Below are positions 1 through 64,000 of a DNA stretch of 64,000 nucleotides, one piece after another. Positions within the stretch are counted from its first letter, which is position 1. The number at the start of each line of letters is the position of its first letter. Made by a program: the position numbers and the translations under genes. The notes beneath the pieces were generated by a model. The model made no database searches. It was not told the origin of the DNA and was given only the letters and a program-made list of their open reading frames with translations. Source of the stretch: Mustelus asterias (taxonomy: Eukaryota); the NCBI RefSeq assembly GCF_964213995.1, contig NC_135816.1:38130001-38194000 (forward strand). Direction: 5' to 3'.

Positions 1-1760
1 CATTTTTACTCCTATATTCAAATCCCTTTGTAATGAAGGCCAACATACTATTTGCAGCTGCACACTAGCTTAGTGGCTCATGAACAAGAACACTGAGGCT
101 CCTTTGCACATTAACACTTCCTAACGTTTCACCATTTAAGAAATAATCTGCCTTTCTGGTTTTTTTTCTACCAAAGTGAATAATTCCGTACTGATTCACA
201 TTATATTTCATCTGCCATGTTCTTGCCCATTCACTAAGTCTATTCAAATCCCCTTGAAGCCTCCTTGCATCCTCTTCACAACTCACATTCCCTCTTAGTT
301 TTGTGTCATCAGCAAATCTGGAAATATTACAATTGGCCCCGCATCCAAATGATTTTGATGATAGTGAACAGCTGTGTTCACAACTCTTGCTATACTCTTG
401 CCATCCTGAGAATGAGTCATTTCTTCCTACTCTGTTTTCTGTTTATTAACCAATTCTCAATTCATATCAGTATATTTCCCCAATCCCACGTGTTATAATA
501 TTATTTGCTAACCTCTTGTGTGATCCAACACCTTCTGAAAATCCAAATGCACCGCATCCAGTGGTTCTCCTTTATCCATGAAACAAGTAACATTCTCAAG
601 AAACTCTGACATTTTTGTCAAACATGATAGGGTTAAGGTGAGAGGGGAGAGATACAAAAGTGTCCAGAGGGGCAATTTTTTCACACAGAGGGTGGTGAGT
701 GTCTGGAACAAGCTGCCAGAGGTAGTAGTAGAGGCGGGTACAATTTTGGTTTTTAAAAAGCATTTAGACAGTTACATGGGTAAGATGGGTATAGAGGGAT
801 ATGGGCCAAATGCGGGCATTTGGGATTAGCATAGGGGTTTAAAAAAAAAGGCAGCATGGACAAGTTGGGCCAAAGGGCCTGTTTCCATGCAGTAAACCTC
901 TGACTCTATGATTTCCCTTTCATTCATAAATCCATGGTTGACTCTGCCCAATCATATCATTATTTTTCAAGTGTCCAGTTATCCTATGCTTTATAATATT
1001 CTAATATTTTTCCTCCTACTCATGTCAGACAAACAGGACCACAGCTCTCAGTTTTCTCTCTCACTCCCTTCTTAAATAATGGGGTTACATTTACTACTGT
1101 CCAGTCTGCAGGAGCCTTTCCAGGATCTGTGGAATTTTGAAAGATATCCAGAGTTGCATCCATTATCTCTATAGCCACCTCCTGCAACACTGGGATGCAA
1201 CTCATCTGGTCCAAGGGATTTATCAACCTTTAATTAATTTTGAATACTATCTCTTTATTAATATTAATTTCTTTCAGTTCCTCATGTTCACTCATCACTT
1301 GGTTCCCTACGGTTTCTGGAGGATTTTCTGTATCTTCTTCCATGGAGACTGACACAAAGTAATTGTTTAATTTCTCTGCCATTTCCCTCTTTTCCATTAT
1401 AAATTCTCCTGTCTCCACCTGTAATGGACCCGCATTTGTCCGTGCTTATCTTTTCCTTTCCACATACCTAATGAAGCTTTTACAGTCTGCCTTTATATTC
1501 CGCGCTAGCTTGCGTTCATATTTCCTTTAACTTTGTCAGCTTGGTCATCCTTTGCTAAATTCTGAATTGCTCCCAATCTTACCACTTTCCCTGAAAACTT
1601 TATAAGTCATTTCCTTTGATCTAATGCAATCTTTAACTTCTTTTATTATCCATGGTTGATTCCCCCTTCCTCAGGCTTTTTGTGTCTCAGAAGAATATAT
1701 ATTTTTTGAAGACTAAGTAAGACTTCTTCAAATAATTATATTGCCTGTCCACCATCAAAT
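1..1760 (-). mobile_element. Degraded CR1-group LINE ORF2 (RT) fragment, with a nested + strand CR1 3' fragment at ~626-912
   Basis: Minus-strand peptides LQGDLNRLSEWARTWQMKYNV, HLDFQK and DWTVVNVTPLFKKG are CR1 RT motifs, broken by frameshifts. The nested piece encodes NFFTQRVVSVWNKLP and ends in a (ctctatga)-type tail. Confidence 0.85.
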
Positions 1761-1764
1761 CTTT

Positions 1765-2540
1765 TAGCGCAGAATTTCACATGTGACATGCACGTTTGAC
1801 AGACTGAAGTGACTGTGGTTCCCGATCCTACCCAAGATCAATTCAGAATCATGATATTACTCTGGCTGGCCATTTAAGTGGCAGCTGGCATAAATCACAA
1901 GCACATTAGGCCAGCGGCGTCAGCAGAGGCAGGAGTGCAATGGGTGCCATGTCCAATGGCAGCCCATCGCAAAGTTTAAAGGTGGCATGAAGAGGCCACA
2001 GAGGCATCACTTCCTGCAGAATGACCAGCACTGGTAGACACAGCAGGCCGGAGGGGTGTTCTGGGGCCAGCAATAGGATAGCAATGTCCTGTAAGCTCCA
2101 CATTGTGCTGAGTCCAACATAAAAAACAATCTCTCAAAACCCCAAAACACCATCACAATTCATACCTTGAAGTTCCCAACTCCCCATCCAGCATTTGCTC
2201 CATTCCCCTTTTATCCCATTCCCCTTTTGTCCCATTCCCCTTTTATCCCACCCTTGAGTCTGAAAAGTTAAAAAATGGTTGGTCCACCTGCCTTGTGTTT
2301 CCCATGTGCCAATGTTGAAATGGCATGGGACATGTAAAATGTTGGTCAATTGGGGATTTAATCCCCTCAATAAACAGCATAATTGTCAGTAGGCATGCTG
2401 TTGATTGTATCGGCACCCACTGACCAAAATATTGCTTGAGTTTGTGAGGACATTGGGATACATGCATGATATCATCACATGCTTTTTGACGTACTACCAG
2501 ATCAGGTATGTCTGCCCAGCAGATGTAAAATTCTACCCAT
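1765..2540. mobile_element. Putative non-autonomous DNA transposon (MITE) inserted in the CR1
   Basis: Imperfect inverted termini GCGCAGAATTT ... AAATTCTACCC; it interrupts the CR1 remnant, which resumes after ~2540; no coding capacity. Confidence 0.45.
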
Positions 2541-2865
2541 AATGTATTTTCCAATCCACCATATTTAACTTGCCCCTCATATCTTCATAATTTAATTTGT
2601 TCAGATTTAGAGCCCGAGTTTCAGAATGAACTGTATCACTTCCAATCTTAATGTAAAACTCCATCATATTATGGTCACTAATTCCTAAAGATTCCTTTAC
2701 GACAAGGTTATTGATCAGTTCTTTCTAATGAGATAATGCTAAATCCCCAGATTTAGTAATCCCCAGATGGTTCCTCAAAGTACTGCTCCAGAAACCCATT
2801 TTGTACACACAGCAGGAAAGCATTTTCCATTGCATTAGTGCTAATTAGGTTTATCCAGTCTATAT

Positions 2866-3178
2866 CATAGAATCCCTAAGGTACAGTAGGAGGCCATTCG
2901 ACCCATCGAGTCTGCACCGACCACAATCCCACCCAGGTTCTAAGCCCATATCCCTACTTATTTACCCTATTAACTCCCGACACTAAGGAGCAATTTAGCT
3001 TGGTCAATCAACCTAACCCACAGATCTTTGGAGTATGGGAGGAAACCGGAGCAACCGGAGGAAACCCATGCAAACGCAGGGAGAATGTGCAAACGCCACA
3101 CACACAGTGACCCAAGCCAGGAATCGAACCCGTGTCCCTGGCGCTGTGAGGCAGCAGTACTTGCCACTGTGCCGCCCA
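2866..3178 (-). mobile_element. tRNA-derived V-SINE (HE1-like) with CR1-type tail
   Basis: Reverse complement reads GGCGGCACAGTGGC..CTGCTGCCTCACAGCGCCAGGGAC..GGTTCGATTCC (A/B boxes), followed by the V-domain GGGTTTCCTCCGGTTGCTCCGGTTTCCTCCC. Confidence 0.85.
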
Positions 3179-3562
3179 TTATTGAAGTTGCCCTTTTTTA
3201 TATTACCATTATTACATACAAACTTTTAAAGCTACTGATAGTGATTTAATTCCTGTGAAATGCAATGTATTAATTTAACTTGCATCATTTACTTAAAATT
3301 ATTCTTGGTAATATTTGTGTACATGCCTATTTTCAGATTTATTAAACTTTCAGTGAATTTTATATAACTGAACTGTCATATGTTTTACTGCACAGTTTTC
3401 TTCTTCTTTACAAGGAGGTGAGTCCTTCTCAAATTTAATTCTAAAATCATTGTCAACTTTATTGTAACTCACTCAAGTATGCTTTATTGTTTATGAGACA
3501 CAATATGCATAGAAGAAAGGAGAATTAGAATTCTTTCAAGTGGAATAGATAAAGGGGAACCC

Positions 3563-4545
3563 AGCTCATGGACATCACTGCAGGAGTTCCTCAGGGTAGT
3601 GTCCTAGGCCCATCCATCTTCAGCTGCTTCATCGATGACCTTCCTTCCATCATAAGGTCAGAAGCGGGGATGTTCTTTGACAATTGCAAAATGTTTAGCA
3701 CCATTCACAACTCCTCAGGTACTGGAGGTGTCCATGTACAAAGGTAGCAAGACCTGGACAATGTCCAGGATTGGGCTGATAAGCAGCAAGTAACATTTGC
3801 ACCATACAAGTGTCAGGTAATGACCATCGCCAACAAATGAGAATCCAACCATCTCTCCCTGACATTCAATGCCATTACCATTGCTGAATACCCCACTATT
3901 AACATTCTGGAGGTTACCACTGACTGAAACTGAAGTGGACTAGCAATATAAATATTGTGGTTACAAGAGCAGGTCAGAGACTGGGAATCCTGTGGTGAGT
4001 AACTCCCCTCCTGACTCCCAAAAGACTGACCACCATCTACAAGGCACAAGTCAGGGGACGGGTACTCTCCACTTGCCTGGATGAGCGCAGCTCCAACAGC
4101 ATTCAAGAAGCTCAACACCATCCAGGACAAAGCAGTCCACTTGATTGGGACCCCATCCACCACCTTCAACATCCACTCCTTCCATCACCAACACACAGTG
4201 GCCACCGTGTGCACCATCTACAAGCTGCACTGCAGCAACTCACCAAAGTTCCTTTCACAGCACCTTCCAAGCCTGTGACCGCCACCACTTAGAATGACAA
4301 GGGCAACAAATTAATGGTGACACCACCACCACATTTCCCCTCAAGTCACACACCATTCAGACTTGGAGCTTTATCATCATTCCTTTGCTGTAGCTGGGTC
4401 AAAATCTTGGAACTCCCTTCCTCAGAGTACTGTGAGTGTGTCTGCACCTCAGGAACTGCAGCAGTTCAAGAAGGAAGCTCATCGCCACCTTCTCAAGGGC
4501 AACTAGTGATAGACCTAGACAGTACAACCCACATCCCATGAAGAA
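3563..4545 (+). mobile_element. CR1/L2-group LINE 3' fragment
   Basis: Translates DITAGVPQGSVLGPSIFSCFIDDLPSII and LNTIQDKAVHLIG; same family as 49120-51190. Confidence 0.8.
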
Positions 4546-4554
4546 AAAAAAAAT

Positions 4555-5570
4555 TCAGGTCAATGACCTTTTATCAGAATTGAAAATGGCTAGGGACCTA
4601 ACAAGTTTGTAGCAGGTACAAAGGCAAAGTAAAGGGGATAGGGGAAGAAAGAACAAAAGGGAAGCTCTATAGTTGAGTGGCAGGCAAGGCAAGGCAAAAT
4701 GACAAAAGGGACAGTGGTGTAGGGCAAATGTGCATGATAAAAGAAGGGTCCAGAGGCAACAGCAGAATCATCATCAACAGTGATGGTTATGATTTGAAAT
4801 TGTTGAGCTCAATGTTGAGTCAGGAGGGCTGTAAATGCCTAATCAAAAGATGCGGCATTGTTCCTTGAGCTTCATTAGAACAAACAGGGGGCCAAGGACA
4901 AGGTGGAGTGGGGTCGAGGATTAAAATGACAGACAACCTGACATTCAGGGTCACACACTGATTGGTGGTACCATACAAGGTGACCATCCCATTAGCATTT
5001 GGTTTCCCCAATGTAGAGGGAACGATCTTGTGAGCAGTGAATACTGTATATTAAAAGAAGTACACTTGAACTACTCTTTCCCCTGAAGGAAGTGTTCAGG
5101 GCCTTGGAGGGTGGAAAGGGAGGCGCTGTGACTCTTGTCCTTGCACACAAAGGTATTCTGGGAAGGAGAGGGCCTGTTTGGGGAGGCTTGATTGAAGACT
5201 GAGGGAACAGTCTTTTCAGAATACTGAAAATGGAGGAGAGGGTATTACATTTGAGATGGTGTATTGAATATGAAAGCTGGTGGGTTGTAAGATGAGGACA
5301 ATGGGTTCCTTACCATGGTTCTGGGAGGGAGAAGAACAGGTGAGGGTAGAAATTCAGGAATTGGATGGGCAAGTAAATGACTGCCTTTTATTTGTTCCAT
5401 TATCGTCCCCTTTAATTTCTCCTGCCTTCCACCCTGTCACAGGTCTTCCATTTTGATCTTTCCTCTGCTTCCCCAGTTCCTTGCCTGCGTACTTTTGAAA
5501 ATCTGTTGCATCTCTAACTCCTGTCTGGCCTGCTGAGTATTTCCAGCATTTCCTGTTTTTAGTTCAGAAT
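4555..5570 (-). mobile_element. Old Penelope-like element remnant (GIY-YIG region) with an inverted terminal piece
   Basis: Minus strand near 5020 reads LYIGETK. The + strand at ~5520-5570 (CCTGCTGAGTATTTCCAGCATTTCCTG) matches the element end seen at 45320-45350. Confidence 0.55.
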
Positions 5571-6009
5571 TCTCCCTCTGAACATAAAAGGAATTCAGTA
5601 AACCACCATGATCTATGAACTATGAAGATTTCAGACTGAAACGGAAAGCAGGTATAAAAATAACTCAAGAATATCAGTGGCTTTAACAAAATATGTTTTG
5701 AATGTTATCTCTAATTTCAAACTTTATCCTGAGTTTTTCCGTGATCAACATTACAATTCCCAATAATTGCTGGGTAGACAGCTCTGTAATCAGGCGTTTG
5801 GTAAATGATTGCTTTGTATCATCTTTGTACTCAGTAATTACAATATTTTTCCCTTCTTTATTTACAAAGTAGCAGTAGTGACCTCAATTAAATATATCAA
5901 ACCACACAGAGATGTGTGTATACAATGGATAGGAAGCATAGAAGAATGAATCCATTATAGCTTTCTTTTTGGAGGTGAATATTGTTCTAAAAGCCAGCTC
6001 TCTGACCAC

Positions 6010-6375
6010 AGTTTTCAGAATTGGCAAATGATTGACAAATGAAGTTCAACATAGATGAATGTGAGGGAGTACATTTTGATCGGAAGAATAGGAAGGTCAT
6101 TTATTACCTGGAAGGTGCAAGTTTAGGTGAGGTAGAGGAGCAAAGGGAGTACAAATACATCAATCATTCAATCATCAAAAGTTGCACCACATGCTAGCAA
6201 GACTGTAAAAATGCAAACCAAGCGTTGAGCTTTATTTCTAGAGGAATAGAATTGAAAAGTAAGAAAGTTATGCTAAGCCTGTACTGAACCTCGGCTAAAC
6301 CACGAGTACTGTCTGCAGTTCTGATCACCATAAAAAGGATATGGAGAGTGTGCAGAGAATGTTTACAGGAATGAG
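6010..6375 (+). mobile_element. Degraded CR1 fragment
   Basis: Remnants of WQMKFNI, LGFISRGIELKSKKVMLSLY and MESVQRMFTGM. Confidence 0.7.
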
Positions 6376-6967
6376 ATACATAATTTGCTTTTATCTAAGC
6401 ATAATTTTCAGTTCATCCAAAAGTCAACTACCTTTACCCAAACTTCCCATCATCCCTGTACTTGCCGATTACATTCGTTCCCAGTCCAGCAGTATCAAAA
6501 ATTTAAAATTGTTATCCCTATATACAAATCACTCCACGACTGTGGCCTCCTCAACTCGGAAAGCTCCCACAGACTTACAACTCTTCACCATCTCTGCAGA
6601 CCTCCAATTCTGATGCTGCATATTTCTGATTTCCATTGTATCACCATTGATGGCTGTGCATTCAGCTACCAAGATCCTAAGCTCTGGGATTCCCTCCCTG
6701 AACCTCTTTTACTGCTCTCATCTCTTTTAAGGTGGTCTTTACTTTTTTAAGGTGAAAAAAATACCTTTTTAAGCATGTTTTGGACACTCTGCCCCCTAAT
6801 ATATTATGCACGTCAATATCAACCTTCCTGTGACACCACTCCGATGAAGTATCTTGGCCTGTTTTCTGAAGTTAAATGTATGGTATAAATGCACACTGTT
6901 TTTGTGCAATGGAAAATTATGAACATAGTTTCCATTTTAAATCTCTTTTAGAAGAAGTTCATTCTTC

Positions 6968-7317
6968 GGCGGCACGGTAGCACAGTGGTTAGCACTGCTG
7001 CTTCACAGCTCCAGGGACCTGGGTTCGATTCCCGGCTTGGGTCACTGTCTGTGTGGAGTTTGCACATTCTCCTCGTGTCTGCGTGGGTTTCCTCCGGGTG
7101 CTCCGGTTTCCTCCCACAGTCCAAAGATGTGCGGGTTAGGTTGATTGGCCATGCTAAAATTTCCCCTTAGTGTCCTGGGATGTGTAGATTAGAGGGATTA
7201 GTGGGTAAAATGTGTGGGGATATGGGGGTGGGGCCTGGGTGGGATTGTGGTCGGTGCAGACTCGATGGGCCGAATGGCCTCTTTCTGTACTGTAGGGTTT
7301 CTATGATTTCTTCTATG
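6968..7317 (+). mobile_element. V-SINE (HE1-like), CR1-type tail
   Basis: GGCGGCACGGTAGCACAGTGGTTAGCACTGCTG head, GGTTCGATTCC B box, V-domain, tail GATGGGCCGAATGGCCTC..TTCTATGA. Confidence 0.9.
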
Positions 7318-7399
7318 AAATGAAATCAAGTATGAATTCAAATGAAGCTCAGAAATAGGAAACTATTCATCAAACATTAATTCATAACCTTTATTTAAA

Positions 7400-7706
7400 G
7401 TTTATTTATTATTAGTGTCACAAGTAGGCTTACATTAACACTGCAATGAAGTTACTGTGAAAATCCCCTAGTCGCCATATTCCAGCACCTGTTCAGGTAC
7501 ACTGAGGGAGAATTTAGCATGGCCAATGCACATAACCAGCACGTCTTTTGGACTGTGGGAGGAAACCAGAGCACCCAGCGGAAATCCACACAGACATTGG
7601 GAGAACACGTAAACTCTGCACACGGAGTGACACAAGCCAGAAATTGAACTTGGGTCCCTAGTGCTGTGAGGCAGCAGTGCTAACCACTGTGCCACCGTGC
7701 TGCCCT
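7400..7706 (-). mobile_element. V-SINE with alternative 3' tail
   Basis: Same head and V-domain; tail is TTCACAGTAACTTCATTGCAGTGTTAATGTAAGCCTACTTGTGAC..AATAA, as at 20090-20385 and 42926-43200. Confidence 0.85.
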
Positions 7707-8299
7707 TACACTGCCAGCTAATAAGTAAGATTAGTGTCACAAAAGCAAAACTGTGTCACTTTTCCACAACTTTGTATACTTTGATAAGTAAAGACTACAA
7801 GTGGAACATGTTTACTTTGATTTGATGCTGAAATAAGGAGCTTTAAGGTAACAAGGCCTTACACTATAGTGTTTGGTCTAAAAATCTGAAAGACACTGAC
7901 ACTTTTTTAAACAAAAATCAGTTTACAAATTTTCTTTGCAGTCACACGAATGTCTTCTTTCCTCATTTTAAAAGTTAAAAAGATAGGGAAATATTACAAT
8001 CATGGTGTTATTTTCTTGAAGCATACTGTAGTTCATCCCATAATTACTTATTAACTTGTACTGAAAAGAAGCCTTCCAGAATATGTACAGCCATTTCTGC
8101 TTAATAGAAATGTGTACATCTAGTGAGAGAGGATTTGATTTTTTTGAAAAATGGAAGTAAGCTTTTGTCAAGTTGTTCTTTTGTTGTGTAGCTCCTCTGC
8201 TGGGCACTATATTTTCTCTTGGAGCTGGTCGATTGAAAGACTGGACCATTATGAAAGGTGATATTCTGACTGGGACCAGCACCGTGTTCATTTGTCAGA

Positions 8300-9210
8300 G
8301 GTATTACAGCATAGGAGGAGGCCATTCAGCCCATTGAGTACATGCTAACTCTCTAGATCAATCCAGTCAGCGCCATTTTTATCCCATACCCCGGCTCTAT
8401 CCCTGTAGCCCTGCAAGTTTATTTCCCTCAAGTGAAATTCAATTTCCTTTTGAAATCACAGATCCGCTTTCACTGCCCTCCTATGTCCAGTTCCAGGTCA
8501 TTACCACTTGCTGCGCAAAAAAGGTCATCCTCATGTTCCCCCTTTGTCTAAGAGCATACGAAATAGGAGCAAGTGTAGACCATAATGCTCCCGTGAGTCT
8601 GTTCCACCATTCAACATGATCCTGACTGATCCTCTGTCTTAACCCCACTTTTCTACCCATTCCCTGAGCGACAAAAACCTTTCTATCTCAGACTTAAAGA
8701 CAATGTTGGACATTCGCAATCATAGGATCATAGAATCAGTGCAGAAGAGGCCATTCATCCCATCAAGTCTGCACCAACTCTCTGACAGAGTGCTTACCCA
8801 GGCCCTCTCCCCCACCCTATCCCTGTAACCCCACACATTTACCATGGCTTATCTATCTAACTTTGGGACACTAAGGGGCAATTTAGCATGGCCAATCCAC
8901 GTGACCTGCACATCTTTGGACTGTGGGAGGAAACCGGAGCACCCACAGGAAACCCACAAAGACACAAGGAGAACGTACAAACTCCACACAGTCACCTATG
9001 GCCAGATTTGAACCCGGGTCCACGGAGCGGTGATCCAGCAGTACTAACCAATCTGCCACCCTCTTCTGTAGTGAACATGTCCAAATGTTCTCAACCCTTC
9101 GAGTGAAGAAATTTCTGATGGTCCCCATATCCCGAGCCTGTTCTAAATTCCTCAGCCGGATGAAGCAGCCTTTCATTGTCTACCCTTGTCTATCCCCTTC
9201 AGAATCTTGT
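8300..9210 (-). mobile_element. Nested CR1 3' ends with a V-SINE (~8728-9060)
   Basis: Repeated CR1 3'UTR signature GGAGGCCATTCAGCCCATTGAG, an RNFFTRRVEN remnant, and a SINE V-domain. Confidence 0.7.
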
Positions 9211-9439
9211 ATGGTTGGCACTTTATAAATAAAAGCGCCATCGATTTTTTTTTTCTAAATGTGTTCTGGCAACGCTTGTGCGTCCCCGAATAATATCAAC
9301 AAAAGGGTGCATATGAAAGTGTCTGGAAAAGTGTCATTGTGTTTTGTATGCTTGATATGTTACCGAAAATAATGTTCGGTCTTTCCTAGAGTGTCTCTTT
9401 ACTCAACTGTACACTTTGGTTAGAGCGTATTATTCACGC

Positions 9440-9785
9440 AGTTTGTCATTCCGTGAATGCATGGGTGTTGGTACCTTTCGGTTCACTTTTGCACCACACA
9501 CTATAGAAAAAAAAAATCTCCAATAGTGCATTTCACTGGCGTCCTGGATCTTGAGAAATGGCTCCTCCAGACCGCCGCTTTGCATCAGTTTTCTGCTGAT
9601 GATCAAACCCGGTTCCAGGAACACTGCAATGCCATTTGCTGCACAGTTGATTTCCGGAAAGGCGGTCCTTGTTGTGTCAGATATTTATGCTAATCACGCG
9701 GAGCTCTGCGCTTTTTAATCCACGCCCAGACAGTGCAGATAGAGAATACTATCTGAATCTCTCGTAGAGCGGGACAAAGATAAGG
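9440..9785 (+). promoter_or_regulatory. Putative promoter and non-coding exon 1 of the beta-thymosin gene
   Basis: Local CpG retention, TATA-like ATATTTAT at 9681, strong donor AGG|GTAAGT at 9785/9786. Beta-thymosin genes typically have a non-coding first exon. Confidence 0.5.
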
Positions 9786-10591
9786 GTAAGTAATACTCCC
9801 ACACTCTTGGGTTTTTTTTTCCAACAACCTTCCATTCCTTAACATTGGGATACTGGAGCATCCAAACATTTCTCGAATTTGCACGCATTTGGATTTGAGA
9901 TGCCTTGATATTCGCAATTTTTTGCAGTTTTGCTGAGCAATCATATCCTTTATTAAAATTAGTAACGGATGAAGGTGCGAGATTATTTAGACAAAGGCGT
10001 GTGTGAATCTTCGGGGCGAATCGTTGAGGGGTTGAAAATTAAATGGGGATTTGCAAATTTTGGAAAATTGAGTAAGACTGCTTAATTTCAAATTCTGGGT
10101 GTTGGAACGTTTCCTTTTGTTTAAACTGTTTGATTGTCAAATTCAGAGTTATATGAAATTCAACCGCCTAATCCTCTTATTGATTTTATTTTTTAAACAA
10201 TAATACCAAAAACTTGAATGAATGTCTTTCAGTAGGGCGGCTCCCATTGACCACAATGCTAAACAGTGGAATTAACGTGATCTTAATGCAATCTCTGGGA
10301 GGAAAAATCTGCAGAGAAAATTTATTGGACATTAGCGAAACCTGATGTTAAAATTTCTGTTTTCCAGTAATAAGCGCTTGTAGTTTTCGATACAGTTTCA
10401 TGCCGTGCTTCGTTGAGCATTAATATGCTGGTCGTTTTTATTGGTGAAACTCCCGCAGTTTCTTGCACAAAGAGAACATATTTGAAATAATATTCAAGGC
10501 TAAATGGTTCACACTATTTGCTAGTGTGTGCATTGTATTCCCAATAACTGACTTTATCTGCCGCATTGCACTGCACAGTCTTTGATAGTGA

Positions 10592-10771
<180 letters not shown>

Positions 10772-11012
10772 TGATACTATTGTGAAGCATAATTATAAAT
10801 TGCTACCATTTGGCATGAAATAATGTGAAGTGTACATAATTGTTGTTTAATACTGCAGAATATTGTAATGTCTGATATAATGGGTTGTGTCCGGACGCAT
10901 GTGTATAATTTTATTTTACTCGGAAGGTTATTGTTATCGAAACCCCGCAGAGGCAGTTGAAATTAGATTGCATGGGTTTTGCTAATAGATTGGTTTCTTT
11001 TTTTTGTTTCAG

Positions 11013-11050
11013 CAATTGAAGAGGAAAAGAGGCAAGAATCAGCTTCATGA
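11013..11050 (+). CDS. Beta-thymosin, coding exon 2 (protein 45 aa in total)
   Basis: Acceptor TTTTTGTTTCAG; completes TIEEEKRQESAS*; AATAAA at 11349-11354. Confidence 0.93.
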
Positions 11051-11715
11051 ATGTGAAATGGAGGGGATGCAACTTTTATTTTTTTTAAGTTGACTGGTTT
11101 TTGTTTCAAACCCTTACTGCTCACTGACTTGCGAATGGGAGTCTGTTGTAGCATCCAGTCCACTCCCAAGATGGGGACTACTCCCTGTATTGCACCAAGG
11201 GACCAACTTATCAATAATGGTGTTTGGACCATACCGTGATAGGAAACAATGTATCTGCGCACTAAATACGTGAAGTTGGTTTTATTTTATTTGTGTATTT
11301 AAAATCCATTTTCCATGGACACTTCTATGCTTAACATGTTACAAAACTAATAAAAAACCAATGAAATAACGCAGTGTGTGGAATAGTTCAGATTTTTTTC
11401 TTGCCCTTTCTCATCCCAAGAAATCTCTACAGGTAATTAGTAAAATCCATTTAGGGTTCTTTTCATTAAAATCTCCCAAATGAACTGATGCATCTGATAA
11501 ATGTTGTACCTATCTTAGGGACACTACTTGAATCAATATTGTAGTAATTTACTAGCATTTATTTTAGAATTTTACCAACTGTTAAAGAGATGAGACCACA
11601 GTCAAATGGCTGGGTAAAAGTTATTTTTTGAATCTTTAACAGCATTTTCAATTAATTAATTTTCATATTAACATAGACCTGCAATTAAAATGATGTATGG
11701 TGGTCCTCCATAGTA

Positions 11716-12810
11716 GGTTGCATCTGTTAGAAGCCTATGTTTTACATTCTGTTTGAGTTATAAATCATTTTTGATCCCAACTCTGTGATGCTACTTATTA
11801 TCCCCAAACTGAGGCCAGGTAATCTGTTCCCAGCCATTTGCAGGACAACTCGACTAATGATTTCTCCTCACTCCCAGAGGAATAATCTCAAACTATAACA
11901 GTGAAGATTAAATATTATTGGTACAAGTTTGTATCCTGTTTTCAGACTGTAATATTACAACTTCAATGTATTATAGTGTTTAATGTAGTTGTTCTTTCAT
12001 ATAATTGTAACAAATAATGCTTGGGTTCTTGATAGTCTAAATAAATAGAGTATTGTCTGGTATAGCTCTAAAAGTGCTATAAATCCTCCTTTAATGTATG
12101 AAAATTTCTGATTAATCTCCTAAAGAATCTATCATTGATTTAAATAGTTACTATGCACATAATTCAGATTCATTTTGGGAATCGCTTTTGTCCAGTACAA
12201 AACATAAATGGCTTAATTCAGTCATTATTGTAATTTGTCACTACTGAATCGTTTTAATCAAAATGTTAGTTCTGGCCTGCCAGTAGCATTTAAAAGGCTA
12301 TTGTAACAGAAAGTGTGATGGTCTTTTTGCTTCCAATTCCTAAAGAACATTTTAAATTCAATTCTTCCAGAAGGCACCATTTTTAGATGGATACTTCCTA
12401 TAGAATTGCACCTTTTTTCCAAATAACCATTTTGTACATTTGAAATAAATGGAAGTTGCATCAGTTAGAAGTCTACATTTTGCTCTATAATTTATTTTTG
12501 ACCTCAACTGGGTGATGCTACTCATTATTCCCCAAGCTGAGGCCAGGCAATCTGCTCCCAGACATTTGCAAGACAACTCAATGATTTCTTTTCTCCCCAC
12601 TCCCAGAGGGACAAGCTCAAACTATACAGTGAATATTAAATATTATCGATGCAAGCTTGTGTCCTGTTTTCAGACTCCAGTGTTACAATTTCAATGTATT
12701 ATGGTATTTAATCCTTTCATATAATTGTAACAATGCTTACTTGGATTCTTGATAGTATAAATAAATGTTTGCAGTATTGTCTGGTACAACTCTAGAGATC
12801 CTACAAATCA
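11716..12810 (+). repeat. Diverged local direct duplication (~370 bp; 11716-12086 vs 12454-12810)
   Basis: Colinear blocks such as GTGATGCTACTyATTAT, CTGAGGCCAGGyAATCTG, TCCTGTTTTCAGACT and TTTCATATAATTGTAACAA occur in both copies. Confidence 0.85.
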
Positions 12811-15609
12811 CCTCAAAAGATAAAAATCTTCTGGAAATGTACGTACATAGATATTAGCTACGAGTAAGTTTGAGCTTGACTGGATGACCCATCCTCCCTC
12901 CTCACAGAATGTCCAGACTCAGACAAAATATTAGTTGGAAGATGGCTGCTGTTGCAACCTGTGCAAGTTATGCTGACTTACACCATCATTTCCAGGAGCG
13001 AGGAATAAGGAGAATTTGTGGAGAGTGGACAAGCCCAATACTAATTCATCGAGCAGATAATACCTTATTCAGATTGCTTAGTTTTATTATATTTATTTAC
13101 ATTGCATTTACACATGGATTTAAGATTTATTCCATTAATTTATTTTGTTAATTTTCCACAACGTATCTATCAAATTCATGATTTAATTTGTCTCTCCTTT
13201 TTAAGCATTATTTTTATAACACAGAAACAATGGCAGGCTTACGACAGAAATTACTCTAGTTACAATAAAATACTAATATTATTAATTAATAAAATGACAA
13301 TGGTTATATTTTAACAGCAGGTAATATGCAGTGGAATTTGTACCATATTATAACGTACAATTATATTTTAAAGATGTCTTTTCACCATTGACTGAGGTTT
13401 CGAAATATCTCGAGGACCTTATTTCTATGGTGACGTATGAATTTCATGCGATCCGGGAGAGAGTCATTGGACACAATAGCCCTCTGTATCGCGTTCACAG
13501 ATGTGATTTTTTTTTACAATCGTGTTACCTGTTCATTTTTGAAAACTGCGACCGCACAATTAATTGTAGGCCAGCGGATTCCTTAAGCAACCAAAGGTAA
13601 TCCATACGACTTTCCATATTCAAATCTTGCAAGATTATTCAAAATAAGAAACACGTGTCGGTTGCAGCTTCTAGAATGAAAACACAGGAGGATTTCAACT
13701 GCACAATAAGTTTAGAATAAATACAATCTAAACAAGGCTCACGTCTTTGACAAATATATTTTTAAAAATCCCTGTCTAATTTTCAAATCCGCTGCTGTGT
13801 TTGCACGTAGCGTCCGTCGAAGGTAAAACATTTTCAATATCTGAAACACATCTTAGATACTATGCATTGTTTTGCATATGCATGTAAAGCGTAATGTCGA
13901 CGTGTTCACGATCTCTCAAGATTTCTACAGGGAACAATAGGCAACTCTGATAAAACAGCGGGCTGGGAGAAATGGAAGGTATATTAGCAGATCCGGTATT
14001 TTTTCATATCGGGTATCAAATTTAATATGCGTAAAGGTTCCAATTTAGACAATGCGAGTAAGCTAGCAGATGGGCAATTGATTTTGGAACATGCTAAGCC
14101 TGGAACAGCTGGCATCACAGTGGAACAGACGAGGCAATTCTTAAGTCTTTGTTGAAGGGGACAGACATTTGTGAAGAAATCAGGCTGACATAATGGCAAC
14201 TTATAACCACACTGCTGCTGGACATTACCTGTAATTAGGAAATTGTTGATATGTTTCCTGTTGTTTGCAATTAAATAAACATATTAAATGCAAACGCTTA
14301 TTTTTAATAAACATGGTCGTGCCTTGTACAATTTTAGATGGTGCTCAAGTCATTTCCAGAGTTCTACTTGAATATTGTAAACGGTGATCCGTTTTGTGCT
14401 GTGCACTGTGCTGGCTGTTACATTGTGTCTGGAAAAACAGTCAGCTGATGGCATTGATGTCTGCACCAAACAGACAGCACGTTTAGCTGGTCCAGGCATA
14501 ATCAGCAATGTTGGATTAGTTCCCAGGTTGAAGGCAATTTACAATAGGAAATGTTATGCTATTTCTTACCAGAAAATTTTGTTTATTAGTATCTACAGTT
14601 CCTGCAAAAATAACTGCCGGCTTTTTTCTACTAACAATCTCCTTAAATCCCTCTGCCCCGCCCCTACGCCCTCACCTTAAACAAATGACTAAATGCATTT
14701 TTTAGATCAAAATAATAACTTTCCAAGCTCTTATATGTACTCTATTCTGCATTGTTTTCTTTTACTAGCTGACTTTGTATGGATTCAGGATCTGCTCCTT
14801 CGCTAAGATTTAAGAGTATTGATAAGGAATCAATAGTAGCCTTCAAAATACCAAGATCAGAATACTCCTTTGGAGGCTAGTATTGTTCAACTCACCCTCT
14901 CCCAGTATATCCATCCCCAGAGGCACTCCAGGTCCTAAGTGAGCCAGGCCCTATATACAAATTAGGAGCAGGAATCGGCCATTTGGCTCCTCAAGCCTGC
15001 TCTGAAATTTGATAAATTGATGACTGATCCATGGGGGTAGAGGGAACACATGAAATTGCATCAACAAGATTCTCTCTGGAATCCTGCCCATCCTGACCTG
15101 GAAGCAATTTTATGGTGGGTTAGGCAGGGTTTGGTGGGAAAGCCCGCTCTTGCCCCAATTAAGGACCTTTTCCCACTCTGCCTGAATTTTTAGGCTGGTT
15201 GGCAGGTGACAGATCAGGGGAATTGAAAAATCGAAATAATTACATCTCGGGTGGGAAAGCCTCCTTTTGAAGGCTGGTGGCCTCTCGTGAAGGCCCGGAA
15301 ACTCCAGACCTCCATTGCCCCTTCCTCCCTCGCCACCCAGGACTCAATTGCTCCTCTTTGCAACCTCCCCAGGTGTCCCCTCCACTCGCTGGAACACCTA
15401 TCACTCACCTGGCCTCCATGTCCCGACACTTAATCCCAGACATGTCACTGAAGTGCCAGTCAGTTTGACTGGCAGCTAACCAAGGTGGGACTTCCATCTC
15501 ATGATGGATGGAAGTTCTGGCTGCTGCCATTCAACGCTTGTTAGAGCATAAAATGACACAAGGCCTGTTGAAAGTCAGTGGGGATGTGTTTTGAAAAATT
15601 CAGACCCTG

Positions 15610-16820
15610 AACAGCTTACTAGACCATTTTGAAGGGCAGCTGAGAGTCAACCACATTGCTGTGAGTTTGGAGTCACACGTACGATGGCAGATTTCCTTCC
15701 CCAAAGGGTCTTAGTGAGTAGATGGATTTTTGTGACAATCAATGTTAGTTTCATGGTTACCATCACTGGAACTAGCTTTCAATTCCAGATTTTTCTTATT
15801 TTTTTATTCATTCATGGGATATAGGCCTCGCTGGCTGGCCAGCATTTATTGCCCATCCCAAGTTGCCCTTGAAACTGAATGACTTGAAAGGCCAATTCAG
15901 AGGGCAGTTGAGAGTCAACCACATTGCTGTAGGCCTGGAGTCACATGTAGGCCAGACCAGGTAAGGACAGCAGATTTCCTTCCCACAGGAGCATTAGTGA
16001 ACCAGATGCATTTTGCCAATAATGGACAATGGTTTCATGGTCATCATGATTCTTAATTCCAGGTATTTTTTATTGAATTCAAATTAAACCATCAGCTGTG
16101 GCGGGGTTTGAATCCATGTGCCAATGAGAATGTGTATAAGGTAGATTGAGAAGAGGAAAGGGTTAAAATTGGGATGCAAAACTAGGAATCAGTTGAGGGA
16201 TAAACTGGTTATGGAAAGGGCCTGAGGCGAGGGTGACAAGGCTGACCGAAACTAATGATCACGTTAAAGAAACTGCTAATAGGTAATTGTGGTTCTGGCT
16301 TCGGAGGGCAGGGCCTTATCGATTGGCCTTTTGTTCTTGAAAGTAATCTAATCAGAAACTTTAATAGCCATGTCCTTACGTGGCTATCGCCTTTTGTTCT
16401 TGAAAGTAATCTCATCAAAATGCAACAATACAGCTGTGCCCTTATTGGCTAACAGAAGTATGTGGATGTATCGCCGTCGTGTATAACTGAAACAGTTTTG
16501 TAAGCCAGACAGAGACTCACGAACCCATGCTTGATGCGCATGGTCTAGCGATCTCTCCTCCGATGCAATAAAGAAGGTTTGCGGAGAAACCTGTGTCTCA
16601 TCAATTTTTGATCCGACTTCCGAAAGCGAATTCCACACCATAACATTAGCTGAATTTCTGGATTAATAATCTAGCGATAATACCACTTGGCCACTGACTT
16701 CCCCATTTAATTGCATTTAAATTACACCAGCTGCCATAATGGGATTTGAACCTATGGCTCAAGGCTTTGGGCCTCTGGATTACTAGTCCACTGACATTAC
16801 CATGACACCATCATCACCCC
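15610..16820 (-). mobile_element. Nested Deu-domain-type SINE copies (SacSINE-like), interrupted by an LTR
   Basis: Two copies of GGGCAG.TGAGAGTCAACCACATTGCTGT..GGAGTCACA..GCAGATTTCCTTCCC; tRNA-like head remnants (GGGATTTGAACC) at ~16100 and ~16740. Confidence 0.5.
16125..16645 (+). mobile_element. Putative solo LTR
   Basis: TG...CA ends; internal ~63-bp tandem repeat (16326-16420); ATTGG (CCAAT) box; TATAAC at ~16483; AATAAA at 16567; CpG-rich; splits a SINE. No TSD seen and the 5' end is uncertain. Confidence 0.55.
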
Positions 16821-17646
16821 ATTATAAATACTTATGCTCTGCAAAACATATTGGGGTGCAAACAAAAGGGGAGCAGTTTTTATTTCAAATATTGGGAATC
16901 CTTTTAGAGTCATAGTCATAGAGTTTTACTGCACAGAAAGAGGCCCGTCATGTCTGCAGCGGCCATTAAGCACCTATCTATTCTAACCCAATTTTTCAGC
17001 ACTTGGTCTGTAGCCTTGTATACTATGGTGTTTCAAATGCTCATTTAAATGCTTCTTAAATGTTATGCGGATTCCCGCCTCTACCACCCTTTCACGCAAT
17101 GAGTTCCAGATTCTCACCACCCTTTGAGTGAAAAGATTTTTCCTCAAACTCCCTCTAAATCTCCTTCCCCATACCTTAAATCTGTGCCCCCTGATATTAA
17201 TCCCTCCACGAAGGGGAACAGTTTCTTCCTATCTACCCTATCTATGACCCTCATAATTTTGTACACCTCAGTCAGGTTCTCTCCCCCCCCCCCCCCCCCC
17301 CACCCCCTCAGCTTTCTTTGCTCGAAGGAAAACAACCCCAGCTTAACCAGCCTCTCCTCATAGCTGAAACACTCTCGCCCAGGCAACACCCTGGGGAATC
17401 TCCTCTGCACCCTCTCCAATATAATCACATCCTTCCTATAGTGTGGCGAGCAGAACTGCACACAGTACTCCAGCTGTGACCTAATGAGCGTTTTATACAG
17501 CTCCATCATAACCTCCCTGTTCTTATATTCTTTACCTCAGTTAATAAAAGTATCCCATATACCTTCTCATCCAGCTTATCTACCTGTCCTGCTGCCTTCA
17601 GGTCCCTCTGGTCTTCTGTACCTTCTAGTGTCCGACCATTCAATAC

Positions 17647-17767
17647 AGGTGATGAAGGAGCGATGCTCCGAAAGCTTGTGCTACCAAATAAACCTGTTGG
17701 ATTTTAACCTGGTGTTGTGAGACTACTTACTGTGCCTACCCCAGTCTAACGCCAGCAACTCCACGTC
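17647..17767 (+). mobile_element. PLE 3'-end fragment with TSD
   Basis: GTGATGAAGGAGCGATGCTCCGAAAGCTTGTG..ACCAAATAAACCTGTTGG..CTCCACGTC; flanked by ACCATTCAATAC and ACCATTCATTAC. Confidence 0.8.
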
Positions 17768-18197
17768 ACCATTCATTACGTATTCCCTTACCTTATTAGT
17801 CCTCCCAAAATACATCACCTCACATTTTTCAGGGTTAAATTGCATGTGACTGGCCTGTCTATATTGTTCTGTAATCTAAGACTTTCCTCCTCGCTTTTTC
17901 CCACACCACCAATTTTTGTGTCATCCACGAATTTACGGATCATACCACCCACATTCACATCTCGATGAATAATGTATACGACAAAAAGCAAGGGACCCAG
18001 CACCAATCCCTTCAGTATACCACTGGACACAGGCTTCCAGCCACAAAAACAACCATCGACCATCACCCTCTGCCTCCTGCCATTAAGCCAATTTTGGATC
18101 TAATTTGCCAAATTGCTCCAGATCCCATGGGCTCTCACCTTGACCAGTCTCCCATGTGGGACCTTGTCAACAGCCTTACTGAAGTCTGTGTAGACTT

Positions 18198-18400
18198 GCA
18201 TTCCAACCATTATTTTGTAAATTGAGTTTGTGTCTTTATATGCCCTGTTTGTGAACAGAACTCCCACTCACCTGATGAAGGGGCAGCGCTCCGAAAGCTA
18301 GTGGCTTGTGCTACCAAATAAACCTGTTGGACTTTAATCTGGGGTTGTGAGACTTCTTACTGTGTTTATCCCAGTCCAACACCAGCATCTCCACATCATA
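18198..18400 (+). mobile_element. PLE 3'-end fragment containing a hammerhead motif
   Basis: Matches 27376-27548 plus the tail CCCCAGTCCAACACCAGCATCTCCACATC. Confidence 0.85.
18269..18303 (+). ncRNA. Minimal type I hammerhead ribozyme motif (PLE-associated)
   Basis: CAC-CTGATGA-A-GGGGC agc GCTCC-GAAA-GC-TA-GTG: core boxes, 5-bp stem II, palindromic AGCT stem III, CAC/GTG stem I. Confidence 0.7.
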
Positions 18401-18944
18401 ACTCTCTTGTGGCCAGAGAAGATTTGAAAATTAGTCTCAAAGCCCCTGTAATCTCCGCTCTTGCTTCTTACAGTAGCCTAGGATATATCTCATCTGGGCC
18501 TGGGAATTTATCCACTTTTAAGCCCGTTTAAACCGCTAACACTTCCTCCCTCTCAATGCTAATGTATTCAGTAATATCATCGTCTCCCTCCCTGCTTTCT
18601 ACACCTACATCACCCTTCTCCATAGTGAACACAGATGCAAAATACTCATTTAATGCCTCACCTACGTCTTTCAGCTCCACACACAGATTACCACTTTCCT
18701 CCCCAATGGGCCCTTCTCTTTCTCTGGTTACCCTCTTGCCCTTAATATTCATATATATCCATGGGATTTTCCTTTATTTTGCTTGACAGAGGTTTTTAAT
18801 GCCCCCTCTTCACTCTCCTAATTTTTTTAAGTACCTACCGCCCTGCACTTTCTATACTTCTCTGGGGCATCCACTTTTGTTAGCCCCCTGTATCTGCCTT
18901 AAGCCTCCCTTTTATCAGATACAGTACTCCCTTACACTTAATAA

Positions 18945-19910
18945 TTTATTTAGACTTAGTTCCTCCAGTCCCATGTGGGACAATGGGCAGTAAGACTCCA
19001 CCACCAGCCTTTGTGGTGTCCTGCTCTTGGAAATTCTCCTTAAATGTACTTCACCAGGTCTTCTTTGGCAAGCCCGTCTTCTTCTCCTTTTGGTGGTGTC
19101 CATTCTGCTGCCACTCTGGTGTGGCATATATCCTAAGGGCAAAATATGTGTCCTGTCAGCTTCAATTGTCTCTTTGTCATGAAGTCCACAGGTGACTCTG
19201 ACCAGTCCTCTCTAGCACCTCTTTGTTGGTGATGCCGTTCTTCCTTGTGATGCTCAGGATCTTAGGCAACACTGATGAAAAGTGTCAACCTATGTGACGC
19301 CTTTGCAGTTCTTCTCCATGTCTCACAGGCATAAATTGAACTTGGTACTATTAAGGACATGTAGAGTCGCAGCTTCATGGCCATGTTAGTGGCATTTAAT
19401 GGCCAGAATGTGTGGAGCCATATTGTTAGGCCGATGCTGCTTTTCTGATTCTTGTGTGAAAGCCAATCTCTACAACCCTCTCCAGAGATTTTGCTTCCTG
19501 GGTAGGAGAAATGGTTGACATCCTTAATGTTCTGTTGTCCAATGGTGATAGCCTTGTTGCCGTCCAGTCATCATTGTCTTGGACTTGTCAAAGCTGATGA
19601 TTAGACCAACATTGGCACCTCTATTCTGAAGACTGGTGGTCATGTTTTGGAGCAGGCGGGATTCTTTGACCAGCAAGATGATGTTGTCGACGAAATTCAG
19701 GACTGTCAACTGGTGGTGTTGCAACAGGATACCAAAGATTGCACCTACCATCACTTTCCTCATGATGGAATCAATAGCCAAGAGGAAAAGGAATGGGGTG
19801 AGTATGGAACCTTGCCATACTCATGTACTGATGTTGAAGGAGTCCCTGGTGCCTGTGCTGGTCTTAATGCAACAGCTGAAGTCACTGTATAAGGCTTTGA
19901 AAATTTAATA
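18945..19910 (-). mobile_element. RTE-type LINE RT fragment
   Basis: FLLAIDSIMRK..LTVLNFVDNIILL (degenerate FADD), GLIISFDKSKTM, and a basic PKKTW C-terminal remnant. Confidence 0.65.
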
Positions 19911-20089
19911 TTCCCTCATACAAAAGAGCGGAAAGAACTTTGTATACAAAATGATAGCAAACTTCACATTGGACCACCTTGACTTAAACACAAGAATACA
20001 TGAACTATAGACATTAAGCTAAACATGACATGTCTTTGTCAAAATTGTTGACAGGTTTTAGTCGTAAAACAGAATTTCCCTTATTTATT

Positions 20090-20385
20090 TTTATTTATTT
20101 TATTAGTGTCACAAGTAGGCTTACATTAACACTGCAATGAAGTTACTCTGAGTATCCCCTAGTCGCCACACTCCGGTGCCTGTTCGGGTACACTGAGGGA
20201 GAACTTAGCATGGCCAATGCACCTAACCAGCATGTCTTTCGAACTGTGGGAAGAAACCGGAGCACCCGGAAGAAACCCACGCAGATACGGGGAGAACATG
20301 CAAACCCACACAGTGACCCAAGGCCGGGAATCAAACCCGGGTCCCTGGCGCTGTGAGGCAGCAGTGCTAACCACTGTGCCATTAT
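20090..20385 (-). mobile_element. V-SINE, alternative tail
   Basis: Same head, V-domain and tail as 7400-7706. Confidence 0.85.
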
Positions 20386-20435
20386 GGCACTCCCTCAGCC
20401 AAATTTTTTTTAAAAGATTTATTTAAATTTATAGT

Positions 20436-20514
20436 CATGATGTGGAGATGCTGGTGTTGGACTTGGGTGGGCACAGTAAGAAGTCTCAACCTGGTGTTCT
20501 GAGACTTCTTACTG
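20436..20514. mobile_element. Miniature inverted PLE-end insertion
   Basis: Reverse tail plus ACAGTAAGAAGTCTCA / TGAGACTTCTTACTGT inverted arms; TSD TAAATTTATAGT at 20424-20435 and 20515-20526. Confidence 0.8.
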
Positions 20515-21875
20515 TAAATTTATAGTAATAGTAATAGATGCAGCATTCGTTAGGCAGTTTGTTTATCATTGTTCTCCATTCCCTCAATGCTTTATTGAAT
20601 AAATTGTGCAACATTTAACTCTATAGATTAGAAACATCTAATTTTTAATCCTGTATTTTTACATATAAAGCGGTCAATTCCCCATCATCACGCTCGGGGA
20701 ATGGTCCCTTTACAGCAATGATAATTGGGTCAGTGGGCCTCATTACTCTCAGTATGGAACTCCCAATTATACAATAGAATGTTTTTTTCATTCTTTAAGA
20801 AAGTGCTATGTGTATGTGCTGGCCTCATTTGAGACATCAAAAGTATTTCATGAATGAACATTGGTCCCCCATGGTCTTTTGCAGTACAGTTTCAGATTCA
20901 TTGACTATCTGTATAAAATACACTGGGAGACTGCCAAGCTATTTGATCCATCACTCCAATATTGAAAATCAGGTTGCCATTTTTTTTTTACTGAACTTAC
21001 AAAACTAAATGTTTTACATTACAGTTATTCTCCCCCCACCCAACCCCCGATATTGCTGGGTTTTTTGTAGTTCAAAAGAATGCAAAAATAGAAAAGTAAG
21101 AGGTTACCCTGGAACAGCTAGCATTAGAAGACAAGAACATATTAATGACATTTTCAAACTGTTCTATTGACACTGAATTGGAATTGGAGGCAAGCTCTGT
21201 CTTCCTTCTTGTAATGGTATAAAATCGGGAAAGGCCAAGAACAATGTGTATTCATGCATTTTTGTAATACCTGTTCACCAACCTCCCAGTGCCAGCATGA
21301 CTTTTAATGACTATCTTGTCAAATCTTGACAGTCAATTATTTTCAATCATTAATTAAAATTAATTATAAAAGGCCACCAAAGTTTACAATCAAACCTTTG
21401 CTCGATTTGAGAAAAACCTTCTACCAGCTGCTTTTACATTAGGGCTGTTGACTTCCTTTCCGGTTTACAGCTGGCCATTTTAATTTTGGAGTGAGCTGTT
21501 CAGTCAACAAGCCATTTAAAAATCAAATATTAAAAGTCTAATTATTGAGTAACCAGGGAAACACGAAAGGAAATACAAAATATGAAGTGACAAACCTAAT
21601 AATAGGAGAGCTGCACAGATGGGTTAGCTAATCCAATGAGTAGCAAAGGGAAATAAGCAATATTTTAAATTTATTTAAGGGAGTGGGCATCGCTGACTAG
21701 GCCAGCATTTATTGCCCATCCCTACTTGCCCTTGAGAAGGTGGTGGTGAGATGCCTTCTTGAACCACTGTAGTCCATGTTGTGTAAGTACACCCTCAGTG
21801 TGGTGTGACCCAATGGCAGTGAAGGAATGATGCTATATTTCCAAGTCAGGATGGTGAGTGCTAAACAAAATAAGT

Positions 21876-21995
21876 AGTCTAACAACACCAGGTTAAAGTC
21901 CAACAGGTTTATTTCTAAACCTGTTGGACTTTAACCTGGTGTTGTTAGACTTCTAACTGTGTTTACCCCAGTCCAACGCCGGCATCTCCACATCA
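21876..21995. mobile_element. Miniature inverted PLE-end insertion
   Basis: 36-bp inverted arms (21876-21911 and 21916-21951) followed by the tail; TSD AAACAAAATAAGT / AAACAAATTAAGT. Confidence 0.8.
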
Positions 21996-22008
21996 AAACA
22001 AATTAAGT

Positions 22009-22310
22009 GACAGCCATTCACTGGTTCATTCCTCAGGGCAATGTTTTGACCAATCAGAAGTAAATTGCCTAGTTTAAATTTCAAACAATGCTCATCAGTT
22101 AACTGTCAGTCACCATCAACTGACGTATTCGCCATGGTAACACCTCTACCAATCAGAGTCAACTTGCCAACCAATCAGAACTCTCGTCTCAGACAGTAAA
22201 AATAGTTTGTTTCCCCTGACTATAGCATTCTTGCAAACTGTCCTGATGATTGCAAGATGAAAAGCTTTGATCATTTCTTTTTTTCAGCAATACTCAAATT
22301 ATATACTACC
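22009..22310 (+). mobile_element. Probable pseudo-LTR end of another PLE family
   Basis: Three CCAATCAGA boxes followed by a degenerate hammerhead-like CTGTC-CTGATGA-TTGCAAGAT-GAAA-AGCTT at 22238-22270. Confidence 0.4.
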
Positions 22311-22329
22311 AAATCACTATTGGGATATG

Positions 22330-25300
22330 AGAAACAGGCTGACTATAAAAGTGAAAAATAAATAGAAGAAGCTAAGGGAAAGTCTGAGCAGATATTGGCA
22401 GCTAATTTTAAAGGGAATCCGAAGTCTCCAATAGGCAAACGAATAGTAAAAGATTCAATTAAGGAGTGGGGCCAATTAGGGTCCAAAAAGGGGACTTTCG
22501 CACAGCGACTGAGGACATAAATGATTAAATCTGTCCTTAGTAAAGAAGAAGATTCTGCCCAAGTCATAGTGAAAGAGGAGGTAGTTGAAAAACTGGATGG
22601 GCTAAAAATTAAAAAGAGGCATTAGAAAGATTGACTGTACTTAAAATTGATAAATCACCAGGTCCAGACTGAATGCATCTGAGAATAATGAGGGAAGTAG
22701 AGTGGAAATTGTAGAGGTACTGGCCATAATCCTCTAATACTCCATATATACAGGGTGATGCCTGAGGATTGGAGAACTACAAATGTCATTCTTGTTCAAA
22801 AAAGGGTGTAAGGATTAACTCAGCAACTACTGGCCAGTTAGTTTAACCTCAATGGAAGGAATACTTTTAGAAATTATAATCTGGGATAAAATTCACCAAC
22901 ATTGGATAAATTTGGATTGATTAAAGAAAGCTAGCCCATATTAGTTAAAGGAAAACCATATTTAACTAATTTGATAAGGTAACAGAGAGGGTTAGAACAT
23001 AGAACAGTACAGCGCTGATGGAAAGAATTGCCTCAACACAAGGGCATCCCAGGTGCACTGATACCAAGGGACACGTTAATACACAGACTGACAGCCTACT
23101 CTTGTTCACTCACATCACTAACTATAGAGATTCTGCGTTCGCTTGCAAAATAATTTAGTGCTTATAGTTGTGTCAGGGTTTGGTGTTTGTAAAACCTTTA
23201 GCAAATGGATCCATAACCACTCTTGATCTACTGCACATTCCCACCAGTGGAGTGCTGATATCAAGTCTAAGAATCCTTTCTCCAGTACCATTTTTCTGCA
23301 GTCGATGTTTTGCTAGAGTTTCGCCCCAATAATTCTGTCTTGTTATCCCTCTTTCCACCCCCCTCCCCATTTAAAAAATAATTCCTATCTGTCCCAACAT
23401 GGTAGAAGTAAATTTAACTTGAATATTTTCTTCAGTCACAGCTCAAGTGTCCCAGAGAGTGCAGTTCTTTCCTATCAAAGTTAGTCCAACAGGGCACCAT
23501 CTGGAACTGCATATTGATGTTGGACAGAAGGTTGAAAGTTTTTCTTTGTACGCAGAATTAGATACTCAGATTACAGTTTATACGGTGACACAGTGGTTAG
23601 CACTGCTGCCTCACAGCGTCAGGGACCCGGGTTCAATTCCGGCCTCGGGTCGCTGTGTGGAGTTTGCACATTCTCCCCGTGTCTGCGTGGGTTTCCTCCG
23701 GGTGCTCCGGTTTCCTCCCACAGTCCAAAGATGTGCGGCTTAGGTTGATTGGCCATGCTAAATTGACCCTAGTGTCAGGGGGATTAGTAGGGTAAATATG
23801 TGGGGTTACGGGAATAGGGTCTGGGTGGGATTGTGGTCGGTGCAGACTCGATGGGCCGAATGGCTTCCTTCTGCACTGTAGGTTTATTCTATTCTATTCT
23901 ATTCTAGCACAGAACAGGCCCTTCGGCCCACGATGTTGTGCCGAGCTTTATCTGAAACCAAGATCAAGCTATCCCACTCCCTATCATCCTGGTGTGCTCC
24001 ATGTGCCTATCCAATAACCGCTTAAATGTTCCTAAAGTGTCTGACTCCACTATCACTGCAGGCAGTCCATTCCACAGCCCAACCACTCTCTGCGTAAAGA
24101 ACCTACCTCTGATATCCTTCCTATATCTCCCACCATGAACCCTATAGTTATGCCCCCTTGTAATAGCTCCATCCACCCGAGGAAATAGTCTTTGACTATT
24201 GATGAAGATAATGAAGGTTATGTGGTTGACAGACTTTCAAAAGGCATTTGATATAGTGCCACATAACAGGCTTGTCCGCAGAGCTAAAGCCCATGAAATA
24301 AAAGGGACAGTAGCAGCATGAAAACAAAGTTGGTTGGGTGACAGGAAACAGAGGGTAATGGTGAACAGTTGTTTTCTGACCTGGAAGAAGGTGAGATTCC
24401 CCAAGGAATCACTGCTCTTCTTGATATATATTAACGGTCTAGACTTGGATGTGCAGGACTCAAGTTCAAAGTTTGCGGATGAAACTGTGAATTGTGAGCA
24501 TAGTGATAGACTTGAAGAGGACATCGACAGGCTGGTGGAATGGGTGGACATGTGACAGATGAAATTTAATGCAGAGAAGTGATATTCAGGTGGGAAGAAT
24601 GAGAAGAGGCAATATAAAATAAAGAGTACAATTCCAAAGGTGATACATGGGCAGAGGGAAACATGTACAAATCATTAACGATGGCAGGGCAGATTGAGAA
24701 AGTGATTAACAAAGCATACAAGATCCTGGGCTTTAAAAATAAAGGTATACAGTGTAAAGCAAGGAGATTATTATGAGCTTTTATAAAACATTTGTTTGGC
24801 CTCATCTGGAATATTGTGTCCAATGCTCGGCACCATACTTTAGGAAGGATCCCAGAGCAACAAAGAAGCTGCAGAAAAGATTTCTGAGAATAGATTCATG
24901 GAGAAAAAACTTGGATATATTGGAGGAGCTGTGCCTGCTCTTCTTACGATAGATGTATTCAAAGTCATGAGGGATCCGGACAGAGCAGACAAGGAGAAAC
25001 TGTTCTCATTGGACATGGTAGATAGGGAGAAACTATTCCCACTGGTTGAGAACTGGAGGACACCAATTTATGGTGAATGGCAAAAGAATCAAAGGCGACA
25101 TGAGGAAAAACTATTTTACATTTTAGGATCTGAAATGCATTGTCTGAATGTGCTGGATTCATGGATATCATGGATATTAAAAGAGAATTGAATTATTATC
25201 TGAATAGAAAAACATTGTGGGCAATGAGGAAAATGTAAGAGTATGAGACTTGCTGAATTGCACTTGCAAAGAGCCAGTACAGACATGACAGGCCAAATGG

Positions 25301-25335
25301 CCTCCTTCTGTGATATAACCATGTTATGATTCTAT
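22330..25335 (+). mobile_element. Degraded CR1 ORF2 with nested insertions at 22992-24197
   Basis: DKSPGPD, DFQKAFDIVPHNRL, KFADE and HLEYCVQ remnants; 3' tail ending TTATGATTCTAT. Confidence 0.85.
23581..23905 (+). mobile_element. V-SINE with (TTCTA)n tail
   Basis: Standard head and V-domain; ends TTCTATTCTATTCTATTCTA. Confidence 0.9.
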
Positions 25336-25412
25336 ACTTTCTCCAAGTATTTCAGTCATCTATTAATAATTAAGATGGCATCTATTAAGGCATAACTCAA
25401 TTAAGTGAGTGG

Positions 25413-26107
25413 GAGTCCTGTTCACAAACAGGGCATATAAAGACACAAACTCAATTTACAAAATAATGATTGGAATGCGAGTCTTTACAGGTAATCAAGT
25501 CTTAAAGGTACAGACAATGACGAGAGAGCGTTAAGCACAGTTTAAAGAGATGTGTATTGTCTCCAGCCAGGACAGTTAGTGAGATTTTGCAAGCCCAGGC
25601 AAGTCGTGGGGGTTACAGATAGTGTGACATGAACCCAAGATCCCGGTTGAGGCCGTCCTCATGTGTGCGGAACTTGGCTATCAGTCTCTGCTCAGCAACT
25701 CTGTGTTGTCGTGTGTCATGAAGGCCGCCTTGGAGAACGCTTACCCGAAGATCAGAGGCCGAATGCCCGTGACCGCTGAAGTGTTCCCCAACAGGAAGAG
25801 AACACTCTTGCCTGGTGATTGTCGAGCGGTGTCCATTCATCCGTTGTCGTAGCGTCTGCATGGTCTCCCCAATGTACCATGCCTCGGGACATCCATTCCT
25901 GCAGCGTATCAGGTAGACAACGTTGGCCGAGTTGCAAGAGTAGGTACCGTGTACCTGGTGGATGGTGTTCTCACGTGAGATTATGGCATCCGTGTCGCTT
26001 CGAAAGCTAGTGGCTTTTGCTACCAAATAAACCTGTTGGACTTTAACCTGGTGTTGTTAAAACTCTTATTGTGTTTACCCCAGTCCAACGCCGGCATCTC
26101 CACATCA
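25413..26107. mobile_element. Penelope-like element fragment with internal inversion (GIY-YIG C-terminus on -, 3' end on +)
   Basis: Minus ORF NVVYLIRCRNGCPEAWYIGETMQTLRQRMNGHR..GLN is a PLE GIY-YIG endonuclease; orientation switches at 25997/25998. Confidence 0.9.
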
Positions 26108-26217
26108 TGACCATCCTACACTATGTGGAGATGCCGGCGTTGGACTGGGGTAAACACAGTAAGAAGTTTAACAACACCAGGTTAAAGTCCAACAGGTTTA
26201 TTTGGTAGCAAAAGCCA

Positions 26218-26254
26218 CACAAGCTTTCGAAGCTCTAAACCCCTTCTTCAGGTG
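26218..26254 (-). ncRNA. Minimal hammerhead ribozyme motif, left arm
   Basis: Reverse complement CAC-CTGAAGA-A-GGGGT ttaga GCTTC-GAAA-GC-TT-GTG; stem II retained through G-U pairs. Confidence 0.6.
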
Positions 26255-27448
26255 AGTGGGAATTCTGTTCACAAACAGAGCTTATAAAGACACAGACTCA
26301 ATTTACATGAATAATGGTTGGAATGCGAATACTTACAACTAATCCAGTCTTTAAGAAACAAAACAATGGGAGTGGAGAGAGCATCAAGACAGGCTAAAAA
26401 GATGTGTATTGTCTCCAGACAAGACAGCCAGTGAAACTCTGCAGGTCCACGCAACTGTGGCAGTTACAAATAGTGTGACATGAACCCAACATCCCGGTTG
26501 AGGCCGTCCTTGTGTGTGCGGAACTTGGCTATCAGTTTCTGCTCAGCGACTCTGCGCTGTCGTGTGTCGCGAAGGCCGCCTTGGAGAACACTTACCCAAA
26601 TATCAGAGGCCGAATGCCCGTGACCGCTGAAGTGCTCCCCAACAGGAAGAGAACAGTCTTGCCTGGTGATTGTCGAGCGGTGTTCATTCATCCGTTGTCG
26701 CAGCGTCTGCATAGTTTCCCCAATGTACCATGCCTCGGGACATCCTTTCTTGCAGCGTATCAGGTAGACAACGTTGGCCGAGTTGCAAGAGTATGTACTG
26801 TGTACCTGGTGGATGGTGTTCTCACGTGAGATGATGGCATCTGTGCCGGATCATCGACACAGATGCCATCATCTCACGTGAGAACACCATCCACCAGGTA
26901 CACGGTACATACTCTTGCAACTCGGCCAACGTTGTCTACCTGATACGCTGCAAGAAAGGATGTCCCGAGGCATGGTACATTGGGGAAACTATGCAGACGC
27001 TGCGACAACGGGTGAATGAACACCGCTTGACAATCACCAGGCAAGACTGTTCTCTTCCTGTTGGGGAGCACTTCAGCGGTCACGGGCATTCGGCCTCTGA
27101 TATTCGGGTAAGCGTTCTCCAAGGCGGCCTTCGCGACACACGACAGCGCAGAGTCGCTGAGCAGAAACTGATAGCCAAGTTCCGCACACACAAGGACGGC
27201 CTCAACCGGGATGTTGGGTTCATGTCACACTATTTGTAACTGCCACAGTTGCGTGGACCTGCAGAGTTTCACTGGCTGTCTTGTCTGGAGACAATACACA
27301 TCTTTTTAGCCTGTCTTGATGCTCTCTCCACTCCCATTGTTTTGTTTCTTAAAGACTGGATTAGTTGTAAGTATTCGCATTCCAACCATTATTCATGTAA
27401 ATTGAGTCTGTGTCTTTATAAGTTCTGTTTGTGAACAGAATTCCCACT

Positions 27449-27485
27449 CACCTGAAGAAGGGGCTTAGAGCCTCGAAAGCTTGTG
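27449..27485 (+). ncRNA. Minimal hammerhead ribozyme motif, right arm
   Basis: CAC-CTGAAGA-A-GGGGC ttaga GCCTC-GAAA-GC-TT-GTG. Confidence 0.68.
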
Positions 27486-27584
27486 TGGCTTTTGCTACCA
27501 AATAAACCTGTTGGACTTTAACCTGGTGTTGTTAAACTTCTTACTGTGACCATCCTACACTACACAGACCATCAGCAACCTGAA

Positions 27585-27700
27585 GCGGTCACCATGGCGA
27601 CGGTGCCATCTTGGAACATCACCCGGCGGCCACCCCGCGCGTCCCGCACGTCATATCCGGGCGTGGCGGGCGCGCTTCCTCTTTCTCTGCGGCCTGGGAG
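27585..27700 (+). promoter_or_regulatory. RACK1 CpG-island promoter with TCT/5'TOP initiator
   Basis: CTTCCTCTTTCTCT at 27675-27688; YY1-like ATGGCG and GCCATCTTG; CRE-like ACGTCA; high CpG density. Confidence 0.8.
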
Positions 27701-27716
27701 AAGCGAGCTGAGCTGA

Positions 27717-28037
<321 letters not shown>

Positions 28038-28702
28038 TAGGCGGCCAGGGTTATTGCGGGTTACACGTACACACTTAGACTGCCATCCGCCCATTACAAG
28101 TTGGGTGAGAGAGAGGCCTGGCCTCCCTGTCAGCAAATTACAACAATTCGCAGTTGTTAACTGCAAAGACGGGAGTTGTGTATACATCAGAGTAATCAAA
28201 ACTGGAAATGCTTTTGTTAGATAGTTAAGTAACTGGGGATTAATTAGAAATGCTCGCAACACTTCAATGTCCCAAAGTGTTTGACAGCAAATGCATTGAA
28301 TTCACTTTGCAACTAGAGTCACGGTTTTAGTACACGCGGTAGCTAATTCAAAGCGCGACCGTATCTTTGTGCTAAAAAAGGAAACTACTTTATAGTGGCA
28401 AGAAACCTGCAGTTGGAAATCGGAAGCAGTCCGGTAGAATCTGTGGTGAGAGCAGACCAGTTAACGTTTTCCTTTCAGATCGTTTGTCAATCCTACTCCC
28501 TGGATGGGCAAGCATGGTTACTTACTCAGGGGATGCAGGGCTACTTACTCTTTCATATCATAACCTTCTATTAGAAAGTACTGGTGAAAGGTCACTGATC
28601 TGAGAGGTTGAACTCGTTATTCTCTGCATAGATCCAGCCGGACCTGTTGAGTAGTTCCAGTATTCTCTCTTATTTGATTTTCAGCATCCGGTGTTTGCTT
28701 TT

Positions 28703-28968
28703 CATAGAATCCTACAGTGCAGAAGGAGGCCATTTGGTCCATCAAGCCTGCACTGACCATAATCCCACCCAGATTCTATCCCCATAGCCCCATGTATTTA
28801 CCCTAGCTGGTCCCCCTGACACTAAGGGGCAAGGGGGAACTAGAATTGCCCCTTACTGTCAGGGGGTCTAGCTAGGGTAAATACATGGGGATAGGGCCTA
28901 GGTGAGATTGTGGTTGGTGCAGGCTCGATGGGCCAAATGGCTGCCTCCTCCACTGTGGGGATTCTATG
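28703..28968. repeat. Inverted pair of SINE 3' halves in RACK1 intron 1
   Basis: 28703-28832 (- orientation) and 28846-28968 (+ orientation) are complementary, separated by ~13 bp. Confidence 0.85.
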
Positions 28969-29226
28969 ATTCTAACCTAACAAATAGCCTGACAAATTTG
29001 TAAGTTGTATTTCTATATTTTTAATGTAGCAAAATCCCCAAGGCAATTCACAGGAGTGAATATCAAACAATGTTGGCCACTGCAATATTTGTTCTTATAA
29101 TAAGTTAGCTTTTTGATGAAAATAGGGCATATTACTGAATAATGTTTACTGCATTATGTTAAATTGATGTCATAGCTGGAAAATAACTTAAACTGCAACT
29201 TGAGTTAATCACAATGCTGTGTTTGA

Positions 29227-29421
<195 letters not shown>

Positions 29422-29573
29422 TAAGGATACAGTATTTTAAGATAAAATTTGTAAGTAAAAGTGGGTCTGTTCTGGATGTACTTGAAATGTTAGTAATATC
29501 ATGATGTTGGTCCAAAGACATTGATGGGGTAGTTGAACATTAGTGAATGTTTATGATACCTTGGATTGATTAA

Positions 29574-29765
<192 letters not shown>

Positions 29766-31779
29766 TAGCTACTGTATTATGTATGAACGTGATTATTTCA
29801 GTTTATCACAATTTGATAATTTAGCTGTGAAATCATCCAGTAGCAGAATCTGAAATGGCTAATAATCCCACTCTAAAGAAGCCTTTTATAATTCATCTTA
29901 AATGTAAATTTAAAATGTATCTTTTACATTGTAGTTTCCATGTATTTAAATGCATTCCTAGTCTTGTGATGAGAAATTAGTTAATCAAGGTGTATAATGG
30001 TGGGTCTGAACTTTTCAAACTTATTTTGTCCACCTCAATTGAAAGCGCACACTGGTACAATTATTTTATCCTTGATGTGTCTGGAGACTGTTCTGTGAGG
30101 TGCGACAAATTGAATTCACCATTTATTGGCACAATCATGTTTTGTCCACGAATATAAATATTACTGCAAATAATATTGGAGTCAGTCATATTATGTTTCA
30201 TTTTTGAGTCAAAATTATGCACCACATCTATTAATTTATTCTAGATGCAATGTTTACATGACGTCAAGTTGTCCAATCTCTTTTTAGCCTGATAATTCAA
30301 TCAAACAAAACAGGCATGGCTAATTGGTGGTGGGGGAGACAATGTGGAAGGGAGCGTAACATGTCCTTTAGAGAAAGAAATTGGCTATTTTTGCCTGGTC
30401 TGGCCTACATGTGACTCCAGATCCATAGTGGTTGACTCTTAAATGGCTTAGTGAGCCAGTTCAAGGACAATTAGAGATGGGTAATAAATGCTGGCCCAGA
30501 CAGTGATACCCACATCCAATGAAAGAATTTAACTAGTCAAGTGCCACACTGTTAATGATTTGGATGAAGGGAATGCAAAAGGAATATTTGAAGTGTTACT
30601 ATAGCTGAAGAGGGTGTTGGTAAGGCTGTGCCTGTAGTAGTATGTACAGTTCTGGTCCCTTTAATTGGGGAAAGGACACTTGCATTGGAAGCAGTTCTGA
30701 GAAGGCTCACTGGGCCTGAAATGGCAAGCACTGATACCTGCCATCTGGAGAGTTGGTAGGGAATGCATCTCTGTTGTTGCTACCATGCCAGTTGTCATTT
30801 TTCACTCAAATGAACATTGATTGGCAGCAGGCGAGACTTCTGTCCTCACTTTGACAGAAATCTTGCCTTGGGGAGTTGTCAGGCAATCAGGTTGGCCGAT
30901 AGCTCTCCAGCCCATCCTGGCATGGCAGTGGCTGGAAGAGGTTCCGTGGCTGAGGCACAAGCCTCAGGACCGCAGTTCTGGTGAGTACTTGGAGGATAAG
31001 GGATGTCCCAGTGTTCACCAGGTGGGTGGTCTTGCTGGGTGGGGTGGGATGAATCCATGTGGGGAGGGTGCCCCCAGTCTTGAGTACCCACCCCTTCATC
31101 CGGCCCAAGATGAAGGATGGCAATTGTTTGTTTTCCACTCAGTCAGATGCGGGCCTAAAAATTAAAGCTGGCCAGGCTTCATGTCGACCTCAAAAGTATG
31201 TCTGGGTTAGGGCGGTGGAAGTCTGGAGGGTATCCTATCCATGTTATTTGACGCTCCTGCCTGGGAGGGTAAAACTTTGGTCTAGGTTGATTCCTGTACT
31301 GATATTGTGTGAGGAAAGATCAGGCCTTACTTTGGATGCATAAAGGGTGGTCTTCTGGAAACATACTGAGCGGGATTGAGGATGATTTCCTTCATGGGGA
31401 AAGCTAGAGCAAAGGAACACAGTTTCAGAATGAGGCATCTCCCATTTAAGACAGATGAATTTCTTTGTGCGTAGTTATTCTTTACAATTCTGCACCCTAA
31501 AGTGGAGGCTGAGTCATTGCATGAAGACTGAGTTGGGTAAATGTTTGGTCTGTACTTTAGTTGAGGGACTGGCAGAAAAGTAGAGCTGTGACCATGAACT
31601 AGGTCAGCCATTTTATTGAATGGCAAGGCACTCTTGAGAGGCCGAACGGCCTACTCTTTAAATTATTATTGACCATGGTTTCTCAGGTAGGCGGCAGCAA
31701 GAATTGTCAAATGCAGGAAGTGAGAATGGTGAATCTGCCTTTGTTAATTTTGCTCCATTTTTCCCATGTCTGTTTATAG

Positions 31780-31932
<153 letters not shown>

Positions 31933-32122
31933 TGATGGAAATAAATTTCAACTGCTGTAAAGTTGGGTCAATGGTTGGATGTAGATTTTGCCAGGACTGA
32001 AATTTGAAGCTTTCTTTGGCAGTGTCTGAATTGAGATCTCGGTTTATTTTTTAAATTGGGATGTAATAGTCTAAAATCTGAAGTCTTTGAAGTGTTTAAA
32101 TGTGTATTCATCACTAATCCAG

Positions 32123-32233
32123 GTTTGGAACTTGGCCAACTGCAAACTGAAAACAAATCACATTGGGCACCCTGGCTATCTGAACACAGTTACCGTTTCT
32201 CCTGATGGATCCCTGTGTGCTTCTGGAGGCAAG
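32123..32233 (+). CDS. RACK1: RACK1 exon 5
   Basis: [37 protein letters not shown]. Confidence 0.98.
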
Positions 32234-32556
32234 GTAGATCACCATAGCTTTACGTGATTACTATTAACAGGGAAAATAGGTGTTTTTCATTTGATGGATT
32301 AGATGGCTAACAGCCCTTGAAATAGACATTATCAACAGCATTCAACTGTTCAGCGAATGTATGTGCATGAAATCTGATTTGTCATTTGCATTCTACTGTT
32401 GCTACAATATTTTCAGGCTGCTCTTAGTTTTTAGTTTCAAATGTGAAATATTATAAAACCAAAGCCAGTAAAAACTCGTGTCTAATGGTTTTCCAGAAGT
32501 TTTGAATTGTCTGTCAAACTTTGCCCAGTATAAGATTTTTTTGTTCCTCCGTGTAG

Positions 32557-32796
<240 letters not shown>

Positions 32797-33403
32797 TAGA
32801 ACAAACCCTTGATGTATGGGGGGATGATTCTCCAAAAAAAAAATCTAAATTATAGAATCCTACTGTGCAGAAGGACTCCATTTGGCCATTGACAGTACGA
32901 GGGAAATTCAGATGAAAAGCCACATTTTCAATATTAACTCTGATTTGTCCACACAGTGAACCATGAGCTGTTTGTGGCTGTGTTCTATTTTATTGACTAG
33001 TTTCTCCTGTTCATGGTCTGGATATTTGGAAGGGGCCATATAGTTGGTGCCTTATCTTTGGATACAGTCTACTAGTAATTGTCTTTTTTTTGCACAAAAA
33101 CAAATTGAAATGTTCTTTGACATTGGGGGCTAGCCAGCAGCAAAGCCACTCCTTAGTGTAGCAATGTATTTTAATTATTTTCCAATACCCCATTTGCCTG
33201 AAAGAACAGGGTGATGAAACACCGCCTTATTTTTGTAACTGCCCATTGGTTAATGTTGCTTGCACATCCGGGTAGTTGAGTGTCAGTATTTGTTTTTGAA
33301 GATGCTAATAATGTTGCTAAATTCAATTTGTATTTGCTTAAAACCACCTTGTACAGACCAGAATGGACAGGTATTTTCAATTGAAATATTAATTCAAATT
33401 CGA

Positions 33404-33490
33404 CCAGTATCCTGATGATTATTTCTATTCACAAAAACACCTGACCCTTATGGGGGTGATTACAAGTCCTGCAAATATGAGGGATACTGG
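33404..33490 (+). ncRNA. SNORD96: C/D box snoRNA, SNORD96-like (5.8S rRNA 2'-O-methylation guide), intron 6 copy
   Basis: 9-bp terminal stem CCAGTATCC/GGATACTGG; C box TGATGA; D' CTGA; C' GTGATTA; guide GTCCTGCAA complementary to 5.8S UUGCAGGAC; variant D box ATGA. Human RACK1 hosts SNORD96A. Confidence 0.75.
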
Positions 33491-33581
33491 ACTATAATTT
33501 TCAGTAATGGCAATTGTGCAATGTATGTGGCTGTTGTATGTTAGTCTTATACTTGCGAGTTTTTAAACAGAAACTTCCTAA

Positions 33582-33803
<222 letters not shown>

Positions 33804-33806
33804 TGA

Positions 33807-33892
33807 CCAGTATCCCGATGATTATTCCTATTCACAAAAACACCTGACCCTTATGGGGGTGATTACAAGTCCTGCAAATATGAGGGATGCTA
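33807..33892 (+). ncRNA. SNORD96: C/D box snoRNA, SNORD96-like, intron 7 copy
   Basis: Near-identical to 33404-33490; stem AGTATCCC/GGGATGCT; C box degenerate (CGATGA); identical guide. Confidence 0.65.
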
Positions 33893-34153
33893 GACTATCA
33901 TTTTTAGTAGTGGCAATTGTGAAATGTATGTGGCTGTTGTATGTTCATGTACCTCCAAGAGTTATACAGTTATACATATTGATAGTTAAATAGCAGTAAC
34001 TTGAGTGATTTTGTCCCTGTGGCATGTTTTAGCTACCAGTTTGCAAATCTAGAAACCCAGTGGTGGCTGGCTTGAAGGCCACTTAATTAGATAGCAATTT
34101 GAGAGATAAACAACCATATTAGAATTAAATGATCTCTTATGTTTGCCCCACAG

Positions 34154-34219
34154 ACGTTGTTTGCTGGCTACACTGATAACCTCATCAGAGTGTGGCAGGT
34201 CACCATTGGAACAAGATGA
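34154..34219 (+). CDS. RACK1: RACK1 exon 8 (stop)
   Basis: TLFAGYTDNLIRVWQVTIGTR*; AATAAA at 34271-34276. Confidence 0.98.
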   Translation, partial: TLFAGYTDNLIRVWQVTIGTR

Positions 34220-35439
34220 AGTGTTTCTTCTGAGAAGATAGAGAATCTTTACTTGTTTGAGCTGATCTGAAATAAAATATTCCTGTTTTCAACCTGTATC
34301 GGATCTCAACTTGAATACATGGTGTTCCCTTTCGGATTTCCTGAGTGAATAACTGATCTAAGCACACTTGCCTGTTTTATAATGTGACAACATTGAATGT
34401 TAAAGTTCTGTATATGTAACCATGGCTAATCGTAATATTTAATTGTGGGAGGGTTTTGCAGATTGCTAAATGCCATTTTCAAGTTTTATTAAAACTAGGC
34501 TAGATAGGTTGGATTACTGTTCTTTCATGTTGCACTATATATGAAAGGTTGTAAGTAGTCTTTTTTGGGGCCTATGGAGGCTGTGTTTACAAAAAAAATT
34601 CTTATTGCCTTTGATTCTTTTGCTGGTTACCTTAAAATCAGTGTGTCTGGTTATGTATCCTTTCAACAAGGACACTTTCTTTCCTTTTCCTCGGTCCCTT
34701 GTGATTTTTGAACACACAAATCTCTATGGAAAACAGCCTCAGCTTCTCCAATCTAACCATGCAGCTAAAATCCCTCATGCCTGGCATAATTCTTGTAAAT
34801 ATTTTCTGCACCCTCTTTAATGCATTCACATCCTTCAAGTGTGGTGACCAGAATTAGACAATCCAGTTAAAATTAATGTATGACAGAATTTGCCATTTCT
34901 ATATTGTTTTGCAATTAATCCTGCCCTTTAAAGCAACATTCCCCCCCCCCAAAACAATTGCAAATCTACTGGTGGTCTTGTTGAGTCCAGGCTATTTGGG
35001 ATGGAATACAAATGTAAACTCACTTTTCTAATCTATAGGAGCATTCCCTGAATGTTCCATAGTGCTAGATTAGATTGTTGGATGCTCATTGGCTACAGAG
35101 AGTCATGCTCAGAAAAATATGCATCAGAAACATGGACAATGTACAGCAGGCACTCAATTCCCTGGAGCGATATAATCTGGCACAAGATTCTTAAAACAAG
35201 TGCTCTACTCTGAGCTTTGCCATGGCAAGCACTTACGAGGAGGGCAGAGGAAATGCTGCAAGGACACACGGGGAGGAGGCAAGTGTAAATAGCAGATGTA
35301 TACACTAGCCTATGCAACCTTTTCTGATAACTAAAATTCTCCATTCTGGATCACATCCTTGTTAATCTCTGGTACCTTCTTTAGTACAATCGCATCTTGG
35401 CACCCATCTCATCAAACCTGTGGCAGTCTGCAGCTCCAG

Positions 35440-36105
35440 GATTGGAGTATTGTGTTTCTGAGTGGAGGGCTGTGACAAGTGGTGTTCTGTGTTTACCCCA
35501 GTCCAACACTGGCATCTCCACATCAAGTGGTGTTCCTCAGGGATCAGTGCTGGGACCTTTGCTGTTCGCAATATATATAAATGATTTGGAAGAAAATATA
35601 ACTGGTTTGATTAGTAAGTTTGTGGATGACACAATGGTTGGTGGATTTGCGGATAGCGATGAGGACCATCAGAGGATACAGCAGGATATAGATCGGTTGG
35701 AGGCTTGGGTGGAGAGATGGCAGATGGAGTTTAATCCAGACAAATGTGAGGTAATGCATTTTGGAAGTCTAATAAAGATAGGATATATACAGTAAATGGC
35801 AGGACCCTTAAGAGTATTGATAGGCAGAGGGATCTGGGTGTACAGGTACACAGGTCATTGAAAGTGGCAACGTAGGTGGAGAAGGTAGTCAAGAAGGCAT
35901 ATGGTATGCTTGCCTTCATCAGCCAGGGCATGAGTTTTAAAATTAGCAAGTCATGTTGCAGCTTTATAGAACCTTAGTTAGGCTGCACTTGGAATATAGT
36001 GTTCAATTCTGGTTGCCACACTACCAGAAGGATGTGGAGTCTTTGGAGAGGGTACAGAAAAGATTTACCAGGATGTTGCCTGGTATGGAGGGCATTAGCT
36101 ATGAG
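35440..36105 (+). mobile_element. CR1 RT fragment with a 36-bp PLE tail inserted at 35488-35523
   Basis: GVPQGSVLGPLLFAIYINDL..KFVDDT; the insert is flanked by the TSD CAAGTGGTGTTC. Confidence 0.9.
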
Positions 36106-36379
36106 GTGAGGGCCTGTTCCTGTGCTGTAATTTTCTTTGTTTTTTGGCCACTGCCTGCGTGTCATTGTTTTAACTTGCGGTGGTCTTGGGTCAGTTGCAG
36201 GGAAATCTGAGACGACTGGAGACCAGGCTCTGCTGTAGGATAGAGACTAACAAACACATCATCCACCAAGCATCTGCCTGTCTGTCAGGGACATCACTCT
36301 TTGGGTGTGATGTCATTCCCCCACTCTCCTGCCTGGTAGTCTCACTCCTGTTTGCACTGCTCCTGTCCCGCTGTCACTA

Positions 36380-37240
36380 AGAAAGGTGTGTTGCACTAGA
36401 GAAGATACTGCAGAGATTTACAAGGATGTTACCTGGACTGGAGAATTTTAGTTATCAGGAAAGATTGCATAGGCTAATGTTTATTTTTGGAGACTGAGGA
36501 GGGAGCTTCTTGAAGTTTACACAATTGCAAAGTCTAGGTAGAGTGACTAGGAAGCCCCTCGCCCTGGATTGAGAGGTCTATAACCAGGCGGCATAAATTC
36601 AGCGTGAGAGTTGGGAGCTTCATTGTCTTAGAGGTTTACAGCATGGAAACAGGCCCTTCAGCCCAATGTGTCTATGCCACCATTTTTTTAATGACTAAGC
36701 TAGTCCCAATTGCCCGCGTTTGGCCTATTTACCTCGATAGCCATCTTACTCATGTTTCTGTCAATGTTTTTTAAAAGAAAATTGTAGCCGCCTCTACTAC
36801 TACCTCTGGCAGCTTGTTCCAGACACTCACCGCCCTCTGTGAAAAAATTGCCCCTCTGCACACTTTTGCATCTCTCGCCTTAAACCTATGCCCTCTAGTT
36901 TTAGACTCCCTTACCTTTGGGAGAAAATGTTGACTAGCTGATCTATGCCACTCCATTATTTTATAGACCTCTATAACATCATTCCTACGCTCCAGCACCC
37001 ACTTTTTTACAGATAATTCATTGGGAAATCTTTGAGGGTGGTGGGGATCTGGAATTTGCTGCCTGAAAGAATGTTGGAGATGGAAATGATCACTGTATTT
37101 ACAAAGTACTTGAGCGCACAGCTGAAGTGCTGTAGCTTACCAGGCTGTGCACCAAAAGCCAGAAAGTGGGATTGGGCTGGATGGCTCCTTACTAACTAGC
37201 ATAGACACAATGAACTGAATGGCCTTCCATGCTGTGAATT
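36380..37240. mobile_element. Nested CR1 3' fragments on both strands
   Basis: RFTRMLPGL and IFSQRAVSVWNKLP remnants with CR1 3'UTR signatures. Confidence 0.7.
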
Positions 37241-37956
37241 TGTAAAGTTTATTTCCACGTTCCCATTAATCTGCATCTAATATCTTCCTATTGCCACGTG
37301 TTGCATGATTTTCTGCTCTCCACTGATTTCAGTTTTTAAAGTTTTCAATGTGTGGATGACATGCTGTATTAATTTCCCATCTCAAGATGGTGGTGATGGG
37401 CCTTCTGTCATTGCTGCAGTTCCACAAAGCTGTCAGGCAGGGATCTTGGCAATGATTAAAAAAAGGGGAGAGAAATGTTTTAAGTCAGGATAGTGTGCAA
37501 TTTAATAGAGGAACTTGTAGGTTATGTTTCCAGGACATTGCTACATCAGTGAATTAACAATCTAAAACCGATCATAAAATACAAACTAGGTGAACTGTAA
37601 GAAAAGTCCCCCACCACCACTGTCGAAGTCTCCGTGTGACTTTGTTTAACGTAGTTACCTTGGGGCACTGTCATTGTAGTCAGATTTTGGTGATGTGTGG
37701 AACAGCTTCCTGTTGCAGCCATTTAGACGCACATTTTCCCTTCACCGGTTGTGCTGTTGAGAACCTTTCGGACCGCATTTTGTCTGGCACCTCTCCCGGA
37801 CTTTGCTGCCATTGGTCGTCCTACCAGGAGCAAGAAGCTCCTGACTGAATGGTTCAGGGGGTAGTCGGAAGGTACACACCTCTCCACCACGCGGAGGTAG
37901 CGCTCCACATAGGGGCTAAGTAATGTAACACATCCTGTGCTCCTGCAGTTCAGCTA

Positions 37957-38460
37957 GTTACCATGTAACAGAACTAGAATAAATCAGAAACCAGGTGAAC
38001 CAGTTCGGTGTCAAGTGGCAGCTACTGCAAACAGCTCTGCATATCAAAGTTAGAGGCAATTGCTTAAATATTTGGAGGCAAGTTAGAGGCAATTGCTTAA
38101 ATATTTGGCGGAATAACAATTATTTAAAAACATTGTAGTGAGAAAAAGTATTTAATTGATATTTGAACCGATCTCAAACAGACATGCGGTAGAATCTACA
38201 TTCTCCTGCTCAAAATTTCAGAGTTTGTAGAAAGAAATCTTTTGAGTTTAGCTGAGTGACAGTATTCACAGGAGCCACAGACAAGTTGCCCAATGAGTTC
38301 CCTACCGTCATTAAGATTTATTTACAAAACGTTGCAGATTAGCAAGGCGTTTTATAAAATCTAAAGTAACCTGCGATAAATGTAAATTGGTGTCAGAGAA
38401 AGGTTGCTTCTGCAAAGTCTCCTGGGAGAGGGACATTAACACGGACTGTCCCTTAGCAAC
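37957..38460 (+). promoter_or_regulatory. RFX X-box motifs upstream of NME5
   Basis: GTTACCATGTAAC (37957-37969) and GTCCCTTAGCAAC (38448-38460) fit the X-box consensus; NME5 is a motile-cilia gene. Confidence 0.6.
38047..38108 (+). repeat. 29-bp perfect direct repeat (33-bp period)
   Basis: AAGTTAGAGGCAATTGCTTAAATATTTGG at 38047 and 38080. Confidence 0.9.
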
Positions 38461-38643
38461 CAGAGCAGCCGATACAACAACAGAAGGAAAATGGGGAAGA
38501 TCTGTGCCGTGTTTTAAAAAGCTCTTGTTACTCGCAAGTGTAAAAAACCCCACATTTTTAGAATAACTTTTTCATTTTCTCGCTGCCGCTGCAGTGCTGT
38601 CCAGTTGCAGTGTTTTGTTGGGAATTTCAGCCGGAGGGAGTGA

Positions 38644-38775
38644 ATGATGGAGCAAGCTCAGTGTGCAGCAGAGGTGTATGTGGAGAGGACACTGGCCCTG
38701 ATCAAACCCGACGCCATTGAGAACGCCAACGAAATCGAAGAGATCATCCTCCGATCCGGGTTCACCATTCTTCAA
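38644..38775 (+). CDS. NME5: NME5 (nucleoside diphosphate kinase homolog 5) coding exon 1 of 5
   Basis: MMEQAQCAAEVYVERTLALIKPDAIENANEIEEIILRSGFTILQ|GT. The five exons (132+206+101+119+87 = 645 nt) give 214 aa plus stop. Confidence 0.95.
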
Positions 38776-39289
38776 GTAGGCTGTGTGGTTTGCACTGAGC
38801 AATATCTTCTATCAATGTACCCCCTGCCAGTCAATACAACTGTTACAACGCTGTACAAAACACTGTCAATTACAATTCAGTTTTAATGTTTTACAACATT
38901 TCTGCTTTTGGTTATGGGGCGATGGTGGATTTATGTATTTTGTGTTCAGTTTATCATTCTCAATTGTGTTTCACTGGTTATCGTAGATGTTGTTAAATAC
39001 CGGAAGTATAGAAGAAAGTACGGCCATAGGGGTAAGACATGGACTCGCTTTGCTAGAGTTTGCTACATACAGTATCTGTTGTCTTCACTGAAAACAGTAA
39101 GAAGCCTCACAGGTTGTCCACATCATGGCTTCCCTGAAAAAAACAGAAGCAGAGTAATGGTCTCCATTAGGACCGTTGCTCTTTTTGGTATGTGGTTAGA
39201 ACCTGGAAAAATACGATGCATAGAGGGAGAGACACGTAACATTGAAGTAAAGAACAGTTCAGAAACAAGAAGGGCCAGGCGGTGGGTGA

Positions 39290-40400
39290 ATGCTAAGCTG
39301 TCTAATGTGGGATTAAAGTGCACGTACTTAAATGCATGCAGTGTGGTAAATAAGCTTTGGTGAACTACAGGTTTAAGTCAGTCACATGGATCGATGGTAT
39401 AGTGACAAATAAGACTTATTGGCTATTGGGAACTTAATATTCCTGGCTATGAGGTATTCAGGAAAGATATGGAAGGGAAAAATAGGAGGGAGGGTGGCAG
39501 AATTGATCAACTAAATTACAACATTGGAAAGAGTGGAAGTAATTGCAGGGCTCCATAACCTAATGGTTAGAATTAAGGAACAATTGAGGATATATTACAA
39601 TAATGGGTGTATATTTTGTCACAAAATAGTGGGAAGAATATAGTGGAACAAATTTGCAGGCAAATTACAGAACAATATGAGAACTATAGAATAATAATGT
39701 GGGTGCCAATTATTCCAATATAGACTGGGATAGGAACAGTGGAAGGGCAAAGAATGGGAGAAAACCTTGATGAGTACATTTCTAACCCAAGCAGGAAGGA
39801 AGAATTGTTCAATCTAATTCTGGGGAAGAGCAGAAGTGAAACTGGTTTCAATGGGGCCCATTTGGGAACATTGATCAGAATATCATTTGGTTTAGAATAG
39901 TTATGGGAATGATAAGGAACACGTGTGAAAATATTTAAATGGAGATGGACTAATTTCAGCAAGTTGAAAAGTGTCACCAAATCCAGGTGTACTGGAATCA
40001 AACCTTGGTAGGCAAAGCAGGAATTGAACAGTGGCCGGCCTGCACTAGAGAAGATAGTTTGGGTACAGAATAGACACGCTCCCATGAGGGGAAGAGAAAG
40101 GCATCTAGAGCTGGAACTTCCTGGAGACTGAGGATGTAGACATTTACATGAAAGAGAAAAAGGTGATTTGTGACAAATACCTGTAAAAGGTTCATAATAC
40201 ATTAAAGAACCAAACTGAATACAAAATTATACTGAGAGATCTAAAAAAGAAACAAAGGGCAAAGAGAGTGCAGGGGAATAGATTAGTATAGTACTTAAAG
40301 AGGAACACAAAAATCATTCATAGACATATCAATAATAAAAAGCTAGTTAAAGGAAGGGCAGAGCCTTTTATGAACCAAAAGGGTGGTGATCTCCTTTTTT
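39290..40400 (+). mobile_element. Degraded CR1 endonuclease-region fragment (NME5 intron)
   Basis: LKCTYLNACSVVNK, LNIPGYEVFRKD and GGRVA motifs. Confidence 0.75.
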
Positions 40401-40994
40401 CTGTTGGAATAAAGGAACACCAAGAGGCAGAAGAAGTTGGCGGGAGAGGTTTATAGGCCTCGACACAGTGGTTGCAGTGTTGGGCAGAATATAAACCAAG
40501 AAATTAGAGGTGCATAGGATGTGGAATGGAGGAAAATGCGTAACTGTTGAAAGCTCAGCAGGACTTGAAGCGCGTCATAGAGAATAGTTGTTATTGTTAG
40601 AAGCAGTGAATGAATCCTTCATTATGATATAGATTGAAGGACATCTGTTTGCTCAAACTTTATTGGATTAGGCAAATAATTAGACTCAAACTATATCATT
40701 TTATTATCAGATGGAACGGGTTTTAATGACAGATTCATTTTTATTTGTTCCTCGTAGCATATCATCTGAGATGTGAAAGATCATTATTTTTGTTTACAAA
40801 AAAATGAGTTACGTTTGAAATCAAATGGAGTTAAGGAAAAAGGGGACAGTTTACACATTTTGCTGTTTACAAATCCATCTCAAATTCAAATTCTGCAAGA
40901 AGTATATCAGAGTGGGAAAATAAATCATATCTTTAGGTATTTTAAAAATGTGAATTCAAGTTTAATATTGATCTGAACTTTGTTCCCATTGCAG

Positions 40995-41200
40995 AGACGG
41001 AAAGTAGTTTTAAGCCCAGAGCTGTGCAGTGATATATATGCTGCACATTATGGAAAAATGTTCTTTCCCAGTTTAACAGCATTTATGAGTTCTGGACCAA
41101 CTGTTGCCATGATTATTGCCAGACATCAAGCTGTAGCATACTGGAGAGAGTTGATTGGACCTGCAGATAGTGTAAAAGCAAAAGAAACTCATCCAGGCAG
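40995..41200 (+). CDS. NME5: NME5 coding exon 2
   Basis: RRKVVLSPELCSDIYAAHYGKMFFPSLTAFMSSGPTVAMIIARHQAVAYWRELIGPADSVKAKETHPG. Confidence 0.97.
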
Positions 41201-41727
41201 GTGAGTGATCTTAGAAATGAGGATGTGTGGGTAAATCTATGTCCCATTATGGTGGCAACACCCTGTTAGGACATACTTTTATCTTTCACTATGGTGGAGT
41301 TGTGGGGTGAGTGGGGGTTGCAATTTTTTTATCCAACCTACTAGTCTGGGAAGTTAAATGGAAGGTTGATCTGATCCTGTCAATTTCTCACTGATATTGA
41401 GGTCATTAAGATTCTTTCTCTCTCCATCTGCTTCTGAAATCAGAGCACTACGTGGACTAAATGCAAACATCATGTCCTCCATTGATGCAGACTAGGTTTA
41501 GATGTTTTTATTGGCTAATCCTGTGAATTTTAAATTAAATCTTTTGTCATTAGGAGGGCGAAGCTTTATTAACAATTGAGTGGCTTCAATTAATTCTTTA
41601 ATAGGTAATATGCTTAATACATCTTATATTTAAAAATGATGTTGAGTGCTGCAGTTTTTACATTAAAAAATGCTAGTAAAATGTATATGATTTTTTGACT
41701 CACTTTATCAATGTCTGTCTGTTCCAG

Positions 41728-41828
41728 TTTAAGAGCACTATATGGGACAGATGAGCTTAGGAATGCTGTACATGGGAGTGAGACCACTTCTGCAGCAGAG
41801 AGGGAAATTCGGTTTATTTTTCCTGATG
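41728..41828 (+). CDS. NME5: NME5 coding exon 3
   Basis: SLRALYGTDELRNAVHGSETTSAAEREIRFIFPD, containing the NDPK NxxHGS motif. Confidence 0.97.
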
Positions 41829-42925
41829 GTAAGTCTTTAATCTATCAGGTTATAATTGTTTCCGATTTCCAATCCCAATTTCCTTTACTGCAAGTAAAGC
41901 TAAGGGGTTTAAAAATGGACAAGTTGGGCCAAAGGGCCTGTTACCATGCTGTAAACCTCTACGACTCTAAGTAATGGCAGGTGTAGTCCCATTTTATCTC
42001 TCCCCTTGTCTCCTCATGCCAAAGCAAGCAAAATTACCCGAGTGATTTCATTTGAATAAAATGTTATAAGAGAGCTGTGAAAACAAGCTCTGATTAAAGT
42101 ATTCAAAAACTGATGAAAGTTTCATTAAAAAAAACATGTGTATAGTTTCCTTGTAATAAGTAACTGCTGTTGTCCTTCAGAAAAATGCATGCTCAGGTTT
42201 CCTGGGTCTGTCACTCATATTGGTGTAAAATGGGTGAATGGTAGGACTATCTGTAATCTTGTGTGTAGCCTACAAACAGGAAGGAGAAGGACAGTGCTTT
42301 GGTCTTTCACTTCACTATTAAGTAACAACTTACATTTTAGTTTTCTGCTTATACTTACATCTTTTAAAAAGATAAGAAAGAAACAAACTTGAATCCACCA
42401 CAGGAAATAGTGCAAATAAACTAAACTGTAGATGATAAATGAGAATCGTTTGGGCCCGTAGGCTCTTAGAGCTCCAAAGTAGCACTCCCTAGCCTGCATG
42501 CAATTCTGGGGCAAATTACACTGACCAACATATTGGTGAGTGCATTAGTGTGCCTTCCCCACCAGTACTGTTTAAAGAGATTATAAACTATTTTCAGATA
42601 TGTTACAGGTTGATCTCTTCTCACTGTTGCTCTGATTCTACAAGTATTTGCTACCTTCTATATTGTTTAAAGTTGAAAAAGCCTAACAGGGAGTGGTATG
42701 ACTGGTGCAGAAGGAGTTTTTATTCATTTGAAGACTTCTGTATAGAGGTGCATTAGTAGACATTCCCCTTGGAATATAACACAACTTTGAGAATTCGCAG
42801 AGACCGTACAACACAGTACAAGCTGCTGGAAGAGGGAGGAGGTGGTAGGGAAAGACATCTGACAGGAACTGTATTTGCTGAGATTGTTCAGGGAGTGATT
42901 AATCTTGAACCTTTGTTCTCAAGGT

Positions 42926-43200
42926 GGGCGGCACGGTGACACAGTGGTCAGTACTGCTGCCTCACAGCGCCAGGGTCCCAGGTTCGATTCCCAGCTTGGG
43001 TCACTGGCTGTGTGGAGTTTGCATGTTCTCCCCGTGTCTGCGTGGGTTTCCTCTGGGTGCTCCAGTTTCCTCCCACAAACTGAAAGACGTGCTGGTTAGG
43101 TGCATTGACCTGAACAGGTGCCGGAATGTGGCGACCAGGGGAATTTCACAGTAACTTCACTGCAGTGTTAATGTAAACCTTACTTGTGACTAATAAATAC
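42926..43200 (+). mobile_element. V-SINE, alternative tail
   Basis: GGGCGGCACGGTGACACAGTGG head, V-domain, TTCACAGTAACTTCACTGCAGTGTTAATGTAA tail. Confidence 0.85.
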
Positions 43201-45157
43201 ACTTTTCAAGGGCAGGACTTCCCTTCTCTGAAGGATGAATGTCCCATTCTCAGCTTGTTGAAATGATCCCCTATGTATTCTTACTGCAGGGCAGTTCTTT
43301 TTAAAGTTGGCAAGCTGCTAGCTGACATGGATAGAGGATTGGTTAATTGATTGGAAGCAGGGAGTGGGCATAAATGGGGTATTTTCAAGTTGGCTGTGAC
43401 CAGTGGAGTGTCACATGGATCACTGCAGGGGTCTCAGCTATTTACAATCAATATTAATGACCTGGATGAGGAGACAGAGTAATGTATGTATGTTTGCCGA
43501 TGATACTAAGCTAGTTGGAAAGGTAAGCTGTGGGGAGGACACAGAGAGGCTTCAAAAAGATCTAGACAAGTTAAGTGAGTGGGCAACACAATGACACAAA
43601 TGTCAACAAATTTACACACAATCTCAAAGTTACATCTATATCAAACTATTACTGAAACAAAAACAAAGATAGAAAATTAACAATTTAAGTCAGATATAAT
43701 TAAATTAAAGAATGATTCCTTTAAAATAAAATTTGATCTTATACACAATATTAGAGATCTTAAGTGAACTGTATTGTAATTTAATTAAACCAAGTGATTG
43801 TGAAAAAAAAGATTTAGGTGGCGATCCTGCCAAAAAAATTCTAAGTGCCAAACAAGCATGAAAATGGGAGAGAATCGCACTCATATTTTGGGTGAGCACC
43901 ACATACTATCTTATGGCACTTAGAAGAAAAATAGATTCCAAATGTGATTCTCGCCAGTAGGCGGGAGTGAACGGAGTCTATTCACGCTGGGAAGCTGGAT
44001 GCAGACTGCCAGAGGGTGCTATTATGCATGTGCCCTGATCTCCCAGTGCACTGTGTACAAGATTACATGGTGCACTGGGAATCTGTCACTTTCCTCACCC
44101 CCACTCCCTCCGGACATCACCCTCCCAGTCCCCAATCATGGCCCTCCCTCAGTCAAATGCCCCCCCGCCCCCCCCGATTTCGCCCCCTTGGCCGATCCCC
44201 ACCCCTGTTTACCCCTCCCCCTCTCCGGCCGATCACCGCCCTGGCAAATCCCCAGCTCCCCATGCCCTGACTCTGCTTTAGGCTTCCCCCCCTCTTCTTT
44301 CAGGCCCCACGACTCTCCTTCCCCCCCCCCCCATCTTTCAGGCCCCACCACTCTCCTTAGGCCCAAGTGGCATTGCTCGCCCCTGCCCCCGACCACCTGG
44401 GGGCCTTCAATGGCCTCCGGTCCCACTGGACGATTGTGTCCCGGGCTCACTGATAACATTGAAATTGGCCAATAAATATTTGGGGCATGAAGCTGATTAA
44501 GCAAACCTGGTTTTGCGCCTCTCACGCAATCATACCAGCTTGTCATGATGATCGATCGGCGTGACAAGCTGGTAAGATCACCCCCTTAAATCTCAATTGC
44601 CTGTTTTCCTCCAATTGTTACTTGACTTCAAAGAATTACAATCCAGCTTGTTAATGGTAAGAATGCAGTTTTTTAATGGCACTACAAAGTGGACTGTCCT
44701 TTATGAAGCTGGCAGCGCTGTAACTTCAGCGAATGATTGCATGCTCACACATCAATTTCAGGTTAAAATCCTGATACTTGCAGAGCTAGCTGGGGTGGGG
44801 CTTGGTTAGGCTCGATAATTTAAACTACGCTCACGAGCACTCTTGGTAGAAATGTGTGTGTATTTTTTCTAAGTGAAAACAAGTTCTCGGCCTTGTTATG
44901 AGGCCTCCAACAGCCTCCTGCCCAACCTGCAATTAATTATGACTTGGGAACTTCATGACTTCACAAGAAGTAAGGGGAGAAAATAATTTTTAAAAAATTT
45001 ACACTGTTGTTGGAAGAATGAAAATTTAAAGAACTATATATTAGCTATAATTTATCTTTATTGCAAACATCATGTCTGCAAAAATAATAAACTGAAGAAA
45101 TTCTGTGGAGTCTCTTAATTTCACGAATGGGATCAAGCAAGTGGCAAACATTTTAAT

Positions 45158-45392
45158 ACCAAAAGAGAAAATGTTGGAAAATCTCAGCCGGTCTGGCAGC
45201 ATCTGTAAGGAGACAAAAGGGTTGACGTTTCAAGTCCAGATGACCCTTTATCAAAGCTGGGCAATGGGTCATCTGGACTCAAAACGTCAGCTCTTTTCTC
45301 TCCTTACAGATGCTGCCAGACCTGCTGAGATTTTCCAGCATTTTCTCTTTTGGTTTCAGATTCCAGCATCCGCAGTAATTTGCTTTTATTTG
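45158..45392. mobile_element. Palindromic end of a second PLE family (89-bp arms plus tail)
   Basis: Arms 45158-45246 and 45266-45354; tail to ~45392; TSD AAACATTTTAAT at 45146-45157 and 45394-45405; degenerate hammerhead GGGTCATCTGGACTyrAAACGTC at the centre. Confidence 0.8.
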
Positions 45393-45481
45393 AAAACATT
45401 TTAATGATTTTTTTTTAAGGAAACCTTATTCTGTATGAAAAAGAACATTGAGGTGAAATATTCATTATTCAATCTCCACAG

Positions 45482-45600
45482 CTACTGCTGACCCAATTCC
45501 ATCTGGACAGGATGCAGTAACATACCTGAGCAAATTTGTAAATCCTACATTGTTATCTGGACTGAGTGAACTCTGCAAACGGAAGCCCACAGACCCTATT
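45482..45600 (+). CDS. NME5: NME5 coding exon 4 (Dpy-30 motif)
   Basis: ATADPIPSGQDAVTYLSKFVNPTLLSGLSELCKRKPTDPI|GTAAGT; not in the ORF track. Confidence 0.95.
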
Positions 45601-47119
45601 GTAAGTACTCTTCAGTTAGTGAATCTTGTACATTTATGTATACCTTAAATGCTTATTAATTCACTCCTGCTTAGCTAGGATATTATTTTCTTTACTATTC
45701 TTAAAGAGGACAGAAGGAATAATTTTCAATAATTTGTGTCCTGCTGATGTCGAAGTTTTAACACTGGATTTTGTCACCACCGGAGGGTTTGCATTACTTT
45801 GATCTGTTTTAAGTATGCTTTGTAATATATTAAATTCCAGAATGGTTCTTTTACCTGCTATCTGATGCACTGGCAGTAACTCCACACAGTGCATTCCTGT
45901 TGTCAGCCATACAAATTTAGTGTCAAGTAAAGGGAGGGAAACTGTGTAGAGGATCACATTGCCAGCATCTCACACGCAGATCCTTGTAACATTACAAATG
46001 TATTGAAAGCTGCTTGTTATTCCTAAATGTCAGAGAATTGTGCATAGTGGAAGGAGGAAAAGGTATGTTATAATTGGCTTCAATTAATTAATTGGATTGG
46101 CCATGTAAATTGCCCCTTAGTGTCAGGGGGATTAGCTAGGGTAAATGGATGGGGTTATGGGGATAGGGCCGAGTGGGATTGTGGTCGGTGCAGACTCAAT
46201 GGGCTGAATGGCCTCCTTCTGCACTGTAGGATTCGATGAATTGGAAACTCAGTTCTGCTTGCTGTCCAGGGACCCATTTGGAAAGTATGTTGGTTTAATA
46301 GTTTTATACAGTTGCAATATGCAACCATTTGGTGTAATTTGGGTTTATTTTTATTGAAGCAAGCCATGCAAGTTATTTTGCATGCGAGACATTTGAGTAC
46401 TCAATAAAAAAATTGAATGCGCTTTATGTTGGAATTGATGTTTCTCTGTTTGGTTTATCATTTACACTCACTATTATATCTCGCTTGCCAGTGACTCTCT
46501 GCTGCTGTGAATATTCTTTTAAAAATCACTGCTGCATTGTCATAAATTTTGTGCAATTCTGTATCAATTTATGAACTAACTCCATCAGTTTAAGGATTTA
46601 TTCCCATGTCTTTATCGAACATATTCTGTAATGTACTGTAGGGAACATTTACATGAAAAAAGTACTGCTGTCCATCACTTAAGTGAATCTATTCTTAATT
46701 GTGCACTGTTCTTTTATCCCTGATGGAATGAAAGCCACCTCTCTAAACTGACTCTCTGCAAGGGCTGAAGTGAAATGTGATTGGGGCACTTTCATTTAAT
46801 TAACAGTTATATAGGTCTACAGCACCAAATTGACCACATTTACTATTAGGTAATCTAATGCTGGGAGGCCATTAGGATGGCTAGTACACAAAGTGCAGTA
46901 AGAGATGCTTTTCCAAGATGATATTAAATTAAGTAGAGGGAGATGTAGTCTGATCTAACCCAAAATGGGAAATCTCAATGCTAAAGCATGTGGAAATGGC
47001 TCCACTTTCTAGCACAGATGTGCATCATCTTAATGTCCATAAATAGTAACTATGTTTTAAAATGACTGAAATTAATGTACTCTTTTCGATGTCATTTTAT
47101 ATATTGTGTTCTCTTACAG

Positions 47120-47206
47120 ACCTGGCTTGCAAGTTGGCTGATTGCAAACAATCCTAACAAACCAAAAATTCGTGAAGATCTGATAAAAGAGCCAGAAAAC
47201 TTGTAA
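47120..47206 (+). CDS. NME5: NME5 coding exon 5 (stop)
   Basis: TWLASWLIANNPNKPKIREDLIKEPENL*; acceptor CTCTTACAG. Confidence 0.95.
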   Translation, partial: TWLASWLIANNPNKPKIREDLIKEPENL

Positions 47207-47664
47207 CTCTGACAACCATGGAGACCCTTACTTGTTGGAAAAGTGAAATCCAGCCACAAATTTCAGGAGATATGAACTACAACTGTAATTTAACCAATGT
47301 TAACAACTGGCTTTGAGTTTTAATACTTTCAACGTGCCTGAGGTTGGAATGAATGAATGGAATGAAATTGGAAATAGGGTTATGGGTTTTTTTTGTTGTC
47401 AAAGGATTGAAACAGTAGAAAAATACTGCTTTACCAAGCATTAATATCCATCAGCTTGCTGATCAAAAAAGACGAGTCATTATAATTTTTGTGTTAAATG
47501 TTGATGCTCCCATATTCTTTTTTTGGAAGGTTCAAGGGTTGGAAAGCTGATAACAATTAGGATGTTATGTGCTGGTCAGCTCAAGAGTTCCATGATACTT
47601 TACAAGCATCACCAGCTCTTTTACCAGTTCTCAGTTCCAGTACCTTCACTTCCTACTTGATGAC

Positions 47665-48370
47665 ATAGAATCATAGAAATTTACAGCACAGAAGATGGAC
47701 ATTCAGCCCACTGCGTCTGTGCTTGCTCTTTGTAGGATCAGTCATGCTTGTTCACACTTATCTGCTTTTTCCTGTGACACTGTAAGTTCCTTGTTTCCAA
47801 GTACATGCCCATTTTCCTTTAAAGCTATTGATGGGTTCAGCTTCCACGTTCCTTTTTCAGGTAGTGTTTTTCAGCTTCAAAAAACCAAGCCAAGTCATTT
47901 CCCTCCTCTCGGCTCTAAATCTTATTTCCAATAAATTTAATTCTGTGATGTCTACTTATTTACCCACTCTCCAAATGGAATATTTTCCCTATTTTCTTTA
48001 CCAGAACCTCTCATCATCTTGGAAACCACTATTCGGTCACCTCTTAACGTTTTCTGTTCCAAGGAGAATAGTCCTAACTTTTCCAACCTGTCTTCACAAC
48101 TTGATGAGTCTAGTTTGTACCCATTCCTATGCCTTTACTTCTTTCCTGAAATGTGGTACCCAGAAATGTCCAGTAATTTATAAAAGGTTGAACATGATCC
48201 CTTTGTTTTTATATTCCATTCCTCTATTCATAAACACAAGTGATGCACATGTTTTGTTGACCACCTTTTGTCATTCTTGCCCTGGTACCTTTAAGAATTT
48301 ATGTATATGCGCACAAAGGTTCCTCTGCTCATCTACACTTTTCAAAATGGTACCATATGATATTTATTTA
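47665..48370 (-). mobile_element. Degraded CR1 3' fragment
   Basis: CATAGAATCATAGAA tail and CR1 3'UTR; FMNRGMEYKNKGIMFNLL remnant. Confidence 0.75.
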
Positions 48371-49119
48371 AGATGATTTTTCAAGTGTTAATTTAATTCT
48401 CAGTGTGATGAACACAGCTTGTATATCAACTTATTATAATTCATTCCATGTTCTAATGATCCCTTGCTTCTTGGATCCCCTTCATACTTTTAGTACTAAC
48501 ACAAAAGTAATGCTTGCTTGTTGCCAATTCATCAACCAGTAAAAATATTTTTTTCCATATTTGAATTCTTCTGTTAGATTTCCCCCTTAATCATCCTTGC
48601 TCCAACTAACACATCAACACATTTTAAAGTTTTTCTCCAGAACTGTAACCTCACAAGGTTGGTATAATCTGACTGAGCATGCAACACATCCTTCTCCTAA
48701 CTCCCCAATATCCTTCCTATTCAAACTCCATGCAGTACTCTAACTGTGGCCTATCTCATATAGATCTATCAACACCTCCTTTCTTTTTTTCATCAATTAC
48801 TCCATATGTATAACACGTTTGCAATGACCTTTCTGTTTCTTTCATACATAGTCTTGCTTTTAACAAGCTGTACACTTGTTTTATCTTTTGGAACAATTTT
48901 TTGTTTCTGAAATCTATTTTAATCACAGTCTCCGCTCCATAATAGAAGAGTGGCGGTGGGGGGGATCTGTACCTGGTAGTTATCTGTTTTAAGTTCCAAT
49001 CTTTTTAATATTGATATCTTATATTCTTTCCTTTCCCCCCATAATGCTCTCCTCTGGTAATCCAGCAGCAGCCTAGCAAGAGTACAAAGGGCAAGGCTAT
49101 AGCATTTACAAGCATCTTT

Positions 49120-51190
49120 AGCCAGAAATGATGAGTGGATGATAGCTGCTAGACTAGGACTGCATCAGGTGGTGAGGGAACCAACAAGAGGGAAAAACAT
49201 ACTTGATCTGTGGAGACAAAGGCCTGTCTTCACATTGAGGATACCCTCCATCATGTTGTGTGGCACTACCACCCTACTAAATGGGATAGACTTCGAACAG
49301 ATCCAGCAACTCATGAGGCATTGTGGGCCATCAGCAGCAGCAGAATTGTACTCAACCACAATCTGTAACCTCATGGGCTGGCATATCTCCCACTCTACCG
49401 TTACTACCAAACCAGGGGATCAACCCTCGTTCAATGAAGTGTGCAGGAGGACATGCCAGGAGAAACACCAGGCATACCTAAAAAAGAGGTGTCGATTTGG
49501 CGAAGCTACTACTCTGGACTACTTGTGTGCCAAACAACACACGCAGCAAGTAATAGAGTTAAGCAATTCCACAACCAATGGATCAAATCTAAGCTCTGCT
49601 GTCCTGCCACATCTAGCAGTGAGTGGTGATGAACAATGAAACAATCACTAGAGTAGAGGTTCCACAAATGTCTCCATCTTCAATGATGGAGGGGCCCAGT
49701 ACATAAGTGTAAAAGATAAGGCTGAATCATTCACACAATCCTCACACAGTAGTACTGAGTGGATGATCTATTTCAGCCTCCTCCAGAGGTCCCCAGCATC
49801 ATAGGTGTCAGTCTTCAGTCCATTCTATTCATTCTCCATGATATCATGAAATGGCTGAAGGCATTGAATACTACAAAGGCAATAGGCCCTGACAATATTT
49901 TGGCAATAGTACTGAAAACTTGTGCTTCAGAACTTGCTGAGCCCGTAGTCAAGCTCTTCCTGTACAGTTACAACACTGCCATCTACCCGATCATGTGCTA
50001 AATTGCCCAGGTATATCCATGCATAAGAAACAGGACAAATCCAACGCAGCCAATTACCACCCCATCAGTCTACTCTTGATCATCAATAAAGTGATGGAAG
50101 CTGTCATCAACAGTGCTGTCAAGCAGCACTTACTCAGCAATACCCTGCTCACTGATGCTCAGTTTGGGTTCTGGCAGGGTCACTCAGCTCCTGACCTCAT
50201 TACAGCTTTGGTTCAATCATGGACAAAAGAGCTGAATACCAGAGATGAGGTGACATTGACCGTTCTTGACATCAAGGCAGCATTTGACCGAATGTGGCAT
50301 CAATGAGCCCTAGCAAAACTGGAGTCGCTGGGAATCAGGGGAAAATTGTTCGAGTCATACCTGGCACAAAGCAAGATGGTTGTGGTGGTTGGAAGTCAAA
50401 TCATCTCAGCTCCAGGACATCAGGCGTTCCTCAGCGTAGTGTTCTTGGCCCAAACATAGCTTTCCCTCCATCATAGGGCCAGAGGTGAGAAGTGTTGCTG
50501 ATGATTGTAGTGTTCAGTTCCATTCATAACTCCTCATATTGAACCAATCCTTGACAGCATGCAGCAAAACCAGGAAAACATTCAGGCTTAGGCTGATAAG
50601 CGGCAAGAAGCATTTGAACCATGCATATGCCAGGCAGGACATCTCCAACAAAAGGGAATCTAAACCTCCTCCCTTTAATATTCAATTACCATTGTCAAAT
50701 TCTCTATCATTAACATCCAGGGGGTTACCACTGACCAGAAACTTCCAGCCATATAAATACTGTGGCTACAAAGGTCAGATTTTGGGTATTCTGCAGTGAA
50801 GCTTTCACCTTTTGACTCTCAAACTCTTTCCACCAATTGCAAGGCAAGAGTTGGGAGTGTGATGGAATATTCTCTACTTGCTTAGATGAGTGCAACTTAA
50901 ACAATACTCATGAAGCTTGACACTATACAGGCCAAAGCAGCCTCCTTGATCAGCACTCATTCACCACCTTAAACATTCACTCCCTCCACCACTGGCACAC
51001 TGACAGCAGTGTGTACCATCTTAATGCATTGTAGCAACTCAACAAGGCTTCTTCAGTAGCACCTCCCAAACCTGTGACCTCTACCCCCTAGATGGACAAG
51101 GGAAATAGGTACATTTGAGGGCAATTAGGGATGCACAATAAATGCCGACCTTGCCAGAGACATCTATGATCCAGTGAATGAATGCGAAAA
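49120..51190 (+). mobile_element. CR1/L2-group LINE ORF2 remnant
   Basis: VREPTRGKNILDL, KAIGPDNI, ANYHPISLL, AQFGF, LDIKAAFDRMWH and GVPQRSVLGP. Confidence 0.9.

Positions 51191-64000: not shown

Follow-up and report, generated by a model that had tools for sequence, protein, structure and literature searches.

The palindrome at the edge of the RACK1 promoter in Mustelus asterias is very probably a young, non-coding insertion of two truncated 3' ends of a Penelope-like element (PLE) lying head to head, likely primed by both cut strands of a TG-N16-CA target and most likely a passenger without a role in RACK1. The layout, the family, the one-tail rule, the symmetric truncation, the target motif, the 12-bp duplication and the stacking at old copies are direct observations; the way in which the element was inserted is discussed conditionally below.

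Structure of the palindrome and its element family

The window analysed was a stretch of 64,000 nucleotides (contig NC_135816.1, positions 38,130,001 to 38,194,000). Its features around the palindrome are as follows.

25405..25997, minus strand: older copy of the family, antisense piece (arm positions 1–597), 88% identical to the left arm
25997..26111, plus strand: tailed sense 3' piece of the older family copy, 95%, ending in TGAC, the left half of the target motif
26108..26123, plus strand: left target-site duplication, 16 nt literal, with the 12-nt core at 26112–26123
26124..26154, minus strand: 31-nt PLE tail, left arm only
26155..26848, minus strand: left arm, a 5'-truncated PLE 3' end that comprises an endonuclease coding remnant, a 3' UTR and a hammerhead
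26215..26260, minus strand: minimal hammerhead motif of the left arm, core 26251–26225
26464..26848, minus strand: GIY-YIG endonuclease coding remnant of the left arm, without start and without reverse transcriptase (RT)
26843..26860, no strand: palindrome centre, a native imperfect 6-bp stem with a 6-nt loop (26849–26854)
26855..27548, plus strand: right arm, a 5'-truncated, tail-less PLE 3' end
26856..27239, plus strand: GIY-YIG coding remnant of the right arm, reaching the native stop after 127 aa (PF01541, E = 1.9e-4, score 22.1 bits, cut-off 22.6)
27443..27488, plus strand: minimal hammerhead motif of the right arm, core 27452–27478, predicted cut after 27482
27547..27562, plus strand: right target-site duplication, 12-nt core 27551–27562, followed by the right half-site CACA at 27563–27566
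27563..28060, no strand: RACK1 CpG island, GC 0.64, CpG observed/expected 0.91
27679..27888, plus strand: RACK1 exon 1, with the pyrimidine tract at 27679, the ATG at 27780 and the end of RNA-type contigs at 27888

The palindrome at the RACK1 edge was confirmed as real. Its arms (26155–26848 and 26855–27548) are 694 nt each, without indels, and are separated by a loop of 6 nt; all nine differences between them are transitions. The 691-bp arms, 12-bp spacer and eight differences of the original prediction describe the same inverted repeat trimmed at its innermost mismatch, and the distance of about 130 bp to the TOP start agrees with the 131 nt between the arm end and the pyrimidine tract, CTCTTTCT, which begins at 27679. 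The predicted 16-bp target-site duplication is present as a literal direct repeat at 26108–26123 and 27547–27562. It overlaps the element, its first 2 nt being also the last bases of the arm and its last base also belonging to the tail, and the core of the duplication in the family is the 12 bp at 26112–26123 and 27551–27562. Two features were absent from the prediction: the left arm is 31 nt longer than the right one (26124–26154), and the left repeat is abutted by an older copy of the same family (25405–26111).

This older copy resembles an inversion product whose two pieces leave a gap of 18 nt (positions 597 and 616, inside the hammerhead); another old copy, L051, likewise starts at position 616. 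An upstream target duplication of the older copy, looked for at the 25405 side, was not found. A second, tail-to-tail inverted repeat (26010–26218; 96-bp arms, 97%, 17-nt spacer) consists of the end of the old copy and the new left arm, and is there as a by-product of the reinsertion. Further short pieces of the family are present at 17674–18395, 20441–20484, 21862–21992, 35487–35522, 53718–53806 and 54299–54368, the piece at 21862–21992 being itself a small palindrome.

That the palindrome might be an assembly fold-back artefact had already been argued against, and the case was upheld by the one-sided tail, the target duplication, the arm differences and further loci. Long palindromes are difficult to assemble and a spanning long read was not among the evidence, but the flanks differ and carry the target duplication, the tail is on one side, the nine arm differences include alleles common to other loci, and 25 further complete loci have the same layout, each with its own duplication. 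We consider an artefact hardly credible.

The predicted PLE origin of the arms was also supported. Each arm combines the final 127 endonuclease codons with a 3' UTR and a minimal hammerhead, and its endonuclease motif, VVYLIRCKKGCPEAWYIG, is of the GIY-YIG type with cysteines inside the core (PF01541, just under the cut-off). The longer family copies L020 and L025 include RT (PF00078, E = 5e-9) and GIY-YIG (E = 7e-5), PF01541 being above the cut-off on L025. In L020 a 501-aa frame with RT continues into the arm sequence, while the palindrome itself is without RT. The linker before the endonuclease reads CHSNLCKTC in L025 and CHSNLCKMC in L020, i.e. CX4CX2C. A CX2-5CxxC linker before the endonuclease is given as the mark of Neptune/Nematis elements in the available text of PMC8557442, and the order of RT, CX4CX2C linker and GIY-YIG with two core cysteines corresponds to these elements as described there. 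Judged from linker and domains in the sequence, the element belongs to the Neptune/Nematis type of C-terminal EN+ PLEs, a placement that makes no choice between the two. The locus also shows the hallmarks of EN+ PLE insertion, namely a tail of 30–40 nt at one end, an inverted 5'-truncated copy and a target duplication.

One hammerhead motif per strand, as predicted, was found at 27452–27478 (plus) and 26251–26225 (minus). The bare pattern gave nine matches in the window against 6.3 expected, which is not above chance, and the Rfam scan gave no hammerhead match at the gathering score or up to E = 10, its other matches being only hairpin-driven miRNA families below the gathering score. What identifies them is the agreement with the published minimal-hammerhead layout, together with paired changes among the family copies. 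Both arms have the core CUGANGA / GAAA, the G10.1–C11.1 pair, helices I and II and an NUH triplet; among the copies, helix I changes from CAC/GTG to CAT/ATG, and paired changes are also present in helix II. Folded as monomers the motifs were no more stable than shuffled sequences (z 0.18 to 0.61), and helix II forms in the right-arm fold and is absent from the minimum-energy fold of the left arm. By sequence criteria they are the element's own minimal motifs, and cleavage is predicted only. They share with the minimal hammerheads of metazoan PLEs, in the part of PMC4209133 that was available, an additional base behind the core, a long helix II, a short helix I and a palindromic helix III remnant. 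Opposite-strand pairs lie 100–700 bp apart in that text and about 1.2 kb apart here, with otherwise no substantive difference. According to the same text this minimal type needs a dimer of the same polarity and cuts poorly, and self-cleavage is described as weak and dimer- or protein-dependent (PMC4209133, available part; PMC11167929).

Palindromes and target sites across the family

Palindromes centred in three 15-nt windows of the element numbered 24 (the centre found here), 20 and 78 (position ~100), altogether at least 122. Exactly one tail was present in all 26 informative palindromes (27 examined), and also in 23 of 24 head-to-head pairs that were not chosen by their centre. The 5' ends were at most 20 nt apart in 16 of these 24 pairs, compared with a mean of 4.1 after shuffling (0/10000 shuffles reached the observed value). 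The most frequent duplication length was 12 bp (11/27 palindromes). An inverted copy with a tail and a target duplication is the published PLE layout (PMC3846280 and PMC8557442, as far as their available text goes), and the palindrome is a routine product, in this already known layout, of a very abundant family with 64,773 exact matches to a 27-nt tail in a genome of 3.7 Gb. The structure had been expected to be unusual or unstable, which was not borne out: it is what the family routinely produces, and copies with 5–6% arm divergence persist. Old palindromes of this divergence with short spacers, L038 and L041, have survived intact.

Two other interpretations of the arms were rejected. The arm is not a complete pseudo-LTR ending at the start site of the element, as the control windows hold 20 and 78 palindromes; the early matches all started at one position because the query selected for it. 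A self-propagating palindromic element with fixed ends (MITE- or foldback-like) was ruled out by the centres present in all three windows tested. The centre of the present palindrome is thus a chance truncation point. Excluded from the counts were L034 (tandem flank; target count), L015 (centre) and duplicate strand matches, from the arm alignment L036 and L037 (partial arms), and from the concordance test given below six older loci.

Loci L004, L043, L045 and L049 have perfect 757-bp arms with no mismatches and belong to a very young subfamily with an internal insertion. Given this subfamily, the family may still be active.

Of 23 reconstructed empty sites, 17 had the motif TG-N16-CA centred on the 12-bp duplication, against a background of 0.67 in 23 (P = 7e-22); the figure was 15 of 20 after three sites flanked by older copies were removed. 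Other spacings of the half-sites reached at most 5/23. The ends of the element can finish in TG-NN, TGAC at the tail and TGTG at the other end, and a half-site can therefore be rebuilt by the element.

Old tails followed directly by an inverted tail were found at 15 loci with a gap of 4–18 nt, compared with six at a control gap of 104–118 (P = 0.04), a count that is weak alone; the search selected old tails ending in TGAC. The spacer was 9–13 nt in 13 of the 15 stacked loci, the range of 9–13 nt having been set after the matches were viewed, though it equals the length of the duplication. The same target was present three times in seven of the 15, and in most of these the two element copies differ clearly in identity. 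The RACK1-edge locus is one of the 15 stacks: an 88–95% identical copy ends in TGAC at 26111 and is followed by 12 bp, the palindrome and CACA at 27563. It has two and not three copies of the target because the older copy is without an upstream duplication. The palindrome is inserted into the target of the older copy, a site that the element has likely used more than once. The right junction of this window is present at 18 loci (L066–L083); 15 of them carry it at a single base of another repeat, an insertion hotspot at one TG-N16-CA site where the inserts vary in length.

Proposed insertion mechanism and age

The insertion would start with the endonuclease nicking both strands 12 nt apart. One 3' end would prime at the tail site and the other 31–37 nt inside, and the two cDNAs would be linked through a short self-complementary word lying close to the end of either one; we propose that the arms therefore end at the same place. 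Fill-in would then yield the palindrome. The landing here is likely due to the TGAC tail end of the older copy, which, 12 bp away from the genomic CACA, restored a complete target. With an anole element in vitro both strands were cut and extended, and two RT start sites bound the tail (PMC11167929).

The allele distribution bears on this account in both directions. In 19 young loci the arm alleles of one locus mostly agree (0.58 differences against 4.4 when shuffled, 0/5000), which weighs against two cDNAs because a single cDNA folded back on itself predicts the same. Such a cDNA would fold at the central stem and copy itself, the arm differences arising by later gene conversion. Besides the mostly concordant subfamily alleles, a 77-column insertion is present in both arms at 7/7 loci, self-complementary words are often found at palindrome centres, and self-priming is proposed in the available text of PMC3846280. 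However, the arm that has native 5' sequence is tail-less and cannot template the longer arm, the tail is on either side at the same centre (L001 and L010 vs. L002 and L003), and the copied arm must halt at the second start site each time. Furthermore, the arms here differ at two subfamily-diagnostic non-CpG sites (569 and 618), and the arms of L035 derive from two subfamilies, one with a 16-bp deletion also present in L005. Fold-back of a single cDNA is accordingly an improbable origin of the palindrome, and priming from both cut strands is preferred.

The RACK1-edge locus is the most discordant of the 19 young loci. At 569 and 618 its left arm carries the alleles of an older subfamily, and this haplotype occurred a single time among the compared copies. 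Judged from such arms, two templates, a template switch or later conversion occur at least sometimes. The adjacent old copy was ruled out as a donor for conversion of the left arm, which is without the other differences of that copy.

Of 681 core sites, 8 differ between the two arms and 6 between the right arm and another locus. In a relative (runs X7 and X8) a PLE end in an orthologous contig meets the flank at 27551, as predicted; this junction was seen in one contig of depth ~5 from one sample. This end differs from the end of the right arm at 4 of 27 letters, compared with 22 of 750 in the flank, and its variant had no match when searched in the present genome. Since the right arm is only 6/681 from another locus whereas the flank differs at 22/750, the palindrome is younger than the split from the relative, and the PLE end in the relative is therefore likely an independent insertion; it may alternatively be a common insertion plus a small deletion. 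In a third organism (X19) the sequence upstream of 27580 is unrelated. An X1 contig spans 27526–28300 without differences, although only 23 letters are on the arm side and X1 is possibly the source of the assembly; an X15 contig aligns from 27549 and ends 24 letters further. By the comparisons with the other locus and with the relative, the insertion is young and lineage-specific.

We see about equal weight for and against a wider reading of the target, namely that the two-sided TG-N16-CA motif is rebuilt by the element's own ends, that a site once hit would remain a landing pad for millions of years, and that the RACK1 promoter edge received two insertions in this lineage and, independently, another at the identical base in the relative. 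No description of a TG-N16-CA target or of same-site reinsertion for PLEs was found in the literature searched; the supplement of PMC11167929 (target sites, Figs S1–S2) may bear on it, and the available part of bioRxiv 10.64898/2026.07.22.740005 added nothing on PLE target or reinsertion. If true, this would amount to a rule by which a retrotransposon renews its own target sites, undescribed for PLEs in that literature.

RACK1, related systems and significance

The identity of the downstream gene as RACK1 held, its first 36 codons being identical to the top PDB RACK1 chain (E = 2e-21). An inverted-repeat element of about 250 bp in intron 1 (28711–28959) partly matches 25275–25310 and is MITE-like or another repeat. 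Two tRNA genes with the anticodons CAC and AAC (valine) are present at 54959–55031 and 55579–55651, 27 kb from the RACK1 start; human RACK1 is likewise close to tRNA genes. In the RACK1 introns (27800–40000) no snoRNA match was found up to E = 0.1, although the mammalian gene is the host of SNORD95/96.

It had been suggested that upstream antisense RNA from RACK1 runs through the palindrome and forms a 690-bp duplex of consequence as a source of endo-siRNA or an ADAR substrate. A CpG-island promoter is indeed 131 nt away, read-through RNA is predicted to fold as foreseen into one long hairpin with 98% of its bases paired, and the minus strand has no AATAAA or ATTAAA before 26197. Small RNAs against PLEs are reported from a rotifer in the available text of PMC3846280. 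On the other side, CpG decay accounts for four of the nine arm differences (four among the eight core differences), the pattern that methylated and silent DNA would show. The insertion is also young and restricted to its lineage, and 122 or more comparable long palindromes, along with family copies in the tens of thousands, could be sources of the same RNA. A special silencing source was not borne out with 64,773 tails in the genome. Neither was the importance given to the ribozymes: the hammerheads would be sequestered in the hairpin, predicted to be paired with their complements, and are of a type needing a same-polarity dimer (PMC4209133, available part). Contigs from runs X3, X4 and X12 of the same organism, small runs taken as RNA from the exon-shaped RACK1 contig, start at 27639 and 27685 with none over 27563–27613, and contigs show presence only. 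No locus-specific RNA was seen in contigs, which cannot exclude RNA, and the signal of the arm is swamped by the family copies. The letter differences there were ruled out as editing, the same changes being present in a DNA run as family variants. Divergent transcription from CpG-island promoters is usually short-lived. Altogether a duplex of consequence is quite unlikely. On the basis of its abundance and youth the palindrome is most likely a passenger without a role at RACK1, which it adjoins probably because of target reuse rather than function.

The layout resembles that of Pen2a/Pen2 of Adineta (PMC3846280; layout PMC8557442), which in the available text have head-to-head 3' ends, one 31-bp tail, a duplication and a junction palindrome, but the Mustelus locus has no ORF body and just two truncated ends. 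Its duplication hardly departs from 12 bp and lies inside TG-N16-CA; the available text of PMC8557442 gives instead a variable length and a moderate target preference. PAc, a Poseidon element of Anolis, is similar in its two RT start sites bounding the tail and in the cutting and extension of both target strands (PMC11167929). It has a hammerhead near the ORF start that is dispensable for insertion in vitro and, unlike the present element, prefers AT-rich ATT sites (PMC11167929). In PAc the strands do not differ in start site, whereas here exactly one tail was present in 49 of 50 pairs, which implies coupling.

The locus itself is of little consequence, but the family is a large natural record of PLE insertion, a step called unresolved in PMC11167929 and in the available text of PMC8557442. 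Direct predictions for an assay in vitro are the fixed stagger of 12 bp, a single tail for each insertion, symmetric truncation and site reuse. Same-site reinsertion would make these elements unsafe as presence/absence markers in phylogeny, and the genome tolerates hundreds of long, tightly spaced palindromes.
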